Source of the DNA: Oscillospiraceae bacterium
GTDB taxonomy: Bacteria; Bacillota; Clostridia; Oscillospirales; CAG-272
Reading direction: 5' to 3'
Assembly: GCA_015064085.1 (NCBI GenBank)
Contig: SVSX01000001.1
Coordinates: forward strand, 14,172-78,171
DNA: 64,000 nucleotides
In this document: positions 1 through 64,000 of the stretch, piece after piece
How positions within the stretch are numbered: position 1 is the first letter of the stretch
Layout of the letters: the number at the start of each line of letters is the position of its first letter
Program-made: the position numbers and the translations under genes
Notes under the pieces: generated by a model
What the model saw: the letters and a program-made list of their open reading frames with translations, nothing else
Database searches by the model: none
What the model was told of the DNA's origin: nothing

Positions 1-407
1 AAGAAGGACTCACACGGTACACAATACCAACCCTCATATCGGCTCTTATAGATATCTCCCTGCTCGTAAAAACGTGTGAACATTTTCTTTACGGCAGCTT
101 CATGATAATCGTCGGTAGTGCGGATAAAATGGTCGTACTTGACGTTCATATTATCCCAAAGCTCACGTATCTCACCGGCAACACCGTCAACGTAAGCCTT
201 CGGTGTGATGCCCGCGTCACGAGCAAGATCCTCTATCTTTTGACCGTGCTCATCTGTACCGGTACACATAAATACATCGTATCCCATCTCTCTGCGCCAG
301 CGTGTGAGAGCATCGGTCATAATAGCCTCGTACGTGTTTCCGAAATGAGGCTTCTTTGATGCGTAAGCTATCGCCGTTGTTATATAAAACTTATCCTTGT
401 TCTCCAT
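1..407 (-). CDS. metG: methionine--tRNA ligase, N-terminal part (gene runs off the left edge)
   Basis: My reverse-strand translation from the ATG at 405-407 reads MENKDKFYITTAIAYASKKPHFGNTYEAIMTDALTRWRREMGYDVFMCTGTDEHGQKIE.. This is a typical MetRS N-terminus with a HIGH-type motif region. It is not in the ORF track because it has no stop inside the window. Confidence 0.8.
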   Translation of the reverse strand, partial: MENKDKFYITTAIAYASKKPHFGNTYEAIMTDALTRWRREMGYDVFMCTGTDEHGQKIEDLARDAGITPKAYVDGVAGEIRELWDNMNVKYDHFIRTTDDYHEAAVKKMFTRFYEQGDIYKSRYEGWYCVPCESF

Positions 408-1221
408 TGTTTTCTACCTCTTTTATTTTTTCATAATTTTTCATTTTATTTTCCGCGTATATGAGATACGCGATCATATACACGGGAGCTGTGTACACTA
501 CAAAAAGCATTCCGAGAGTCGCCGCCGAAAGTAAGAATAACGGCACAAACCCAAAGGCGAACGTTAGCCTATCTATATTGCTTCCTTTCATAATACGACA
601 GCTGAGCTTGATCGAGTCGCAAACGCCTGTTCCTCTGCAAAGCAGATACGGTGTGAGAAAGAACGGATTTTGTGCCATCCAAAGTCCCACCGTTGCGAGA
701 AGCATCAGTGAGAAAAACGCAAGCGAAAGGAAGACGTCGAAAAGAATTCGCAACGCTGTTGCCTCGACATCCGCAACGGCATTTTGGTATATCATCACAG
801 CTATCACAAACAGCACCGCGGGAAGCACAAATACAATTAGCTTTACTATGACCGTAAACACTCCGAAAAGCACCCTCAGATAGTGTTTTATCGACGTAAA
901 GGGAGAAAAGATCTCACTTATATGAATCTTCCTCTCCCCGTTAAGGAGTCGGTAGGAAAAACTCAAAAGTCCGCCCGCTATCGGGAAAGACACCGTCGGA
1001 TAATAAGCTATAAGCAACACAATAAGTATTATCTCAAGGGTTTTCGTAAACCCGCTCGACTCACAATAGGTCGAGATCATCTCGAGGGGCATATAGAACA
1101 GCACGATCGGAAGGATACAGAACCATATGCAAAGACAACAGCCTATAGCGAGCTTATAAAGCCCTCCGGACTCAAGCAGTATCTCAGCCGCTCTTTTTCT
1201 TATTTCTTTATTTTTCAGCAA
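391..1221 (-). CDS. polytopic membrane protein, DUF975-like
   Basis: 276-aa ORF with about 6 hydrophobic segments. The N-terminus (KEIRKRAAEILL) resembles DUF975 proteins. TTG start with AGAGGT 8 nt upstream. The 3' end overlaps the metG start by 17 nt. Confidence 0.45.
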   Translation of the reverse strand: MLKNKEIRKRAAEILLESGGLYKLAIGCCLCIWFCILPIVLFYMPLEMISTYCESSGFTKTLEIILIVLLIAYYPTVSFPIAGGLLSFSYRLLNGERKIHISEIFSPFTSIKHYLRVLFGVFTVIVKLIVFVLPAVLFVIAVMIYQNAVADVEATALRILFDVFLSLAFFSLMLLATVGLWMAQNPFFLTPYLLCRGTGVCDSIKLSCRIMKGSNIDRLTFAFGFVPLFLLSAATLGMLFVVYTAPVYMIAYLIYAENKMKNYEKIKEVENNGEQG

Positions 1222-1238
1222 ACAAAATACCTCTTATC

Positions 1239-2375
1239 TCATTGTATCAGATTTCCTCTGAGGATCACCTTATCGATATTTATTTCCTTTTCCTTAGTCA
1301 AAACTATCATATCAGCGGATTTTCCCACGTCGATCGATCCGTATTTGTCATAGACTCCAATCATACGGCAAGGATTTGAGGTTACAGTGGGAATAGCCTG
1401 ACTCAATGGTATATCGCAAAATCTCATCAGATTTTTCATACCGTCGAAAAGGTCAAGGGTACTTCCCGCAAGAGCTCCGCTCTCGGTCCTAGCAATTCCG
1501 TTGCGGACGTATACAAGGTTACCCGCAATAGAATACTCTCCATCCGCAGAGCCCGTTGCCTCCATCGAATCGGAAACGAGAACACATCTCTTTTCGGTAA
1601 GATGTGAAAAGGCAAATTTTATCATTTCGGGTGAGATATGTATGCCATCACATATAAGCTCTGCGTAGCATCCTCCCGTAAGAGCCGCGAGGATAGGTCC
1701 TCCGTCTCTGTGGTGAATGGGCGGCATTGTGTTAAAAAGGTGAGTATAGGCGTTAAGACCTCTTTCTTCAAGGGATCTCGCTTCGGAATATGTCGCATCT
1801 GTGTGTGCCAGAGAAGCGCTTGCACCTATAGAAAGCACCTTTTTGAGAAATTCTCCAGACTTGTCGAGCTCATAAGCCGCAGAAACCCTGAAGGACTTAC
1901 ACATTCGGAAGACCTCATCATCAAGCTCGGACGGCTCAAGAGCCGCCAAAAATTTCTCGGCGTGAGCTCCCTTCTTCTTGGGATTCATATATCTTCCCTC
2001 AAAATGTACACCACAATAAGAGGCTTCATTTTCCCCGGGGATAAATTTATTTATCTTATCGGTAAGAGCGATCATTTTTTCAAGCGCGTCCGACGCAATT
2101 GCAGGCATAACAGAGGTGACGCCTTTTTTTGCGAACGATTCCGCAATAGTTGAAAGTGCCGAAGGGTCGTCGGAAAGAAAGTCAAACCCTGCTCTTCCGT
2201 GAGTATGTACGTCAACAAGACCGGGAATTATCTTTGATCTCTTTACGTCAAGTATTTCATCGTCGGTATCGGAAATTGCTCCCATAGCCTCAACAACTCC
2301 GTTGCGTACGAGAATATTTTTTGAATCAAACCGTCCTGTATCACTATTATAAACAAGTCCGTTTTTTATCAGCAT
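1239..2375 (-). CDS. nagA: N-acetylglucosamine-6-phosphate deacetylase
   Basis: The translation has LIKNG..IIPGLVDVHTHG..GVHFEGRYMN..AHTDATY..HLFN, an amidohydrolase NagA pattern. I prefer the ATG at 2375 because AAGGAGGTG lies 6 nt upstream; the ORF-track start at 2402 is less likely. Confidence 0.85.
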   Translation of the reverse strand: MLIKNGLVYNSDTGRFDSKNILVRNGVVEAMGAISDTDDEILDVKRSKIIPGLVDVHTHGRAGFDFLSDDPSALSTIAESFAKKGVTSVMPAIASDALEKMIALTDKINKFIPGENEASYCGVHFEGRYMNPKKKGAHAEKFLAALEPSELDDEVFRMCKSFRVSAAYELDKSGEFLKKVLSIGASASLAHTDATYSEARSLEERGLNAYTHLFNTMPPIHHRDGGPILAALTGGCYAELICDGIHISPEMIKFAFSHLTEKRCVLVSDSMEATGSADGEYSIAGNLVYVRNGIARTESGALAGSTLDLFDGMKNLMRFCDIPLSQAIPTVTSNPCRMIGVYDKYGSIDVGKSADMIVLTKEKEINIDKVILRGNLIQ

Positions 2376-2474
2376 AAGATGCACCTCCTTATAGCAATAC
2401 ATATTAATTATAACAAACTTTTCGATATTTTACAATAGGCTTTCAAAATATTTATGCTTTTCTCAGGCAAAAAA

Positions 2475-2501
2475 TTTACGCCGCAAAAAATGCGGCGTAA
2501 A
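2475..2501 (-). terminator. rho-independent terminator after rubredoxin
   Basis: Hairpin TTTACGCCGCA-AAAAA-TGCGGCGTAAA. On the minus strand it is followed by a T-run (reverse complement of GGCAAAAAA). Confidence 0.7.
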
Positions 2502-2524
2502 TTATCTTTTATATGGCGAGTCCT

Positions 2525-2707
2525 TTAAAAACCGTATCCATCGTCATCGTCATTCACGGTATCAAAATCTTCCTTTGAAGCTCCACAGAGGGGACATACC
2601 CAATCCTCGGAGATATCTTCAAAGTCAGTTCCTGCAGGGACTCCGTTTTCGGGATCTCCCTTTTTTGATTTATACACATATCCGCAAAGAGCACAAACGT
2701 GTTTCAT
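2525..2707 (-). CDS. rubredoxin
   Basis: 60 aa with two CxxCG knuckles (CALCGY and CPLCGA) and the WVCP motif. Confidence 0.9.
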   Translation of the reverse strand: MKHVCALCGYVYKSKKGDPENGVPAGTDFEDISEDWVCPLCGASKEDFDTVNDDDDGYGF

Positions 2708-2945
2708 AAGACCTCCTAAAGGTTAAATTTGTATTATTATAATAATACCTTGTTAAGTACTTGTCAAGATGATTTTTGCAAAAAAAATCGTTAAAGATTA
2801 GATTTGTACAATATATACGAATTTCCCACCGTGTTTTTCACCATATTTATTTTCGTTTTTATACTTTTTCCTCTCTTTAAGTCTATTCTATATCTCAGAT
2901 TTCCGTCATATATTTTTATAAACATTTTTTGGAGACCGAAAGATA

Positions 2946-4487
2946 ATGAACAGATTTAAAAAATTTATATTCAACGGATTACTTCTCAGTGTCGTATCCC
3001 TGCTTATGAGGTTTGTTGGCGTAAGCTATAACGTATATATTTCAAACCGCGTGGGCGCTGAGGCTATGGGACTTTTCACTCTGATCTCAACAGTTTATGG
3101 GTTTGGTGTCACCCTTGCGACATCGGGAATAAATCTTGCCTCCACAAGACTTGTCTCCGAGGCTATCGGCGAAGAAAGATCGGATAGAATACGTCTTATT
3201 ATCTCAAAAAGCATTCTTTACTCTCTCTTCTTCAGCTTTCTTTCCTCAGCGGCGCTTTATTTTGGTGCGGAGCAAATAAGCGTAATATTCCTCAAGGATA
3301 AACGGTGTATTACTTCATTGAAGATCCTTGCTCTTACGCTTCCTCCGATCGCTCTTTCTTCGGCTCTCGGCGGATACTTTTCTGCGGTACGGAAGGTTTA
3401 TAAAAATGCCGCCACGCAGATAATCGGTCAGGCTGTAAAGATATTCGCCTGCTCCGCTCTTCTCACCCTATTTTTTGCGGGAGACGTTGAAAGCGCGTGT
3501 ATATGCATTGTTCTCGGCGGCGCTTTAGCCGAATTTCTTTCTTTTCTGGCAGAGCTCTTTATGTATCTTCTCGATTCTTCCAAGGGAAACAGAGTTAAGC
3601 TACACGAAAATGAGGGAAAAGAAATATCTAAAAAGCTCAGACGAATTGCTCTCCCCGTTGCCTTCAGCGCCTACCTTCGCTCCGGACTCATCACAATAGA
3701 ACACATACTTATACCCATAGGACTTGAAAAAAGCGGAAGATCGAGAGAACACTCACTCGCCGCCTACGGTACTGTTCACAGTATGGTCTTTCCCGTTGTG
3801 CTCTTCCCCTCCGCTATTCTCTCCTCCTTTGCGGGGCTTCTTGTTCCCGAGATCTCCGAGGCTAAAGCGAGAGGAGACAAGAGAGAGATCGAAAGAATAA
3901 TTTCAAACGTACTTGAGGTAGCTCTCATCTTTGCCATTGGCACGGCGGGAATAATGGTCTTTTTCTCATATGAGCTTGGAAGGGTGATATACCCGCAAAC
4001 AGAGGCGGGTAAATATATAAAAATGGTAGCTCCTCTTATTCCTGTAATGTATCTTGATACTGCTGTCGATGCAATGCTTAAAGGGCTCGGAGAGCAGGTC
4101 TACTCAATGTGGGTAAATATCATAGATTCCTCACTGTCGGTAATTCTCGTTATTTTTCTTCTCCCCGCCTTCGGTATTGAAGGATACATTATGACGGTAT
4201 ATTTCACCGAGCTTATTAACGGTGCGTTGAGTATCACGAGGCTGATAAGTGTCAGCAAGGTAAAGCCATCGATATACAAAAATATCTTAATTCCCCTTCT
4301 TTCTGTTGTTTTCTCGGCGATTGCCGTCAATCTGCTTTCACGGCTGTCTTTACTTGATTTTTTACCTTCGTATTTTTCTCTATCTGCAGATATAATCACA
4401 ACGGTGGCTATATACCTGCTACTCGTTTTCGCTCTTGGTGCGCTGAGAGCCTCCAAGGTAAAAAAAGGCTTGAAACTTATGAGATAA
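2946..4487 (+). CDS. spoVB: MOP/MurJ-superfamily flippase, stage V sporulation protein B-like
   Basis: 513 aa with about 14 TM segments. The N-terminus (LLLSVVSLLMRFVGVSYNVYISNRVGAEAMGLFTL) is typical of SpoVB/polysaccharide-biosynthesis proteins. Confidence 0.6.
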   Translation: MNRFKKFIFNGLLLSVVSLLMRFVGVSYNVYISNRVGAEAMGLFTLISTVYGFGVTLATSGINLASTRLVSEAIGEERSDRIRLIISKSILYSLFFSFLSSAALYFGAEQISVIFLKDKRCITSLKILALTLPPIALSSALGGYFSAVRKVYKNAATQIIGQAVKIFACSALLTLFFAGDVESACICIVLGGALAEFLSFLAELFMYLLDSSKGNRVKLHENEGKEISKKLRRIALPVAFSAYLRSGLITIEHILIPIGLEKSGRSREHSLAAYGTVHSMVFPVVLFPSAILSSFAGLLVPEISEAKARGDKREIERIISNVLEVALIFAIGTAGIMVFFSYELGRVIYPQTEAGKYIKMVAPLIPVMYLDTAVDAMLKGLGEQVYSMWVNIIDSSLSVILVIFLLPAFGIEGYIMTVYFTELINGALSITRLISVSKVKPSIYKNILIPLLSVVFSAIAVNLLSRLSLLDFLPSYFSLSADIITTVAIYLLLVFALGALRASKVKKGLKLMR

Positions 4488-4510
4488 TCTAAATAAAAGC
4501 TCAAAAGCCC

Positions 4511-4539
4511 TTGAAATTCGATGAGATTTGTGTTATAAT
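4511..4539 (+). promoter_or_regulatory. sigma-A type promoter (TTGAAA-17-TGtTATAAT)
   Basis: The -35 TTGAAA is at 4511-4516 and the extended -10 TATAAT at 4534-4539, upstream of the DUF896 gene. Confidence 0.55.
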
Positions 4540-4592
4540 CACTGGTAGAACGAACGGCATTCAACAGCCGTAGGATATTTTACAGGTGACAT

Positions 4593-4799
4593 ATGGAAAA
4601 GGAAAAGATAAACAGAATAAATGAGCTTGCGAGAAAATCAAAGGAAACAGAGCTTTCCGAGGATGAGCGCCGTGAGCAAGCCGAGCTCCGCGCGGAGTAC
4701 ATTGCTGAAATAAGAGCTTCGTTTGGAGCAACCCTTGCAAACACTGTGATACAGCGCCCCGACGGCTCAAAAGAGCCCCTCAAGAAGAAAGACGACTGA
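4593..4799 (+). CDS. UPF0291/DUF896 family small protein (YnzC-like)
   Basis: 68 aa reading MEKEKINRINELARKSKETELSEDERREQAELRAEYI. This is a characteristic DUF896 helical hairpin sequence. Confidence 0.75.
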   Translation: MEKEKINRINELARKSKETELSEDERREQAELRAEYIAEIRASFGATLANTVIQRPDGSKEPLKKKDD

Positions 4800-4816
4800 A
4801 AGACTTGGAGGGCTAA

Positions 4817-5161
4817 ATGAATCCGTCATATTTCATCCCCATATTTCTTCTGCTCTTTATATTGATCTGGTCACAAAACCAGCAAAGCAGAATGTTCGTG
4901 GCAAAAAAATTTATAAAACACAAAACGGAAAAGGATAACGGAAAAATGTTAGAGCTTGCGAAAAGATTTATTGACAAGGAATGTATTATTTATACCTTTA
5001 ACTCAAATCAGATGACAGGTATTATCCGCGAGGTTACCGACGGAGCGCTTATGATCGAAAACAAGGGTACTCTTGAAGCGGTAAATATCGATTTTGTTAT
5101 CAGGATAAGAGAATATCCAAAAAACAAAAACGGCAAGAAGAAGTCGGTAGTTATCGACTGA
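4817..5161 (+). CDS. hypothetical protein with an N-terminal TM anchor
   Basis: 114-aa ORF 17 nt after the DUF896 gene, preceded by GGAGG, with a terminator right after it. I recognise no family. Confidence 0.5.
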   Translation: MNPSYFIPIFLLLFILIWSQNQQSRMFVAKKFIKHKTEKDNGKMLELAKRFIDKECIIYTFNSNQMTGIIREVTDGALMIENKGTLEAVNIDFVIRIREYPKNKNGKKKSVVID

Positions 5162-5168
5162 TATTTAA

Positions 5169-5198
5169 GAGCGGCGAGTCAATTCGACTCGCCGCTCT
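5169..5198 (+). terminator. rho-independent terminator
   Basis: Hairpin GAGCGGCGAGTC-loop-GACTCGCCGCTC followed by TTTGATATTTT. Confidence 0.75.
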
Positions 5199-5220
5199 TT
5201 GATATTTTCTAAATAATCAT

Positions 5221-5254
5221 CGCCGAGAAATGAGCGAATACTCATTTCTCGGCG
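5221..5254 (-). terminator. terminator hairpin downstream of the EF-G paralog
   Basis: CGCCGAGAAATGAG-CGAATA-CTCATTTCTCGGCG, a 14-bp perfect stem located 25 nt after the stop at 5279. Confidence 0.6.
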
Positions 5255-5278
5255 ATATAGTTTTATTTTTTTTAGATT

Positions 5279-7330
5279 TTACGCCTGCTTATATTTCTCG
5301 ATGATCTTAGGAGCGATGTTAGCGGGAACTGTGTCATATCCCGTTACAGTGTACTCAAACGATCCTCTTCCCTGTGTCATAGCGCGAAGAGCTATCGGAT
5401 AGTCAACGATCTCTGCCTTGGGAGCAGTTGCGTGAACTATTGTGTATCCCTTCTTGGGAGCGGCATCCATACCCATAACCGCGCCGCGGCGCTTGTTAAG
5501 GTCACCCATTACGTCACCGACAAGGGACTCGGGAACTGTGATATCCATATCGCCCACGGGCTCAAGGATCACAGGAGCTGCAAGCTCAAGACACTTCTTA
5601 TACGCGATACTTGCCGCGGTCTTGAAGGAGATCTCATCAGAGTCAACGTCGTGGTAAGAACCGTCGTAAAGGTCAGCAGCGAGCTTAACGAGCGGGAAGC
5701 CAGCAACACCCTTAGCCATCGAGTCCTGAAGTCCCTTCTCTACTGCGGGATAGAAGTTCTTCGGAACTGTTCCGCCGACAACAGATACCGTGAAGGTAAG
5801 TCCGTCGTCCTCACCGGGGGCAAATCTGATCTTAACGTGACCGTACTGACCCGATCCGCCGTTCTGCTTCTTATGCTTTCCTTCAACGTCGACCTTCTTT
5901 GTGATCTTCTCTCTGTAAGCCATCTTGGGCTCGTCATACTGAATATTTACGCCGAATCTGCTCTTAAGCTTTGCCTCAAGAACCGCAAGGTGCATATCGC
6001 CCTGTCCGCTAATGAGCATCTGCTTTGTTTCGGAGTTATTTTCAAACTCAAGTGTAAGATCCTCTTCGATCATTCTCATGATACTCTGGGAGATCTTGCC
6101 CTCATCCTTAGCTGTAAGCGGAACCATAGCCTTTACGTAGTAGGAGTTGGGGTACTCGATGGGAGCAAACTTCAGCTCCTTGTTCCAGGTGAGTGTGTCG
6201 TTTGTATTTGTAGACGTAAGCTTAGCTACCATACCGATATCGCCGCAAGCAAGCTCGTCGACCTCGGTCTGCTTCTTACCGTTCATAATATAGATATGAG
6301 CAAGCTTTTCGCTGTCGCCCGTTGTGTTGTTCTTCATAAGGAGATCGCGCTTTACAGTACCGTTCATTACCTTGAAATAGGACATCTTTCCTACGAAGGG
6401 ATCGGCAACCGTCTTGAATACGAAGAGCGAGGGCTCGCCTTCGGGAGTGATCTCTATCTCGTCACCGTTCTCAAGCATCTCAACCTTCTTTGCGGTATGT
6501 CTCGGGAAGGACTCCGCGATCTTATCAAGAAGCGTCCATACGCCCCAGAGCTTTGCAGCCGCGCCGCAGAATACGGGAACGATATCGCCGTGGATAATTC
6601 CCTCGTGAACCGCGTTGATAGCTTCCATATGTGTTATTTCTTCGCCCTCGAAGTACTTCATCATAAGGTCCTCGTCTGTACTTGCGACAGCTTCCATAAG
6701 CATATCTCTGTACTTTTCAACCGCCTCCATAGACTCCTCGGGAATGATCTCTACGCTGTGACGTCCGTTAGCGTCGAAAACGTGAGCACTCTGGTCGATA
6801 AGGTCGATACAACCCTTGACCTCGCCGTCCTTGACCATAGGAATGGTGAGAGGACAGATGTGCTTACCGAAGGTTACGTGAAGATCGTCGAGAACTCTCG
6901 CGAAACGAGCCTCGTTATCGTCAAACTTGTTGATGAAGAAGGCGCGGGGCAGTCCTGCCTCGTCAGCATAGTTCCAGGCAAGCTCTGTTCCTATCTCGAT
7001 TCCTGCCTTACCGTCAACAACGATGATAGCGCTGTCGGCAACTCTGAGACCCTGCTTGACCTCACCAACGAAATCAAGGTAACCGGGAGTATCGATAATG
7101 TTGATCTTTGTATCCTTCCAGGTCGTATTCAGAAGCGAAGCAGAGAGCGAGAAGCCTCTCTTGATCTCTTCGGGATCAAAGTCGGAAACTGTGTTTCCGT
7201 CAGCGATCTTACCAAGTCTGTCAGATCCTCCGCAAATATATATCATTGCCTCAGCGAGAGAGGTCTTTCCGCATCCTCCGTGTCCGAGCAACGCAATATT
7301 TCTTATTTTTTTTGTTTCAATAACCGCCAT
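5279..7330 (-). CDS. elongation factor G family GTPase (stand-alone paralog, not in an rpsL-rpsG-fusA context)
   Basis: Motifs GHGGCGKTSL, DTPGYLDF and NKFD, followed by EF-G domains II-V. The ATG at 7330 has GAAAGGAGGAAGACC upstream. The ORF-track start at 7357 is probably too long. Confidence 0.85.
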   Translation of the reverse strand: MAVIETKKIRNIALLGHGGCGKTSLAEAMIYICGGSDRLGKIADGNTVSDFDPEEIKRGFSLSASLLNTTWKDTKINIIDTPGYLDFVGEVKQGLRVADSAIIVVDGKAGIEIGTELAWNYADEAGLPRAFFINKFDDNEARFARVLDDLHVTFGKHICPLTIPMVKDGEVKGCIDLIDQSAHVFDANGRHSVEIIPEESMEAVEKYRDMLMEAVASTDEDLMMKYFEGEEITHMEAINAVHEGIIHGDIVPVFCGAAAKLWGVWTLLDKIAESFPRHTAKKVEMLENGDEIEITPEGEPSLFVFKTVADPFVGKMSYFKVMNGTVKRDLLMKNNTTGDSEKLAHIYIMNGKKQTEVDELACGDIGMVAKLTSTNTNDTLTWNKELKFAPIEYPNSYYVKAMVPLTAKDEGKISQSIMRMIEEDLTLEFENNSETKQMLISGQGDMHLAVLEAKLKSRFGVNIQYDEPKMAYREKITKKVDVEGKHKKQNGGSGQYGHVKIRFAPGEDDGLTFTVSVVGGTVPKNFYPAVEKGLQDSMAKGVAGFPLVKLAADLYDGSYHDVDSDEISFKTAASIAYKKCLELAAPVILEPVGDMDITVPESLVGDVMGDLNKRRGAVMGMDAAPKKGYTIVHATAPKAEIVDYPIALRAMTQGRGSFEYTVTGYDTVPANIAPKIIEKYKQA

Positions 7331-7547
7331 GGGTCTTCCTCCTTTCTTTCGCACCATGCGAAAGCAACCAAATTATTTTTACGGTAGCTTAAAGAGCAAA
7401 AAAGCCCTCATAAAACACCATTGTTATAATTATACATTATTCTGTCAAAAATTGCAAGATTTTTTATATATATTTTACTTTTTCACATATAGAAATCCAA
7501 GGCGATTTTTTGTGCATTTTTACAATAAAAAAGCACATTTATTCCAA

Positions 7548-8339
7548 TTAGCTCAATTTTTCCCGCAAAAACTCGACAATTTTCTTTTCTTCTCTTGAAA
7601 TCTTGACCTGAGAGAGTCCAAGCGCGTCGGCGGTCTGTTGCTGAGTCATATCTCGGTAGTAGCGAAGCAAAACAATCTTCTGCCATTGAGAAGGCATCTG
7701 CGAAATTGCCTCGCCGAGAGCTATTTTGTCTCTGAGGCGCTCGAGCTCGGTCTCGCTCTCAACGTCAGGAATGAGCGCTCCCACCTCTACCCCTTCGCCG
7801 TCGGTGGAGAAAGCCTTGTCGGATAGGGATATTATCGGCGAGGAAGCATCAAGGGCGATAGCCGCCTCCTCGGGGCTGACCGAGCATAGCTCTGCCAGCT
7901 CGTCGATATGCGCCTCCCTGCCCTCGGATGACAGTATCCTCGCGCGTTCGTTCATTATCATAGCCCCAAGCCTTTTGTAGTATCTCCCCACCTTTATCGG
8001 CCCTTCGTCTCTGATATATCTCCGTATCTCTCCGAAGATAAGGGGCACGGCATAGGTGGAAAAGCTTGTACCTCTCTCAAGGTCAAAGCTTCTGATCGCC
8101 TTTATCATTCCTATCGTTCCTATCTGCATCAGGTCCTCCATATCAACGCCTCTGTCGCGAAAGCGCATCGCGATACTGCGCACAAGACCTCTGTTGGCAT
8201 CAAGGAGAAGCTCGGTGGCGCGCATCGCGTCGGTCTCGTCACCGCTCTGGGCGCGGCTGAGCAGCTCTCGGTTGAATTCGTACCCCACCCTGCTCTCGGC
8301 AGGCTGTATCATTTCACTCACAGGATCATCTTCCTTCAA
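7548..8339 (-). CDS. sigF: RNA polymerase sporulation sigma factor F
   Basis: Third gene after spoIIAA and spoIIAB. It has sigma-70 regions 2 to 4 (FSTYAVPLIFGEIRRYIRD, QQQTADALGLSQVKISREEKK). Confidence 0.85.
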   Translation of the reverse strand: MKEDDPVSEMIQPAESRVGYEFNRELLSRAQSGDETDAMRATELLLDANRGLVRSIAMRFRDRGVDMEDLMQIGTIGMIKAIRSFDLERGTSFSTYAVPLIFGEIRRYIRDEGPIKVGRYYKRLGAMIMNERARILSSEGREAHIDELAELCSVSPEEAAIALDASSPIISLSDKAFSTDGEGVEVGALIPDVESETELERLRDKIALGEAISQMPSQWQKIVLLRYYRDMTQQQTADALGLSQVKISREEKKIVEFLREKLS

Positions 8340-8772
8340 ATTTTTTTATAAGCGTTACGCTGCTTCCGTGACCTGCCTTGGAGCGGACTCTTACGCTGTC
8401 GCAGAAGCTTTCCATAACGGTAAAGCCCATTCCGCTTCGCTCATTAGCCGCGTCGGTGGTAAAGAGAGGCTGTCTCGCCTGCTTAACGTCCTCGATCCCG
8501 CAGCCGCGATCCCTTATCTCAACCGACACACTTCTGTTGTCAAACAGCTTCACGTTTATGTATACGACACCTATCCTGTCGCGATAGGCGTGGACGATGC
8601 AGTTTGTGACCGCCTCCGAGACCGCGCATTTTATATCGGCGATCTCTGTGGCGCTTGGGTCGAGCTGAGCGCAAAAGGCGGCGACGGCAGACCTTGCCAT
8701 AGATTCGTTTACAGACAGCGAGGGCATTTTCAATTTTATTTCGTTAACAAGCTTTCCCTTATCGTTTTTCAT
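8326..8772 (-). CDS. spoIIAB: anti-sigma F factor (serine kinase)
   Basis: 148 aa with the GHKL N-box EAVTNCIVHAY and G-box DRGCGI. It overlaps its neighbours at both ends. Confidence 0.9.
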   Translation of the reverse strand: MKNDKGKLVNEIKLKMPSLSVNESMARSAVAAFCAQLDPSATEIADIKCAVSEAVTNCIVHAYRDRIGVVYINVKLFDNRSVSVEIRDRGCGIEDVKQARQPLFTTDAANERSGMGFTVMESFCDSVRVRSKAGHGSSVTLIKKFEGR

Positions 8773-9101
8773 TGCTCTTTTTCCTCCATTTTTATTATCC
8801 TTCCGAGCCCCGCAAGCTCGAATATCTTAAGAATCCTTTCATTTGGATTTTTCAAGGTCAGCTCCCCGCCGAGTCTCTGCATAAGAGCGTACCGCCCCAT
8901 AATAAGCCCCAGCCCCGAGCTATCCATAAAATCAATGTACCCCAGATCAAGCACTGTTTTCTTAGGTCTCTCTCTGCATATCAGATCGTCGATCTCGCCT
9001 CTGACGCTTACAGCGTTATGGTGATCTATCTCACCGCGGAGCGCTACGGTAAGAACTCCGCTGTCGATCACCGATTCAAATTTACAGTTTCTGTTTGTCA
9101 T
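8769..9101 (-). CDS. spoIIAA: anti-sigma F factor antagonist (STAS domain)
   Basis: 110 aa with the phospho-serine motif DFMDSSGLGLI. It is the first gene of the spoIIA operon. Confidence 0.9.
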   Translation of the reverse strand: MTNRNCKFESVIDSGVLTVALRGEIDHHNAVSVRGEIDDLICRERPKKTVLDLGYIDFMDSSGLGLIMGRYALMQRLGGELTLKNPNERILKIFELAGLGRIIKMEEKEQ

Positions 9102-9189
9102 TTTAACCTCCTTGCCTTTAAAGCAACTCTATTTTAACACCTCAAGCGTGAGAAATTTGTCATATTGGGGAACGAATAAAAAAATAAAA

Positions 9190-9225
9190 GGGCTGTCGCA
9201 AACGATTTTCTCATTTGCGACAGCC
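9190..9225 (-). terminator. terminator hairpin of the GCTGTCNCAAAT family
   Basis: GGGCTGTCGCAAA..TTTGCGACAGCC. On the minus strand it is followed by CTTTTATTTTTT. It lies downstream of the lipoprotein gene. Confidence 0.7.
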
Positions 9226-9324
9226 ATAATTTACTGTCTTTCAGTCCCCAAGCCTATCGGCGAGGGGAGAAATATTCAGTTAGCTTGGGACTCGGTGCTT
9301 TTATACCGAGGAATTGTATCTTTT

Positions 9325-10227
9325 TCAATCAATATATTGCAGGATCGTGTCAAGCTCGGATGTGTCATATATACTGTTTTTGGATGATATCCTATATGAG
9401 TTCGAATCGGATATTCGTGACAGCGCAATTATATATTCTTGCTTTAATTTCACTGAATCCAAGCGAAGCTCAACCATGATCTCATTTGTCTCAGTATCTC
9501 CCTTGTAGGTTTCCACGACCGAGCAAACGTAATATCCCGTCACACTATTCGACGGATTGTCTTTTTTGGATGTGGGTATGAGCTTTACAACATATTCCGA
9601 CTTAGAGACAACATCTTCAAGATCCGTCGATTCAATATATGGATCTCCGTAATACTCAACACCGTCCGCATTCTGTGAATTAGAAATGACATTTTTAGTA
9701 TATTCTATAACCTTTTCGGGTTTTTGTGATTTAAAAAACGAAAGCTCTGAGTGACCCGATAACCTTTCATTTCCGTATATAACTATCTTTTCTTCACCGT
9801 TTAACGGAATATAGGGTCTTGATGATACAAGATGGTAAATATCATTGTCGTAATACACCGAAATATGTCTTGCGAGCAGCAGCAAATATTCTTCACCAAC
9901 AGAATAATCGGGGTCGGTAAACGAATAATTTTTATCGGCAACCCCAACTAATATTCGTTCTGACTCAACGTATATTTTTTTGGCAGTTGTATCTCCTTTG
10001 TACTGCTCCACCACATCAAACTCATATATGACTTCTCTTTTATTGTTTTGCGCGGATACGCACTTTCCCTTAAGAATGTTCGTAGCATTATCAATTGACT
10101 TTTCAAAGGAATGATACATTACTGTCTCGCTACCTGTGATTTCTTTGCCTTTTAGCGGATCATATTGAGAGCAGGCAGAAAGAGTCAGTGCAAGCAATAA
10201 AACTGCTATAATAAATATTCTTTTCAT
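9325..10227 (-). CDS. lipoprotein with an internally duplicated domain
   Basis: Signal peptide plus lipobox MKRIFIIAVLLLALTLSAC. Two related segments are each centred on VV-E-x-YKGDT. Confidence 0.7.
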   Translation of the reverse strand: MKRIFIIAVLLLALTLSACSQYDPLKGKEITGSETVMYHSFEKSIDNATNILKGKCVSAQNNKREVIYEFDVVEQYKGDTTAKKIYVESERILVGVADKNYSFTDPDYSVGEEYLLLLARHISVYYDNDIYHLVSSRPYIPLNGEEKIVIYGNERLSGHSELSFFKSQKPEKVIEYTKNVISNSQNADGVEYYGDPYIESTDLEDVVSKSEYVVKLIPTSKKDNPSNSVTGYYVCSVVETYKGDTETNEIMVELRLDSVKLKQEYIIALSRISDSNSYRISSKNSIYDTSELDTILQYID

Positions 10228-10446
10228 AATGTTTCCTCCTTAGCGATATACTTGCTGCATATGCTATCTATCATAATCGGTTATCTAATATTTGTTCAGC
10301 TTTCCTTAAATCGTCCGAGGGATTGAAAACAAGATAATACTCTTTTATTGCGTACCACCGTTTGGAATCTCAAAGGTCTTCTCTAACCATTCAGCTTTGG
10401 GCATATCTCGCCACCTTGCCCAACGAATCGTAAAAGAGGAAGAGTA

Positions 10447-10728
10447 TCAGGGGAATAACAGCAACGGATCAGTTGTCCACGAAATATAAAACGCAATCGC
10501 AAAAAAAGCAAATATCAAAACAGCTAAAATTCCTGGTATCAAAGAGAAAATGATATTCTTCCTTCGTTCTTTGGGCATGTTTGCGCGTATGATCAGAAGA
10601 ACAGCGGACAAAGATAGCAAAATCACGCTAGGTAGCGTTACGATCATCTGGTTTATATCAAAGAAAAATACGTTATTCATTGCAAATCCTTTCCCATATA
10701 AAATCTGTGAATGCATGAGCAATAGCAT
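10447..10728 (-). CDS. small membrane protein (2-3 TM)
   Basis: 93-aa hydrophobic ORF. Its ATG overlaps the upstream stop (TGATG), which suggests translational coupling. Confidence 0.5.
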   Translation of the reverse strand: MLLLMHSQILYGKGFAMNNVFFFDINQMIVTLPSVILLSLSAVLLIIRANMPKERRKNIIFSLIPGILAVLIFAFFAIAFYISWTTDPLLLFP

Positions 10729-11180
10729 CAGCTTGCGTTGACGTTGTTAATATATCTTCTTTTGTCTAGGGCTTTACGCAGAATTCGGATTGCAAGCGAA
10801 ACGCCCATTCCTATAAGATATAATACCAATGTCAACGGAGCGAATATGCACGTGATAATCAATATTCCCCAAAGGTCGTCATGAACGTTATAACCGAAAA
10901 AACGCGTAAATGCAACGAGCCAAGCTGTTACCACAGAACTTATATAAAAGCCTATAATACAGAAAAGTCTGTCTACTATTGCTCTTTTAAGTGGCTGTTT
11001 CCCTTTTTTGCTAACGATTTTATCGCTATAGTATCCTGCAAGAAAAAATGTCAGTATTTCGATTGGAACAAAGACAAAAAAGAATCCAACAGTAAAAACT
11101 CCCATTTGAACAAGATAGGATACTATAAGCCAAATACCGTAAATAATTAAATATTTTTTTGCGATAGGGTCATTTTTCAT
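10728..11180 (-). CDS. membrane protein (4 TM)
   Basis: 150-aa ORF with AAAGGAGC upstream of the ATG. I recognise no family. Confidence 0.5.
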   Translation of the reverse strand: MKNDPIAKKYLIIYGIWLIVSYLVQMGVFTVGFFFVFVPIEILTFFLAGYYSDKIVSKKGKQPLKRAIVDRLFCIIGFYISSVVTAWLVAFTRFFGYNVHDDLWGILIITCIFAPLTLVLYLIGMGVSLAIRILRKALDKRRYINNVNAS

Positions 11181-11200
11181 AAATATAGCTCCTTTCTAAG

Positions 11201-11302
11201 TTAATTGTTCACCACTGAAAACGCGGGAATATACAGCGATGAGATAAGCAGAAAGACCGTAACAAAAAAGCTTGTTACCTTCAAGGTCGTTGCTTTTTTC
11301 AT
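11201..11302 (-). CDS. possible 33-aa hydrophobic peptide (MKKATTLKVTSFFVTVFLLISSLYIPAFSVVNN)
   Basis: My own translation; the ORF is below the ORF-track cutoff. AAAGGA lies 9 nt upstream, and the ORF ends 20 nt before the next gene in the same orientation. Confidence 0.25.
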   Translation of the reverse strand: MKKATTLKVTSFFVTVFLLISSLYIPAFSVVNN

Positions 11303-11433
11303 AAGCAACATTCCTTTCATTTTTATTTGTGCGCTTATTGCACAGTTTTATTATAGCACAGTTGGATTTGTTTGTCAATACCGTATAAAATCTTCATAAA
11401 AAGTTAAAAAAAGCAATAAAGCGAAAAAAGTTC

Positions 11434-11462
11434 TTGTAATTTTTTTAATAATGTGGTATAAT
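11434..11462 (+). promoter_or_regulatory. sigma-A type promoter (TTGTAA-17-TGgTATAAT)
   Basis: The -35 is at 11434-11439 and the extended -10 at 11457-11462, upstream of the DtxR-family gene. Confidence 0.55.
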
Positions 11463-11484
11463 AGTCAAAATAACTATTCGGGAG

Positions 11485-11862
11485 GTGGATCGCTTGCATA
11501 TTCAGGAGTCGGGAGAAATGTATCTTGAGACGATATATCTGTTATCACAGACCAAAACTATTGTCAGATCTATTGACGTCAGCGAATATATGGGTTTTTC
11601 CAAGCCAAGCGTAAGCCGAGCTGTCGGTCTTCTGCGTGACGCGGAGCTTCTCGAGGTGGACGAAAACGGTTCTCTTCTTCTCACCCCCGACGGGCTTGAG
11701 ATCGCAAAAAAGATATACGCCCGTCACACCATCTTAACTACCTTCCTCACAAGTATAGGTGTTGACGAAAAGACCGCCGCGGACGATGCCTGCAAGATCG
11801 AGCATCACATCAGCGACGAGACCTTTGAGGCTATAAAAAAACACATAGAAGCAAAAAAATAG
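11485..11862 (+). CDS. mntR: DtxR/MntR family metal-dependent transcriptional regulator
   Basis: 125 aa reading SGEMYLETIYLL..VSEYMGFSKPSVSRAVGLLRD..YARHTILTTFL..DDACKIEHHISDET. The start is GTG or TTG, preceded by GGGAGG. Confidence 0.8.
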   Translation: MDRLHIQESGEMYLETIYLLSQTKTIVRSIDVSEYMGFSKPSVSRAVGLLRDAELLEVDENGSLLLTPDGLEIAKKIYARHTILTTFLTSIGVDEKTAADDACKIEHHISDETFEAIKKHIEAKK

Positions 11863-11950
11863 GAGCTGTCACATTTGGCAAGACCGAAAAAGTCCAAAAA
11901 TAAAAAATCCCGTTTGCGCACAAAAAACGCAAATGAGACATCCCTAAAAT
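11862..11950 (+). repeat. ~88-nt structured intergenic repeat, copy A
   Basis: GGAGCTGTCACATTTGGCAAGACCGAAAAAGTCC...CCCGTTTGCGCACAAAAAACGCAAATGAGACA. It is about 90 percent identical by eye to the reverse complement of 63861-63954. Confidence 0.8.
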
Positions 11951-11983
11951 GGGCTGTCGCAAATGACAATTTGCGACAGCCCA
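11951..11983. terminator. bidirectional terminator hairpin, GCTGTCNCAAAT family
   Basis: GGGCTGTCGCAAATGACAATTTGCGACAGCCC followed by ATACTTTTTT. It sits between convergent genes. Confidence 0.75.
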
Positions 11984-11996
11984 TACTTTTTTGAAA

Positions 11997-13166
11997 TCAA
12001 AGATCTTTTTCATGCAGCACAACACCGTTTTCCTTCAGTGTTGTCTGCAAAAGTCCAACGTCAAGAGATGTCAGATCACTCGAAAGCGCCACAGCTGTTC
12101 CCGCCGCCTGACCTGTGACAGCGCAGCAAGGGATCACACGCATCACGTCCCAGAGAGCATCTGTAACCGAGGTGCATCTTCCCGCCACCGCGAGATTTTT
12201 CACCTTTGAGGAATAGAGAGTCCTGAATGGAACTTCGAATACAGGTCCTCGCTTTTTCCAGTTTGATACCATTCCTATCGAATCATCAAAATAGGTATGC
12301 TCCTCGGAGGTATCAAGGGTATATTCTCCGACGATCTTTCTTGTCATACGCACCTGAGGAATGGTGGGAAGTGTTGCGATAACGGCGTTCGGGTCTTTCT
12401 CCCTGCGGTTTAGCCAATCCCTCAGAATAAAATCGTGCGAAAGGCACATAATTTCCGAAAGCTCAGCTCCGTCGAGTCCGCCAAAGCGCTTCGAAACAAG
12501 ATATTTTCTTTCCGCATCCTTTTTCTTATCCTCATCAGGCACATCGGCTGCTCCCTGGATTTTCAGGTCATAGCCCTCACTGTCGGCGTAATAATACCAC
12601 GCCGCAAGGACATTTCCCTGCTTAAATTTCTCGGTGGGAGCAGAGGCAAAATAGGCTATATCACAGTCGCCCGTAGCGTCGACAACCGCGTCGGTCTCAT
12701 ACTCGAGTCTTCCCGATTTACTCTCGACAAAGAGGCTTTTTATCCTTTCGTTATCAACCGAAACACCCGTAACGTAGCTGCCGTAAAGTATATCCACGCC
12801 TTCCTTCAAAAGGAGCTTTTCGGCAAGGATCGCGAAGAGCTGAGCATTGTACCTTACTCGGTATCTCTGGTCCTTTTCGGTCCTTGTTCCCTTTCCGTCC
12901 AGCCAATTTGCGGGGTATTCGCTCTCAGCGCCGTAGGTAACCGAAAGCTTCAGAAGCTCCTCGGCAATACCGAAGGACACCTGATGACCGAAGCCGTCGC
13001 AAAGGGGCAAATATATGGTCACAAGCCCCGCCGTTCCGAGACCTCCGAGCATATACTGCTTTTCGAAAAGAACTACCTTCTTCCCCATTCTTGCCGCCGC
13101 AAGCGCGGCTGAAATGCCTGCAAATCCGCCTCCGCAGACTGCGATATCGTACTTTTTTGAGTTCAT
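11997..13166 (-). CDS. FAD-dependent oxidoreductase
   Basis: The N-terminal dinucleotide fold DIAVCGGGFAGISAALAAARMG resembles the FAD_oxidored (PF12831-like) family. Its start abuts the metA stop. Confidence 0.65.
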   Translation of the reverse strand: MNSKKYDIAVCGGGFAGISAALAAARMGKKVVLFEKQYMLGGLGTAGLVTIYLPLCDGFGHQVSFGIAEELLKLSVTYGAESEYPANWLDGKGTRTEKDQRYRVRYNAQLFAILAEKLLLKEGVDILYGSYVTGVSVDNERIKSLFVESKSGRLEYETDAVVDATGDCDIAYFASAPTEKFKQGNVLAAWYYYADSEGYDLKIQGAADVPDEDKKKDAERKYLVSKRFGGLDGAELSEIMCLSHDFILRDWLNRREKDPNAVIATLPTIPQVRMTRKIVGEYTLDTSEEHTYFDDSIGMVSNWKKRGPVFEVPFRTLYSSKVKNLAVAGRCTSVTDALWDVMRVIPCCAVTGQAAGTAVALSSDLTSLDVGLLQTTLKENGVVLHEKDL

Positions 13167-14084
13167 TTATTCTATTTCCTCGATATTATAAGGTGTGGTC
13201 TGATATACGAAATAGTTGAGCCAGTTGGAATAAAGGAGATTAGCGCAGCTTCTCCAGCGCACTATGGGCTCTTTGGTATCGTCGTCGTTCGGAAAATAAT
13301 TCTTCGGAACGTCAATGGGAAGTCCCGCGTTTTTATCTCTCAGATACTCATTTTTGAGGGTATCGGCGTCATATTCCGAATGTCCCGTAACGAATATCTG
13401 TCTTCCCTTTTCGGTCGCCGCGACAAAGACACCTGCCTCATCCGAGCTTGCGAGTATCTTTATGTCGGGTATCGCCTCGATATCCTCTCTTCTGCAGGTG
13501 GTATGTCTCGAATGAGGAACGACAAAGCTATCGTCAAATCCGCGGAAGAGGATCGAGAGCTTGTGGTCAAGCTTGTGCTCAAACACACCGAAAAGCTTTT
13601 TCTCAAGGGGATATTTCTTTATTCCGTAGTGGTAGTACAGTGCCGCCTGAGCTCCCCAGCAGATATGGAAGGTGCTTGTGACGTGGGTCTTGCTCCACTC
13701 CATAATCTCGCAGAGCTCCTCCCAATATTCCACCTCCTCGAACTCCATCTGCTCAACGGGCGCTCCCGTGATGATGAGTCCGTCATATTTTCTGTGCTTG
13801 ACCTCGTCAAAGGTCTTATAAAAGGCAAGCATATGCTCGGCGGAGGTATGCTTTGACTTGTGAGTGGCAGTCTGCAAAAGCTCAAGCTCTACCTGAAGAG
13901 GTGTATTGCCGATAAGTCTTGCTATCTGCGTTTCTGTTTCTATTTTCTTTGGCATAAGGTTAAGCATTAATATCTTCAGAGGTCGGATATCCTGAGTTAT
14001 AGCTCTGGTCTCCGAAATAACGAAAATATTTTCATCAAGCAAAACCTTTGTCGCAGGTAACGAATTTGGTATTTTTATTGGCAT
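13167..14084 (-). CDS. metA: homoserine O-acyltransferase (MetA type)
   Basis: [11 protein letters not shown]...[24 protein letters not shown], the classical MetA signature. Confidence 0.9.
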
Positions 14085-14106
14085 AGTACACCTCTCAAAA
14101 TTTTAA

Positions 14107-15396
14107 TTACTTATTTTTTACCGCCTCAAGTGCCTGTTCGATATCCGCAATAATGTCGTCGGCGTTCTCTATTCCCACAGAGAAACGAATGAGGTCGGGG
14201 CTTACTCCCGCGTCAACAAGCTGCTCGTCGGAAAGCTGACGGTGTGTTGTGGAGGCGGGGTGAAGGACACAGGTCCTTGCGTCGGCAACGTGGGTCACCA
14301 CTGCCGCAAGCTTCAGAGAATCCATAAATTTGGTTGCCGCTTCTCTTCCGCCCTTGATACCGAAGCAGATAACACCGCAAGTGCCGTTCGGCATATACTT
14401 TTTTGCAAGATCGTAATACTTGCTCGAGGGGAGAGACGGATAGTTGATCCAGGAGATCATATCGTTAGACTCAAGGTACTTTGCGACCTTGGTTGCGTTC
14501 TCGGCGTGGCGAGGAACGCGGAGGTGCAGTGTTTCAAGTCCGAGATTGAGAAGAAAGGCATTCTGAGGAGACTGCATAGAGCCAAGGTCTCTCATAAGCT
14601 GAACGAGGCACTTGGTGATATATGCCGAGCTTCCGAAGCTCTTTGTGTAGGTCAGACCGTGGTAGGAATCGTCGGGAGTGGTGAGTCCGGGGAATTTTTC
14701 AGCGTGAGCATCCCAGTCGAACTTACCGCCGTCAACGACTACGCCGCCGAGGGCACAAGCGTGACCGTCCATATATTTTGTGGTCGAGTGAACCACGATA
14801 TCCGCGCCAAACTCAAAGGGTCTGAGGTTTATAGGCGTCGGGAAGGTATTGTCCACTATCAGCGGAACGCCGTGAGAGTGAGCTATCTTCGCGAATTTTT
14901 CAATATCGAGAACGATAAGAGCGGGATTGGAGACCGTTTCGGCAAACACAGCCTTGGTATTCTCCTTGAAAGCCGCGTTGAGTGTCTCTTCATCGTCGTC
15001 GGGATGAACGAAGGTAAAGTCTATACCGAGCTTCTTCATAGTTACCGAGAAGAGGTTGAACGTTCCACCGTAGATAGTCGACGCGGCAACAACGTGGTCG
15101 CCTGCCGAACAGATATTGAATATCGAATAGAAGCTTGCCGCCTGCCCCGACGAGGTGAGCATAGCGCCCACACCGCCCTCAAGCTCCGCGATCTTTGCCG
15201 CTACACCGTCACAGGTAGGGTTTGCGAGTCTTGTGTAAAAATATCCGCTCTCCTTGAGGTCAAAGAGATTTCCCATCTGCTCAGACGACTCATATTTGAA
15301 GGTCGTGCTCTGAACTATAGGCAAGACTCTCGGTTCGCCGTTTTTGGGAGTGTATCCTGCCTGGACACACTTTGTTTCGATCTTATAATTTGACAT
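14107..15396 (-). CDS. metY: O-acetylhomoserine sulfhydrylase (PLP-dependent)
   Basis: 429 aa of the Cys/Met-metabolism PLP family, with HSTTKYMDGH carrying the PLP lysine. Confidence 0.9.
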   Translation of the reverse strand: MSNYKIETKCVQAGYTPKNGEPRVLPIVQSTTFKYESSEQMGNLFDLKESGYFYTRLANPTCDGVAAKIAELEGGVGAMLTSSGQAASFYSIFNICSAGDHVVAASTIYGGTFNLFSVTMKKLGIDFTFVHPDDDEETLNAAFKENTKAVFAETVSNPALIVLDIEKFAKIAHSHGVPLIVDNTFPTPINLRPFEFGADIVVHSTTKYMDGHACALGGVVVDGGKFDWDAHAEKFPGLTTPDDSYHGLTYTKSFGSSAYITKCLVQLMRDLGSMQSPQNAFLLNLGLETLHLRVPRHAENATKVAKYLESNDMISWINYPSLPSSKYYDLAKKYMPNGTCGVICFGIKGGREAATKFMDSLKLAAVVTHVADARTCVLHPASTTHRQLSDEQLVDAGVSPDLIRFSVGIENADDIIADIEQALEAVKNK

Positions 15397-15438
15397 ATTG
15401 TTCCTCCATTATTTTTAAATCAAAATTCATACCTTACA

Positions 15439-15468
15439 ATTATACCACATTCCGCGGTATTATTTCAA
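15439..15468 (-). promoter_or_regulatory. sigma-A type promoter for metY (TTGAAA-18-TGgTATAAT on the minus strand)
   Basis: The reverse complement reads CTTGAAATAATACCGCGGAATGTGGTATAAT. It leaves only a ~35-40 nt leader. Confidence 0.55.
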
Positions 15469-15487
15469 GAGGCTTTTGAAAATTACC

Positions 15488-16855
15488 TTAAACAATCGGC
15501 ATCGGCAAAGGCAAAGCGAGATCGTTGTAGGTTACAAGATGTATATTGTCGTAATTCTCTGTTGTCTCATATATAGGAGCTCTTGCCTTCACAACGCTTC
15601 CGCTTGAGTTGATACCGTCGCCCCTGTCACCGTAGTGACCGCTTATAGGCATCTGCCAGATATAAGCCTTTGCGCCGCACGCCGAATAAAATTGAGGAGA
15701 GAGACTGCTCTTGCCGTGATGAGGCACAAATATAACGTCGGAGGATACCTTACCCTCGGGAAGTGCCATAAGCTCGTTATTTGTGAAGGTCTCGCCGTCG
15801 CCCGCAAGCATAAAGCTCTGCTCACCGTTATAATCAAGCTTATAAACAACGCTTGTGTCATTCACCGTTGAGACGACCTCGTGATCATACGTTGGAACTC
15901 GCAGAACCTCGACCGTCATCTCGTCAACCGAGATAACGTCTCCGACCTTTACAGTGCAGACTTTTGCTCCGAGTGTACTTTCGGAGTCAAGTATACAGGA
16001 CACTCTTTCAAAATCCTGCTCTGCTTCCTTGAGCCTGTATTTTTCGTATGCATCCTTAGTGAGGAAAGCGCAATATGCCTTCTCAACCTTCAAGGAGGAT
16101 CTCAGTGCCTCGTTTTTGCAAAGCTCCACGAAAGCGCCAACGTGTCCCTCGTGGGGATGAGAGAGCAGCCAAGCAGACACGGTAGGTATCTCCTCACCCG
16201 ATATCCTTCTGAGAGCATAAAGAAGTCTTTCGGTCTCGGCTTTTCCACCACCGTCATATACGATGAGCTTTCCGCTGCCTGTCTTGAATATAAGACCCGA
16301 GTTACTTGCCACAAGATCCGACGAAGCGGCAAGTGAATACACTGAAGCGCCGTCGACAACATTTATATCTTTATTCGCGCGGTTTTCCGCAGTAAACTCC
16401 AGCTCGTATTTCTCGGGCATACAAAGCTCACTGTTTTCGTTATAGCATTTATACACGTAGTTCATAAAGTCATATCCGAGTACATCCTCAACGAACTTAT
16501 AAGCCGCGTAAACAGTTCCGACTCCACCGTCCTTCATTGTACCGTAAGATCTGAAGGGCGGCTCGACCTCTATGGGAGCGCCCATACCGCAAAGGTAGAC
16601 TCTGTCTGAAGCCTTCTTTATGACGAACTCATAGAGTCTGTTAAAATGTCTCTCAAAGGCAAATCCGTCAAGCTTCTCTCGCGATGTCTTTCCCACAACT
16701 ATCTCAAGTGCCTCGGGGGCTGTGGTATCGTCAACTATCGGTATCTTTTTTCCGCATACCAGCTTTATGTTCTTCTGGAGAAAATATGCGGCGCGGGTCT
16801 CGCTGAAAATGGCGTTTTTCGGAATAACTATTCTATAATCAACTATTCTTTTCAT
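15488..16855 (-). CDS. MBL-fold protein with a GH20b/DUF4838-like N-terminal domain, paralog 1
   Basis: N-terminus YRIVIP..ETRAAYFLQKNIKLVCGKKIPIV..LEIVVGKTSRE. The C-terminal MBL motifs are SHPHEGH (Asp replaced by Gly) and VPHHG. Confidence 0.6.
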   Translation of the reverse strand: MKRIVDYRIVIPKNAIFSETRAAYFLQKNIKLVCGKKIPIVDDTTAPEALEIVVGKTSREKLDGFAFERHFNRLYEFVIKKASDRVYLCGMGAPIEVEPPFRSYGTMKDGGVGTVYAAYKFVEDVLGYDFMNYVYKCYNENSELCMPEKYELEFTAENRANKDINVVDGASVYSLAASSDLVASNSGLIFKTGSGKLIVYDGGGKAETERLLYALRRISGEEIPTVSAWLLSHPHEGHVGAFVELCKNEALRSSLKVEKAYCAFLTKDAYEKYRLKEAEQDFERVSCILDSESTLGAKVCTVKVGDVISVDEMTVEVLRVPTYDHEVVSTVNDTSVVYKLDYNGEQSFMLAGDGETFTNNELMALPEGKVSSDVIFVPHHGKSSLSPQFYSACGAKAYIWQMPISGHYGDRGDGINSSGSVVKARAPIYETTENYDNIHLVTYNDLALPLPMPIV

Positions 16856-16871
16856 TTCTTTTACCTCGTTT

Positions 16872-18242
16872 TCAATGTATGGGCATAGGCAACGGCACGG
16901 AAAGTATACCGTCGGTAAACAAATAAACGTTTTCCTTTTTCGGTTTAAGCTGCATCATAAAGTCTCTTGTTTTGATAACGCCCGTGTTGTGAGTGTTGAG
17001 CTCTGTTCCGTTATCGCTATACCAGAATCTGTCCACGATAGGCCAGATATATGCCTTGGCATCGATAAGCTCATAGCACCTTCTCGACACGTTTCCACAG
17101 CCGTGATGTCCAACCTGAACAATATCGCTCTTAAGCTTATCAGCTCGGTTATTTACAAGATCCTCATTGCAGGATCTCTCGGCATCGCCGAGGAGCATTA
17201 TCGTCTGTCCACCGTCATAGGTCAGCTTATAAACGACACTTGAGTCATTCATATTCATCCTTGAAAAATCCTCTCTTGTGGGCACGTGAATGACCTCGAT
17301 CTCTATCTCATCGACCTTTATGATATCGCCGACCTTAACTGTATGTACCCTCGCGCCGACAGTGCTTTCCGAATTTAGAAGGTTATTTCGGATCTCTACC
17401 CACGTAGCCTTCCTTTCGGTTGAAAGAGTTGTATAAAATTCCTCGGTAGCAAGATCGCAATAAAAATCGTCAACTGTTATACAGCTTCTGAATTCCTCAT
17501 CGATACACAGTCTGTTATACATTCCGAAATGGTCACCGTGAAGATGCGAGAAGATCCACGCCGTAACGTGGGGCGTATCTGTACCCGCTATCTTTTTCAG
17601 CCCTCTCATAAAGCGATCGCTTTCGTGGACTCTGCCCCCATCATAAACTATTATCTTACCTTCACGTGTCCTGAATATATATCCGTGGGTATTTCCCGTG
17701 AGAAGCTCCGAAACGTTGAATGCGAACATTGCCGCTCCCTTTATGTCCTCAGGCTCTTGGGCTCGGAGAACGTCTCTTTTTAAGCTGTATTCAAAGTCCT
17801 CCGGTATTTCAAGCTCCTCATTCTCGGGAAAGCTTTCGTATGCCGAATTCATAAAATCGTATCCGAGAACCTTTTCCACAAATTTATACGCCGCTATCGA
17901 GCAGCCCGACGAGCCGTCCTCATAAAGCTTTGCGGCACTGTACTCCTCGGGATACGGCTTTCGCTCACCAAGCCCTGTAAGGTAAAATCTGTCTCCTTTG
18001 TTTTGCAGAGTGTATTCCCACATTATGTGGTTCTGTCTTTCAAAATCGATACCGTCGAGCGCCTCTCGGTTGGTCTCTCCAACGACGATCTCAAGGGGTC
18101 TCGGAGGCTCTGTGTCTCTGACTGTCTCAAGGGTTATTCCCGTAACAAGACGCACGTTATCTCTTATAAACGCCGCCGCGCGAAGCTCATTTGTATTTGC
18201 TTTCTCGGAAATAACTATTCTGTAATCTCTAAGCTTGCTCAT
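16872..18242 (-). CDS. MBL-fold protein with a GH20b/DUF4838-like N-terminal domain, paralog 2
   Basis: Canonical HxHxDH motif (SHLHGDHFG) and VGHHGCGN. It ends in PLPMPIH. Confidence 0.6.
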   Translation of the reverse strand: MSKLRDYRIVISEKANTNELRAAAFIRDNVRLVTGITLETVRDTEPPRPLEIVVGETNREALDGIDFERQNHIMWEYTLQNKGDRFYLTGLGERKPYPEEYSAAKLYEDGSSGCSIAAYKFVEKVLGYDFMNSAYESFPENEELEIPEDFEYSLKRDVLRAQEPEDIKGAAMFAFNVSELLTGNTHGYIFRTREGKIIVYDGGRVHESDRFMRGLKKIAGTDTPHVTAWIFSHLHGDHFGMYNRLCIDEEFRSCITVDDFYCDLATEEFYTTLSTERKATWVEIRNNLLNSESTVGARVHTVKVGDIIKVDEIEIEVIHVPTREDFSRMNMNDSSVVYKLTYDGGQTIMLLGDAERSCNEDLVNNRADKLKSDIVQVGHHGCGNVSRRCYELIDAKAYIWPIVDRFWYSDNGTELNTHNTGVIKTRDFMMQLKPKKENVYLFTDGILSVPLPMPIH

Positions 18243-18254
18243 ACCTTTATCTCC

Positions 18255-19622
18255 TTAGTATATCGGCATCGGCAATGGGAAGGAAAGAATATCATCTATA
18301 TTGAGATATACGTTCTCCTTCTTTGGGTGAAGCTGCATCATAAAATCTCTCGTACGGATAACTCCCGTATTGTGAGTGTTCAGACCCGTACCGTTGTCGC
18401 TGTACCAGAATCTCTCGCCTATAGGCCAGATATAAGCGTCAGCACCTATAAGCTCATAGCATCTTCTCGACACGTTGCCGCAGCCGTGGTGTCCTATCTG
18501 TACCACATCGCTCTTCAGCTTATCCGCCATATTGTTCACAAGGTCCATATCACATACGTACTCGGCGTCACCGAGAAGCATAATGCTCTGCTTTCCGTCA
18601 TAGATAAGCTTATAAACGACGCTTGAATCATTGATATCCATTTCCCTCGCGAACTCCATTTCGGGCACGTGAAGCACCTCTATCTCGATCTCATCGACCT
18701 TTATAACGTCGCCCTTCTCTACCGTATGCACTTTTGCGCCAACTGTACTCTCAGAATCGAGAAAGCGCTGGCGAATTTCTGCAAAGTATGCCCATTTTTC
18801 GCAGGAAAGCTCGGTATAGTATTCCTTTGTAATAAGGTTACAATAGAAGTTGTCTACAGTTATCTGAGAACGGAACTCCTCGTCACGGCAAAGACGGTCG
18901 TACGTTCCCCAATGGTCGGGGTGCATATGGGAGAAGATCCAGGCGGTAACGTGAGGCTTTTCGCTTCCCGACACCTTTTTGAGTATCCTCATAAATCTGT
19001 CACTCTCGTTCCACTGTCCGCCATCCATAACAACGATCTTTCCCGATCTCGTTCTGAATATAAGGCTCTGGGTATTCCACATTATATCCTCGGAGCAGTT
19101 CATACTGTACATAGCCGCGCCTTCAATATCGGCAGGCTCTTGAGCCCTGAGCTTTTTACGCGTGAAATCGAACGCATAATTTTCGGGGATCTCGAGCTCT
19201 TCGTTTTCGGGAAAGCTCTCGTAAGCCTCGTTTATAAAATCATATCCGAGTATATCCTCAACAAAACGGTATGCAGCCATCGACGTGCCTATTGATCCGT
19301 CCTCGTACAGTACCCCGGCGTTATATTTCTCGGCGGGCGCTCTTTTTGTTCCAAGACCCGTGAGATAAAAGCGTGTTCCGCACATACGCATTACATATTC
19401 CCACATTGCCGCGTCTGTCCTTTCAAAGACAATGTCGTCAAGGGCTTCTCTGTTGGTCTCACCAACCGCGATCTCAAGCTCAACGGGGGCTTCGGTATCT
19501 CTCACTATCTCGAGTGTCTTTCCGCAAACGAGCCTTATGTTGTCACGCAGAAAAGCTGCGGAGCGAAGCTCGTTTGTGTTAGCGTTTTCAGAAACAACGA
19601 TCCTGTAATCCTTTAATTTCAT
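18255..19622 (-). CDS. MBL-fold protein with a GH20b/DUF4838-like N-terminal domain, paralog 3
   Basis: SHMHPDHWG and IGHHGCGN motifs. I prefer the ATG at 19622 (MKLKDYRIVV), which is preceded by GGAGGT. The ORF-track start at 19730 adds 36 unlikely residues. Confidence 0.6.
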   Translation of the reverse strand: MKLKDYRIVVSENANTNELRSAAFLRDNIRLVCGKTLEIVRDTEAPVELEIAVGETNREALDDIVFERTDAAMWEYVMRMCGTRFYLTGLGTKRAPAEKYNAGVLYEDGSIGTSMAAYRFVEDILGYDFINEAYESFPENEELEIPENYAFDFTRKKLRAQEPADIEGAAMYSMNCSEDIMWNTQSLIFRTRSGKIVVMDGGQWNESDRFMRILKKVSGSEKPHVTAWIFSHMHPDHWGTYDRLCRDEEFRSQITVDNFYCNLITKEYYTELSCEKWAYFAEIRQRFLDSESTVGAKVHTVEKGDVIKVDEIEIEVLHVPEMEFAREMDINDSSVVYKLIYDGKQSIMLLGDAEYVCDMDLVNNMADKLKSDVVQIGHHGCGNVSRRCYELIGADAYIWPIGERFWYSDNGTGLNTHNTGVIRTRDFMMQLHPKKENVYLNIDDILSFPLPMPIY

Positions 19623-19655
19623 AGTTTTACCTCCACAAATAGAGTAGTTATCTGT

Positions 19656-19684
19656 ATTATAACACCCCAAAAAACAAAAGTCAA
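19656..19684 (-). promoter_or_regulatory. near-consensus sigma-A promoter for the MBL cluster (TTGACT-17-TGtTATAAT)
   Basis: The reverse complement reads TTGACTTTTGTTTTTTGGGGTGTTATAAT, about 30 nt upstream of the paralog-3 start. Confidence 0.6.
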
Positions 19685-19774
19685 TAAACCCTGCATTTTT
19701 TCGTTTTGATTTTTTCAAGAACACTAACATAAAAAATTTTGCGATATATACTTTTTCAATTTACTTCTTTCATC

Positions 19775-19976
19775 CTATTGTTTCAGAAACACAAATAAAA
19801 CTGCAAATTAAGTATAATTCTCCTTGATTTGCAGACACTAACATTACAAATCTGTAAAACCAAGGAGATTTTATATATATGAAAGCCACAGGAATTGTTA
19901 GAAGAATAGATGATCTTGGCAGGGTCGTTATTCCCAAGGAAATAAGAAGAACTATGAAAATCCGCGAGGGAGAACC
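19775..19976 (+). repeat. direct repeat, left copy: spoVT upstream region plus the first ~31 codons
   Basis: Collinear with 21516-21717 at a constant offset of 1741 nt. I count only three substitutions before homology decays after GAGGG. Confidence 0.9.
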
Positions 19977-20043
19977 GTCAAAAATAACATTGACACCTTT
20001 CGACGGCGATACACAGTATGGCGAAAAATCAAAAGCGAGGTGA
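19879..20043 (+). pseudogene. truncated spoVT 5' copy: a 54-aa ORF with an AbrB-type N-terminus and an unrelated tail
   Basis: My translation is MKATGIVRRIDDLGRVVIPKEIRRTMKIREGEPSKITLTPFDGDTQYGEKSKAR. It has the same RBS and leader as intact spoVT, and a terminator follows immediately. Confidence 0.7.
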
Positions 20044-20060
20044 AATTTACCTCGCTTTTA
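20031..20060. terminator. bidirectional terminator hairpin
   Basis: AAAAGCGAGGT-GAAATTT-ACCTCGCTTTTA, between the truncated ORF (+) and the M20 peptidase gene (-). Confidence 0.65.
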
Positions 20061-20065
20061 TATTT

Positions 20066-21412
20066 TTAGCCGCACCACTTGTACACTGCCAAAGCCAAAA
20101 ATTTGATGTAATTCAGATAGTCTACTGTATCGATGAATTCATTTGGTGCATGAGCAGGGCCGTTGCCGGGACCGCATATCAGACACGGTATGTTGCCGCG
20201 ATTGCCAAGATGTCTTGCGTCAAGTGCGGAAACAGCGCCAATAGGCAAGGTCTTGCCGAGCATATCCTCTCCTGCACTGAGAAGAACGGGAAGCAGATCA
20301 TGTCCTTCGGGGTAAACGTACGCATCGTCATAGTGAAGGAAAGAAAGCTCGGGTCTGTGCTCGGACAGCCAGGGATCATTATCCGAAGCTTGGTTGATAG
20401 CACTGCGCAATAGCTCCTTAATTCTTTTTATTCCGTCATCACCAACACCCATTGCGGCTGTGAAATAAGCTACGCCACTGATCGAGCACTCTCGCGCCGT
20501 ATTGGTTGCATAAGTTCCACCGTTAATAGTGCCGATTCCCAACGACAAACGAACTCCGTCTGCATTTTCCTGTTGCTCCATTTTGCAAAGAGCATTAATT
20601 ACAAGCGCCGCCTTCTCAATGGCACTTACGCCGTACATCTGAGCACCGTGCCAGCGCCCACCCGTATGGACCTCTCTTCCGGATAAGTGAATTTTCCAAT
20701 ATATTCCGCCTCCCGACTGGGTTCTTATCAAAAATCCACCGTCGGCACAAATAGCGGCGTCTGCCGTATATCCTTTGGCAACGCAAGCAAGAGTGCCGTT
20801 TCCTGCGTGTTCTTCGTTAACAGCGCTTTGGCATATTACGTCTCCGCGCAATTTTACGCCGATCTCCTGTAAAGCTTTAAGAGCCTTGACACAAGCCAAT
20901 ATACCGCCCTTCATATCACTTGAACCTCGTGCATAAATACGAGTGCCTACTTGCTCCGCTCCAAAAGGATCGTGTTCCCAGCGGTTTATATCTCCCACAG
21001 TAACCGAATCAATATGTCCGTTCAAAATGAGCGAGCGCCCACCGCCGGTACCTTTCAATGTACCTACTACGTTGGGGCGATCCTTGTAATTGAGCTTGTC
21101 AGCATATCCGGATTCAAGCCATTTCTCGTACGTGCAAATATCCGAGGTGGGTATAACGAGATCAAGCTCGGGCTCCCAGCTGGTAGGAAACTGTGCTATT
21201 TCAGGATATTTTTCAAACAACTCCTTAACGTCAGGCTCAAACACGTCAACATCCATGCCAAGCTTTTCGTATTGTGCCTTTACAAATTTCTGCGCCTCGC
21301 CTTCGTGTCCCGTAAGACTTGGAATACGTAAAAAATCTTTTAATTCATTAATGAGATATTCTTGGTTTTCATCTACCCAAGATGCAATCATTTGTTCAAT
21401 TTTATTTTTCAT
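20066..21412 (-). CDS. M20 family metallopeptidase / ArgE-DapE-type deacylase
   Basis: 448 aa with LNGHIDSV, ARGSSDMKGG and NEEHAGNGT metal-ligand motifs. Confidence 0.8.
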   Translation of the reverse strand: MKNKIEQMIASWVDENQEYLINELKDFLRIPSLTGHEGEAQKFVKAQYEKLGMDVDVFEPDVKELFEKYPEIAQFPTSWEPELDLVIPTSDICTYEKWLESGYADKLNYKDRPNVVGTLKGTGGGRSLILNGHIDSVTVGDINRWEHDPFGAEQVGTRIYARGSSDMKGGILACVKALKALQEIGVKLRGDVICQSAVNEEHAGNGTLACVAKGYTADAAICADGGFLIRTQSGGGIYWKIHLSGREVHTGGRWHGAQMYGVSAIEKAALVINALCKMEQQENADGVRLSLGIGTINGGTYATNTARECSISGVAYFTAAMGVGDDGIKRIKELLRSAINQASDNDPWLSEHRPELSFLHYDDAYVYPEGHDLLPVLLSAGEDMLGKTLPIGAVSALDARHLGNRGNIPCLICGPGNGPAHAPNEFIDTVDYLNYIKFLALAVYKWCG

Positions 21413-21515
21413 AGAAGATCCTTTTCAATATAATAGAAATAGAAATAATAGAATATTACAAAACTTTGCGCTTATTATAACATGCGCCTAAAGGCTTGTC
21501 AATACAAATACAAAA

Positions 21516-21717
21516 CTATTGTTTCAGAAGCACAAATAAAACTGCAAATTAAGTATAATTCTCCTTGATTTGCAGACACTAACATTACAAATCTGTAAAA
21601 CCAAGGAGAATTTATATATATGAAAGCCACAGGAATTGTTAGAAGAATAGATGATCTTGGCAGGGTCGTTATTCCCAAGGAAATAAGAAGAACTATGAGA
21701 ATCCGCGAGGGTGACCC
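21516..21717 (+). repeat. direct repeat, right copy (native spoVT promoter and 5' end)
   Basis: See the left copy at 19775-19976. Confidence 0.9.
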
Positions 21718-22177
21718 TCTCGAGATATACACCGATCGCGAGGGAGAGGTCATCTTCAAAAAATATTCGCCTATCGGAGAGCTCTCTTCCTTCGCCGCTC
21801 AGTACGCCGACACCTTATTTAAGACCTGCAATATGTCTGTAATTATTTCTGACAGAGACGCTGTCATTGCTTCGGCGGGTGTTTCAAAAAAGGAGTACAA
21901 CGAAAAACGGATTTCCGATGCCACTGAAAGAATAATTGAAAGCAGAAATCTTTACGTCCTCAGAGACGGAGCGGAAAAGCTCTTCCCTCTCGCTGACGGC
22001 GGAAGCCATTTTATAAGCTGTGCTATGCCCATAATCAGCGAGGGAGACATAATCGGATGTGTTGCCTCGCTTACCGATGCCTCTAAGGAAAAAAGCGCAG
22101 ACCGTCTCTCCTCCGAGCTCGAGTCCAAGCTCATTCTCGCGGCAGCGGGATTTCTCGGACGACAATTGGAAAACTGA
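21620..22177 (+). CDS. spoVT: stage V sporulation protein T (AbrB N-domain plus GAF-like C-domain)
   Basis: MKATGIVRRIDDLGRVVIPKEIRRTMRIREGDPLEIYTDREGEVIFKKYSPIGEL... is nearly identical at the N-terminus to B. subtilis SpoVT. The C-terminus is AAGFLGRQLEN. Confidence 0.9.
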   Translation: MKATGIVRRIDDLGRVVIPKEIRRTMRIREGDPLEIYTDREGEVIFKKYSPIGELSSFAAQYADTLFKTCNMSVIISDRDAVIASAGVSKKEYNEKRISDATERIIESRNLYVLRDGAEKLFPLADGGSHFISCAMPIISEGDIIGCVASLTDASKEKSADRLSSELESKLILAAAGFLGRQLEN

Positions 22178-22185
22178 ATATTGTC

Positions 22186-22233
22186 GGGCTGTCTCATAAG
22201 GCGAAACACCTTCTTTGCCGCAGAGACAGCCCC
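22186..22233 (+). terminator. long hairpin GGGCTGTCTC...GAGACAGCCC after spoVT
   Basis: 10-bp GC-rich outer stem followed by CATTTTCT. It is related to the GCTGTC hairpin family. Confidence 0.55.
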
Positions 22234-22307
22234 ATTTTCTCACTCAAACGACAGGATCGCCATATACTCGTAATAAGGCGATCTTATTTTACAATTGGAG
22301 TTTTACT

Positions 22308-22544
22308 ATGACAGAATATATTCCCCTTTCAGAGCTCCCCATCGGCACTGTCTGCAAGGTTGTGTCGGTAGATGTCGACAACCGTGAGCTCAGGCGTTTC
22401 AGTGACCTTGGTATAGTTGAGGGAACTATGATGAAATCCCTTATGGTAAGTCCTCTCGGTGATCCAGTTGCCTATCTCATACGGGGAGCTGTCTTCGCTA
22501 TACGGCGCGAGGATTCCTCGAGGATCACGGTTGAGAGGTACTGA
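22308..22544 (+). CDS. feoA: ferrous iron transport protein A
   Basis: 78 aa from the ATG at 22308 (MTEYIPLSELPIGTVCKVVSV...). SH3-like FeoA directly upstream of feoB. The ORF-track start at 22215 runs through terminator hairpins. Confidence 0.8.
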   Translation: MTEYIPLSELPIGTVCKVVSVDVDNRELRRFSDLGIVEGTMMKSLMVSPLGDPVAYLIRGAVFAIRREDSSRITVERY

Positions 22545-22546
22545 CT

Positions 22547-24421
22547 ATGCTTTTTGAGTCCGATACATTAAAACAAAGTAAAAATTTAAAAAAAGACCGT
22601 GAAGAAAACGAGATAACGGTGGCGCTTCTCGGTAATCCCAACGTGGGAAAAAGCACTCTTTTCAACCAGCTCACGGGAATGAAGCAGCATACGGGAAATT
22701 GGAGCGGAAAGACGGTGGAAATGGCAGAGGGCTATTGCAGATACCGAGACAAAAAAATTCGCATCATCGACCTTCCGGGCACTTATTCCCTTTCCCCTCA
22801 TTCAGCCGAGGAGGCGGTGACAGAAGAAATTATTTCCTCGGGAATAGCCGACTGTACGGCGATAGTCTGCGACGCGGGGTGTCTTGAGCGAAATCTTATA
22901 CTTGTACTTCAAGCTATGGAGATGACCGATTCGGTCATTGTTTGTCTCAATCTTATGGACGAAGCCGAAAAGAGGGGTATTTCCATAGACACCGAAAAGC
23001 TCGGTCAGCTTCTCGGCGTTCCTATAGTTCCGATGTCCGCGATCAAGAAAAAAGGTGTAAATGAGGCACTGAAGCTTTTTTCGGAAAGAAGAGGGATAAA
23101 AAAAAGGGAAACTCTTAAAGACCTCGCGCTCTCAATACCGCAGCAAGCGGAAACGATAGCTAAGGAGGTAATAAAACTTCCACGCGAAAGCAATGATATC
23201 TCGGGCTCTTCGGCTGACAGAATATTATGTGGAAAATTCACTGCCTTTCCCATAATGCTTCTGCTTCTGGCTTTTATTTTCTGGCTCACAATGGTGGGGG
23301 CAAATTACCCCTCTGCCCTGCTCTCAAGGCTATTCCTTTTCATTCAGAACAAGCTTCTCCTTCTTATGAACTCACTTGGCGCTCCCGAGTGGTTATGCTC
23401 TCTTCTCGTTCTCGGTGTATGGCGCACTCTCTCCTGTGTTGTTGCCGTTATGCTTCCTCCTATGGCAATATTCTTCCCTCTTTTTACGCTTCTCGAGGAT
23501 CTCGGATATCTTCCTCGCGTCGCTTTCAATCTTGACAGATGCTTCAAAAGGTGCGATGCCTGCGGAAAGCAAGCGCTGACTATGTGTATGGGCTTTGGTT
23601 GCAACGCCGCGGGAGTGGTTGGATGCAGGATAATCGATTCAAAAAGAGAGCGGCTCATCGCAATGCTGACCAACGTTTTCGTTCCCTGTAACGGTCGTTT
23701 TCCCACAATCACCGCACTGATATCGGTCTTCATTGTGAGTGTGGGCGGTCTCGTTGGCGGAATTCTCTCGGCGCTGATACTCGCTCTGCTGATCCTTCTT
23801 GGTTTTCTTCTCACGTTTATAGTCTCAAAGCTGCTTTCGGTGACTATTCTCAGGGGCGAACCAAGCTCCTTTACCCTCGAGCTTCCACCATATCGCCGTC
23901 CGCAGATTACAAAGATCATCCTCCGCTCGGTCATTGACAGGACTTTTCATGTCCTTATGAGAGCGATCGTGGTAGCCGCGCCTGCAGGACTCGTTATATG
24001 GCTTCTCGCAAATCTGAATATCGGTGACGTTACGCTTCTTCGGTATTGTACAGATCTTCTCGATCCATTTGCGTCGGTTTTCGGGCTTGACGGCGTGATA
24101 TTACTTGCGTTTATCCTCGCCCTCCCCGCAAACGAGATAGTAATACCGATCGTTCTTATGTCTTATTCCTCCTCAGGAATACTCTCGGATTATTCCTCAC
24201 TTGCGGAGCTCGGTCAGATATTACGCGCAAACGGCTGGACAACGCTTACCGCAGTATGCGTTATCCTGTTTATGTTATGTCATTTTCCTTGCTCGACCAC
24301 ACTTATGACTATAAAAAAAGAGAGCGGAAAGCTCTCCTGGGCGCTACTTGCCGCCATTATTCCCACCGCAATAGGTCTGCTTCTCTGCTTTATTGTCTCA
24401 TCGGTGGCAAAAATATTTTAG
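22547..24421 (+). CDS. feoB: ferrous iron transport protein B
   Basis: G-domain with GNPNVGKSTLFN and DLPG, followed by a polytopic membrane domain. 624 aa. Confidence 0.9.
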   Translation: MLFESDTLKQSKNLKKDREENEITVALLGNPNVGKSTLFNQLTGMKQHTGNWSGKTVEMAEGYCRYRDKKIRIIDLPGTYSLSPHSAEEAVTEEIISSGIADCTAIVCDAGCLERNLILVLQAMEMTDSVIVCLNLMDEAEKRGISIDTEKLGQLLGVPIVPMSAIKKKGVNEALKLFSERRGIKKRETLKDLALSIPQQAETIAKEVIKLPRESNDISGSSADRILCGKFTAFPIMLLLLAFIFWLTMVGANYPSALLSRLFLFIQNKLLLLMNSLGAPEWLCSLLVLGVWRTLSCVVAVMLPPMAIFFPLFTLLEDLGYLPRVAFNLDRCFKRCDACGKQALTMCMGFGCNAAGVVGCRIIDSKRERLIAMLTNVFVPCNGRFPTITALISVFIVSVGGLVGGILSALILALLILLGFLLTFIVSKLLSVTILRGEPSSFTLELPPYRRPQITKIILRSVIDRTFHVLMRAIVVAAPAGLVIWLLANLNIGDVTLLRYCTDLLDPFASVFGLDGVILLAFILALPANEIVIPIVLMSYSSSGILSDYSSLAELGQILRANGWTTLTAVCVILFMLCHFPCSTTLMTIKKESGKLSWALLAAIIPTAIGLLLCFIVSSVAKIF

Positions 24422-24430
24422 ATCATAGCA

Positions 24431-24464
24431 AACGGTCTGCCGCTTTCGTCAACGGCAGACCGTT
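24431..24464. terminator. bidirectional terminator hairpin
   Basis: AACGGTCTGCCG-loop-CGGCAGACCGTT, between convergent feoB and the EIIC-like gene. Confidence 0.7.
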
Positions 24465-24475
24465 AAATTTATAAA

Positions 24476-25543
24476 TTACGCGTCAAGCTTCATATATCCG
24501 TCCTTGACCCAGCCAATCCTTCTGAGTATCTCATTGAAGATAAACGAAAGAACTGCGGGAATCAGGAAGCAGATAAGGATCAAACCTATCCAATTGAGTG
24601 CTGATACCTCATAGGGATATCCGTTTTCGGGAGTCAGCCAACCGAGAACGATACCGATCGGTCCGAGAAGTCCGCAAGTTCCCATACCCGAGTTGATCGC
24701 CGCACCGTACATCTTAAGATCGAAAACACAGACCGCGAGAGGACCTGTGATAGCCGACGCAAGTGTGGGAGCTATCCATATCTGCGGATGCCTTATGATA
24801 TTTGGCATCTGGAGCATACTCGTTCCGATTCCCTGAGAGAGGATTCCGCCCCAACGGTTTTCCCTGAAGCTGATGACCGCAAATCCTACCATCTGCGCGC
24901 AACAGCCCGCAACTGCCGCCGCTCCCGCAATGGCAAGTCCCTCATTGCCGCCCTCGACTGCAAGGCTACCCGTCATACAGAGACCCGCGCAGATAGCCGC
25001 GCTGGATATCGGAAGTGTGAGACAGATACCGATGACAACCGAAACGATAATTCCCGTTATAAGAGGCGCTTGAAGCGCTGCCCAGCCGATGAATTTACTG
25101 ATATATCCGACCAATGTGCCTATATGAGGCGCGACAAGTATAGAAAAAACACCGCCGACAAAGACAGTCACAAAGGGAGTAACAACGATATCGATCTTTG
25201 TCTTCTTTGATACGAGCATACCTATCTCAACAGCGACGATCGCGATAAAGAAGACCGCCAAAGGTCCTCCCGCGCCGCCAAGAGCGTTTGCCGCGTAGCC
25301 TACCGACGCAGCGGAAAACATTACAAGGGGGTGAGCCTTGAGTGAGTAAGCAATAGCAGCCGCCATAGAAGCTCCCGCCATTGCCTGAGCATATCCGCCG
25401 ATCGTTGCCATAAATTCAAGGTGAGGTATCATTCCTATCGCCTTAAAAATTGTTCCGATGAGCAATGACGCGAAAAGTCCGAGCGCCATAGCGCCCATAG
25501 CGTCAATAAAATAACGTTTTAAGTACCTTTTAAAGATTTCCAT
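24476..25543 (-). CDS. PTS EIIC-type membrane protein (PTS_EIIC_2-like), orphan
   Basis: 355 aa, Gly/Ala-rich and polytopic. By memory it resembles PF13303 proteins. There are no EIIA/EIIB genes nearby. Confidence 0.5.
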   Translation of the reverse strand: MEIFKRYLKRYFIDAMGAMALGLFASLLIGTIFKAIGMIPHLEFMATIGGYAQAMAGASMAAAIAYSLKAHPLVMFSAASVGYAANALGGAGGPLAVFFIAIVAVEIGMLVSKKTKIDIVVTPFVTVFVGGVFSILVAPHIGTLVGYISKFIGWAALQAPLITGIIVSVVIGICLTLPISSAAICAGLCMTGSLAVEGGNEGLAIAGAAAVAGCCAQMVGFAVISFRENRWGGILSQGIGTSMLQMPNIIRHPQIWIAPTLASAITGPLAVCVFDLKMYGAAINSGMGTCGLLGPIGIVLGWLTPENGYPYEVSALNWIGLILICFLIPAVLSFIFNEILRRIGWVKDGYMKLDA

Positions 25544-25572
25544 TATGATTGCAATACCTCTTTTCCTGTCTA

Positions 25573-26106
25573 CTAAAAATCATTATTGCCTTTATTCAGT
25601 ATCGTTTCCCTGTCGGAAAGGCGTCTCTTTTTCCCTATGACACCCGCCACAATATATACCGCCATATAGATAGCACTGAAAATAATGAACGCCGCAAGGT
25701 AATCTATTATTCCTATCATATCGGCGTCAGCGGTCATACTTACATCCGCGCCGAACTCAAGGATCGCCGCAAGATATTTCACTCCGCCTGCCACAAAGGG
25801 CTCGAATTTCAAAAGCAGCGACACAAGAAGCTGAATAACAAGCGCTCCGCCAAGTCTTGCCGCCGCCCCCGCTCCGTCGAAGCTTGCCATACGGTAGGAC
25901 ACAAAGTAGGATACAGCGCCAAAGGTAGCAAGTACGGTCAGCAGTGACGCCACAGCTCTGACAATCACCTCTGCCATTCCTTCGATCGGGAAGATCATAT
26001 CGGCAACTCTCACAGCTATCATTGTGACGAGCAATGACAAAAGACAGGAAAGTACAAGCCCGAGCAAACACACGCCCATGCCCTTAAAAAGATTTTTTTT
26101 CATCAT
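25573..26106 (-). CDS. hypothetical membrane protein
   Basis: 177 aa with 5 predicted TM segments. No family recognised. Confidence 0.45.
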   Translation of the reverse strand: MMKKNLFKGMGVCLLGLVLSCLLSLLVTMIAVRVADMIFPIEGMAEVIVRAVASLLTVLATFGAVSYFVSYRMASFDGAGAAARLGGALVIQLLVSLLLKFEPFVAGGVKYLAAILEFGADVSMTADADMIGIIDYLAAFIIFSAIYMAVYIVAGVIGKKRRLSDRETILNKGNNDF

Positions 26107-26192
26107 TCAAACCTTCCTTAAAATAATTTCGCATACATTGTACCACATTTCTCATAGAAATTCAATACAAGTTTTTCTTTTTCGGAGCTTTT

Positions 26193-26777
26193 ATGAAAAT
26201 AAAAATAGGTTTTTTTGCGGTTTTGCTCTTTATCTCCCTCGCCATCTCACGAGGATATCACACTTTGATACCGTTACTCGCAGTAATAATACACGAAGGC
26301 GGACATATCATAGCGGCAGTCGCTCTCGGAAAGGGCTTCAGCGGACTTGAGCTTGGCATTTTTGGTGCTCGGCTCAACCTTTCGGAAAGGCTTCTTTCCT
26401 ACGGTGAGGAGTTTGCTATCTGCATTGCAGGTCCTGCCGCAAATATTTTAAGCGTATTATTCATACTCGGAGCATATATGAAGAGCGAGAGCGAGTCCTT
26501 ACTTTACTTTATACTGAGCTCCCTTTTTCTCGCGTTTATAAATCTTCTGCCGATAAAGACCTTCGACGGAGGCAGAATGCTTTTCTGTATAATAGCGAGG
26601 ATATCCGATGAGCAAAAGGCTGACTTTTTTTTGAAGGTATTTTCGTTTATTTCTCTCTTTTTTATTTGGTCTCTCTCACTTTATTTGCTTTTGCGGCATA
26701 CATCCTCTCTCTCGCTTTTCGTCTTTTCTGCCTCTGTTTTCGCCTCGATCTTCGTCGATGAGGGTCGCTATAGGTAA
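26193..26777 (+). CDS. minimal M50 site-2 protease family metallopeptidase
   Basis: HEGGH zinc motif in a TM helix, plus NLLPIKTFDGG (the NxxPxxxxDG motif). Only 194 aa, with no PDZ or CBS domain. Confidence 0.7.
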   Translation: MKIKIGFFAVLLFISLAISRGYHTLIPLLAVIIHEGGHIIAAVALGKGFSGLELGIFGARLNLSERLLSYGEEFAICIAGPAANILSVLFILGAYMKSESESLLYFILSSLFLAFINLLPIKTFDGGRMLFCIIARISDEQKADFFLKVFSFISLFFIWSLSLYLLLRHTSSLSLFVFSASVFASIFVDEGRYR

Positions 26778-26803
26778 ATCCAAAGATTTTTTTGAAAAAT
26801 ATA

Positions 26804-26832
26804 TTGCAATTCTATCGATTTTCTGTTACAAT
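26804..26832 (+). promoter_or_regulatory. sigma-A type promoter (TTGCAA-17-TACAAT)
   Basis: The -35 is at 26804-26809 and the -10 at 26827-26832, upstream of potA. Confidence 0.5.
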
Positions 26833-26932
26833 AAGTCCAAGGATTTTATAGGCAAACATGCACACACGGTTTTTTGTGGCCTCTGCCGCCTTTCATCCTG
26901 TATTTTTTATCCTTAAGGAGATTTTATGCGGA

Positions 26933-28126
26933 ATGAAAAGACTGAACGAAAAACAGGATCTTCAAGGATCGCTTGAAAGCGATCAGCCCCCCTCCACTGT
27001 CGAGGGAAAAACAAGAGTGATAACGCTTGAAAACATTTCCAAGTCCTTTGACGGCGAGATGGTTCTTGACGATATCAGCTTATACATCAATGATAAGGAA
27101 TTCATAACGTTTCTTGGTCCTTCGGGATGCGGAAAGACCACTACCCTCCGAATAATCGGCGGATTTGAGACCCCCGACTCTGGAGACGTATTTTTTGACG
27201 GCAAAAAGATAAATGATCTTCCTCCACACAAAAGGCAGGTCAACACTGTCTTTCAGCGCTATGCTCTCTTCCCTCACCTAAACGTATACGAAAATATCGC
27301 TTTCGGTCTTCGCATCGCAAAGGTAAAGGAATCTGAGATAAAGGATAGAGTCAGCGAAATGCTGAAGCTCGTTAACCTTTGCGGCTTTGAAAAGAGAGAC
27401 GTAAACCTTTTGTCAGGCGGACAGCAGCAGCGTGTCGCAATTGCCCGTGCGCTTATCAACAAGCCGAAGGTCCTTCTGCTTGACGAGCCTCTGGCTGCCC
27501 TTGACCTTAAGCTCCGCAAGGATATGCAGCTCGAGCTTAAAAATATTCAGACCAAAACAGGTATTACCTTTATATACGTTACACACGATCAGGAGGAGGC
27601 TCTCTCTATGTCCGACACCGTCGTGGTAATGGCCAACGGTAAGATACAGCAGATCGGTACTCCGACCGATATCTATAACGAGCCCGTAAACGCCTTTGTA
27701 GCCGACTTCATCGGTGAGTCAAACATCCTTGACGGAGTTATGCTCGAGGACTACAAGGTCCTATTTGCCTCTCAGATATTTGAGTGCCTTGACAAGGGAT
27801 TTGATAAAAACGAGCAGGTGGACGTTGTCGTACGCCCCGAGGACGTTGACGTTGTCGCCCCCGAAAAGGGTATGCTGACGGGCGTTGTTTCCTCGGTCAC
27901 GTTTAAGGGCGTTCACTATGAAATAATCGTTGATATCGGCGGCTTCAAGTGGATGATACAGACCACCGATTACGTCGGTCCTGACGAGACAATAGGTCTT
28001 TATATAGAGCCCGACGCAATACATATAATGAAAAAATCCGAATTTTCCAATATGTTCGGCGACTATTCTTCATTCTCGGAGGAGCTTGATCATCTCTCCG
28101 ACATTGAGGAGGACATCGAGGAATGA
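26933..28126 (+). CDS. potA: spermidine/putrescine ABC transporter ATP-binding protein
   Basis: Walker [10 protein letters not shown], signature LSGGQQQR, Walker B LLLDEP, and a PotA-type TOBE C-domain. The start is taken at MKRLNEK; the upstream extension in the ORF track has no RBS. Confidence 0.85.
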
Positions 28127-28998
28127 CAAGAAAGGAAAACATCAAGAAAGGCTCACCGAAGAAGCCTGTCTCACGTATCGGTCTGTTGCAGAGATACGCG
28201 GCAGCCCCTCACATCGTGTGGTCGGTGCTCTTTGTGGTCGCCCCGCTCATATTTGTCCTGTATTACGCCTTCACCGATGCCTCGGGGGCTTTTACAACGG
28301 CAAACGTCTCGGCGTTCTTCACCGAAAAATATCTCCTGATATTTTTCCGTTCCCTGAAGCTTGCCGTTATTGCCACGGCTATATGTCTGCTTCTCGGATA
28401 TCCGATAGCCTACTTTATTTCAAGAAGCAAGGCAAGAACCCAGAAAATACTTATTCTTCTCCTGATGCTCCCTATGTGGATGAACTTCCTCATCAGAACC
28501 TACGCAATAATGGTTCTCATTCAGGATACGGGTATAATAAACACCTTCCTCGGCAATTTCGGAATAGATCCCATTCATATTCTCGGAACAGAGGGAGCTG
28601 TTATCATAGGTATGGTTTACGACTACCTGCCATTTATGATACTGCCTATTTACTCGGTTATGGCTAAGATCGACAACCGACTTATCGAAGCGGCGTCCGA
28701 CCTCGGCTGTAACGGCTTCGGCGTACTTAGAAAGGTCATTCTTCCGCTCAGTAAGTCGGGAGTCATTTCGGGGCTTACTATGGTGCTCGTGCCCTCTATC
28801 AGTACCTTCTATATTTCTCAGAAGCTGGGCGGAGTCGACACACTGATGATCGGCGACGTTATCGAGCAGCAGTACACCGCCTCCAACTACAATATGACAG
28901 CATCGCTTTCCCTTATACTTATGCTCATTCTTCTTATCGGTCTGGCGATCGTCAATCACTATTCCGACGATGAAAGCGGAGGAGGTATGGTGCTGTGA
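28123..28998 (+). CDS. potB: spermidine/putrescine ABC transporter permease
   Basis: 291 aa with 6 TM segments and the EAA-loop [12 protein letters not shown]. Overlaps potA by 4 nt. Confidence 0.85.
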
Positions 28999-31028
28999 AA
29001 AGATTTTCAAAGATATATACCGCTCTTATACTCATTTTTCTCTTCGCTCCCATTGCGGTGCTTATATTCTTCTCCTTTAACTCGGGATCAAGCACTTCGA
29101 GCTTCAGCGGTTTTTCATTCAGGTGGTACGTTGAGCTCTTCAGAAACGGAGAGATCCTGAATGCCCTAAAAAATTCCCTCATCCTTGCAGTAGCCTCATC
29201 GGCTATCGCCACGGTGATCGGAACGTCAGCGGCATTCGGTATTCATCATATGAAGAATAAGCACGTACGCAGCGGAGTTATGACGGCTACCAACATTCCT
29301 ATGATGAATCCCGAGATAATCACGGGAATCTCGCTTATGTTCCTTTTCGTTTTCGTGGGAGGACTTCTCGGTCTCTCAACAAAGCTGAATTTCGTAACGA
29401 TGCTCATAGCTCACGTTACATTCAACCTTCCCTACGTTATACTGAACGTCTTGCCCAAATTCAAGCAGATGGACAAGTCCCTCCCCGAGGCGGCACTTGA
29501 TCTTGGCTGTACCCCCATTCAGTCCTTCTTTAAGGTACAGCTCCCCGCTATTATGCCGGGTGTTTTCACGGGTATGATAATGGCATTTACTATGTCGCTT
29601 GACGATTTTGTAATAAGCTATTTCACCTCGGGAGTTGATTTCCAGACACTGCCCGTGCTTATCTACAGTATGACAAAGAAGAGCGTTAAGCCCACGATCT
29701 ACGCACTGTCGTCGATAATCTTTGTTATAATTCTCGTCCTGCTTCTTCTTTCAAACAGAGAAAAGACCTCTGCCGAAAGACTTGAAGCTAAAAAGAAACG
29801 TCAGGAGAAAAAGCTCAGAGAGGCTATACTCAGAGCCCAGAAGAGCCGCCGTCAGCTTGAAAACAAGATCGACGAGTCCTATGAGTCAAGCGGAGGAAAC
29901 CGCTGGCGTCCTGTTCACAAGATCATTGCGGGAGTCGCTGCCCTCGCCCTTATCGTTACTCTGTGTGTCACCGTCGGTATCTATTCAAGGAATACCGTAA
30001 CACTTAACGTCTACAATTGGGGCGAATATATGTCACTCGGTGAAGAGGGTGCGCTAAACGTCAATAAGGCGTTTGAGGATTATTGCCGTAAGGAGCTTGG
30101 AATGCGAGTCAAGGTCAATTACGTGACCTACACCTCAAACGAGGATCTTTACGCAAAGCTTTCCTCCGATGCCGTTAGCTACGATGTCATTATTCCCTCG
30201 GATTATATGATAGCGAGACTTGCCTCGGAGGGTCTGCTTGCCGAGCTTGACTTCAACAATATCCCAAATTACGAGACCTGCATCTCGGAGGACTTCAGAG
30301 ATCTTTATTACGATCCCGAGAATAAATATTCTGTTCCCTATACCTACGGTATGGTTGGCGTCATCTACAATGCAAACGTTGTAAGTGAGGAGGATATCGG
30401 AGATTGGGATCTTATGTGGAACGAGAAATATTCGGGAAGCATTCTGCAGTTCAACAACGCAAGAGACGCATTCGGAACGGCATTTTACAAGCTTGGACTT
30501 GACGTAAACACAAAGAACTCCGCCGACTGGGAAAAGGGTCTTGAGGAGCTCCGACGTCAGAAGCCACTGCTCAACAAGTTCGTTATGGACGAGATCTTCA
30601 ATATGATGGAGTCGGGCGAGGCTGCTATCGGTGCTTATTACGCGGGTGACTATCTCACTATGGTTGATAACCAAAGTGAAAACGTTGATCTTCAGTTCTA
30701 CTATCCCTCAAATACCAACCTCTTCGTCGACGCAATGTGTGTTCCCGCAGCCTCTCAGAACAAGGAGCTCGCCGAGGCATATATCAACTTTATGCTCAGC
30801 GAAGAGCCCGCTATTGCCAATGCCGAATACGTTTGCTACGCATCGCCTCATTCGGTAGTTTACAACAGCGAGCAATATAAAGAGGATATGGGTGAGGATG
30901 CAATGAGGATACTCTACCCCGAGGACTTTGATTTTCACGAGGCTTATGACTCAAACTGCTTCAAGGATCTTGACGCCGATACAAAAAAGCTGCTTAATTC
31001 CTTGTGGGAGGATCTAAAAATCAATTAA
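28995..31028 (+). CDS. potCD: fused polyamine ABC permease (PotC) and extracellular substrate-binding protein (PotD)
   Basis: The N-terminal ~260 aa are PotC-like (EAALDLGCTPIQSF). A basic linker and an extra TM follow, then a ~340-aa PotD-like domain (LNVYNWGEYM...YDVIIPSDYM...YSVPYTYG). Confidence 0.8.
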   Translation: MKRFSKIYTALILIFLFAPIAVLIFFSFNSGSSTSSFSGFSFRWYVELFRNGEILNALKNSLILAVASSAIATVIGTSAAFGIHHMKNKHVRSGVMTATNIPMMNPEIITGISLMFLFVFVGGLLGLSTKLNFVTMLIAHVTFNLPYVILNVLPKFKQMDKSLPEAALDLGCTPIQSFFKVQLPAIMPGVFTGMIMAFTMSLDDFVISYFTSGVDFQTLPVLIYSMTKKSVKPTIYALSSIIFVIILVLLLLSNREKTSAERLEAKKKRQEKKLREAILRAQKSRRQLENKIDESYESSGGNRWRPVHKIIAGVAALALIVTLCVTVGIYSRNTVTLNVYNWGEYMSLGEEGALNVNKAFEDYCRKELGMRVKVNYVTYTSNEDLYAKLSSDAVSYDVIIPSDYMIARLASEGLLAELDFNNIPNYETCISEDFRDLYYDPENKYSVPYTYGMVGVIYNANVVSEEDIGDWDLMWNEKYSGSILQFNNARDAFGTAFYKLGLDVNTKNSADWEKGLEELRRQKPLLNKFVMDEIFNMMESGEAAIGAYYAGDYLTMVDNQSENVDLQFYYPSNTNLFVDAMCVPAASQNKELAEAYINFMLSEEPAIANAEYVCYASPHSVVYNSEQYKEDMGEDAMRILYPEDFDFHEAYDSNCFKDLDADTKKLLNSLWEDLKIN

Positions 31029-31054
31029 CTGCTTGATCGTATGATCTAAACTGT

Positions 31055-31088
31055 GGAGCTGTCACAAATTCACATTTGAGACAGCTCC
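31055..31088 (+). terminator. terminator hairpin, GCTGTCNCAAAT family
   Basis: GGAGCTGTCACAAATTCACATTTGAGACAGCTCC followed by ATTTTAT. Confidence 0.7.
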
Positions 31089-31111
31089 ATTTTATGAATA
31101 AAGGATAATAT

Positions 31112-32023
31112 ATGAAATCTAACAGATCATCACTGCTGAAAATGACCGCCGCAATGGCGATATTCGGCACTATAGGTATTTTCAGAAGCTATATCCCCTG
31201 CTCCTCTACGCTTATTGCCTTTGTAAGGGGAACTGTCGGTATGCTTTTTCTTATTTTGGTTATGGCGCTGACAAGGAAAAAAATATCCTTTTCAGCGATA
31301 AAAAAACCTCTTTTGCTTCTTTGTATATCAGGAGCGCTTATAGGTATAAACTGGATATTTCTTTTTGAGGCATACCGATACACCACCGTTGCCACAGCCA
31401 CGCTCTGTTACTATATGGCGCCGATCCTCGTGATACTTGTATCTCCATTCGTGCTGCGCGAAAGGCTCACTTTCCGCAAAATAATCTGCACGATATCGGC
31501 AATAGCGGGTATGGTATTTATCTCGGGAGTTTTCAGCGACGGAAACGTGAACCCCTACGGTATCGCCTTCGGTCTCGGGGCTGCGGCACTCTACGGAACG
31601 GTGATAATACTCAATAAATTCATAGACGGAGTATCAGATTATGAAAAGACGGTAATTCAGCTCGGTATGGCTGCAATAGCAGTTCTTCCCTATCTCTTAG
31701 CCACAGAGGACCTGTCGTCGCTCGATATTACACCTAAGGTGGTCGTTCTGCTCCTGATTGTCGGCATTATTCACACGGGAGTTGCATACACACTCTATTT
31801 CGGCAGCCTCTCAGGACTCAAGGCGCAGACCGCCGCGATATTCAGCTATATCGATCCCGTTATCGCGCTTCTGCTCTCCGCTGTTATTTTAAAGGAAGAA
31901 TTCACGCCGCTTAAGCTTTTGGGAAGCATACTTATTCTCGTCGCGGCGCTTGTTTGCGAGCTCCCCGAGGGATTTCTGAAAAAATTTTTGCCTAAAGAAG
32001 AAAAAAATAATAAAAACACTTGA
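31112..32023 (+). CDS. EamA/DMT family transporter
   Basis: 303 aa with 10 TM segments in two EamA repeats. Confidence 0.75.
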   Translation: MKSNRSSLLKMTAAMAIFGTIGIFRSYIPCSSTLIAFVRGTVGMLFLILVMALTRKKISFSAIKKPLLLLCISGALIGINWIFLFEAYRYTTVATATLCYYMAPILVILVSPFVLRERLTFRKIICTISAIAGMVFISGVFSDGNVNPYGIAFGLGAAALYGTVIILNKFIDGVSDYEKTVIQLGMAAIAVLPYLLATEDLSSLDITPKVVVLLLIVGIIHTGVAYTLYFGSLSGLKAQTAAIFSYIDPVIALLLSAVILKEEFTPLKLLGSILILVAALVCELPEGFLKKFLPKEEKNNKNT

Positions 32024-32048
32024 CAAGAAGAAAAAGTTGTGATATACT
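32020..32048 (+). promoter_or_regulatory. sigma-A type promoter (TTGACA-17-TGaTATACT) for ylxM-ffh
   Basis: The -35 TTGACA at 32020-32025 overlaps the eamA stop. The -10 is at 32043-32048. Confidence 0.55.
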
Positions 32049-32090
32049 TGTAAAGCATTTTGCTTTACAGTTAAAAAGGCGGTTTTCGGA

Positions 32091-32426
32091 ATGTTTGAAA
32101 AAAATCTTCAAATTGGTTTTTTACTTGACTTTTACGGTGATATCCTCTCAGAGCGCAAGCGCACTGTAATGGATATGTACTACAATGAGGATCTTTCACT
32201 GGCTGAGATCGCCGCCGAGATCGGAATATCCCGTCAGGGAGTCCGCGATCTTATAAAGAAATCCGAGGAGGAGCTGAAATTTTACGAAGAAAAGCTGGGT
32301 CTTGCGGAAAAGCTTCGCAAAACCGAGACACACGCAAAATCCCTTTTATCTCTCGCAGATAAGCTTTCTCTGCCCGAGGAATTCACAACCGAGCTCAAGG
32401 AGCTCACCGAGATAATATCGGAATAA
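32091..32426 (+). CDS. ylxM: YlxM/p13-like putative DNA-binding protein (UPF0122)
   Basis: 111 aa with a sigma region-4-like HTH (LSLAEIAAEIGISRQGVRDLIKK), immediately upstream of ffh. Confidence 0.85.
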   Translation: MFEKNLQIGFLLDFYGDILSERKRTVMDMYYNEDLSLAEIAAEIGISRQGVRDLIKKSEEELKFYEEKLGLAEKLRKTETHAKSLLSLADKLSLPEEFTTELKELTEIISE

Positions 32427-32455
32427 AAGCAAATTACGAAAGGAAGGTATTCAAA

Positions 32456-33793
32456 ATGTTTCAAAGCCTCAGCGAAAAGCTGGAAAATGCCTTCAAAAAA
32501 TTCAAGAACAAGGGTAAGCTCACCGAAGCCGACGTAAAGGCGGGTATGCGTGAGATAAAGCTGGCGCTTCTCGAAGCAGACGTTAACTTTAAGGTCGTTC
32601 GCGACTTTATCAAGATCGTCTCGGAAAGAGCTGTCGGCACGGAAGTGCTCGAGTCATTGCTCCCCGCTCAGCAGATCGTTAAGATAGTTAACGAGGAGCT
32701 GACAAATCTTATGGGCGGAACTCAATCCAAGCTCCAGATCGCCTCAAAGCCCCCCACAGTGGTTATGATGGTAGGTCTTCAGGGCGCGGGTAAGACCACT
32801 CACGCGGGAAAGATCGCGGGACTTTATAAAAAGCAGGGTAAAAAACCATTGCTCGTTGCCTGCGACATCTACCGTCCCGCGGCTATAAAGCAGCTTCAGA
32901 TCGTGGGTGAAAAGCTTGATATACCGGTCTTTACAATGGGCGACCAGGTCTCTCCCGTGAAGATCGCCGAGGAAGGTGTTAAATACGCTATATCGAAGGG
33001 TTACGATATGGTATTCGTTGATACTGCGGGACGTCTGCATATCGACGAGGAGCTTATGAACGAGCTCCGCAACATTAAAGCAAAGGTAGAACCCACCGAA
33101 ATTCTCCTTACTGTCGACGCAATGATAGGTCAGGACGCGGTCAACGTCGCCGAGACCTTCAACGAGCTGCTCGACATCACGGGAGTTGTTCTTACAAAGC
33201 TTGACGGTGACACTCGTGGCGGTGCGGCGCTTTCGGTCAGACACGTTACGGGCAAGCCTATAAAATTTGTCGGAACGGGAGAAAAGCTTGACACCATCGA
33301 GCCCTTCTACCCCGACAGAATGGCGTCGAGAATACTCGGTATGGGAGACGTGCTCTCGCTTATCGAAAAAGCCGAGCAGGCATACGACGAAAAGAAGGCG
33401 GCGGAGCTTGAAAAGAAGCTTCGCGAATCCACCTTCACACTTGACGATTACCTTGAGCAGTTCGCGCAGATCAAGAATATGGGAAGCCTCGACCAGCTTA
33501 TGGGTATGATGCCCGGAGTCAAGCCCGGAGCACTCAAGGACGCTAAGATCGACGAGAAGGCGATCGCGAGAACAGAAGCGATCATAAAGTCGATGACAAA
33601 GAAGGAACGTGAAAAGCCCGATATCCTCAACGCGTCAAGGAAGAAAAGGATAGCCGCGGGAAGCGGCACGACGGTTGAAGAGGTCAATAAGCTTATCCGT
33701 CAATTTGAGCAGACTACCAAGCTTATGAAGCAGTTCTCAAATCCCAAGGGACTTGCTAAATTCGGTAGAAACAAAATGAAAATCCCATTCTGA
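32456..33793 (+). CDS. ffh: signal recognition particle protein
   Basis: GLQGAGKTT, DTAGR and TKLDGD motifs plus a Met-rich M domain. Confidence 0.95.
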   Translation: MFQSLSEKLENAFKKFKNKGKLTEADVKAGMREIKLALLEADVNFKVVRDFIKIVSERAVGTEVLESLLPAQQIVKIVNEELTNLMGGTQSKLQIASKPPTVVMMVGLQGAGKTTHAGKIAGLYKKQGKKPLLVACDIYRPAAIKQLQIVGEKLDIPVFTMGDQVSPVKIAEEGVKYAISKGYDMVFVDTAGRLHIDEELMNELRNIKAKVEPTEILLTVDAMIGQDAVNVAETFNELLDITGVVLTKLDGDTRGGAALSVRHVTGKPIKFVGTGEKLDTIEPFYPDRMASRILGMGDVLSLIEKAEQAYDEKKAAELEKKLRESTFTLDDYLEQFAQIKNMGSLDQLMGMMPGVKPGALKDAKIDEKAIARTEAIIKSMTKKEREKPDILNASRKKRIAAGSGTTVEEVNKLIRQFEQTTKLMKQFSNPKGLAKFGRNKMKIPF

Positions 33794-33847
33794 TAAGGAT
33801 TTTAGATATTAAAAAAATTATTTTTCATATTTTGGAGGAATTTAAAA

Positions 33848-34093
33848 ATGTCAGTTAAAATGAGACTCACAAGAACAGGCGCAAAGAAAGCTCCCACATA
33901 CCGTGTTGTTATCGCGGACAGCCGCTCACCCAGAGACGGTCGTTTCATCGAGGAGATCGGTCACTACAATCCCCGCACAGAGCCCGTTACCATCGTTATC
34001 AACGAGGAGAGAGCTAAGGTTTGGCTCAAGAACGGTGCACAGCCCACAGAAACCGTAAAATCCTTGCTCAAGAAATCCGGCATAGTTGACTAA
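33848..34093 (+). CDS. rpsP: 30S ribosomal protein S16
   Basis: [35 protein letters not shown]. Confidence 0.95.
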
Positions 34094-34111
34094 TTTTTCG
34101 GGAGATTTGAA

Positions 34112-34351
34112 ATGACGGATCTTAAAGAAACTTTATACGGCATTGCCCGTGCTATTGTAGACAATCCCGATGAAGTTTCCGTTATCGAAAATGAAGACGG
34201 AAAAGATGTCAAGCTCATTCTCAGCGTTGCGGAAAGCGATATGGGAATGGTTATTGGCAAGGGCGGAAAGATCGCTAAGGCAATACGCACAGTTATGAAA
34301 GCTGCTGCCGCTACCGATGGCAGACGCGTAAACGTAGAGATCAGAGAATAA
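34112..34351 (+). CDS. KH-domain RNA-binding protein (YlqC/UPF0109)
   Basis: 79 aa with MGMVIGKGGKIAKAIRTV (GxxG KH motif), directly after rpsP. Confidence 0.85.
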   Translation: MTDLKETLYGIARAIVDNPDEVSVIENEDGKDVKLILSVAESDMGMVIGKGGKIAKAIRTVMKAAAATDGRRVNVEIRE

Positions 34352-34383
34352 TCAAAGATCAGAACAATCTGATTGATACAGAA

Positions 34384-34424
34384 AAGGAAGCCGCACGGGT
34401 CTTACTCCCAAGGCTTCCTTTTTG
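34384..34424 (+). terminator. rho-independent terminator
   Basis: AAGGAAGCC-loop-GGCTTCCTT followed by TTTGC. Confidence 0.65.
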
Positions 34425-34452
34425 CTTATTTTATCCTAATAACGGAGATAAT

Positions 34453-34917
34453 ATGAAAGATAAACAAGAGATCATATCTTCCCTGCTTTGCACCGTCTCA
34501 CTGACCGAGAACGCCATTCGACACTATCTGCAGGGCTTTGATATTTTATCAGCATATTCCTTCGGTATGAGCGCCGAAGAATTCAAAAAAAGAAAATATG
34601 ACTACAGAGATCTGACCTCAATGATACTGAAGGCAATAGATTCTTCGGGAGAGGACATCTCTTCTCTCTCGGTGCTTATAAGACTTGCCGACAATGATAT
34701 GAACGTTGAGGAGACCGTTCATCTCAGTCGGCTTATGGACTCGCTTATGAATTGGAGAAGTACGCTTTTCTCAGCGATGGAGGTCTGCGACAAAGCTTTT
34801 AAGGAAAAAGAACTCTTAAAGCTTTCGACTCTTCAGTCGGAAGCAAGACGTGCACTTGCGGCAACAGAATTTATGAAAGGAAGATTAGAGAATGAAACGC
34901 TACATAATCGCACTTGA
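34453..34917 (+). CDS. hypothetical helical protein
   Basis: 154-aa ORF. Its 3' end overlaps the glpK start by 26 nt. No family recognised. Confidence 0.4.
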
Positions 34918-36382
34918 TGCGGGAACAACAAGCTCAAGATGTATAGTATTTGACCGTACGCTCAGGATAGTATCGGTGGCACAAAAGGAATTTCCTCAGA
35001 TTTTCCCCAAGGACGGTTGGGTCGAGCACGATCCCGACGACATATATTTCACTCAGCTTGAGGTGGCAAAGGCTGCGCTCGAAAAGGCAAGGATATCCCC
35101 ATCCGAGGTCGAGGCTATAGGAATCACAAACCAAAGAGAAACCGTGATCGTATGGGATAAAAACACGGGAAAGCCGATATATAACGCCATCGTCTGGCAG
35201 TGCCGAAGGACCGCAGAAGCCTGCGAAAAGCTCCGCAACGACGGCTGTGAGGAGCTTATCCGCAAAAAAACAGGGCTTGTTATAGACTCCTATTTTTCGG
35301 CAACAAAGATCAAATGGATACTCGATAACGTTCAAGGTGCGAGAGAGAAAGCCGAGCGAGGTGAGCTCCTCTTCGGTACGGTCGACTGTTGGCTGATCTA
35401 CAATCTTACAGGCGGCGCTTCACACGTCACTGACGTTTCCAACGCATCAAGAACTATGCTTTTCAACATAAACACTATGAGCTGGGACGAAGAGCTTCTC
35501 GCGCTTTTCGGTATTCCGAGCTCTATGCTTCCGACTGTCCTTCCCTCCTGCGGACTTTTCGGACATACAGATCCTTCACTTTTTGGTGTACCGATAGCAA
35601 TATCGGGGGTTGCGGGTGACCAGCAGTCGGCGCTTTTCGGTCAATGCTGTTTCTCAAAGGGTGACGTAAAGAACACCTACGGTACAGGCGGATTTATGCT
35701 TATGAATACGGGTGACACACCTATATTCTCGGATAACGGTCTGCTTACCACCGTCGGCTGGACCATAAACGGAAAGACATCCTACGTTCTCGAGGGATCT
35801 GTATTTATCTGCGGAGCGGCTATTCAGTGGCTGAGAGACGGTATAGGCATAATTGACAAGGCATATGAATCCGAGGCTTGTGCCCTTTCTGTTGAAAGCA
35901 CGGGAGGCGTCTATTTCGTTCCCGCCTTCGTCGGACTCGGCGCGCCTTATTGGGATCCTTACGCAAGAGGCGCTATCCTTGGAATAACAAGAGGAACGAC
36001 AAGGGCGCATATTGTGAGAGCGGCTGTTGAGGCAATGGCTTTCCAGACCTATGACGTTATAAAGCTTATGGAGGATGAGCTCGGCTGCCGTATAAACGAC
36101 CTGCGTGTCGATGGTGGCGCTTGCGCAAACAATTTCCTGCTCTCCTTCCAGGCGGATATACTTGACAAAAAAATCATACGTCCCGAATGTATAGAGACCA
36201 CAGCTCTCGGCGCGGCAGCCCTCGCGGGACTTGCCGTCGGATATTTTTCCTCTACAGAGGATATAAAGAAAAATATTGCCGTTAGCAGAATATTTGAGCC
36301 AAATATCGATGACGTATCGAGAAGCTCCAAGATAGACCTCTGGCACAAGGCGGTATCACGCGCACTCTCATTCGCCGAATGA
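34892..36382 (+). CDS. glpK: glycerol kinase
   Basis: [20 protein letters not shown] and VDGGA motifs. 496 aa. Confidence 0.95.
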
Positions 36383-36460
36383 AAAATAACTTGTTTTTTC
36401 GTGTAATTTGTGATACAATAATATAAAAGCAGAACAGACTTCTTCACGGAGGAATTAACT

Positions 36461-37798
36461 ATGGATTTTGAAATTCTTACCCGTTTGCTTGAGGAGCACA
36501 AATTTGTTGAATTTATAAACGAATTAGACTCAGCAAACCCCATAGACGCCGCCGAATATCTCTCCTATGTTAAACCCGAATACCTTCCGAAGGTATTCAG
36601 ACTTTTGAAGAAAGACACCGCCGCCGAGATCTTCCCAGAGCTTGATACCGAGCTTCAGGAGGCTATCATATCTCATATCACAGATACAGAAATAACCAAC
36701 CTTGTGGACGAGCTATTCATCGACGACACTGTTGACTTACTTGAGGAGCTCCCCGCAGGTGTAGTTAACCGCATATTGCGAGCTACAGATCCCGAAAGGC
36801 GCAACGAGATCAATAAGTTTCTAAGTTATCCGCCTCATTCGGCAGGAAGCGTTATGACCTCGGAATTTCTGAGTGTCTACTCGCATATGACGGTAAGCGA
36901 GGCAATAGAAAAAATAAGAAAAACAGGCGACGAGCTCGAAACTGTCTACGTTATTTACGTCACCGACGAGCGCCGCATACTGCAAGGATATCTTGAGCTG
37001 AAGCATCTTCTGTTTTCAAGTCCCGAACGACTTATACGCGACATAATGGACGATGCTATAATAAGCGCGACAACACTTGACGACAGAGAGGACGCCGCCG
37101 CGCTGATATCAAAATACGACCTTCTTGCTCTACCTATAGTCGATAAGGAAAAAAGACTTGTGGGTATTCTTACAATCGACGACGCTATTGACGTAATAGA
37201 AGAGGAAACGACCGCTGACATCGAAATTATGGCGGCTATCTCACCTACCGAGAAGCCATATCTCAAGACAGGCGTTTTCTCCACCTTCAGAAAAAGAATC
37301 CCCTGGCTCTTGCTTCTCCTTATATCGGCGACCTTCACGGGAAGCATAATCTCCCACTATGAAGCCGCCCTTGGGGAAATGGTCATACTGACCGCATTCA
37401 TACCTATGCTTATGGATTCCGCGGGAAATGCGGGAGGACAGTCCTCGGTAACGGTGATACGCGGTCTCTCTCTTGGCGAGATAAAGCTGAGAAATATCTT
37501 TTCGGTACTGTGGAAGGAATTTCGTGTATCCCTTCTCTGCGGTATAGTTCTTTCGGGAACGGTTTTCGCAAAAGCAATGCTTATTGACCGTGCCTCGGTA
37601 TACGTCGCTCTCGTGGTCTCGCTCACACTCCTGTCAACGGTTATTATGGCAAAGCTGATCGGCTGCACTATGCCTATACTCGCAAAAAGGCTCGGATTTG
37701 ATCCCGCCGTTATGGCAAGCCCCTTTATCACAACTATAGTTGATGCCCTTTCTCTTCTCGTATATTTTGCAATTGCGTCGAGAATATTGGGAATTTAA
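36461..37798 (+). CDS. mgtE: magnesium transporter MgtE
   Basis: N-domain, two CBS repeats, and a TM domain with MLMDSAGNAGGQS. Confidence 0.9.
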   Translation: MDFEILTRLLEEHKFVEFINELDSANPIDAAEYLSYVKPEYLPKVFRLLKKDTAAEIFPELDTELQEAIISHITDTEITNLVDELFIDDTVDLLEELPAGVVNRILRATDPERRNEINKFLSYPPHSAGSVMTSEFLSVYSHMTVSEAIEKIRKTGDELETVYVIYVTDERRILQGYLELKHLLFSSPERLIRDIMDDAIISATTLDDREDAAALISKYDLLALPIVDKEKRLVGILTIDDAIDVIEEETTADIEIMAAISPTEKPYLKTGVFSTFRKRIPWLLLLLISATFTGSIISHYEAALGEMVILTAFIPMLMDSAGNAGGQSSVTVIRGLSLGEIKLRNIFSVLWKEFRVSLLCGIVLSGTVFAKAMLIDRASVYVALVVSLTLLSTVIMAKLIGCTMPILAKRLGFDPAVMASPFITTIVDALSLLVYFAIASRILGI

Positions 37799-37807
37799 AG
37801 CACAAAA

Positions 37808-37841
37808 TGAGCTGTCTCAAATTCAGATTTGAAACAGCTCA
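37808..37841. terminator. bidirectional terminator hairpin, GCTGTCNCAAAT family
   Basis: TGAGCTGTCTCAAATTCAGATTTGAAACAGCTCA flanked by AAAA and TTTTTT. It sits between convergent genes. Confidence 0.75.
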
Positions 37842-37860
37842 TTTTTTATTATTTTTCGGA

Positions 37861-38376
37861 TCATATTTCGGTAATAGTATCGTCATACGCTCTGAATTCA
37901 CTGTGAAGCTTCATAGGCTCTGCGTCATCGGCAGGGTATCCGATAGGAAGCATCGCGGTTATTTTTATATTTTCGGGAAGCTCCAGCGCAAGTCTTATAT
38001 CCTCAGAGTTAAAGTAACCTACCCAGCACGAGCCTATTCCCTGATCAAACGCCGCAAGCATCATATGTGTGCAGACAATAGCCGCGTCGGTCTCTCCTGA
38101 GGAGTACGGCGGCATAAGCTTGTTTTTCCAATCACGCTCCTTATCGTATCCCACAACAAGTATGACAGGTGCGTCAAATGTATATCTGCAGACCTTGGCA
38201 ATTGCTTTTTTATACTCGGGATTTTTCACAACGTATATTTTCTGCGGCTGGTAATTACACGCTGTGGGGGCTACCCTACCCGCCTCAAGTATCGCCGAAA
38301 GCTTTTCTGCAGCAATATCATCACCTTTGAATTTGCGAACCGAATAACGCGCTCTCACAAGTTCTTCAAATTTCAT
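37861..38376 (-). CDS. nitroreductase family protein
   Basis: RYSVRKFK..RVAPTACNYQPQKIYVV at the N-terminus. 171 aa. Confidence 0.8.
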   Translation of the reverse strand: MKFEELVRARYSVRKFKGDDIAAEKLSAILEAGRVAPTACNYQPQKIYVVKNPEYKKAIAKVCRYTFDAPVILVVGYDKERDWKNKLMPPYSSGETDAAIVCTHMMLAAFDQGIGSCWVGYFNSEDIRLALELPENIKITAMLPIGYPADDAEPMKLHSEFRAYDDTITEI

Positions 38377-38386
38377 ATTTTTCTCC

Positions 38387-38839
38387 TTAGATCATCGCAA
38401 GTATCTCAGCCGCGTTGGTATCGGGCTTGACCTTTGGCATAATTCTCTCTATCTTTCCTTCTTCGTCGATTATAAAGGTAGTGCGCACAACGCCCATAGT
38501 TGTCTTTCCGTAAAGCTTCTTTTCCTGCCAGACGCCGTAAGCCTCTATGGCGCGAAGCTCGGGATCTGAAAGTATAATGAACGGAAGACCGTGCTTTTCG
38601 GCAAATTTTGCGTGTGAGGCAACACTGTCTCGGCTTATTCCGATAACCTCGACTCCTTTTTCAAGAAATTCACGGTACGCCCCCGCAAAGGCACACGCCT
38701 GTCTTGTACACCCGGGTGTATTATCCTTTGGATAAAAATAAAGTACGACCTTTTTTCCAAGGAAATCCGACAACGAGACCTCCTTGCCGTCCTTATCACA
38801 CAATGTAAATTCAGGCGCTTTGACTCCAATTTCAAGCAT
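38387..38839 (-). CDS. bcp: thiol peroxidase / peroxiredoxin Bcp
   Basis: The peroxidatic Cys context is YFYPKDNTPGCTRQAC. The ATG at 38839 is preceded by AAGGGGGGA. Confidence 0.85.
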   Translation of the reverse strand: MLEIGVKAPEFTLCDKDGKEVSLSDFLGKKVVLYFYPKDNTPGCTRQACAFAGAYREFLEKGVEVIGISRDSVASHAKFAEKHGLPFIILSDPELRAIEAYGVWQEKKLYGKTTMGVVRTTFIIDEEGKIERIMPKVKPDTNAAEILAMI

Positions 38840-38910
38840 ATCATATCCCCCCTTAATCATTTACATCATTATAACACATTTTTTCTCTTTTTTCAATATT
38901 CTTTTTTATA

Positions 38911-38939
38911 TTGAAAAATATCACGGAATGTGGTAAAAT
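38911..38939 (+). promoter_or_regulatory. sigma-A type promoter (TTGAAA-17-TGgTAAAAT) for the GTPase-NYN gene
   Basis: The -35 is at 38911-38916 and the extended -10 at 38934-38939, about 30 nt before the ATG. Confidence 0.55.
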
Positions 38940-38969
38940 ATATTGTATTCATAAGAAAGGAGACGGTGT

Positions 38970-41555
38970 ATGAAAAAAAAGCTGACTATCGGCATTCTCG
39001 CCCACGTTGACGCGGGAAAAACTACCCTTTCGGAAGCACTGCTCTTCCTTTCGGGTAAAATACGGAAGCTTGGTCGGGTAGATCACAAAAACACCTATCT
39101 TGATACCCATTACGTCGAGCGTGAACGAGGCATTACTATATTTTCAAAACAGGCGCGTTTTTCAAGTGAGAGCTGTGATTTTATTCTTCTCGATACCCCC
39201 GGACACGTTGACTTTTCCGCCGAGACCGAACGCACTCTTTCACTGCTTGATTACGCAATTCTCGTTATAAGCGCTCCCGACGGACTCCAGAATCACACGC
39301 GCACTCTTTGGCAGCTCCTTGAGTTTTACGGCATCCCCACCTTTATTTTTGTCAATAAAACCGACATTTCAATAAAGCTGAAGGACGAGATCGAATACGA
39401 GCTTACAAGCGCTCTTTCAAAATGTTGCGTAGCTTTTCACGAAAAGCAGACACTCTCGGAGAGAGATGAGAAATTAGCCCTTGTGAACGAGGATCTTCTC
39501 GATGCCTTCCTTGACGGAGAGACGATCGATGACGGAGATATTGCCACGCTGATCAGCGAGCGCCGTCTCTTCCCTTGCCTTTTCGGCTCTGCGCTTCGAA
39601 TGGAAGGAGTCGAATTTCTCCTTAACACCATCGACAAATATACCCTCGCGCCCGTTTACAGCTCACCTCAATTCGGCGCAAAGGTCTATAAAATAAACCG
39701 ATCGGGAGGGATGCGGCTAACATATATGAAGGTCACGGGAGGATCTCTCAGCTCACGTGACGAAATTTCCTATATCTCAGTTGACGGAAAAAGGATCACC
39801 GAAAAGGTGAATTCGATACGTCTTTATTCGGGTGATAAATTTGATCAGGTCGACTCTGTCTCGGCGGGAGAGATATGCGCCGTCGTAGGTCTATCCGCCA
39901 CCTATGTCGGTCAGGGCCTCGGAATGGAATGTGACACCTGCAAACCAATACTTGAGCCCGTGCTCTCCTTCAGAATAGAGCTTCCGTCGGGCTGTGATCC
40001 CGTTCTCTATCTTCCAAAGCTCAAGGAGCTTGAGGAGGAAGAGCCCTCTCTGCATCTTTCCTGGAATGAGGAGCTGAGGCAGATAGAAGCCCACCTTATG
40101 GGCGATATTCAGATCGATCTTCTTAAGCGAATGATATCCGACCGTTTTTCCATAGACTGCGAATTTGGCACGGGAAGGATACTATACAAGGAAAAGATCG
40201 CTAAAAGGACTGTTGGCGTCGGTCATTTCGAGCCTCTTCGCCACTATGCCGAGGTCCAATTTCTCATTGAGCCCCAGCCTAAGGGCACAGGTCTTATTTA
40301 TGACACTAATCTTCCCGAAAATATACTCGAGATAAATTGGCAGAGGCTTATCCTCTCGCATCTTTACGAGAAGACCCACCGCGGCACACTTACGGGAGCT
40401 CCGCTGACAGACACAAAGATAACTCTTGTGGCAGCTAAGGCTCACCTTAAGCACACCGAGGGCGGAGATTTCCGTGAGGCAACATACAGGGCGGTACGCC
40501 ACGGACTTATGAAGGCGGGCTGTGTGCTCCTTGAGCCATATTATAAGCTTCGGCTTGAAACGCCCAACAGCTTTGTGGGCAGAGCAATGGCAGACCTTCA
40601 GTCTATGAGCTGTGAGTTTGAGATAGAATCTTCCGACGAAGCTGTCTCGGTGATATCTGGAAAAGGACCTGTAGCTGAGCTTCACGGCTATACGAGGGAG
40701 CTTATCTCATACACTCGCGGTGAGGGAAGATTATCTCTCGTCTTTGACGGATATCTTCCCTGTCACAATACCGAGGATGTGGTAGCAAAGGCAAATTACG
40801 ATCCCGAGGCTGACCTTGAAAACACGCCTCATTCGGTGTTTTGTGAGCACGGCGCGGGGTTTGTTGTTCCCTGGCAGGAGGTAGACAGCCACAAGCATCT
40901 TGATGCGGGTATATCACTATCATCCTCCGAAATAACAATTATTCCAAGGGCATCGGGACTCGCAAAAAAATACGATCTGAGCGACGATGAGCTTGAGGCG
41001 ATAATGCTCAGAGAATTCGGTCCGATACGAAGAAAAAAATATACCGAACCTAAGAAGATATCGGCAGATCAAGACTTAAGGAAGCAAAAAAAGCGAGAGC
41101 TTTCACCGCAGAAGGGCCTTGTTATCGTTGACGGCTATAACGTGATCCACTCCTGGGACGCTTTAAAGGAGCTTGCCGAGTTCAGTCTCGAAAAGGCGCG
41201 CGAGGCGCTTATGGACATACTAAGCAATTACGTAGCCTACACAAAGACCGAGCTGACGCTAGTATTTGACGCATACCTCGTTAAGGACGGTATGGGCTCG
41301 GACTTTATCCACGACGGCTACAGAGTCGTATATACCCGTGAGGACGAAACGGCTGACACCTTCATTGAAAAAATGATGCACGAGCTTGGACCTAACTATA
41401 ATATCCGTATGGTAACGGGAGACCGACTTCTCCAGTTTTCCGCCGTCCGCTCGGGTATTCTCAGAATGACCGCTAAGGAATTTGAGGACGAGGTAACTGC
41501 CGTCGGAAACGCGATAACAGATTTTGTAAAAAAACTATCTGAAACACAGAAATAA
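38970..41555 (+). CDS. EF-G/TetM-like translational GTPase fused to a C-terminal YacP/Rae1-type NYN ribonuclease domain
   Basis: G1 AHVDAGKTT, RGITI, G3 DTPGH and G4 NKTD, with a TetM-like body of about 640 aa. A basic linker follows, then VIVDGYNVIH, LVFDAY, ETADTFIEK and VTGDRLLQ, which match B. subtilis YacP motif for motif. Confidence 0.8.
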   Translation: MKKKLTIGILAHVDAGKTTLSEALLFLSGKIRKLGRVDHKNTYLDTHYVERERGITIFSKQARFSSESCDFILLDTPGHVDFSAETERTLSLLDYAILVISAPDGLQNHTRTLWQLLEFYGIPTFIFVNKTDISIKLKDEIEYELTSALSKCCVAFHEKQTLSERDEKLALVNEDLLDAFLDGETIDDGDIATLISERRLFPCLFGSALRMEGVEFLLNTIDKYTLAPVYSSPQFGAKVYKINRSGGMRLTYMKVTGGSLSSRDEISYISVDGKRITEKVNSIRLYSGDKFDQVDSVSAGEICAVVGLSATYVGQGLGMECDTCKPILEPVLSFRIELPSGCDPVLYLPKLKELEEEEPSLHLSWNEELRQIEAHLMGDIQIDLLKRMISDRFSIDCEFGTGRILYKEKIAKRTVGVGHFEPLRHYAEVQFLIEPQPKGTGLIYDTNLPENILEINWQRLILSHLYEKTHRGTLTGAPLTDTKITLVAAKAHLKHTEGGDFREATYRAVRHGLMKAGCVLLEPYYKLRLETPNSFVGRAMADLQSMSCEFEIESSDEAVSVISGKGPVAELHGYTRELISYTRGEGRLSLVFDGYLPCHNTEDVVAKANYDPEADLENTPHSVFCEHGAGFVVPWQEVDSHKHLDAGISLSSSEITIIPRASGLAKKYDLSDDELEAIMLREFGPIRRKKYTEPKKISADQDLRKQKKRELSPQKGLVIVDGYNVIHSWDALKELAEFSLEKAREALMDILSNYVAYTKTELTLVFDAYLVKDGMGSDFIHDGYRVVYTREDETADTFIEKMMHELGPNYNIRMVTGDRLLQFSAVRSGILRMTAKEFEDEVTAVGNAITDFVKKLSETQK

Positions 41556-41580
41556 CAAAGGGCTGCGTCGCAGCCCTTTG
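41556..41580. terminator. bidirectional terminator hairpin
   Basis: CAAAGGGCTGCG-T-CGCAGCCCTTTG followed by TTATTTT. Confidence 0.75.
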
Positions 41581-41585
41581 TTATT

Positions 41586-42434
41586 TTAAAATTCTATTTT
41601 GTCAGGATGAAGTCCCGATCCGCCGAAGTTCGGAAGTCGGTCTATTATCGCCATATCCTCATCGGTTATCTCAAAATCAAAGACCTTGGAATTTTCAATT
41701 ATTCTCGACGGTGTGACAGATTTCGGGAGAGGGAGAGTTCCCTTCTGCAAGCACCAACGAATACAGATCTGAGCGACAGATCTGTCATATTTTTTTCCAA
41801 GCTCTATAAGAGTCTCGTTTGTAAGCATCCTACCGGTACCGAGAGGGCTCCACGCCTCAACGAGTATCCCGTTTTTCCTGCAATATTCCACAGTTTCACT
41901 CTGCATATATCCGGGGTGGAATTCTATCTGATCCACCATAGGAGCTATCTCTGTTTCCATAAGGGGCTCAAGGTGATGAGGGAGGAAATTGGAAACACCT
42001 ATCGCTCTGATCCTACCCGACTTATAAAGCTCGGTCATTGCCTTCCACGTACCGAGGTTAAGCTCCTTCCAATCATCAAACCTTTCGGGACTTGCGGGCC
42101 AGTGGATAAGATAAAGATCAAGATACCCAAGCTGAAGCTTTGACATCGTTCGCTCAAAGCCCTCCATTGCGAGATCGTAGCCTCGGCACTTATTCCACAC
42201 CTTACTGGTAACGAAGATCTCCCCTCGGTCTATTCCCGACTCGCGTATCGCCTCACCGACACCGCTCTCGTTTCTGTATATAGCCGCAGTGTCGATATGT
42301 CTGTAGCCCGCCTCAAGTGCTGCTTTTACCGAGGAGATCGCCGTTTCACCGTCGGGGGTCTGCCAAGTGCCAAAGCCCACACAGGGGATCTCGACTCCAT
42401 TTGAAAGCTTATATACGTCTGTAATTTTTTTCAT
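41586..42434 (-). CDS. aldo/keto reductase
   Basis: PCVGFGTWQ, YRHIDTAAIY and LIHWP motifs. The ATG at 42434 is preceded by AAAGGAGAAAG. Confidence 0.85.
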   Translation of the reverse strand: MKKITDVYKLSNGVEIPCVGFGTWQTPDGETAISSVKAALEAGYRHIDTAAIYRNESGVGEAIRESGIDRGEIFVTSKVWNKCRGYDLAMEGFERTMSKLQLGYLDLYLIHWPASPERFDDWKELNLGTWKAMTELYKSGRIRAIGVSNFLPHHLEPLMETEIAPMVDQIEFHPGYMQSETVEYCRKNGILVEAWSPLGTGRMLTNETLIELGKKYDRSVAQICIRWCLQKGTLPLPKSVTPSRIIENSKVFDFEITDEDMAIIDRLPNFGGSGLHPDKIEF

Positions 42435-42563
42435 TTTCTTTCTCCTTTCACATAAGGTTATCCCTAAAACAATTATACCACATATACTCCCTTGACACAA
42501 CGTTTTTTTTATTATTTTTTGATAAAAATAATGATTTTCTTAATATAAAAAAGGACTATTTTG

Positions 42564-42592
42564 TTGACAAATCGGGTTCATTATGATATAAT
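42564..42592 (+). promoter_or_regulatory. consensus sigma-A promoter (TTGACA-17-TATAAT)
   Basis: The -35 is at 42564-42569 and the -10 at 42587-42592, upstream of the symporter-paaK-ior cluster. Confidence 0.65.
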
Positions 42593-42632
42593 AATTCTAT
42601 TATACTATTTTGTGTTATTACGGAGAATACAA

Positions 42633-44174
42633 ATGGCGCTTGACTACATCATTCTCGCAATTTACGCCTTAGCGATGATCGCAGTCGCGATCTATACAAA
42701 AAACCGATCGAGCTCGGTGAACGACTTCCTTCTCGCAGGAAAAAAGGGACTTAATGGCTGGATGACTGCTTTTGCTTACGGCACGACATATTTCTCAGCC
42801 GTTATTTTTATCGGTTACGCAGGTCAGTTTGGCCGCTCCTTCGGACTCGCTTCGGTCTGGATCGGTATTGGAAATGCCGTTATCGGTACGCTTATTGCCT
42901 GGCTCGTCCTTGCAAAAAGAACGAAAAATATGACCCGAAGACTTGGCGCGAAAACTATGCCCGAGTTTTTCGAGAAGCGCTACGGAGACAAAAAGCTTAA
43001 GCTCCTTTCGGCAGTTATTATCTTCATATTCCTTATTCCCTACTCCGCTTCGGTATATAACGGTCTCAGCAGCCTTTTCGAGATAGTATTCGGAATTGAG
43101 GGTTGGATAATTATGATCGCCCTTGCCGCACTCACTGCTGTCTATCTTTTCTTCGGCGGTTATTTTGCCACGGCGCTTTCGGATTTCATTCAGGGCATCA
43201 TTATGATAGTCGGTGTCGTTAGTATGATATTATGCTTTATGAATTCAGAACAGGTAGGCTGGGATATATCAAAACTTGTGACCGACAATAATCTCACTTG
43301 GTTTACCTTTGATGCCGACAGCAAAGGGCTTTACGGAAGCACTGTATCCCTTCTCTCGCTTATATTCCTCACATCCTTTGGCGTTTGGGCGCTTCCCCAA
43401 ACGGTACATAAATACTACGCGATCCGTGACAAAAAGGCTATTATGCAGGGCATTGTGGTAAGCACCGCGTTCGCCTTACTGATCGGCTTTATCGCTTATT
43501 TCACGGGTGCGCTCAGCGCATTCTTCCCCGAGGTAGCAAACGTCCCTCACGCACAGGTCATACCGATAATGCTGAGCATAGTTATCCCAACGGGACTTAC
43601 GGGTATTATTGCGGTCCTTATTCTCTCGGCAAGTATGTCTACCCTTGCCTCGGTCTCACTCGTAAGTGCTTCGGTCATCTCGGTCGATATTTACAAGGGC
43701 GCTGTAAACAGAGGCGCTACCGACAAAAAAGTGACGATCGTTATGAGATCGTTCTGTCTGCTTTTCGTAGCGACATCGGTCATTATTGCTATTCTTAACG
43801 AAAAATTCGGTATTGCCGCTATTGCCTATATGATGGGAATAAGCTGGGGAACGCTTGCGGGCTGCTTTATTGGTCCTTTCGTTCTCGGCGTACTTTGGAA
43901 AAAGGTCACAAGATCGGCGGTCTGGTGCTCCGCTATTGGTTCGCTTATACTCACGGCTGTGCTTATCGTGGTTTTCGGATACGACAAAAACGATTGGAAC
44001 TGCTCATTTGCTACAGCGCTTAAGGACGGAGTCGCAACATCTCCCCTTATAGGTGTCATTTGTATGGCATTTTCCATCGTCATTACCGTCGTTGTGAGCC
44101 TTATAACAAAAAAGCTCGATAACCAAACGGTCTACAACGCATTTGACAAGCCCCTTGAAGGCGAAATAAAATAA
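42633..44174 (+). CDS. sodium:solute symporter family transporter
   Basis: About 13 TM segments, SSF-like. The start is taken at MALDYIILAIY, after GGAGA. Confidence 0.75.
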   Translation: MALDYIILAIYALAMIAVAIYTKNRSSSVNDFLLAGKKGLNGWMTAFAYGTTYFSAVIFIGYAGQFGRSFGLASVWIGIGNAVIGTLIAWLVLAKRTKNMTRRLGAKTMPEFFEKRYGDKKLKLLSAVIIFIFLIPYSASVYNGLSSLFEIVFGIEGWIIMIALAALTAVYLFFGGYFATALSDFIQGIIMIVGVVSMILCFMNSEQVGWDISKLVTDNNLTWFTFDADSKGLYGSTVSLLSLIFLTSFGVWALPQTVHKYYAIRDKKAIMQGIVVSTAFALLIGFIAYFTGALSAFFPEVANVPHAQVIPIMLSIVIPTGLTGIIAVLILSASMSTLASVSLVSASVISVDIYKGAVNRGATDKKVTIVMRSFCLLFVATSVIIAILNEKFGIAAIAYMMGISWGTLAGCFIGPFVLGVLWKKVTRSAVWCSAIGSLILTAVLIVVFGYDKNDWNCSFATALKDGVATSPLIGVICMAFSIVITVVVSLITKKLDNQTVYNAFDKPLEGEIK

Positions 44175-44199
44175 ATTAAAAATAATTAAAGGTGTTACA

Positions 44200-45498
44200 A
44201 TGATTTGGTCAAAAGAAGAAACTTTACCCAGAGAGGAAATTGAAAGACTGCAGCTTGAAAGGCTGCAGGAAACGGTATCGAGAGTTTACGAAAAGGTAGC
44301 TCCCTACCGCAAAAAGATGGATGACGCGGGAGTAAAGCCCGAGGATATAAAGAACCTCGCCGATCTTTCAAAGCTCCCCTTCGTTACAAAGCAGGATATG
44401 AGAGACAACTACCCCTTCGGTCTTTTCGCAGTTGACAAGGACGATCTTGTCAGAATCCACGCATCCAGCGGAACAACGGGAAAGCCTACTGTTGTCGGAT
44501 ACACCAAGGGAGATCTTGATACCTGGACAGAATGTGTTTCGAGAATCGCTTGTATGGGCGGAGCTTCCTCAAAGGACATTGCTCAGATCTGCTTCGGATA
44601 CGGTATGTTTACAGGCGCGCTCGGACTCCATTACGGTCTCGAGAATATCGGTGCGGCGATCGTTCCCTCATCTACGGGAAATTCGCAGAAGCAGATAATG
44701 TATATGCAGGATTTTGAGACCTCGCTGCTCGTGGCAACTCCCTCTTACGCCTTAAGACTTGCCGAGGTGGCACGGGAGATGGGAGTTGATCCCATAAAGG
44801 ATCTTAAAATCAAGACAGCTCTTGTGGGAAGTGAGCTTCTTACAGACGCTATGAGAGAGGAAATGCACAAATATTGGGGCGAGGATCTCCAGATCACCTC
44901 CAACTACGGTATGAGTGAGCTTATGGGCCCCGGTGTTTCGGGAGAATGCACTGAGCTTTGCGGAATGCATATCAACGAGGACTACTTTATTCCCGAGATC
45001 ATCGATCCAAAAACAGGAGAGGTGCTCCCCGCGGGTGAGCAGGGAGAGCTTGTTATCACCTGCATCAAGAAGGAGGGACTCCCCCTCATTCGTTACCGTA
45101 CAAAAGATATAACACGTCTCTTCTATGAAAAGTGCAAGTGCGGAAGAACCTTCTGCCGTATGGAAAACCTTTCGGGAAGAAGCGACGATATGCTCAAGAT
45201 ACGCGGCGTAAACGTATTCCCAAGCCAGATAGAAGAGGTCATACTCAGCTTCGAGGAGCTTGGTCCTCACTATGAGATCGTCCTTGAAAGAGACGGATAT
45301 CTCGATAAGCTCACTGTAAAGGTCGAGCTTGCTCACAGCACAGACTCCTTCTCTGTTCTCGAAAAAATATCAAACAACGTAAGAAACAAGCTTAAAGTCG
45401 TGCTTGGACTTGACGCCAAGGTAATGCTTGTATCTCCTAATACCCTTCAGCGATTTGAGGGCAAGGCAAAAAGAGTAAAAGATTTGAGAGGTATATAA
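44200..45498 (+). CDS. paaK: phenylacetate--CoA ligase family protein, copy 1
   Basis: 432 aa. IHASSGTTGKPTVVGYT is the AMP-binding P-loop, within a PaaK-type N-terminal and C-terminal architecture. Confidence 0.85.
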   Translation: MIWSKEETLPREEIERLQLERLQETVSRVYEKVAPYRKKMDDAGVKPEDIKNLADLSKLPFVTKQDMRDNYPFGLFAVDKDDLVRIHASSGTTGKPTVVGYTKGDLDTWTECVSRIACMGGASSKDIAQICFGYGMFTGALGLHYGLENIGAAIVPSSTGNSQKQIMYMQDFETSLLVATPSYALRLAEVAREMGVDPIKDLKIKTALVGSELLTDAMREEMHKYWGEDLQITSNYGMSELMGPGVSGECTELCGMHINEDYFIPEIIDPKTGEVLPAGEQGELVITCIKKEGLPLIRYRTKDITRLFYEKCKCGRTFCRMENLSGRSDDMLKIRGVNVFPSQIEEVILSFEELGPHYEIVLERDGYLDKLTVKVELAHSTDSFSVLEKISNNVRNKLKVVLGLDAKVMLVSPNTLQRFEGKAKRVKDLRGI

Positions 45499-45500
45499 AT

Positions 45501-47240
45501 ATGGCAAACAAAACTATTATGCTCGGCAATGAGGCAATTGCCAGAGGAGCTTACGAGGCCGGAGTAAAGCTCTCCAGCGCTTACCCCGGAACGCCAAGCA
45601 CAGAGATCAGCGAGTATCTCGCAAAATACGACGAGGTCTACACCGAATGGGCGCCCAATGAGAAGGTTGCCGCTGAGGTGGCGATCGGCGCGTCTATCTC
45701 GGGTGTCAGAAGCCTTGCGTGTATGAAGCACGTCGGTCTTAACGTTGCGGCAGACCCCCTGTACACATTTTCTTATACGGGTGTAAACGGCGGTTCTCTC
45801 TTCGTTGTGGCAGACGATCCCGGTCTTGCAAGCTCGCAAAATGAGCAGGACACAAGAATGATCGCAAGAGCGGCTCACGTTCCCGTTCTCGAGCCTTCCG
45901 ACAGTCAGGAGGCAAAGGATTTCGTTAAGTACGGATATGAGCTCAGCGAAAAATACGACACTCCCGTTATTCTTCGTACAACCACAAAGCTCGCTCACTC
46001 ACAGAGCGCTGTCGAGCTCTGTGACAGAGTTGAAGTGGAGGATAAGACATATGAGCGTCAGGTCCAGAAATACGTTATGATGCCCGCATCGGCTATCGGA
46101 AGACATCTTGTGGTTGAAGACAGAGAAAACCGTATGGCACTTGACAGCGCTTCCTTCCCTGTCAACAAGCTCGAGATAAATGACAGGAAGATCGGATTCA
46201 TAACCTGCGGAATTGCGTACCAGTACGTTAAGGAAGCTTGTCCCAACGCGAGTGTTCTTAAATTCGGACTTGTAAATCCCATATCTAAGAAGCTTGTTGA
46301 GGAATTTGTAAATCAGGTCGAAACCGTTTACGTTTTCGAGGAGCTTGAGCCCGTTATTGAGGAGCAGGTCAGAGCCTGGGGCTTTGAGGTCAAGGGCAAG
46401 GAGTGCTTCACACGTCAGGGTGAGTACAGCGCAAATCTCCTCAGAAGAGTAATTTACGGCAAGGATGAGGCAGTTTTTGAAAAGCAGGAAGCTCCCAACC
46501 GTCCTCCTATTCTCTGCCCGGGTTGTCCTCACAGAAGCGTATTCTCGGTCCTGAATAAGCTTAAAATACACGCATCGGGCGATATCGGCTGCTACACACT
46601 TGGAGCAGTTGCTCCCCTCGGCGTTATCGACACCACCATTTGTATGGGCGCAAGTATTTCCGCTCTTCACGGAATGGAAAAGGCTCGCGGTAAGGAATAC
46701 GTAAAAAATTGGGTAGCTGTTATCGGCGACTCAACATTCTTACATACCGGTATAAACTCACTTATTAATATGGTTTATAATAAGGCGAGCGGAACTGTTA
46801 TGATCCTTGACAACCGCACAACAGGTATGACAGGACATCAGGATCACGCGGCTACGGGAAAGACACTAAAGGGAGAGGAAACGAATGCAATCGACCTCGC
46901 TGAGCTTTGCCACGCCGTTGGCGTCAAAAATGTTATCGAGGTCAACGCATTCGACGTTGAAAAGCTTACGGCTGTCGTTAAGGAGAGCGTGAACAGCGAC
47001 GAGCTCACAGTTATTATTACAAAGTCCCCCTGCGTTCTCCTCAAGGGTCAGAAGTTCCCGAACAAGTGCGTCGCCGATCCCGAAAAGTGCAAGAAGTGCG
47101 GAATGTGCCTCAAGATCGGCTGTCCCGCAATAACAAAACAGGCTGACGGAACTATAAAGATAGACGAAACTATGTGCAACGGCTGCGGTCTTTGCAAGAA
47201 CTACTGCAAGTTTAACGCGATTGAAACGGTGGTGAGATAA
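45501..47240 (+). CDS. iorA: indolepyruvate:ferredoxin oxidoreductase alpha subunit
   Basis: 579 aa with a TPP-binding region and two C-terminal 4Fe-4S motifs (CKKCGMCLKIGCP and CNGCGLCKNYC). Confidence 0.9.
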   Translation: MANKTIMLGNEAIARGAYEAGVKLSSAYPGTPSTEISEYLAKYDEVYTEWAPNEKVAAEVAIGASISGVRSLACMKHVGLNVAADPLYTFSYTGVNGGSLFVVADDPGLASSQNEQDTRMIARAAHVPVLEPSDSQEAKDFVKYGYELSEKYDTPVILRTTTKLAHSQSAVELCDRVEVEDKTYERQVQKYVMMPASAIGRHLVVEDRENRMALDSASFPVNKLEINDRKIGFITCGIAYQYVKEACPNASVLKFGLVNPISKKLVEEFVNQVETVYVFEELEPVIEEQVRAWGFEVKGKECFTRQGEYSANLLRRVIYGKDEAVFEKQEAPNRPPILCPGCPHRSVFSVLNKLKIHASGDIGCYTLGAVAPLGVIDTTICMGASISALHGMEKARGKEYVKNWVAVIGDSTFLHTGINSLINMVYNKASGTVMILDNRTTGMTGHQDHAATGKTLKGEETNAIDLAELCHAVGVKNVIEVNAFDVEKLTAVVKESVNSDELTVIITKSPCVLLKGQKFPNKCVADPEKCKKCGMCLKIGCPAITKQADGTIKIDETMCNGCGLCKNYCKFNAIETVVR

Positions 47241-47241
47241 T

Positions 47242-47814
47242 ATGACAAAGAATATTATGATCGTCGGCGTTGGTGGTCAGGGCACTCTGCTCACAAGCCG
47301 AATTATTGGTAAAACCGCCCTTGAAATGGGGCTTGACGTTAAGATCTCCGAGGTACACGGTATGGCTCAGAGAGGCGGAAGCGTTGTAACCTTTGTTCGC
47401 TTCGGTGAAAAGGTATCCGAGCCTGTGGTCGAAGAGGGGCAGGCTGATGTTATAATCGCTTTTGAGAGACTTGAAGCTATGAGATATTCTCATTTCCTCA
47501 AAAAAGACGGTGTTCTCGTTGTTAATGATTGCAGGATAGATCCGATGACGGTGGTTATAGGCGCTAAGCAGTACCCCGAAAATATAATTGAGGAGCTCAG
47601 CAAGAAGCATACCGTTTACGCCATAGACGGACAGAAGATCGCTCTGGAGCTCGGAAACAGCAAGGTGCTCAATTCGGTTGTTCTCGGTTTTTCGGCTAAG
47701 CACATTGGATTTGACAAGGAGACTTGGCTCAGTGTTGTTGAAAGCACTGTTCCGCAAAAAACCATAGAAATTAATAAAAAAGCGTTCACCGAAGGGTATG
47801 ACACTATAAAGTAA
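47242..47814 (+). CDS. iorB: indolepyruvate:ferredoxin oxidoreductase beta subunit
   Basis: 190 aa starting IMIVGVGGQGTLL, immediately after iorA. Confidence 0.85.
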   Translation: MTKNIMIVGVGGQGTLLTSRIIGKTALEMGLDVKISEVHGMAQRGGSVVTFVRFGEKVSEPVVEEGQADVIIAFERLEAMRYSHFLKKDGVLVVNDCRIDPMTVVIGAKQYPENIIEELSKKHTVYAIDGQKIALELGNSKVLNSVVLGFSAKHIGFDKETWLSVVESTVPQKTIEINKKAFTEGYDTIK

Positions 47815-47828
47815 GGGGGAAAATAAAA

Positions 47829-49127
47829 ATGATCTGGAATGAAGCAAAGGAATGTATGAGTCGCGACGAGATGTCCAATCTCCAGAGCGCAAGACTCAGA
47901 AAGCTCGTGGACTACGTTTATCACAACGTAGAATTCTACCGAAAGAAAATGCAGGCAATCGACCTGATGCCGGGCGATATTAAGGGAATCGAAGATATCG
48001 TAAAGCTTCCCTTCACCACAAAAGACGACCTTAGAGATAACTACCCCTTCGGATTATTTGCAGTTCCCAATTCGGAGATCGTAAGAATTCACGCATCAAG
48101 CGGAACTACAGGAAAGGCAACCGTTGTCGGATACACAAGACGCGATCTTGATATCTGGGCTGAATGTGTTGCGAGATGTCTCACTATGGCGGGTGTCAGC
48201 AAGGACGACGTAATTCAGGTAGCCTATGGCTACGGACTTTTCACGGGCGGACTTGGAGCACACGACGGTGCTCAGAAGATAGGCGCGACGGTCGTTCCCA
48301 TGAGCACAGGTAACTCAAAGAAGCTTACAACAATGATGGTCGACTTCGGCGCTACCGCTATTGCTTGTACACCTTCCTACCTCCTTCACATTTCCGAGGT
48401 TCTCGAAAACGAGGGTCTTCTTGATCAGATAAAACTGAAGGCTGCTGTCTGCGGAGCTGAGCCCTGGACCGAGAAGATGCGCCAAGAGATCGAGACAAAG
48501 CTCAATATCAAGGCATATGACATTTACGGCCTCAGTGAGGTAATGGGTCCCGGTGTCGCTTGCGACTGTGATTTCCACAAGGGACTTCACGTTTGTGAGG
48601 ACCACTTCTACCCCGAGATACTTAACTCGGCAACTCTTACACGAGTTCCCGACGGAGAGACGGGTGAGCTCGCGTTCACCACGCTCACCAAGGAAGGAAT
48701 TCCGCTTATACGCTACAGAACAAAAGACCTTACAAGCATTGATTATTCTACCTGTGAATGTGGAAGAACCAGCGCGCGTATCTCCAGATTCAAGGGCAGA
48801 GTTGACGATATGCTTATAATACGCGGTGTTAACGTATTCCCAAGCCAGATCGAAGCGGCGCTCATCGATGTTGAGGAGGTAACACCTCACTATATGATGA
48901 TAGTTGACAGAGTTAATAATCTTGACACTCTTGAAGTTCAGCTTGAGGTTGCGCCCAAGTATTACACCGACGAGATAAGAGCTATTGAAGCTCTCACAAA
49001 GAAGATAGCTCACATCATTCAGCAGGCAATAGGTATCAACGCAAAGGTTAAGCTCGTTGAGCCTCAGACCCTCGTCAGAAGCCAGGGCAAGGCTGTTCAC
49101 GTAGTTGATAACCGCAAATTATATTAA
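47829..49127 (+). CDS. paaK: phenylacetate--CoA ligase family protein, copy 2
   Basis: 432 aa with IHASSGTTGKATVVGYT. Collinear with copy 1 but clearly diverged. Confidence 0.85.
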   Translation: MIWNEAKECMSRDEMSNLQSARLRKLVDYVYHNVEFYRKKMQAIDLMPGDIKGIEDIVKLPFTTKDDLRDNYPFGLFAVPNSEIVRIHASSGTTGKATVVGYTRRDLDIWAECVARCLTMAGVSKDDVIQVAYGYGLFTGGLGAHDGAQKIGATVVPMSTGNSKKLTTMMVDFGATAIACTPSYLLHISEVLENEGLLDQIKLKAAVCGAEPWTEKMRQEIETKLNIKAYDIYGLSEVMGPGVACDCDFHKGLHVCEDHFYPEILNSATLTRVPDGETGELAFTTLTKEGIPLIRYRTKDLTSIDYSTCECGRTSARISRFKGRVDDMLIIRGVNVFPSQIEAALIDVEEVTPHYMMIVDRVNNLDTLEVQLEVAPKYYTDEIRAIEALTKKIAHIIQQAIGINAKVKLVEPQTLVRSQGKAVHVVDNRKLY

Positions 49128-49152
49128 TTTTACTTAACAGGAGGAATAAACA

Positions 49153-49581
49153 ATGTTTGCAACCCAGTTAACAGTATTTATTGAAAACAGATCAGGAAGA
49201 CTTTGCGAGGTTTTGAACGTACTCAGAAACAACAACGTTAATATTCTCTCTCTCAGCCTTGCGGATACTACCGAATACGGTCTCCTCAGACTGATCGTGG
49301 ATAATCCCTCCCTTGGAAAGGAAAAGCTCCTTGAAAACGGATTTTCCTCCCTTCTCTCGGATGTTTCTATAATAAAGATTCCCCATAAGGTCGGTAGTCT
49401 TCAGGAGCTTCTCAGAGCTATTGACAAGGGTAATGTCAACATAGAATATATGTATGGTCTCTCTATTGAATCGGAGGAGGCTTACGTTGTACTTAAAGCA
49501 TCCGACACAGCAAAGATAGACGCAATCCTTGCAGAAAATAATATTGAAACGGTTTCCTGTGAGCAGATCGCAGGTATCTGA
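49153..49581 (+). CDS. ACT domain-containing protein
   Basis: 142 aa with two ACT-like beta-alpha-beta-beta-alpha-beta repeats. This is the typical companion of paaK-ior clusters. Confidence 0.7.
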   Translation: MFATQLTVFIENRSGRLCEVLNVLRNNNVNILSLSLADTTEYGLLRLIVDNPSLGKEKLLENGFSSLLSDVSIIKIPHKVGSLQELLRAIDKGNVNIEYMYGLSIESEEAYVVLKASDTAKIDAILAENNIETVSCEQIAGI

Positions 49582-49593
49582 TCTGAGGTAAAA

Positions 49594-50403
49594 ATGATAA
49601 TCGATTTTCACACTCATATATTCCCCGACAAGATCGCGAAAAAAACAATAGATCTCCTTGCGAAAAAAGGTGGGATACCTCCCTTCTCTGACGGATCGGT
49701 GGACGGTCTTATGTCAGAAATGGAAAAAGGCAGCGTTGATATTTCGGTAGCGCTTCCGGTCCTTACAAATCCCTCTCAATTTGATAGTGTTAATAAGTTT
49801 GCAAAAGAGATCAACACGGCGTTTGCTGATAAAGCGAGAAGGATCATTTCCTTTGCGGGAATTCATCCGATGTGTGAAAAGATCGAAGAAAAAATGAGCT
49901 ACATCCGCGAAAACGGATTTTTAGGAGTAAAGATACACCCTGACTATCAGGATACCTTCATTGACGATGAGCGCTATATCAAAATAATACGCGCAGCCAA
50001 GGAGCTCGATCTTATAGTCGTAACACACTCGGGAGTCGACGGCGCTTACAGAGACAGACCCACCCGTTGCACTCCCGAGAGAGTAAAAAGGGTCATTGAC
50101 GCGGTTCAGCACCCAAAGCTTGTCCTTGCCCATTACGGAGCAAACGAGATGGAAAAAGAAACGCTCGAGCTTCTTGCGGGTGAAAATGTTTATTTTGACA
50201 CTGCCTACGTTCTGAGATATATTTCTCCCGACGTATTTAAGGCTATACTGAACAAGCACGGAGCTGACAAGATCCTTTTCGCAACCGACTCTCCCTGGAG
50301 CAGTATGAAGGGTGATGTCGACATTCTGAGCTCCTACTCCCTTGACAAAAAAATCGAGGAAAAGATCCTTTGCGAAAACGCAAGGAAGCTCCTCGGAATA
50401 TAA
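49594..50403 (+). CDS. amidohydrolase family (TIM-barrel metal-dependent hydrolase) protein
   Basis: MIIDFHTHIFP at the N-terminus, with VTHSG and a late DSPW motif. Confidence 0.7.
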   Translation: MIIDFHTHIFPDKIAKKTIDLLAKKGGIPPFSDGSVDGLMSEMEKGSVDISVALPVLTNPSQFDSVNKFAKEINTAFADKARRIISFAGIHPMCEKIEEKMSYIRENGFLGVKIHPDYQDTFIDDERYIKIIRAAKELDLIVVTHSGVDGAYRDRPTRCTPERVKRVIDAVQHPKLVLAHYGANEMEKETLELLAGENVYFDTAYVLRYISPDVFKAILNKHGADKILFATDSPWSSMKGDVDILSSYSLDKKIEEKILCENARKLLGI

Positions 50404-50415
50404 CAGGTGATATTT

Positions 50416-51609
50416 ATGGCATACAATCAGAAAATGTTCGAGCTTGGAAACAAGCGCTCAATTATAAGAGAAATATTCGAATACAGCAAAACACGAGCTA
50501 AGGAGATCGGAGCTGAAAACGTTTTTGATTTCAGCCTTGGAAATCCGAGTGTTCCTGCCCCCGAAGAGGTAAACGAGACTATAAAGAATCTTCTTGAAAC
50601 CGAGAATTCGGTTCTTTTGCACGGTTATACCTCTGCTCAGGGTGACCTTGGCGTAAGACAAACCATTGCGAACAGTATAAATCAGAGATTTGGAACAAAG
50701 GTCACTCCCGACCTTATCTATATGACCTGCGGAGCTGCCGCTTCCCTTTCGATATGCCTTAAGGCTGTTATTGAGGAGGGTATGAATGACGAGTGCATCG
50801 TTTTTGCCCCCTTCTTTACAGAATACAGAGTTTTCATTGAGAACGCAGGCGGTAAAATAGTTATCAGTAAGCCTCTTGAAAAGACATTTGAGGTCGATGT
50901 GGCTGACTTTGAAAGCAGGATCAACAAAAATACAAAGGCTGTTATCCTCAATTCTCCCAACAACCCAAGCGGCGTCGTTTATTCAGAGGAGACTATCAAG
51001 TCTATCTGCGATATTCTCAGAAGAAAGTCCGAGGAGCTTGGCAGAGTTATATACCTTATTGCCGATGAGCCCTACCGCGAGCTCGTTTACTCTGACGTTA
51101 CAGTTCCCTATCTTATGAATTATTACGCAAACACCCTCGTTTGCTATTCGTACTCAAAGGCGCTTTCACTCCCCGGTGAACGTATCGGTTACATAGCGGT
51201 CTGCCCCGATATGGAGGACGCGCTCAGTATATACCTCGCTGTCTGCGGTGCAGGAAGATCACTTGGCTACGTCTGTGCGCCAAGCCTTTTCCAGCAGGTC
51301 ATTGCCCGCTGTGTTGACTCAAAGGTCGATATCGAGATCTACCGTGAAAACAGAGATCTGCTTTACAACAATCTTACCGCTTACGGCTATGAATGTGTCA
51401 AACCCGACGGAGCTTTTTACCTCTTCGTCAAGGCGCTTGAAAAGGATGCCTATAAATTCTACGAGGCTGCCAAGAAGCACGAGCTTCTGGTCGTTCCCTG
51501 CGATGGCTTCGGTATCGAGGGATACGTTCGTATTGCCTACTGCGTAGACAAGGAAAGGGTTCTTCGTGCCCTTCCCGCATTCGAACGTCTTGCAAAAGAA
51601 TATAAATAA
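50416..51609 (+). CDS. class I/II PLP-dependent aminotransferase
   Basis: NSPNNPSG, with YSYSKALSLPGERIGY carrying the PLP lysine. The start is taken at the ATG at 50416. Confidence 0.85.
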   Translation: MAYNQKMFELGNKRSIIREIFEYSKTRAKEIGAENVFDFSLGNPSVPAPEEVNETIKNLLETENSVLLHGYTSAQGDLGVRQTIANSINQRFGTKVTPDLIYMTCGAAASLSICLKAVIEEGMNDECIVFAPFFTEYRVFIENAGGKIVISKPLEKTFEVDVADFESRINKNTKAVILNSPNNPSGVVYSEETIKSICDILRRKSEELGRVIYLIADEPYRELVYSDVTVPYLMNYYANTLVCYSYSKALSLPGERIGYIAVCPDMEDALSIYLAVCGAGRSLGYVCAPSLFQQVIARCVDSKVDIEIYRENRDLLYNNLTAYGYECVKPDGAFYLFVKALEKDAYKFYEAAKKHELLVVPCDGFGIEGYVRIAYCVDKERVLRALPAFERLAKEYK

Positions 51610-51619
51610 AATACAACTG

Positions 51620-51664
51620 AAAATGCGTATTGCGGCTGAAATCAGAGCTACAATACGCATTTTT
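51620..51664. terminator. bidirectional terminator hairpin
   Basis: AAAATGCGTATTG-loop-CAATACGCATTTT, between convergent genes. Confidence 0.7.
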
Positions 51665-51665
51665 A

Positions 51666-52109
51666 TTATCTTACGGGGATCTTGATAACTGCTTTTTTTA
51701 CCTTATCGCACACACCGTCAAACACTCCCGGCATATGAGCGTCCTCGGGAAGAAGAATTATAAAATCTCCCGCGGAAAGTCTGTGATCAACACCTTTTTC
51801 ATTATTCGAAAAAAGCTCAATATCTTTTTCCTCGGAATACTCGCGTACGCATTCCGCACCGTGCATTTCCTCAAGAGTCTCAACAGCGATTATCTCGCTA
51901 CCGCTGAGTATTATCTGCACGTCGATATATTTTTTATGTGCCTCATAGGAGGCATTTTCTCTTTTCTTAGGCTCATATTCACTCAAAAAAGCATAAACGC
52001 CGTTTCCAAGCTCATAACGCGCTACAGCTACCTCCTCGGTCTTAAGCTTGTTATAAAACTCAAGCGCTTCTTTTGACAGCTCTTTCAATTTTTCAACATT
52101 ATTCAGCAT
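51666..52109 (-). CDS. YhcH/YjgK/YiaL family protein (DUF386, cupin-like)
   Basis: 147 aa with HKKYIDVQIILSGSE..DFIILLPEDAHMP, the family signature. Confidence 0.75.
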   Translation of the reverse strand: MLNNVEKLKELSKEALEFYNKLKTEEVAVARYELGNGVYAFLSEYEPKKRENASYEAHKKYIDVQIILSGSEIIAVETLEEMHGAECVREYSEEKDIELFSNNEKGVDHRLSAGDFIILLPEDAHMPGVFDGVCDKVKKAVIKIPVR

Positions 52110-52112
52110 AAT

Positions 52113-53090
52113 TTATCCTTTCACGATCAGCTCTTCAAGCTCCGAAGGGCTCATTCCGTAAATATATTCTTCAAGATCGATCCCACTAAGCTTTTCGCTC
52201 AGATCGCACAGCCTTGTATTTTCAAGGATATCCTCAAGCTCGGAAATAGGTCTGCTTCCAAAAAAGTCTCCGCTTATCCTGATCTTTCGCAAGATATCCT
52301 TTGACATATCGAGAGAAATATCGACAATACCAAATGGATATTTTTTCTTTCTTTTAACACTATAGCTTGAGAGCATAGCTCTTTCGGGAAAAAGCCATTC
52401 CGAGGATGCGTTTCTCGCCCTCAGCGCTTCTATTGCTTCACAGTGCGATACTTCACAAAGCGAAGGTGAAAAATAGTCTATAACAAACCGTCTTATAAGC
52501 TCGATAAAATCCTCGATGTCATATGTCTCACGCAACAGCTCACAAATATTTATCACCCTTGAGCGAGTAGAGCGTATCCCCTTTGAAAGGATCTTCTCTT
52601 TATCGACATTCAGCACCTCGGAAAGCACCGAAAGGTCGCTGTTAAAGAGCAAAGTTCCGTGATGAAGGACTCTTCCGCCAAAGGAATACTGGGCGTTCCC
52701 CGAAAACTTTTTACCATCAGTCAAAAGGTCGTTTCGTCCCGACAGCTCTGCCTTGATACCAATACTTTCAAGCGCCAAAACGATCGGACGGGTAAAGTAT
52801 TCAAAATCTATTCCTTTTTCACTCTTTTCCGAGGATATAAAGGTATAGTTCAGATTTCCACCGTCGTGGTAAACAGCACCGCCACCCGTTATTCTTCTTG
52901 CGATCTTTATTCCCTTTTCATTTAGCACATCCATATTTATCTCGGTGTAAGCATTTTGGTTTTTTCCGATAACGACAGTAGGCTCGTTTTGCCATAGCAT
53001 AAACACGTCTTCGCTCTCATTTCGGAAAAGATATTCCTCTATTGCCAGGTTGAGATACGGATCTTTAGACTTCAATACAAAAAATTTCAT
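52113..53090 (-). CDS. lplA: lipoate--protein ligase
   Basis: RRITGGGAVYHDGGNLNY and KFSGNAQY motifs. The start codon is uncertain (53090 or 53096). Confidence 0.85.
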   Translation of the reverse strand: MKFFVLKSKDPYLNLAIEEYLFRNESEDVFMLWQNEPTVVIGKNQNAYTEINMDVLNEKGIKIARRITGGGAVYHDGGNLNYTFISSEKSEKGIDFEYFTRPIVLALESIGIKAELSGRNDLLTDGKKFSGNAQYSFGGRVLHHGTLLFNSDLSVLSEVLNVDKEKILSKGIRSTRSRVINICELLRETYDIEDFIELIRRFVIDYFSPSLCEVSHCEAIEALRARNASSEWLFPERAMLSSYSVKRKKKYPFGIVDISLDMSKDILRKIRISGDFFGSRPISELEDILENTRLCDLSEKLSGIDLEEYIYGMSPSELEELIVKG

Positions 53091-53102
53091 ACACATATAC
53101 TA

Positions 53103-53135
53103 ATATACATCGGGTCAAAATGACCCGATGTATAT
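53103..53135 (-). terminator. hairpin between the E1 gene and lplA
   Basis: ATATACATCGGGTC-AAAAT-GACCCGATGTATAT, a 14-bp perfect stem. The T-run is weak on the minus strand, so termination may be partial. Confidence 0.45.
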
Positions 53136-53156
53136 CTTTTACTTATTAATTTTTAA

Positions 53157-55643
53157 TTATAAGCCCTTCTTTGCGCGCTCTACCTTCTCAATGTCGGTAA
53201 AGTTTGTCTTGGGAACGTATCCCGGAATGGGCATGATCTTCTCGTGGAGAGCGTCGATTATCCAATCAGCCTGCGGGAAGAAGCTCTTCTCAAGCTCGAA
53301 CGCAGGTGTGATCCAGTTACGAGAACCAACAACAACTGCAGGTCCGTCAAGGTAATCAAAGCACATCTCTGTGATGTTGGAAGCCATATCTCTCATTACA
53401 GAGTTTCTCTCACAAGCGTCACCTACGAAGAGGATCTTACCTGTCTTCTTAACAGACTCGATAACCTTCTCGTAGTTGAACGGAACGATGGAGCGAACGT
53501 CGATGATCTCAGCAGAGATACCGTACTTCTCCTCGAGGATCTTTGCGGCATCAAGAGCTCTGTAAAGAACAGCACCGATCGTTACAATGGTAACGTCCTT
53601 ACCCTCTCTCTTAACATCAGGCTCGCCGAAGGGGATCTCAAAGTGACCTGTGGGAACACCGTCTGCCTTGAACTCCTCACCGATACCGTAAATTCTCTGA
53701 GACTCAAAGAATACAACGGGGTCAGTTCCCTCAAGAGCGCTGGTCATAAGACCCTTAGCGTCTGTGGGAGTTGCGGGGAATACGACCTTAAGTCCGGGAA
53801 TGTGTGAGCAAAGTGCTGTCCAGTCCTGAGAGTGCTGAGCACCGTACTTAGAACCAACGGAAACTCTGAGAACGATAGGCATCTTGAGGATACCTGCGGA
53901 CATTGCCTGCCACTTAGCCATCTGGTTGAAGATCTCGTCGCCTGCGCAGCCGATAAAGTCAGCGTACATAAGCTCAACGATCGCACGACCGCCGCACATT
54001 GCGTAACCAACAGCCGAACCAACGATAGCAGACTCGGAAATAGGAGCGTTGAAGAATCTGTGATAAGGAACAGCCTCGGTCATCTTCTTATAAACGCCGA
54101 ATGCTCCGCCCCAGTCACGGTTATCCTCACCGTATGCGATGAGGGTAGGATCTTCGTAATACTTGTCAATGATCGGCTCAAAGAGACCGTCACAGATGTT
54201 GTACATCTTCATCTTGGAAACAGGCTTGCCCTTGCTGTCTGTAGCTGTGCGAACCTTACCTGCGATCTCCTTAACTCTGGGGCACTCCTCCTTGGGCATA
54301 AGCATCTCGGGCTCACGCTCGGGATCCATGCTCTTAACCTTCTGGTTGGAGAACATAATGGATGCGATAGCATCGGGCTCTTTGTTAAGGTCCATACGAG
54401 GCGAGATCTCGTCGTTGATAGCGAGCTTCATAACCTCTGTCATACGAGCTGTGATCTGCTCGTGAAGTGCTGCAAAGTCTTCCTCTGTAGCAACTCCGCC
54501 AAGGATCAGCTTGCTCTTGAAAGCAACGATCGGGTCTGCTGCCTTCCAAGCCTCGATCTCCTCTGCTGTTCTGTATGTGGAGGAGTCGGAGGGAGAGTGA
54601 CCTGATACACGGTATGTAACAACGTCAAGAAGCGCGGGGCCCTTGCCCTCAAGAAGGAGCTTCTTCTTGCGGGAAACGGCGTCGATAACAGCGAGAGGAT
54701 CGTAACCGTTTACGCGCTCTGCGTGCATCTGGCTGGGATTGAAGCCTGCGCCGAGACGAGCAACCATATCGTAACCCATTGTCTCACCGCGAGTCTGACC
54801 GCCCATTCCGTAGTGGTTGTTGAATACGTTGAAGAGGATAGGCATACCGCCGTCACTGAACTTGCCGTCCATACCCCAGAGCTTTGTGATCTGGTCCATA
54901 GAAGCGAAGTTGAGAGCCTCAAGAACGGGTCCACGTCCTGTAGCACCGTCTCCGCAGTTGGAGATAACGATACCGGGCTTGTGGTTAGATCTCTTATAGA
55001 GAGCCGCGCCAAGTGCGATAGGAGCAGATGCGCCAACTATAGCGTTGTTGGGCATAAGTCCGAAAGGAATGAAGAAGGCGTGCATAGATCCGCCAAGACC
55101 GCGGTTGAAGCCTGTCTTACGAGCGAAGATCTCTGCGAGTGCGCCGTAAAGAAGGAAGTTGATAGCAAGCTCCTTAATGTTTCCGCCTGCGTTCATATGC
55201 TTCTCAACAACATTCAAAACTGTTCCGTCAAGGAACTCCTTCATAATATCGTAAAGCTCGTTATCGTCAAGCTTGTGGATAGAGGAAAGTCCCTTTGCGA
55301 GGATCTCACCGTGGCTACGGTGCGAACCGAAGGAAAAGTCGTTGATATCAAGGCAGTAAGCCTCACCTACTGCGGAAGCCTCCTGACCGATGGAAAGGTG
55401 CGCAGGACCGGGGTTATTGTACTTAACTCCGTTATACTCACTCTTGACCTTGACCTCGTTGAGCATTGTTTCAAACTCACGGATGATAGCCATATCGCGA
55501 TAGATACGCATCATATCTTCCTTTGAGTAGATCTTGAGCTCCTCCTTAAGAGTTTTCTTGTACTGACATACGGGAATGTCCTCAAAATGGATGTAACCGG
55601 CGTCAAAAGCCTTGCCGGGATCAACATATTGACTCTTTGGCAT
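53157..55643 (-). CDS. 2-oxoacid dehydrogenase E1 component, fused alpha and beta subunits (TPP-dependent)
   Basis: 828 aa. The N-half has the E1-alpha TPP motif (CGDGATGRGPV...NNHYGMG). The C-half is E1-beta/transketolase-like (ISESAIVGSAVGYAM). Confidence 0.85.
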   Translation of the reverse strand: MPKSQYVDPGKAFDAGYIHFEDIPVCQYKKTLKEELKIYSKEDMMRIYRDMAIIREFETMLNEVKVKSEYNGVKYNNPGPAHLSIGQEASAVGEAYCLDINDFSFGSHRSHGEILAKGLSSIHKLDDNELYDIMKEFLDGTVLNVVEKHMNAGGNIKELAINFLLYGALAEIFARKTGFNRGLGGSMHAFFIPFGLMPNNAIVGASAPIALGAALYKRSNHKPGIVISNCGDGATGRGPVLEALNFASMDQITKLWGMDGKFSDGGMPILFNVFNNHYGMGGQTRGETMGYDMVARLGAGFNPSQMHAERVNGYDPLAVIDAVSRKKKLLLEGKGPALLDVVTYRVSGHSPSDSSTYRTAEEIEAWKAADPIVAFKSKLILGGVATEEDFAALHEQITARMTEVMKLAINDEISPRMDLNKEPDAIASIMFSNQKVKSMDPEREPEMLMPKEECPRVKEIAGKVRTATDSKGKPVSKMKMYNICDGLFEPIIDKYYEDPTLIAYGEDNRDWGGAFGVYKKMTEAVPYHRFFNAPISESAIVGSAVGYAMCGGRAIVELMYADFIGCAGDEIFNQMAKWQAMSAGILKMPIVLRVSVGSKYGAQHSQDWTALCSHIPGLKVVFPATPTDAKGLMTSALEGTDPVVFFESQRIYGIGEEFKADGVPTGHFEIPFGEPDVKREGKDVTIVTIGAVLYRALDAAKILEEKYGISAEIIDVRSIVPFNYEKVIESVKKTGKILFVGDACERNSVMRDMASNITEMCFDYLDGPAVVVGSRNWITPAFELEKSFFPQADWIIDALHEKIMPIPGYVPKTNFTDIEKVERAKKGL

Positions 55644-55689
55644 TTTTATTTATCTCCTTTTTTTGATTTTCAATAAAATGTATGTTTAA

Positions 55690-57048
55690 TTACATAAACA
55701 TTGCTTCTCTGATAACCTCACAAACTGTGGGGTGCGGGAAGACGAGCTTCTGAATGTCGGAAACTCTCATCTCTGTTTCAACCATCATAGCCGCTCCGTA
55801 GATGATCTCGGAAGCGTAGCTGCCGATCATAGTAAGACCGATGATGTTGTGATGCTTATTGTCTGTAATAACCTTCACAACACCGTTACCGTGCTCGTTC
55901 TCTGCGATATAGCGTCCGCTGTACTTAAGAGTAACGGTCTCGCACTTAGCGTCGAGTCCCTTTTCCTTGACAGACTCTGCTGTTTCACCGACACAAGCAA
56001 CCTCGGGGTTCGTGTAGATTACCGACGGGATAGAGTTATAATTGATCCTATCCTTCTTGCCGAGAATATTGTTTATGCAGACCTCACCCTCACGGTATGC
56101 GGTGTGAGCAAGCATCGACTTTCCGTTAACGTCGCCCGCAGCCCATACGCCGGGAACGTTAGTCTTACCGTACTCATTGGTAACGATCGCGCCTCTTTCG
56201 AGCTTAAGACCGATATTCTCACAGCCAATTCCCGCGGTTCTCGGACGGCGTCCGATAGAAACAAGGGCATAATCAGCATCGAGCTTAACTGTCTTTCCGT
56301 CCTTCTCGTAGGTAACGGCCTTATCCTTGATAGAGGTTACCTTAGCGCCGAGAATAAACTCAACTCCGCGAGCTGCGTATTCCTTCTGGAGCATCTTGGA
56401 TATCTCTCTGTCAACAGGACCTGCAATATGATCCATCATCTCAACGACGAAGACCTTAGATCCTACAGAGTTAAAGTAAGATGCCATTTCAAGACCTATA
56501 ACGCCGCCTCCGACGATAACGATCGTCTTGGGAAGCTCCTTAAGATCAAGCACTTCTCTGTTTGTGAGAGCAAAGCCCGACTTAAGAGAATCCGCAAGTC
56601 CGTCGATGGGAGGAAGAGCCGCAGAAGATCCCGTAGCGATAAGAAGCTGCTTGCCGACGTACTCCTTATCCTTTGCTACAACAACAAATCCCTCAGCGTT
56701 TCTTTCCTTGATGGTAGCGGTAGCGCTTACCACCTCAACGCCTGCCTTCTTAAGCTTTGCGCCAACACCCGAAACGAGCTGCTTTACGACCTTATTCTTA
56801 CGCTCGACCACGAATGCGTGGTCGATATCCGCAGAGCCGAATTTAACGCCGTAATCAGCGCCGTGCTTTGCGTAGTCAAATATCTTTGCCGAATAAAGAA
56901 GTGTCTTTGTGGGGATACATCCCTCGTTGAGGCAGACACCGCCGAGAGCTCTTTCCTCAATAACGAGCGTTTTGAGTCCTGCGTGTCCTGCACGTTCAGC
57001 GGCATTGTATCCTGCGGGGCCGCCACCCAGAATTATAAGATCATACAT
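55690..57048 (-). CDS. lpd: dihydrolipoyl dehydrogenase (E3)
   Basis: GGGPAGY, the redox disulfide CLNEGCIPTK, and HPT near the C-terminus. Confidence 0.9.
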   Translation of the reverse strand: MYDLIILGGGPAGYNAAERAGHAGLKTLVIEERALGGVCLNEGCIPTKTLLYSAKIFDYAKHGADYGVKFGSADIDHAFVVERKNKVVKQLVSGVGAKLKKAGVEVVSATATIKERNAEGFVVVAKDKEYVGKQLLIATGSSAALPPIDGLADSLKSGFALTNREVLDLKELPKTIVIVGGGVIGLEMASYFNSVGSKVFVVEMMDHIAGPVDREISKMLQKEYAARGVEFILGAKVTSIKDKAVTYEKDGKTVKLDADYALVSIGRRPRTAGIGCENIGLKLERGAIVTNEYGKTNVPGVWAAGDVNGKSMLAHTAYREGEVCINNILGKKDRINYNSIPSVIYTNPEVACVGETAESVKEKGLDAKCETVTLKYSGRYIAENEHGNGVVKVITDNKHHNIIGLTMIGSYASEIIYGAAMMVETEMRVSDIQKLVFPHPTVCEVIREAMFM

Positions 57049-57063
57049 TGCTTCTACCTCCGA

Positions 57064-58401
57064 TTACTTTGCCATGAGCAGATCAATGTTCTCAAGTGCG
57101 AATCCGATATCCTTAAGTATTCTTGCGGCATCTGCACCGTCAAGGGCTCTGTGGTCAACTGTAAGCGAGAGTCCCATAGAAGGATAGATAACGTCCTCAC
57201 CGTTTACTTCCTTGATTCTCTTTGTTACGCAGTCAACGCCGAGAATGCAGGTCTGAGGAGGATTAACGATAGGTGTGAAGGATTCAATTCCCATAGATCC
57301 GAGGTTGGACACGGTAATTGTAGCACCCTTGAGAAGGTCGGGGTTGATAGTTCCGCTCTGAGCCGCTGTGATAACTGTCTTTGCGGACTTGGAGAGCTCG
57401 TTGAGAGAAAGCTTCTCTGCGGAGAATACAGTGGGAACCATAAGTCCTCTTTCTGTATCGACCGCGATACCGATATTTACGGTGTTGAAGTATCTCATTG
57501 TGTCGCCGAGCATATGAGCGTTAGCAGCCTTGTGGTTGAGTATAACTCTGGAGACCGCAAAGAGGATCATATCGTTGATAGTGATGTTTGCGAGACCCAT
57601 CTTCTCGCCGCCTGCCTTGAGTGTCTTTCTGAGCTCAAGAAGCTTTGTTGCGTCGAAGGAAGAGTTAAATGTGAGCTGTGCCATTGTGGACAGCGAGTCG
57701 ACCATAGCCTTTGCGATGATCTTTCTGATGTTGGGGATCTTAACGTCCTCATATGTAGCAACGGGAGCTGCTGCGGGTACTGCCTCAGCGGGAGCCGCTG
57801 CGGGTGCTGCAAGATCGGAAAGAACGACCTTACCGTTAATTCCGCTTCCTGCGACTGCCGATGTATAACCGTCCTTAGCCGCGGGAGATACGGTAAGTCC
57901 CATATCAACGAGCTTCTGAACGTCTCTCTCTATAATTCTTCCGTTAGGTCCTGTGGGCACAGCCTTAAGAAGGTCGGCGTGTGTCTTCTCCGCGAGTGCT
58001 CTCGCGCGAGGAGATATCGCTCCGATTCCCTCAGCTCCCGTTGTGGGAACTGCCTCTGCCGCAGGAGCTGCGCTCTCTACCTTTTCCTCTGCCTTTTCCT
58101 CTGCGGGAGCAGCCTCTGCTTCGTCCTCCGCATCCTTGGGAATAAACTCAGAGAAATCCTCTCCGTCGTTTCCGATCACGCAAACATTTTCGAGACAAGG
58201 TACGTCGTCGCCTTCCTCTCTGAATATTGCGAGCAACTTTCCCGATTCGGGAGCGGGCTCGTCAAAGGAGGATTTATCTGTCTCATAGGAGAAAAGAATT
58301 TCACCCTTTTCGACGGTATCTCCAACCTTTTTGTTAAAAGCGGTAATTACACAGCTTTCAACGCTCTGTCCCTGACGGGGCATAATAACAACTGTTGCCA
58401 T
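57064..58401 (-). CDS. dihydrolipoamide acyltransferase (E2)
   Basis: Lipoyl domain (YETDKSSFD), Ala/Pro linkers, an E3-binding domain, and the catalytic DHRALDGA. The ATG at 58401 is preceded by AAAGGA. Confidence 0.9.
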   Translation of the reverse strand: MATVVIMPRQGQSVESCVITAFNKKVGDTVEKGEILFSYETDKSSFDEPAPESGKLLAIFREEGDDVPCLENVCVIGNDGEDFSEFIPKDAEDEAEAAPAEEKAEEKVESAAPAAEAVPTTGAEGIGAISPRARALAEKTHADLLKAVPTGPNGRIIERDVQKLVDMGLTVSPAAKDGYTSAVAGSGINGKVVLSDLAAPAAAPAEAVPAAAPVATYEDVKIPNIRKIIAKAMVDSLSTMAQLTFNSSFDATKLLELRKTLKAGGEKMGLANITINDMILFAVSRVILNHKAANAHMLGDTMRYFNTVNIGIAVDTERGLMVPTVFSAEKLSLNELSKSAKTVITAAQSGTINPDLLKGATITVSNLGSMGIESFTPIVNPPQTCILGVDCVTKRIKEVNGEDVIYPSMGLSLTVDHRALDGADAARILKDIGFALENIDLLMAK

Positions 58402-58463
58402 TTTCTTGTTCCTTTCGTATATTATTATTTTATTTTTCAAAATTACCGTGAAATCGTCAAAAA

Positions 58464-58478
58464 ATTATCAATGATAAT
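58464..58478. promoter_or_regulatory. perfect 7-1-7 inverted repeat ATTATCA-A-TGATAAT in the leader of the dehydrogenase operon (candidate operator)
   Basis: Read directly from the sequence. It lies roughly 20-30 nt downstream of the predicted -10 element. Confidence 0.4.
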
Positions 58479-58502
58479 CAACACTCTATTTCACCACATA
58501 TT

Positions 58503-58531
58503 ATTTTAACACCATTTAGCGTTATTGTCAA
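58503..58531 (-). promoter_or_regulatory. sigma-A type promoter (TTGACA-17-TGtTAAAAT on the minus strand)
   Basis: The reverse complement reads TTGACAATAACGCTAAATGGTGTTAAAAT, about 100 nt upstream of the E2 start. Confidence 0.6.
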
Positions 58532-58571
58532 CAGTTTACGCCACAAATTTTAGATTTTACCTCACTTTTTT

Positions 58572-58604
58572 AAAAAAACAAGGCATCGGAAAACCGATGC
58601 CTTG
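58572..58604 (-). terminator. rho-independent terminator after putP
   Basis: CAAGGCATCGG-AAAA-CCGATGCCTTG, with a T7 run on the minus strand. Confidence 0.8.
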
Positions 58605-58632
58605 AAATGTGTTTTAAATACTTTAACATTCA

Positions 58633-60162
58633 TTATGACTTTTTGGTAGCTTCGTCAAAATCCGCAACTATCTCTTCGGAAGGAGCTTTGGTAAGGAGTG
58701 ATACAACAAGGATCACAACGGAGGAAATAATGAACGCGGGAAGTAGCTCGTAGATAGCAAAGATTCCGCCGAGCTTACTGAGGACCAGCTTCCAGAAGAA
58801 TACCATTACGCCGCCGCTGACCATTCCCGCGACAGCACCCGCAAAGGTCGTTCTCTTCCAGAAGAGCGAGAAGAGCATGAGCGGACCGAAGGTCGCGCCA
58901 AAGCCTGCCCAAGCAAAGGAGGTGATACCGAAGATCGTGCTATTGGAATCCCACGCGATTATCATTGCGATTATGGTGATTGCCGCCATTGCGATACGGG
59001 AGACGAGCATTACGTTCTTATCACTTGCCTTCTTGTTGAATATACCGTGGTAGATATTCTCCGCGAGAGCCGAGGTGGATATAAGCAGATAGGAGTCAGA
59101 GGAGCTGATAGATGCCGCGAGAATTCCCGCGCAGCAAAGACCTGCGAGGATAGGAGGCAGGAATGTAGTTGCGGTATCGATAAAGATGTTTTCTGCCTCG
59201 CTGTTGGAAAGGTAGGAGATGCCGTCAACGCTTCTGCCTACGATACCTATGAACACAGCCGCACCCATTGCGATGAAGAGCCATATACAAGCGACTCTGC
59301 GTGAGCGCTTAAGCTCCTTGCCGTCTCTGATGCCCATAAAGCGGAGGAGTACCTGAGGCATACCGAAGTAGCCGAGACCCCATGCGAGAGCCGAGCAGAT
59401 CGAAAGGAAGCTCATCTTTCTTCCCGCGCCGAAGGTGTTTGCGACCTCTTCAGAGGGAGATGCCATTGAGAAGAGCGACAGGAATCCGTCATAGCTCTTG
59501 GCATTTTCGATAACAGCGCCGATTCCGCCCGCGTTGAATATCGAGAGACCGAGTATCAGCACAAGTGCGGTTACCATAACTATCGCCTGCATAAAGTCCG
59601 AAGCGCTCTCGGCGAGGAAACCGCCAAGGAAGGTATAAAGAAGAACGAATACCGCCGCCACAAGCATCATAAGGTGATAGTCAAGACCGAACAGGTTGAC
59701 GAAAAGCTTTCCGCAAGCCGCGAGGCACTGTCCCGCGTAAACGGTAAAGAATATCACGATAAAGAGAGACGCGATAATAAGAATTATGTTGTGCTTCTCT
59801 CTGAAGCGCTTTGAGAAAAATCCCGGTATCGTGATAGCATCCACCTTAACGCTGTAGCTGTGGAGACGCTTGGAGACGATCAACCAGTTAAAATAAGTAC
59901 CGATGAAGAGACCGATCGCAGTCCATCCCGCATCGGCAAGACCCGTCCAGTAAGCGAGTCCCGGAAGACCCATAAGCAGCCAACCCGACATATCGGAAGC
60001 CTCGGCGCTGAATGCAGCCACCCAAGGTCCGAGCGAACGTCCGCCGAGAAAATACGCTTCCGCGTTCTTATTCGCTCTCTTTGAAAAATACACACCGATC
60101 ACCACGACCGCTGCCATATAAACGATCATCGCGATCAAGTGCTGAACACTTGTAATTGACAT
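58633..60162 (-). CDS. putP: sodium/proline symporter
   Basis: 509 aa. YFLGGRSLGPWVAAFSAEASDMSGWLLMGLPG is the typical PutP N-terminal signature. Confidence 0.85.
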   Translation of the reverse strand: MSITSVQHLIAMIVYMAAVVVIGVYFSKRANKNAEAYFLGGRSLGPWVAAFSAEASDMSGWLLMGLPGLAYWTGLADAGWTAIGLFIGTYFNWLIVSKRLHSYSVKVDAITIPGFFSKRFREKHNIILIIASLFIVIFFTVYAGQCLAACGKLFVNLFGLDYHLMMLVAAVFVLLYTFLGGFLAESASDFMQAIVMVTALVLILGLSIFNAGGIGAVIENAKSYDGFLSLFSMASPSEEVANTFGAGRKMSFLSICSALAWGLGYFGMPQVLLRFMGIRDGKELKRSRRVACIWLFIAMGAAVFIGIVGRSVDGISYLSNSEAENIFIDTATTFLPPILAGLCCAGILAASISSSDSYLLISTSALAENIYHGIFNKKASDKNVMLVSRIAMAAITIIAMIIAWDSNSTIFGITSFAWAGFGATFGPLMLFSLFWKRTTFAGAVAGMVSGGVMVFFWKLVLSKLGGIFAIYELLPAFIISSVVILVVSLLTKAPSEEIVADFDEATKKS

Positions 60163-60265
60163 TTTTCTACCTCTTTCCTGAAATTAACAAATAAGTGTAA
60201 TATAAAATATATTTTAACATTTTTCGAAGGAGTTGTCAATATTTATTTACAAAATAACCAAATTT

Positions 60266-61672
60266 TTATTCAACATCCCGCTCGGTACGCGACACGAGCT
60301 GCTTAGCCCAGCTTCCTTTCCGCATAAGCGCATATCCGAAGAAGGCTTTTATTATTTCTGTGGATTGACAAACAGCGAAAAGAATTCTTATATCCATTCT
60401 TGTGAAATAAGAAAGTGACGCGGTTATCGGTATAACGACAAGCCACATATACACACTGTCAAACAGCAGAGTTATGATAACCTTTCCGCCCGAACGCATA
60501 GTATAATACGCGGAAAAGGCATAAGCGCAGAACGGCATAGTCACACCCGAGACCACCATCATAAAGGCAGCCAGATGTCTGACCCCCTCGGTAGTATTAT
60601 ATATCTGCGGAAAAAGGAGTGCCGTTCCCGAGAGAAGTATTCCGAGACCAACAGAACACACAATGCAAAAGCCCATCATTTTTTTCGAGGTTGCTTTCGC
60701 CTCGGATATCTTCCCCGCCCCGAGCTCGTTTCCGACGATTATTGCAATAGACGAGCCTATTGCCATATAAATGACATTAAAAAGATTCAGTATCGTGCTG
60801 TTTATGTTCTGTGCCGCAACGGCATCAAGTCCTCTTGTTGAATAGCATTGATTTCTCATTGTAACGGCAAGTGACCAGAAGAACTCGTTTGCCATAAGGG
60901 GGAGTCCCTTGGAGATTATCTTCAGCAAAAGCTCCTTCGGTATGCGCAAAGAATGGTACGCGCCCTCGAGAAACCTGCATTTTTCCTTATTTCTGTGTCC
61001 CCAAAGCAGAAGCACAAGAAGCTCGGCAAATCTTGAGATCACGGTCGCCAGTGCCGCACCCGACACACCCATTGCGGGAAGACCGAGCAGACCGAAGATA
61101 AGAACGAGGTTAAGTAAAAAATTCACGCATACGGCAACGACGCTCGCGTACATAGGCAAAAGTGTATGTCCCGTTTCCCTCATCGTCGAGGCATAGCACT
61201 GAGACAGAGCGTACGGAAGAAGCCCCACAAGCATTATCGCAAGGTATGTTTTTCCCTCATTCAGCGTAAACGAGAGATCACCTCCCGTACCTCCCGAATG
61301 GAGGAAAAGCGAGATAAGCCCGTCGTCAAAAGCTATAAAGACTCCGATCGCCGCAAGTGTTGCAATAAGTGTTATTATCAGCTTTATTCTGAAGGTACTT
61401 CTGACACCCTCGGTATCTCCGAGTCCGTGATACTGTGAGGTAAATATTCCCGCGGCTGACACCGCGCCGAATATAAGAAGATTGAATATAAAAATGAATT
61501 GGTTGACGATAGCGACACCCGACATTGACTCTGTGCCTATCCGTCCGACCATTATATTGTCAAGAAGGCTGACGAAGTTGGTTATACCGTTCTGCACCAT
61601 TATCGGCACAGCCACAGCCAATACACGTTTGTAAAATGCCTTATCTCCTATATAAGCTCTTACTATTGACAT
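60266..61672 (-). CDS. MATE family efflux transporter
   Basis: 12 TM segments with VPIMVQNGITNFVSLLDNIMVGR. The ATG at 61672 is preceded by AGGAG. Confidence 0.85.
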   Translation of the reverse strand: MSIVRAYIGDKAFYKRVLAVAVPIMVQNGITNFVSLLDNIMVGRIGTESMSGVAIVNQFIFIFNLLIFGAVSAAGIFTSQYHGLGDTEGVRSTFRIKLIITLIATLAAIGVFIAFDDGLISLFLHSGGTGGDLSFTLNEGKTYLAIMLVGLLPYALSQCYASTMRETGHTLLPMYASVVAVCVNFLLNLVLIFGLLGLPAMGVSGAALATVISRFAELLVLLLWGHRNKEKCRFLEGAYHSLRIPKELLLKIISKGLPLMANEFFWSLAVTMRNQCYSTRGLDAVAAQNINSTILNLFNVIYMAIGSSIAIIVGNELGAGKISEAKATSKKMMGFCIVCSVGLGILLSGTALLFPQIYNTTEGVRHLAAFMMVVSGVTMPFCAYAFSAYYTMRSGGKVIITLLFDSVYMWLVVIPITASLSYFTRMDIRILFAVCQSTEIIKAFFGYALMRKGSWAKQLVSRTERDVE

Positions 61673-61747
61673 TGTTTTCTCCTGTTTGTTCAAAATACAA
61701 CAGAGGAGATTATAACACATCCCCTCTGAAAAGTCAACTATGCTTAT

Positions 61748-62170
61748 TTATTTTTCGGGCTCAATACCGTCACAATAATCAATCTCGACGGTTCTGTCTA
61801 TCCTTATCCTTTTACCATCTTTGAATATAAGAATCCCCTCAAGCTCGTCAATTCGCTTCAGTTCTCCGCAAAAGGACTCGTATCTTCCGCCCTTCTTTCT
61901 TTCGTCGGGAACAAAATAGGTCACCGAGATCCCGCTTCTTTCTTCAAGTCCCGCATTTATCTCAAGGAGCTTTCGGTTAAGCCTCTCGATCTCAGACTCG
62001 TCAAGCTCTATTCTCTCCCCCGTGAGCCTTGCGGTCTCCTCCACCGCCTCATCATATCCGTTAAGCGCCGCGAATGGTGAAAACTGTGCCGCTCTGTCAT
62101 ACCTAGACATTGGCTGTCTTTTTACAGAGATATGGCGCGGGAGGTCGATTATATCATCATATTTTCCCAT
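61748..62170 (-). CDS. YolD-like protein (partner of Y-family polymerases)
   Basis: 140 aa with RAAQFSPFAALNGYDE. Its ATG overlaps the polymerase stop. Confidence 0.7.
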   Translation of the reverse strand: MGKYDDIIDLPRHISVKRQPMSRYDRAAQFSPFAALNGYDEAVEETARLTGERIELDESEIERLNRKLLEINAGLEERSGISVTYFVPDERKKGGRYESFCGELKRIDELEGILIFKDGKRIRIDRTVEIDYCDGIEPEK

Positions 62171-63582
62171 TATGCCTTATGACCTCCGATCTGCGCGTTT
62201 CTTTCTATTGTGGTAGCTCCCTCTTCAAGATTCATTCCCTTGACGATAGCGTTTTTTCCATGCTTTTTCTTTATCGATATAACAGCCTCCTGCATTTTAC
62301 GCTCCTTGGCGAGGCTTTCATTTCTCTTTTCCTCCTCGAGGCGAAGCGCCTCATAGTCGGTGAAAAAGTCAAGCTGAGTGGACTCGGCTTTTGCCGTGAC
62401 CGACTTTTCATCGATCACGTTGTTTACAGAGAGGGTGATCCTTCTGACAAGCAGCCGCTTGTCGGTTATTCGGTCAAACAGCTTCATAACGGCATCCATT
62501 ATCTCCCTTGCGGACGAGGTATGGTGACCTATCCCCTCTGTTCCGTGACCGTCCTTCGGCACTGCTCTGTTATATCTGTCTATCTTTCTCTCACCCGTAT
62601 AGCTGTCCCCCTTAAGATTGTCGATATCATATCCAACGGTCAGCACCACCTTGTCGCAGACAAGCCTTTTTTCCACCAGCTCAAGGGCGACGAGCTCGGT
62701 CATCTCTCTGACTATCAGCCTCGCCTTTTCGTTGCTGTACGGGCATTTCAGCACCTGCCCCGAGGAAATACTGTTAGTTGAGGGCTTATAGCTCTTTATA
62801 TCGGCTATAGTACAGCTTTCATATCCCCAAGCGTGATCGATCAGCAGCTCGGCATTGATGCCGAACCAATCGTATAATATATCCTCGTGGGATATCGAGC
62901 ATCTCGCCACATCTCCCATAGTGAAGAGTCCGTGAGCCTCAAGCTTCTTTGCGTATCCCCTTCCCACGCGCCAGAAATCGGTGAGAGGACGGTGATCCCA
63001 AAGGCTCTCTCGGTATTTCCTTTCATCAAGCTCGGCAATGCGCACTCCGTATTCATCGGCAGCCGTCCGCTTAGCCTCGATATCGAGTGCCACCTTGGAA
63101 AGATACATATTTGTTCCGATCCCCGCGGTCGCGGTTATTCCCGTGGAGCTTAAGATATCGAGAATTATCCTTCTTGTGAGCTTGTAAGCATCGGTCTTAT
63201 AAAAGCTGAGATAATCGGTAAGGTCGATAAAGACCTCGTCCACCGAGTAAACGTGTATATCCTCGGGGGCGACGTATTTGAGATAAAGGTTGTATATATT
63301 TGTGCTGTACTCCATATACTTAGCCATTCGCGGCGGAGCGACGATATATTCGAGCTTCTTAGTGCCGTCGCGCCTGAGCTCGTCCGCGTCATATGATCCA
63401 CCCGAAAAGCTCTTTATACCCGCTTCCTGCCTTCTCGATATATTTACCTCTCGAACACGCTCCACCACCTCAAAAAGCCTTGCTCTTCCCGAGACACCGT
63501 ATGCCTTGAGCGACGGTGTTACCGCAAGACAGATGGTTTTTTCGGTTCTCGAGCTGTCGGCAACCACGAGATTTGTCTTCAT
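62170..63582 (-). CDS. Y-family DNA polymerase (UmuC/ImpB/DinB-like); 5' end frame-disrupted or mis-started
   Basis: SVDEVFIDLT is the catalytic motif, with little-finger region homology. The conserved N-terminal IDLKSFYASVECVERGLDP is encoded in frame upstream of the annotated ATG but has no usable start codon. Confidence 0.75.
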   Translation of the reverse strand: MKTNLVVADSSRTEKTICLAVTPSLKAYGVSGRARLFEVVERVREVNISRRQEAGIKSFSGGSYDADELRRDGTKKLEYIVAPPRMAKYMEYSTNIYNLYLKYVAPEDIHVYSVDEVFIDLTDYLSFYKTDAYKLTRRIILDILSSTGITATAGIGTNMYLSKVALDIEAKRTAADEYGVRIAELDERKYRESLWDHRPLTDFWRVGRGYAKKLEAHGLFTMGDVARCSISHEDILYDWFGINAELLIDHAWGYESCTIADIKSYKPSTNSISSGQVLKCPYSNEKARLIVREMTELVALELVEKRLVCDKVVLTVGYDIDNLKGDSYTGERKIDRYNRAVPKDGHGTEGIGHHTSSAREIMDAVMKLFDRITDKRLLVRRITLSVNNVIDEKSVTAKAESTQLDFFTDYEALRLEEEKRNESLAKERKMQEAVISIKKKHGKNAIVKGMNLEEGATTIERNAQIGGHKA

Positions 63583-63700
63583 AGGGTCGAGCCCACGTTC
63601 AACACACTCGACAGACGCGTAAAAGGATTTCAGATCGATCGCCGCATATATTTTGCTTTTCGTAAGCTCACCCCCATTAAAGATTTACTGAAACTCAGTT

Positions 63701-63734
63701 GGGGCTGTCTCAAATGTGAGTTTGAGACAGCCCC
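63701..63734 (+). repeat. GCTGTCNCAAAT-family hairpin
   Basis: GGGGCTGTCTCAAATGTGAGTTTGAGACAGCCCC followed by TTTTAG. It is oriented as a plus-strand terminator although no plus-strand gene precedes it. Confidence 0.7.
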
Positions 63735-63860
63735 TTTTAGGGGATAGTCAGATTTGAGCAAGAAGCGTCGTTCTTCGGGGCGTGAGGCGTACAAAGGTAC
63801 GTCGAGCCCCGAAAATGGCGGTAGAAAAAGTCCATAAAATTTGAGAATTTCGAAGAAATT

Positions 63861-63954
63861 CAACCTATTAGTGTCTCATTTGCGTTTTTATGCGCAAACG
63901 GGATCTTTTTATTTATTTTCGGACTTTTTCGGTCTTGCCAAATGTGACAGCCCC
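63861..63954 (-). repeat. ~88-nt structured intergenic repeat, copy B (inverted relative to 11862-11950)
   Basis: The reverse complement reads GGGGCTGTCACATTTGGCAAGACCGAAAAAGTCCGAAAATAAATAAAAAGATCCCGTTTGCGCATAAAAACGCAAATGAGACA. Confidence 0.8.
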
Positions 63955-64000
63955 ATTCTTATCAAACAACAAATGTCATCTTTCCAAAGCAGGAAGGACG

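Follow-up and report, generated by a model that had tools for sequence, protein, structure and literature searches.

A second spoVT 5' end in an Oscillospiraceae bacterium as a probable residue of site-specific element traffic

Introduction

Intervening elements that use a serine recombinase (here, a large serine recombinase, LSR) are known from several sporulation genes: skin in sigK, with the recombinase SpoIVCA, SPbeta in spsM, with SprA/SprB, and also vfbin, vrin, gin in gerE, and yin in yabG (PMC4191935, PMC5595907, PMC10747680). The described sporulation-gene intervening elements all reside in mother-cell genes (PMC4191935). Our literature search did not find a paper on an intervening element in spoVT. 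In Bacillus subtilis and Clostridioides difficile, spoVT is a forespore-expressed gene.

Here, we analyzed a window of 64,000 nucleotides, the whole stretch taken from contig SVSX01000001.1 (positions 14,172 to 78,171) of the Oscillospiraceae bacterium assembly GCA_015064085.1, in which the spoVT promoter and 5' end occur twice, on either side of an M20 peptidase gene. The locus resembles the skin and SPbeta type in that relatives carry an LSR at the edge of a phage-like element, beside the 3' part of a sporulation gene that has been split; the att sites share a short core, the arms of attP are inverted, and the gene would be restored by precise excision. It differs in its target, spoVT being a forespore gene, and in that the window lacks the element and has only a stranded attL beside an intact spoVT.

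Results

The spoVT 5' region is duplicated

The features of the locus, by position in the window, are as follows.

15488-19622: three-gene MBL-fold cluster (Pfam Lactamase_B on three paralogs), left neighbor of the stub
19656-19684, minus strand: sigma-A promoter of the MBL cluster (11/12 consensus, with TG)
19775-19976, plus strand: left repeat, with the spoVT promoter, RBS, and codons 1-31
19812-19816 and 19834-19840, plus strand: left-repeat promoter, -35 GTATA and -10 GACACTA with a 17-nt spacer
19879-20043, plus strand: 54-aa chimeric stub ORF, SpoVT residues 1-31 and a degraded element-derived tail
19966-19997, plus strand: attL, with the end of the B arm, core GAGGGAGAACCG, and P' arm ATAACATTGACACC
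19998 onward to 20060, plus strand: element-tail remnant, homologous to stub tails and hairpins in f63, G184, G280, G365, and others
20030-20060, both strands (terminator scan): bidirectional terminator hairpin, dG -25.4 kcal/mol, z -7.3
20066-21412, minus strand: M20/M25/M40 peptidase gene, the cargo (Pfam PF01546 and PF07687, 6.5e-25)
21474-21502, minus strand: M20 sigma-A promoter, TTGACA-17-TATAAT with TG (12/12), divergent from the spoVT promoter
21516-21717, plus strand: right repeat; here the spoVT promoter, RBS, and codons 1-31 lead into the intact gene
21620-22177, plus strand: intact spoVT, 185 aa (Pfam SpoVT_C, 8.7e-36, and AbrB/MazE domain)
Around 21707-21740: unoccupied attB inside the intact spoVT, GAGGGTGACCCTCTCGAGATATACACC

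A repeat search, an alignment, and BLAST agreed with the initial annotation that positions 19775-19976 and 21516-21717 form a two-copy direct repeat, with 202 nt per copy and a spacing of 1741 nt. The copies match at 197 of 202 nt, and their longest perfectly matching run is 86 nt. The earlier count of only three substitutions holds for the first 196 nt (19790 A/G, 19871 T/A, and 19958 A/G, the last of these being R27K) and misses two further mismatches in the final 6 nt (19971 A/T and 19974 A/C). The right copy does continue into a full-length spoVT, with both of its domains; the gene is whole rather than split, and the sole anomaly is the additional 5' fragment. ORF, fold, and promoter scans also confirmed that the left copy is truncated and is followed by a bidirectional terminator and an opposite-strand M20 gene with its own promoter (the JGI call of this gene uses a 441-aa start at 21391). 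Elsewhere in the 2.02-Mb genome, no further copies of the repeat, tail, or hairpin were found.

The spoVT promoter block is conserved among congeners, and by our reading the left-repeat promoter is forespore sigma F/G-like. The N-terminal part of the stub ORF has a Pfam MazE/AbrB match and carries the changes R27K and D31E. Compared with homologous stubs, in which the ORF has 58 aa, the stub has an 11-nt deletion that breaks the frame.

The source genome is a MAG, in 89 contigs and 82% complete, and 200-nt repeats are prone to misjoining, as would suit an assembly artifact or a strain chimera within the MAG. However, an exact shared run of at most 86 nt means that large k-mers separate the copies, and both junctions (MBL cluster, left repeat, tail, and M20 3' end; M20 5' end, right repeat, and spoVT) occur at 100% identity in at least six other metagenome samples, assembled by different pipelines (JGI 3300031555, on a 170-kb contig, 3300032167, 3300024268, 3300018475, and 3300024270; ENA ERZ27248436). 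One 1.5-kb junction contig (L055) has 99.9% identity instead. Since the same junctions were assembled independently in these samples, the layout is not an artifact, a concern raised initially to which we now attach a negligible probability.

RecA-type homologous recombination between the copies could delete the 1741-nt unit; the deletion form was absent from all assembled contigs. The similarity of the copies had been taken to imply a recent event, which stands only in part: the stub tail has a frame-breaking deletion, and the layout is fixed in every sample seen. An identity of 97.5% is equally compatible with duplication in place, with gene conversion, and with import from a very close relative.

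LSR elements split spoVT where the left copy ends

In six to seven congeners, spoVT is split at codon 31/32 by LSR elements. The LSRs of these congeners have Resolvase, Recombinase, and Zn_ribbon_recom domains, and a conserved upstream ORF of 77-82 aa is a candidate directionality factor. In G003, G010, G012, G019, and G024, the LSR frame continues as a fusion into spoVT residues about 24-185; these five genomes and G137 have an LSR adjoining the spoVT 3' part, and in G018 and G011, the same split is seen where contigs end. Among species-representative genomes of the Oscillospirales, LSR homologs abut the spoVT 3' part at 74 of 80 loci, a set that includes the cultured Ruminococcus flavefaciens FD-1 and Dysosmobacter segnis BX15. 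The relatives of the LSR in IMG/VR are on prophage-form contigs that terminate in the spoVT 3' part.

The attL, attR, and attB sites have the common core GGYGACCC. The reconstructed attP has the inverted arms GTCAATGTTATCAG / CAGAYAACATTGAC, with the P arm GTCAATGTTATCAG located at the end of the LSR gene and the P' arm ATAACATTGACACC as its inverted repeat. The LSR reading frame of the relatives spans the att core, and in the integrated state, it is a 740-aa ORF fused to spoVT; in the circular state, the LSR would end in the conserved tail that is now joined to the stub. Integrase genes spanning attP are known from Myxococcus phage Mx8 (intP/intX) and from SSV1-type archaeal integrases, which are tyrosine recombinases. 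The present LSRs share with these a frame that crosses the att core and differ in being serine recombinases, and the excised attP form had no matches in IMG/VR or in 401 genomes of the family.

The left copy in the window reads CGCGAGGGAGAACCGTCAAAAATAACATTGACACC, that is, B arm, core, and P' arm, and its end coincides with the crossover core (GACCC) of the LSR element family. Positions 19966-19997 join the target 5' part, the common core, and the element arm in the same way as the attL sites of relatives, P' arm included, and match the attL of seven congeners. The attL pattern was found in 28 of 301 family genomes, compared with 0 for a reversed-pattern control, and more than 10 genomes share this end point. 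Homology thus stops at codon 31/32 because the crossover core of the LSR system lies there, rather than being set, as had been proposed, by the fragment carried on a circle. What the initial annotation called unrelated sequence is the P' arm, tail, and terminator of the element, which follow the core as in the attL junctions of relatives. Based on this P' arm, the degraded tail, and the hairpin, the view that the left repeat is a stranded attL of a spoVT-targeting LSR element is well supported.

Across the core, the right copy has the same sequence as the uninterrupted spoVT of relatives; it begins a gene that is not split (attB). The attL crossover maps within GA[A/C]CC of the core. The stub has GAACC versus GACCC at most attL sites, and may no longer be a recombinase substrate. 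No LSR homolog was detected in the window or in the source genome, whose 82% completeness makes this absence less than certain.

The cargo gene and a single-crossover origin

An M20 ortholog is present in only 2 of the 72 genomes (species) of the genus. Copies beside a spoVT promoter occur in L063 (99.8% identical) and L147 (84.5%), and the junction between M20 and this promoter is conserved in both, which belong to other lineages. The L063 copy has its 99.8% identity across the M20 segment, but the adjoining spoVT promoter/stub matches the window at only about 80% and the tail at 77%; these mixed identities possibly reflect recombination or a chimeric contig, and no single model fits them. 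The M20 ortholog of G018 is 9.5 kb away from the spoVT 5' part, on its upstream side, amid ordinary accessory genes. The gene was on no attL-side contig, and we rejected it as left-end cargo of the congeners' full LSR elements. The compositional comparison proposed initially for the payload gave 47.3% GC for M20 and 47.4% for the genome, with ordinary tetranucleotide usage, which rules out a foreign payload on composition. The initial annotation also asked whether the MBL cluster directly adjoins spoVT in relatives: the cluster is sporadic (7 of 72 genomes) and sited elsewhere in other species, and is hence no conserved neighbor of spoVT.

The locus had been explained as a Campbell-type insertion, in which one homologous crossover within the 5' region of spoVT inserted a circle that carried a spoVT 5' fragment and M20. 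The layout (repeat, insert, repeat, and remainder of the gene) is that expected of a single crossover; a direct duplication of the target segment, its copies 97.5% identical, flanks an insert that could be lost again by recombination between the repeats, as in insertion-duplication generally. There is only one clearly novel junction, between the hairpin and the M20 3' flank (20054/20055); the junction of M20 with the promoter is native in other lineages, and the flanks (HTS-OASS to the left, feoAB and PTS EIIC to the right) are syntenic with G003, which is without M20. This explanation is, however, at odds with a homology end that equals the LSR core followed by the P' arm and recurs in unrelated genomes; stubs of nine other genomes end at the same nucleotide, which is unexpected unless the circle already held attL. 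A refined form supposes just that, the circle being an aberrant excision product (spoVT 5' end, attL tail, and hairpin joined to M20) from a cell that harbored an LSR element. Furthermore, the copies in G125 and G251 are only about 75-80% identical, a poor substrate for homologous crossover, and the 1.54 kb between the copies in the window hold only the terminator, M20, and its promoter, with no replicon, plasmid, vector, or marker functions. We regard a Campbell-type origin, refined or not, as improbable. What remains of the original proposal is a trace of integration or recombination that is not a plain tandem duplication; a single crossover as its cause is unsupported as stated.

Similar units without an LSR recur in other genera

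The succession of attL stub, hairpin, reverse cargo gene, and intact spoVT, with no LSR, was found in at least eight other genomes from seven other genera, and stubs form arrays of as many as four in a row. Hairpin-type tails that align with the tail and hairpin of the window occur in G125, G184 (four), G237, G251, G280, G340, G355, G365, and L063; in the alignment of the window tail with 11 other stubs, the 11-nt deletion is in the window copy. Seven of eight genomes carry the stub and an intact spoVT on one contig, with the stub 0.8-6.4 kb upstream (1741 nt in the window, which also lacks the LSR), and in G280, the intact gene is on a different contig. A cognate LSR was found in none of the eight hairpin-stub genomes (best identity 31%), and no recombinase was seen in the annotated stub arrays, as judged from ORF lists and partial Pfam searches. 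All retained cargo is on the attL side, and the LSR, on the attR side, is always lost. The 1741-nt core-to-core unit of the window, consisting of the tail, the terminator, the reverse M20 gene with its sigma-A promoter, and the spoVT promoter/5' end, is one of these recurrent units, which lack an LSR and are found, in several genera, between an attL stub and an intact spoVT.

G355 and G037, members of different families, share at 84% identity a block comprising the tail end, the hairpin, a reverse 228-aa gene, promoters, and the spoVT 5' end. By our count, the DNA of the stub 5' end diverges from that of the intact 5' end by roughly 20-25% in G125 and G251; the encoded peptides are identical in G125 and differ only by D31E in G251. 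Hence, at least one copy in these genomes was imported and did not decay in place.

The left copy could alternatively be a maintained, forespore-expressed AbrB-like mini-regulator made of SpoVT residues 1-32 and the conserved tail. The 58-aa ORF is intact in 9 of 11 other aligned hairpin-type stubs (that of G251 has 64 aa and that of L063 lacks a start), most of which retain the promoter and RBS, and its N-terminal part matches MazE/AbrB in Pfam. In the window, however, the frame of the tail is destroyed and the N-terminal part bears two substitutions; moreover, the 31 SpoVT residues cover only about half of an AbrB-type domain. The dN/dS of the tail is only about 0.5-0.6, with strong conservation at the nucleotide level, which rules out strong protein-level selection and points to constraint on the DNA or on LSR coding. 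A maintained mini-gene is therefore very improbable.

Discussion

The locus is probably a record of site-specific traffic of elements at a sporulation gene and not of a simple homologous insertion. The stub would have formed when an LSR element integrated into spoVT, and LSR traffic would then have placed the M20 cargo and a second promoter/5' end between the stub and the spoVT 3' part. We consider this explanation, taken as a whole, likely. The second promoter copy could have come by LSR-mediated hitch-hiking, by homologous capture, or by a local duplication followed by excision.

In the preferred, hitch-hiking route, a resident element would excise via a more distal attL, thereby capturing the tail, cargo, and spoVT 5' end; the element with the captured unit would integrate into a new spoVT, and proper attL x attR excision would then rebuild the gene and strand the old attL. 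This route is a model, since neither the attP form nor a composite of a stub and a full element was found in the 401 family genomes or IMG/VR. The partner sites in LSR reactions are attP and attB, or attL and attR, and on this rule we ranked low a further candidate, in which an element-borne replacement 5' end would enter by recombination of an attL-like site with attB.

The same end product would arise by purely local events. With an LSR element in spoVT, either the segment from M20 through the spoVT promoter/5' end and attL tail to the hairpin, or the 280-nt stub, would be duplicated; the distal copy would then undergo attL x attR excision, which would rebuild spoVT and leave the proximal attL partnerless. 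Common events suffice here, excision being the normal reaction of such elements; the near-identity of the copies fits, the junction at 20054/20055 is the joint expected of a tandem duplication, and retention of attL-side cargo with loss of the LSR is as observed throughout. However, because the junction of M20 with the spoVT promoter is native and conserved, a local origin needs an extra step, namely a second novel junction (between the MBL side and the left repeat, 19774/19775) or deletion of one M20 copy. It also leaves unexplained the imported 5' ends of G125 and G251 and the block shared across families by G355 and G037, and arrays of four stubs would take four rounds of a two-step accident. 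An exclusively local origin thus seems unlikely.

Returning to LSR traffic as the preferred explanation, the present state of the locus would be one in which both promoters are predicted to fire in the forespore, the left one driving just the broken 54-aa ORF into the terminator.

A broader reading, which we put forward tentatively and consider doubtful as a whole, is that the spoVT 5' region of Oscillospirales accretes units spread by spoVT-targeting LSR elements. Each unit would run core to core, with LSR tail, terminator, cargo with its own promoter, and spoVT promoter/5' end, would transfer between species through alternative use of stranded attL sites, and would leave spoVT functional on insertion and accumulate in arrays. 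One of these units would be that with M20, still mobilizable by an incoming element, and the elements themselves would be an undescribed, widespread type of intervening element in a forespore-expressed (germline) gene, with a recombinase gene that spans attP.

Accretion of islands at tRNA and tmRNA genes is similar in that repeated insertion at one gene yields truncated target copies that bound cargo, with one functional copy. At spoVT, in contrast, the 5' end and promoter are duplicated rather than the 3' end, the recombinase is of the serine and not the tyrosine type, and the accreted units are all without an integrase. Integron arrays likewise have rows of single-gene units, a repeated recombination site with a hairpin, and a fixed platform. 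However, IntI, attI, and attC are absent here, the site is an LSR att site within coding sequence, and the spoVT units carry their own promoters and are transcribed away from the platform.

For annotation, these findings account for "truncated AbrB/MazE-like" mini-ORFs upstream of spoVT and for 740-aa "recombinase-SpoVT fusion" ORFs in MAGs. In the organism studied here, the locus would be a residue of element traffic, a stranded attL with a predicted live forespore promoter, which has left an accessory peptidase gene inserted next to a core regulator of sporulation and, by virtue of the 200-nt repeats, deletable. Excision of mother-cell intervening elements is not inherited. In contrast, excision in spoVT would be germline, since spoVT is a forespore regulator, and the spoVT-targeting LSR family therefore raises the question of how its elements are kept and how they affect sporulation in gut Clostridia.

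Duplication of the spoVT 5′ end around an M20 peptidase gene

A repeat search recovered two 202-nt repeats, 19775–19976 and 21516–21717, at a constant offset of 1741 nt, exactly matching the coordinates and offset in the initial annotation. Its count of only three substitutions holds for the first 196 nt, where alignment of the copies places them at 19790, 19871, and 19958 (Arg27 to Lys at the last of these), but the final six bases carry two more (19971 and 19974), and the identity between the two copies is 97.5%. As had been read, the right copy continues into a full-length spoVT, which encodes a protein of 185 aa with SpoVT_C and AbrB/MazE domains. The left copy is truncated to a 54-aa ORF that reads into a strong bidirectional terminator (20030–20060; dG −25.4 kcal/mol, z −7.3), beyond which lies the oppositely oriented M20 peptidase gene with its own promoter. 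The whole genome (2.02 Mb, 89 contigs, 82% complete) contains no third copy of the repeat.

20066–21412, minus strand: M20 peptidase gene
21502–21474, minus strand: M20 promoter, perfect TTGACA-17-TGnTATAAT

Both promoter copies of spoVT conserve a GTATA-17-GAYACTA block, which, by its consensus, we take to be a forespore sigma F/G-type promoter. The left promoter would drive only a broken mini-ORF into the terminator.

An assembly artefact, the explanation that the initial annotation had named as fatal to its reading, was rejected: different pipelines recovered the same sequence, with both junction types, from six further samples, in one case on a 170-kb JGI contig. The repeats are predicted to allow RecA-type loss of M20, and no form lacking the M20 unit was present among the assembled contigs.

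Serine recombinase elements split spoVT in relatives

A DNA search of 40 relatives (G, genomes, with G000 the window's own; L, contigs or loci) showed that several congeners carry the 3′ two-thirds of spoVT on one contig and the promoter with the first 31 codons on another, the latter match extending ~21 nt beyond the end of the window's repeat. A 585-aa protein of G024 runs on in frame into the spoVT 3′ part; its Resolvase, Recombinase, and Zn_ribbon_recom domains identify it as a large serine recombinase (LSR).

L040 (G024), 8332–10554: LSR fused in frame to spoVT residues ~24–185, 740-aa ORF

The fusion is also present in G003, G010, G012, and G019, and in G018 and G011 spoVT is broken at the same point, at contig ends. 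Judged by coordinates, the LSR and spoVT share one reading frame at attR in 5/5 genomes. Besides L040, the LSR–spoVT loci include L038, L042, L044, and L046; in the wider LSR-family set (L161–L240), covering Oscillospirales, the spoVT 3′ part adjoins 74 of the 80 loci, including those of the isolates Ruminococcus flavefaciens FD-1, Dysosmobacter segnis BX15, Neopoerus faecalis, and Eubacterium sp. MSJ-21. A phage Phg_2220_C protein and a Lar-like protein are among the products encoded next to the LSR, two LSR/spoVT prophage ends of this kind are classed as viral in IMG/VR, and in G137 the LSR and attL lie ~11.8 kb apart on a single contig. A conserved ORF of 77–82 aa, with no Pfam match, directly upstream of the LSR (G024, L040 8011–8244; G019, L044 7752–8000) is a candidate recombination directionality factor.

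Recombination sites and the identity of the left copy

Alignment of the junctions gave the following sites (slash, junction).

attB: ...CGCGAGGGTGACCC / TCTCGAGATATACACC
attL: ...CGCGAGGGYGACCCG / TCGCAGAYAACATTGACAYC
attR: ...GTGTCAATGTTATCAGYGRCGGCGACCCG / CTCGAGATATA

Within G024 and within G010, the positions at which attL and attR differ confine the crossover to GACCC. Reconstruction of attP gives inverted arms (GTCAATGTTATCAG and CAGAYAACATTGAC), as expected of an LSR site; the excised attP form was found neither in 401 family genomes nor in IMG/VR. The window's left copy (CGCGAGGGAGAACCGTCAAAAATAACATTGACACC; core GAACC) consists of the B arm, the core, and the P′ arm and therefore corresponds to attL, whereas the attB of the right copy is unoccupied. 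We make this assignment, of an LSR attL stub beside an intact attB, with confidence. The initial annotation had read the layout as the single-crossover (Campbell) integration of a circle carrying a 5′ fragment of spoVT; the integration footprint stands, but the homologous single crossover as proposed does not, since the repeat ends at the LSR core and the P′ arm follows. A pattern scan detected attL in 28/301 family genomes, compared with 0 for the reversed-pattern control, and the window's genome (82% complete) has no LSR homologue.

The attL side in relatives always carries a chimeric ORF of 55–61 aa, in which SpoVT residues 1–32 precede a conserved, element-encoded tail. Given the shared reading frame of LSR and spoVT at attR, this tail would form the LSR C terminus in the circular element. 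Two main tail classes stand out among attL-positive genomes. The first ends ...SKRIG... and, in the genomes checked, is accompanied by a split spoVT and a cognate LSR. The second reads ...TLTxFDRFCxAIHSVxERxKAR, with its stop codon within the terminator hairpin, the stem pairs of which show compensatory changes (GCGAGGTG/CACCTCGC, GCGGAGTG/CACTCCGC, and CAGCGCAGT/ACTGCGCTG). The window's stub belongs to this hairpin-type class and has lost the reading frame through the absence of 11 nt relative to the aligned stubs, so that its 54-aa ORF represents a decayed version of a 58-aa ORF that is intact in 9/11 other aligned stubs (exceptions: G251, 64 aa, and contig L063, start lost). The tail has a dN/dS of ~0.5–0.6 and long stretches that are invariant at the nucleotide level, a pattern that points to DNA-level or dual constraint and not to a well-selected small protein.

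Stubs recur upstream of intact spoVT

In seven genomes (G125, G184, G237, G251, G340, G355, and G365), hairpin-type stubs precede an intact spoVT by 0.8–6.4 kb on a single contig, with a row of four in G184; G280 has two stubs on one contig and the intact gene on another. The cognate LSR is absent from all eight genomes (best match, 31% identity). The cargo in stub arrays is usually one or two accessory genes, and the hairpin-adjacent gene often reads away from spoVT, with its own promoter and the stub's hairpin as terminator.

By our count, the stub and the intact 5′ end differ by ~20–25% in DNA in G125 and G251, whereas at the peptide level the two agree fully in G125 and are separated by the single change D31E in G251. 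It follows that one copy or both came from outside instead of decaying in situ. A block running from the tail end through the hairpin, a 228-aa gene, and promoters to the spoVT 5′ end is 84% identical between G355 and G037, members of two different families. The stub architecture is recurrent and at least partly horizontally transferred.

L273 (G355, reverse-complemented), 9444–10317: 228-aa gene block, function unknown
L144 (G037, reverse-complemented), 10277–11150: 228-aa gene block, function unknown

Stubs of similar design in G004 and G037 differ in having the junction at codon 12–14 and another post-junction palindrome, which suggests a second system with a different recombinase using another site in spoVT. 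The small palindrome GGTGTTATAATAACACC follows these stubs, sometimes with the same terminator hairpin.

L144 (G037:C22, reverse-complemented), ~3051, 6204, 8934, and 11051: four codon 12–14 stubs before intact spoVT
L031 (G004), 8129–8189: one codon 12–14 stub before intact spoVT

In two spoVT stubs, codons 6 and 7 are separated by the same GC-rich insert of ~105 nt, which has GCAACAGG repeats on either side and a 92% match in another genome; it may be a small mobile insert.

L271 (G184:C23, reverse-complemented), ~6925–7130 and 14300–14510: ~105-nt insert
L272, 6318–6500: ~105-nt insert

The M20 gene and its flanks

The M20 gene is accessory, with an orthologue in only 2/72 species of the genus. 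Its composition is ordinary for this genome, and the comparison proposed in the initial annotation revealed no foreign signature. ENA contig L147 has an 84.5%-identical M20 followed by the same spoVT promoter region, so the junction between the two is not new. In L063 (JAEIGA010170398.1, a GenBank metagenome contig), the order of features is a 99.8%-identical M20, then the decayed remains of a spoVT promoter/5′ stub, a tail of the hairpin type with its hairpin, and finally a NUDIX gene. The match to the window falls in two pieces meeting at 20054/20055, and the window's one clearly novel junction is therefore that between the hairpin and the M20 3′ flank. Within ~20 nt of the repeat boundary, at the spoVT promoter, identity falls from 99.8% to ~80%. 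The near-identity of M20 implies either that the segment was recently exchanged horizontally or that L063 is chimeric.

The L063 comparison spans window 20054–21576; over 1.4 kb, apart from this 99.8% identical, the sole indel is in the M20 leader, where L063 lacks a 15-nt tandem repeat unit that the window has (AATAGAAATAGAAAT, 21434–21448). The other genes of L063 (NUDIX, HTH) have no homologue in the window's genome.

The flanks of the locus, namely homoserine O-succinyltransferase and O-acetylhomoserine sulfhydrylase on the left and feoAB and a PTS EIIC-like gene on the right, are syntenic with G003, which has an occupied spoVT and no M20. Positions 15488–19622 hold three tandem paralogs, 42–70% identical, of a 455-aa MBL-fold protein, and a fourth copy lies on another contig of the same genome (G000:C69:7259–8623). 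Adjacency of this cluster to spoVT in relatives, raised earlier, was not observed: the family is sporadic (7/72 genus genomes) and elsewhere never adjoins spoVT. In G018, a distant MBL relative sits beside the M20 orthologue. Since M20 and the MBL cluster are both sporadic, the stretch upstream of spoVT is a variable, accessory region.

Discussion

The locus combines an attL stub with an intact attB, lacks an LSR, and carries an M20 gene equipped with its own promoter and served by the stub's terminator. We infer that the core-to-core unit (~19977–21717) was placed by LSR reactions; the whole statement, stub beside attB plus LSR-mediated placement, is in our view probable.

The path that we prefer, though only tentatively, uses canonical reactions alone. 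An element that had inserted on the right-hand side of a pre-existing stub would excise via the distal attL, capturing the tail, cargo, and spoVT 5′ end; the element with its captured unit would then integrate into spoVT of a new host, and proper attL × attR exit would rebuild spoVT and strand the host's old 5′ end. Such hitch-hiking would explain why units never keep the LSR, why stub arrays form, why cargo and the spoVT 5′ end travel together, and why the end point is always at the core. Its composite intermediate was looked for and not found, and the path therefore remains a model. Local duplication spanning attL followed by normal excision would yield the same product, as would homologous capture of an aberrant circle, which refines the Campbell model. 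The 97.5% identity of the copies requires that the donor was very close, or else that gene conversion or duplication in place occurred.

In model species, spoVT is a forespore gene. The spoVT elements of relatives work like the known elements skin, SPbeta, gin, and yin (PMC4191935, PMC5595907, PMC10747680), and all described sporulation intervening elements sit in mother-cell genes (PMC4191935). Unlike these four, the relatives' element targets spoVT, its recombinase gene would span attP (with the tail as LSR C terminus), and its family is very widespread, as reflected in the 74/80 loci abutting the spoVT 3′ part. The literature searched contained no description of a spoVT-intervening element, an absence that is not proof. 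Two defining features of an intervening element were tested at the window locus and neither was found, and we rejected that identity for it. The window locus is a stranded-attL remnant with cargo. It resembles tandem accretion at tRNA genes but lies 5′ of a protein gene and lacks integrases.

Follow-up and report, generated by a model that had tools for sequence, protein, structure and literature searches.

[quoted passage not shown] The earlier model of cleavage within the A site was based mainly on docking, and in 2025 the same Rae1 laboratory replaced it with cleavage at the stalled ribosome's trailing edge, 12 nt upstream of the A-site codon (PMC12407103). A 2026 preprint locates Rae1 on collided ribosomes (PMC13622287). 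Fusions of a Tet-like translational GTPase (trGTPase) to an NYN_YacP domain have already been mentioned in Clostridia, by Atkinson 2015 (PMC4342817) and by Matelska 2017 (PMC5499597), and the architecture is thus not new. A sequence-only reading of the locus studied here had known of no characterised member. This is literally true, and we found no experimental work on Tet-like/NYN_YacP fusions in the literature, but the architecture itself was published in both papers.

One such gene is encoded in the window, the whole stretch of 64,000 nt analysed from an Oscillospiraceae bacterium (GCA_015064085.1, contig SVSX01000001.1). The gene, its parts and its signals are as follows.

38911..38939, + strand: promoter-like site, TTGAAA-17 nt-TAAAAT with a TG extended -10 (predicted; consensus scan, 10 of 12 matches)
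38959..38962, + strand: Shine-Dalgarno GGAG, 7 nt 5' of the ATG (read from the sequence)
38970..41555, + strand: trGTPase-NYN fusion coding sequence, 861 codons, 861 aa, ATG start (ORF list)
38979..39644, + strand: G domain, residues 4-225 (Pfam GTP_EFTU, E 4.9e-47)
39702..40169, + strand: domains II and III, residues 245-400 (Pfam EF-G_D2 and EFG_III; AlphaFold/Foldseek)
40176..40517, + strand: domain IV, residues 403-516 (Pfam EFG_IV, E 2.5e-12)
40524..40769, + strand: domain V, residues 519-600 (Pfam EFG_C, E 1.6e-19)
40770..40904, + strand: conserved C-terminal extension of the GTPase body, residues 601-645 (conservation; AlphaFold)
40905..41117, + strand: variable tether, residues 646-716 (length variation, low conservation, low pLDDT)
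41118..41546, + strand: YacP/Rae1-type NYN domain, residues 717-859 (Pfam; PDB alignment)
41550..41586, no strand assigned: 17-bp GC-rich hairpin, likely a bidirectional terminator (terminator scan and sequence)

In the ORF list of the window, 38970-41555 (+) is one ORF without interruption, in agreement with the single 861-codon ORF first described. In species-representative Clostridia genomes we found over 600 matches, including in Oscillospiraceae, Lachnospiraceae and Faecalibacterium. More than 240 homologues among the matches listed have the same full-length architecture: a TetM-like GTPase and a C-terminal NYN_YacP domain, co-linear in one clostridial polypeptide. The same holds for 145 of 154 diverse sequences (150 representatives and four that were added) and for about 140 of the top 150 clusters at 50% identity, and relatives carry the names Oscillospiraceae, Ruminococcaceae, Lachnospiraceae, Eubacteriales and Clostridia. 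With hundreds of independent sequences sharing this arrangement, the fusion is not a frameshift or assembly error; the frameshift or stop splitting the ORF, named beforehand as a refutation, is thereby excluded.

The genes on either side, bcp/nitroreductase and aldo-keto reductase, are both on the opposite strand and unrelated, as had been noted. The gene had also been credited with its own promoter and terminator. A promoter-like site is indeed present, with a leader of only ~25 nt between it and the fusion gene, and so is a hairpin. However, the hairpin separates the convergent fusion and aldo-keto reductase genes, and on the + strand its stem continues into TTTTAAAATTCTATTTT. Its place between convergent genes makes it probably a shared terminator, not one private to the fusion gene.

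The protein belongs to the translational GTPase superfamily, with G1-G5, a catalytic His after DxxG and EF-G-type domains II-V, and the complete EF-G/TetM-like body proposed earlier was recovered by Pfam and motifs. Read directly from the translation, AHVDAGKTT is at residues 11-19, RGITI at 53-57, DTPGH at 75-79, NKTD at 129-132 and GSAL at 206-209. They include the P-loop K17/T18, T56 of switch I and the catalytic H79 in DTPGH; the G1-G4 residues and His79 are conserved in 152-154 of the 154 diverse family members. The Pfam matches to EF-G_D2 (residues 245-313) and EFG_III (329-400) are weak, both under the gathering score, and all five domains are covered by the AlphaFold model and its Foldseek match to EF-G. 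Domain IV has family-specific tip loops, GVGH419FEPLRH425YAEV and H492-x-K-H495-T-E-G-G-D-F-R, in which H419, H425 and H495 are conserved in 152-154 of 154 members and H492 in 134. After domain V comes an extension with the motif (C598-H-N)...YDPE.D..N....SVFC625.HGAG..V.W..V...H643, conserved across the fusions and modelled by AlphaFold at a pLDDT of ~78-90 as a helix (601-608), a hairpin (622-633) and a second helix (635-641). No Pfam family matched it.

Like EF-G and EF-G2, the body has the five-domain fold (Foldseek E ~1e-49), the catalytic His79 and the G motifs. Unlike them it lacks the long G' insertion, its G domain being ~50-70 residues shorter with the EF-G alignment breaking there, and identity is 22-25%. 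A separate 692-aa EF-G-type gene is encoded in the window at 5279-7357, and the body is 22% identical to that EF-G. We rejected EF-G as its identity, the scores being 259.9 against a cut-off of 659.4 for TIGR00484 and 270.7 against 583 for PRK12740.

Closer relatives are non-fused 639-aa proteins, ~46% identical to the body. The Lactobacillales 'Tet-like' GTPase of a Ligilactobacillus salivarius megaplasmid (WP_283475094, 639 aa) aligns with residues 3-645 at 45.8% identity and has the same domain IV loops and the same extension ending at about residue 645, but neither linker nor NYN domain. As non-fused members exist, the body must have some function without the nuclease. The loops of its domain IV and the extension at its C-terminus, as aligned, mark the GTPase body as a distinct clade.

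Atkinson 2015 placed the fusions in the Tet subfamily and suggested that they are ribosomal protection proteins with an accessory RNase (PMC4342817). The window's protein does resemble Tet(M)/Tet(O) in being a five-domain trGTPase of TetM-like size without the G' insertion and with complete GTPase motifs. Tet proteins are its best NCBIfam and CDD-type match (tet_protect, 386.6 bits in a single stretch over residues 6-594), and the NCBI annotation pipeline PGAP names several members as Tet proteins. However, the NCBIfam Tet models all score under their cut-offs (NF012153, 386.6 against 775; NF033148, 241.8 against 1100; NF012155, 206.6 against 1420), the protein shares only 28-29% identity with Tet(M)/(O)/(W), and the family is a clade separate from Tet(M), which has no counterpart of the 601-645 extension and no nuclease. 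In loop III, TetM Y507-S508-P509-V510-S511 aligns to H492-L493-K494-H495-T496 of the fusion, which thus lacks Pro509, the residue by which TetM contacts C1054 at the tetracycline site (PMC8161019). The fusion gene is on the chromosome and off mobile elements, no attenuator or leader peptide is visible in the sequence 5' of it, and its leader has no Rfam match. On these alignments and scores we rejected the identification as a tetracycline-resistance protein, and tetracycline protection with an accessory RNase appears highly improbable as a function.

The assignment of residues from about 716 to 861 to a YacP-type NYN domain held up well: PF05991 (NYN_YacP) matches residues 718-859 with E 2.5e-39 and 135.4 bits against a cut-off of 24.6, over model positions 1-144 of 166. 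The C-terminal 145 residues of the fusion match residues 3-143 of B. subtilis YacP/Rae1 (PDB 5MQ8/5MQ9, E 2e-20), with 37.5% identity over the 120 residues matched by tblastn. Every acidic active-site residue is retained, Rae1 D7, D53, E78, D81 and D104 corresponding to fusion D721, D767, E793, D796 and D818. The catalytic acidic residues are therefore intact, as expected from the first inspection, and each of the four aspartates (D721, D767, D796 and D818) is found in 143 of the 145 diverse fusions. Conservation in the two parts of the protein indicates that both modules are under purifying selection. By analogy with Rae1, the expected activity would be translation-coupled RNA cleavage.

Rae1 stands alone, with 170 aa that include a C-terminal tail. 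The fusion domain is covalently tethered to a 645-residue GTPase and stops where Rae1 has residue ~146. Compared with the stand-alone Rae1 of B. subtilis and C. difficile, a tail of ~25-30 residues is missing, consistent with the GTPase body having assumed a targeting role. The genes also differ in location. The Rae1 gene is in an rlmB-rae1-sigH cluster, while the fusion is encoded elsewhere in the genome and outside any (gltX-cysS-mrnC-)rlmB-yacP-sigH cluster; in about 85 loci, rlmB, sigH and cysS were all absent from beside it. In these lineages the fusion may, more tentatively, have taken the place of free-standing Rae1, or it may be an additional, specialised paralogue.

Between the two modules, a basic linker of ~70 aa had been described as following residue ~640. 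Only residues 646-716 are linker-like and only 686-716 are basic, 601-645 being the conserved, confidently modelled extension. Over the linker as a whole, the window's member has 16 K/R against 11 D/E, a net charge of +5. One semi-conserved helix motif, EL..I..R..G (674-684), precedes the basic stretch. Among the 145 fusions the tether is poorly conserved and 44-190 residues long (median 84), so the nuclease could reach many sites. AlphaFold pLDDT is under 50 at residues 652-661 and 684-713; with this low linker confidence the model does not give the position of the NYN domain relative to the body, and Foldseek TM-scores of the fusion model against whole EF-G are only 0.3-0.4.

Translation surveillance, one of the roles first suggested, is the function we rate most plausible. 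With moderate confidence we propose that the GTPase body docks where ribosomes have stalled or collided and tethers, through the variable linker, a Rae1-type nuclease that cuts mRNA. We infer that the five-domain body in its GTP form would bind the factor-binding site of a ribosome with a free A site, where the His/Lys-rich tip loops of domain IV would probe the decoding region. The flexible tether would hold the nuclease at high local concentration, and the mRNA would be cut on or beside that ribosome; by analogy with Rae1 the cut would fall at the ribosome edge or the interface of collided ribosomes and not in the A-site codon. GTP hydrolysis on the sarcin-ricin loop would then free the factor, and the cut mRNA and stalled ribosome would go to trans-translation and/or ribosome quality control (RQC; RqcH/YlmH).

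The sequence-only reading had the body deliver the nuclease into the decoding centre. In that model the NYN domain is inserted in or next to the decoding centre and cleaves the codon in the A site in the manner of RelE. Factors of the EF-G/TetM type extend domain IV into the A site. In TetM-ribosome cryo-EM the polypeptide after domain V reportedly returns towards the decoding centre, a chain path from which a C-terminal fusion could start nearby, and the NYN domain keeps its active site. From known complexes of EF-G and TetM it appears, however, that domain IV in the A site would leave no room for a further domain of ~145 residues, and the long and variable tether argues for reach over precise placement, so such delivery is not required by the anatomy. 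The premise that Rae1 cuts in the A site was itself overtaken by the 2025 revision. Cleavage of the A-site codon therefore seems to us rather unlikely.

The substrate could also be rRNA or tRNA instead of mRNA. Because YacP shares an operon with mini-III and RlmB, the first prediction for it was a role in processing rRNA or tRNA (Matelska 2017, PMC5499597); the operon is visible in C. difficile and B. subtilis. The body of the fusion might accordingly probe the factor-binding site on a new or damaged subunit while the nuclease trims or cleaves its rRNA or a tRNA, and in one locus a mini-III gene is ~500 nt downstream of the fusion. That neighbour is a single case among 80 loci, and no examined locus has the fusion in the rlmB-sigH cluster. 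Other trGTPases, namely LepA, BipA and the eukaryotic EFL1, act in subunit maturation. The experimental data on Rae1, on the other hand, all concern mRNA (PMC12407103; PMC13622287), and we consider a role in ribosome biogenesis or RNA processing quite improbable.

The genomic context also bears on the suggestion of a stress shut-off or abortive anti-phage effector. A nuclease that stayed inactive until the cell met stress or a phage, and that then destroyed mRNA, tRNA or rRNA on ribosomes, would stop translation. A nuclease directed at the ribosome could kill the cell, the NYN/PIN nucleases include many toxins (Matelska 2017, PMC5499597), and in Agathobacter rectalis a BrnT/CopG toxin-antitoxin pair adjoins the fusion gene. 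Yet the fusion matched no defence-protein family in PADLOC-DB, and 79 loci revealed no conserved partner or immunity gene. The loci are ordinary chromosomal ones in metabolic or housekeeping contexts without mobile elements. Among 2.9 million viral contigs the fusion is essentially absent, the few matches being at contig ends; one 'phage' record with the fusion was rejected as phage-borne, the record being bacterial DNA. Unlike patchy defence genes, the fusion is found in hundreds of species with host-like GC content: in the window its GC equals that of the surrounding DNA, and synteny is kept with an 86% relative, the gene adjoining ffh-rpsP-khpA and metabolic genes. Wide occurrence, matching GC and conserved synteny give a distribution like that of a housekeeping gene. 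The anti-phage claim thus found no backing, and a toxic effector appears very unlikely.

For surveillance at stalled or collided ribosomes there is a supporting clue in ylmH. This gene is immediately downstream of the fusion in 12 of 80 sampled species, all from one Oscillospiraceae clade whose fusions are 54-73% identical to each other. Half of these loci (6 of 12) have overlapping fusion stop and ylmH start codons, and the genes beyond the pair vary. Neither the window nor most of the loci have this linkage, and its restriction to one clade points to one evolutionary origin. YlmH, a factor of RQC, binds complexes of 50S with peptidyl-tRNA (PMC11317155), and the adjacency hints at a ribosome quality-control role for the fusion.

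The proposed arrangement is similar in logic to MutS2/RqcU and SmrB in bacteria and Cue2/NONU-1 in eukaryotes, which sense collisions and either carry an SMR endonuclease or recruit one. Those of the MutS2/SmrB type act on stalled or collided ribosomes and feed tmRNA or RQC, and the shared scheme is a sensor of ribosome state (an NTPase in MutS2) joined to an endonuclease. This is analogy and not homology, as the folds are unrelated, an ABC-type clamp with an SMR domain in MutS2 and a trGTPase with an NYN domain in the fusion. More tentatively, and with some doubt, the family in gut Clostridia may be a rescue factor complete in itself that acts on ribosomes which have stalled or collided, combining GTP-gated docking and mRNA cleavage with, possibly, EF-G/RRF-like help of the body in ribosome splitting. 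If so, its products would pass to YlmH/RqcH quality control and tmRNA, and the single protein would be functionally analogous to MutS2 or SmrB.

In the fusion a Rae1-type nuclease is covalently tethered by nature, which offers a handle on how Rae1 is recruited and where it sits on the ribosome. The family is found in many dominant gut commensals, including Faecalibacterium, Roseburia, Blautia, Agathobacter, Intestinimonas and Oscillospiraceae, and could be their main stall or collision nuclease.

Members are named in databases as 'GTP-binding protein', 'NYN domain-containing protein' or 'TetM/TetW/TetO/TetS family...'. Many are auto-annotated 'TetM/TetW/TetO/TetS family tetracycline resistance ribosomal protection protein'. 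The window's member fails the curated Tet models, and its replaced domain IV loop recurs in the fusions of Monoglobus and Agathobacter. Resistome surveys may therefore over-count tetracycline resistance genes in Clostridia.

The gene at window 38970-41555 (+) is one uninterrupted ORF of 861 codons with an ATG start. The ORF list and Pfam confirm what the sequence-only reading had described, a translational GTPase (trGTPase) joined to a YacP-type NYN ribonuclease in a single polypeptide. The features of the gene and its product are as follows.

38911-38939: promoter-like site (sequence scan)
7 nt 5' of the fusion ATG: Shine-Dalgarno GGAG (read from the sequence)
Residues 4-225: GTP_EFTU (Pfam, E 4.9e-47)
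Residues 11-19: AHVDAGKTT (fusion translation, as for the next four motifs)
Residues 53-57: RGITI
Residues 75-79: DTPGH
Residues 129-132: NKTD
Residues 206-209: GSAL
Residues 245-313: EF-G domain II (Pfam, below gathering score)
Residues 329-400: EF-G domain III (Pfam, below gathering score)
Residues 403-516: EF-G domain IV (Pfam, E 2.5e-12)
Residues 519-600: EF-G domain V, EFG_C (Pfam, E 1.6e-19)
Residues 718-859: NYN_YacP (Pfam, E 2.5e-39)
41550-41586: 17-bp hairpin (terminator scan)

The match to the YacP-like NYN model (PF05991), the search that reading had proposed, scores 135 bits against a cut-off of 24.6. NYN membership is testable by Pfam only, as NCBIfam has no Rae1 model and Bacillus subtilis Rae1 itself gives no match there. 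The gene had also been credited with its own promoter and terminator. A promoter-like site is present, while the hairpin is placed between two convergent genes and is therefore probably a shared bidirectional terminator, not a private one. The GC content of the gene (48.5%, versus 46.2% for the window) matches its surroundings, and scanning the window for Rfam families and tRNAs found no RNA element and no tRNA near it.

To determine how common the fusion is, we searched by homology, by profile and by species. The homology search brought up at least 120 clusters, 73-100% identical and each about 860 aa long, that repeat the co-linear Pfam architecture. The profile search gave at least 120 further matches at 47-52% identity. 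Exhaustive searching at the level of 50%-identity representatives showed fusions in about 140 of the 150 top clusters, with lengths of 830-1150 aa and identities of 38-54%. In GTDB, scanned with one genome per species for the patterns H[FY]EPLRHY and [IL][VI]DGYNxI[FYH][AS], at least 597 relatives were confirmed among the 600 matches listed, and the best 80 of the 597 are all full fusions. The trGTPase-NYN fusion is neither a frameshift or assembly artefact nor rare, and it is common in Clostridia. Hosts of the best 80 belong to the Oscillospiraceae, Ruminococcaceae, Acutalibacteraceae, Lachnospiraceae (Blautia, Roseburia, Oliverpabstia, Faecalimonas) and Monoglobales, and include Faecalibacterium prausnitzii, Intestinimonas butyriciproducens, Flavonifractor, Dysosmobacter and Anaerotruncus. 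The fusion is also encoded in Monoglobus pectinilyticus and Agathobacter rectalis; the family is abundant in important gut bacteria. The closest species representative among the matches listed is only ~70% identical over the C-terminal half, and its source is uncultured Eubacteriales/Clostridia MAGs, including one obtained from sheep colon. The 6.7-kb contig CAVEPP010000094.1, from a MAG labelled as a Bacteroidota genus (Alloprevotella sp.), also holds a complete fusion of the Clostridia type (45% identity), probably through binning contamination, with horizontal transfer the alternative.

The architecture had been presented as having no characterised member. Full-text literature searches indeed found no experimental study of the fusions, but the implied novelty does not hold, since Tet-like/NYN_YacP fusions of Clostridia were mentioned in passing by Atkinson 2015 (PMC4342817) and the same architecture by Matelska 2017 (PMC5499597). 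It is already catalogued and functionally uncharacterised.

We aligned 154 sequences, namely the window protein, 150 representatives and three fetched public sequences (Monoglobus, Agathobacter, Ligilactobacillus salivarius). K17, T18, T56, D75, G78, the catalytic H79, K130 and D132 are kept in 152-154 of the 154 sequences. The loops at the tip of domain IV are family-specific and histidine-rich (GVGH419FEPLRH425YAEV and H492-x-K494-H495-T-E-G-G-D500-F-R), with H419, H425 and H495 nearly invariant. Together with H492 these form a near-invariant cluster encoded at window 40215-40457 (residues 416-496). Domain V is followed by a conserved extension of ~45 residues (601-645; ...YDPE.D..N....SVFC.HGAG..V.W..V...H) that matches no Pfam family. 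Tet(M) lacks the extension, whereas non-fused 639-aa homologues have it, among them one from an L. salivarius megaplasmid that is 45.8% identical over residues 3-645. C598, C625 and H627 (window 40761-40850, residues 598-627) are conserved in this region. An obligatory metal site there is unsupported, as C598 and C625 are each ~87% conserved and do not strictly co-vary. In the 3700-7900 region of the L. salivarius megaplasmid (NZ_CP114513.1), the body-only gene is transcribed divergently from an ArsR/SmtB metalloregulator gene. Nearby are a DsbA-family oxidoreductase gene, a copy of rpsN (S14) and a gene annotated 'putative metal homeostasis protein', neighbours that hint at metal stress as the setting of the body-only form.

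In a simple neighbour-joining tree the fused and non-fused members are monophyletic relative to Tet(M), with a mean distance of 0.96 inside the family versus 1.66 to Tet(M). Fusions and non-fused members are interspersed, and some of the latter may be truncated gene calls. The same window encodes a second translational GTPase (5279-7357, -; 692 aa) in which the whole set of five EF-G domains is present (EFG_IV 1.1e-32, EFG_C 3.9e-24), presumably EF-G or an EF-G paralogue; it is 22% identical to the fusion body.

Many fusions and non-fused members, including those of A. rectalis and L. salivarius, are named 'TetM/TetW/TetO/TetS family tetracycline resistance ribosomal protection protein' by NCBI, and tet_protect is the best NCBIfam model for the fusion, scoring 386.6 bits where the cut-off is 775. 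The specific Tet and EF-G NCBIfam models all fall far below their own cut-offs, and identity to Tet(M), Tet(O) and Tet(W) is 28-29%. In TetM the proline of S508-P509-V510 lies within the tetracycline site and contacts C1054 (PMC8161019). This segment aligns to L493-K494-H495 of the fusion, and the Pro509 loop is absent from the window protein and the relatives aligned. Tetracycline ribosomal protection by the fusion is therefore highly improbable. The family is systematically mislabelled as tetracycline resistance, and the number of such genes called in Clostridia and lactobacilli is probably too high.

Of the characterised proteins, Rae1 (YacP) is most closely related to the fusion's nuclease. 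The NYN part aligns to residues 3-143 of the B. subtilis enzyme (PDB 5MQ8/5MQ9), with Rae1 D7, D53, E78, D81 and D104 corresponding to D721, D767, E793, D796 and D818. All four aspartates are present in the window protein and each is kept in 143 of 145 fusions, bearing out the earlier view that the acidic residues are intact. The fusion ends at the position of Rae1 residue ~146, and the tail of 25-30 residues found in free Rae1 of B. subtilis and Clostridioides difficile is missing from fusions, which fits targeting having been handed over to the GTPase. The segment that links the extension to the NYN domain is 44-190 residues long (median 84 in the 145 fusions) and poorly conserved apart from one short helix motif. 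AlphaFold with a diverse 84-sequence alignment gave an overall pLDDT of 79.8, modelling the extension confidently as helix, hairpin and helix and leaving residues 652-661 and 684-713 below 50; an earlier run with 29 close homologues reached 59, with domain IV and the extension unusable. The EF-G fold with its five domains was confirmed by Foldseek (E about 1e-49). The modelled domain arrangement resembles no solved state (TM-scores 0.3-0.4), so the nuclease position in the model is uninformative. Apart from the fusion, no NYN gene was found in the 64-kb window, in any fetched locus (parts of genomes) or in the Monoglobus and Agathobacter plasmid-collection records (partial genomes). At the sigH locus of Monoglobus, rlmB and yacP, its usual neighbours, are missing.

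How Rae1 engages the ribosome is now under revision, and the fusion offers a natural tethered form of Rae1. The sequence-only reading had the GTPase deliver the nuclease into the decoding centre, with Rae1 taken to cut mRNA in the A site. That premise is superseded: current evidence puts the Rae1 cut 12 nt upstream of the A-site codon, at the trailing edge of the stalled ribosome, and the A-site model, which had come from docking, was expressly retracted by its own authors (PMC12407103). Strict A-site cleavage by the fusion is unlikely. A 2026 preprint describes Rae1-dependent tmRNA tagging after ribosome collisions (PMC13622287). The best-supported reading, to which we give about an even chance, is GTPase docking with a tethered NYN domain cutting mRNA on an arrested ribosome; beyond domain identity and conservation, we infer its steps. 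The GTP-form body would occupy the factor site on a ribosome that is arrested and has its A site free, and the family-specific domain IV loops would read the decoding region. The long flexible tether could let the NYN domain reach mRNA at the ribosome edge or the disome interface and cut it, and GTP hydrolysis would release the factor. A role in rRNA or tRNA processing, or in subunit quality control, seems to us distinctly unlikely.

The genomic surroundings bear on the proposed anti-phage role. In an 86% identical relative, synteny around the fusion is identical to that of the window, with ffh, rpsP, khpA, glpK, mgtE, nitroreductase and peroxiredoxin genes on one side and aldo-keto reductase, solute symporter, paaK and iorAB genes on the other. 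Around the fusion in the 74-75% relatives, and in Lachnospiraceae, Monoglobus and Agathobacter, entirely different genes are found, ordinary metabolic or housekeeping ones. No mobile-element genes were seen near the fusion, and there was no PADLOC match, so identity as a defence system is rejected. A viral-contig scan gave about six family matches, most of them on short contigs or at the end of a contig, and its other matches were tet(M)/(O)/(W) genes; viral contigs are essentially without the family. The anti-phage reading finds no footing in these contexts, and a toxic or defence effector is very unlikely. Phage origin is likewise rejected, as the two 'Bacteriophage sp.' fusion records are unverified fecal scaffolds of bacterial chromosome. 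MT835514 is identified as such because it encodes addAB, cspB, feoB, rsmH, gltX and glpK. This record (MT835514.1, 'UNVERIFIED: Bacteriophage sp.') also has a ZIP transporter, vanZ and a small alarmone synthetase, and its fusion is directly upstream of gltX. Two PLSDB 'plasmids' with the fusion (Monoglobus 'plasmid 12', 517 kb, L003/L090; A. rectalis 'plasmid unnamed1', 251 kb, L004) carry secA, sigH, pta-ackA, hisD and methionyl aminopeptidase genes, and look like chromosome pieces or chromids, not plasmids.

All-against-all neighbour clustering of 79 loci found no general operon partner, the sole exception being the clade-restricted ylmH. In a targeted search, 12 of the 80 species loci encode a YlmH homologue (YlmH_RBD and S4 domains) immediately downstream on the same strand (L096, L099, L103, L105, L106, L108, L111, L130, L134, L137, L146, L169). 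The fusion stop and ylmH start overlap by 8-25 nt in six loci and are 5-10 nt apart in two more. The 12 linked fusions form one clade of Oscillospiraceae-type genomes (mutual identity 54-73%) and the genes outside the pair vary by locus; therefore the pair arose once and was kept through divergence and rearrangement. The window's own fusion gene has no adjoining ylmH. YlmH is a factor of ribosome-associated quality control (RQC); it binds complexes of the 50S subunit with peptidyl-tRNA and can substitute for RqcP (Takada 2024, PMC11317155); that paper does not mention the fusion as its neighbour. The linkage fits the fusion acting upstream of RQC. In one other of the 80 loci, from an uncultured Oscillospiraceae (L139), a gene with a mini-III-type RNase III domain (7625-8221) lies ~500 nt 3' of the fusion.
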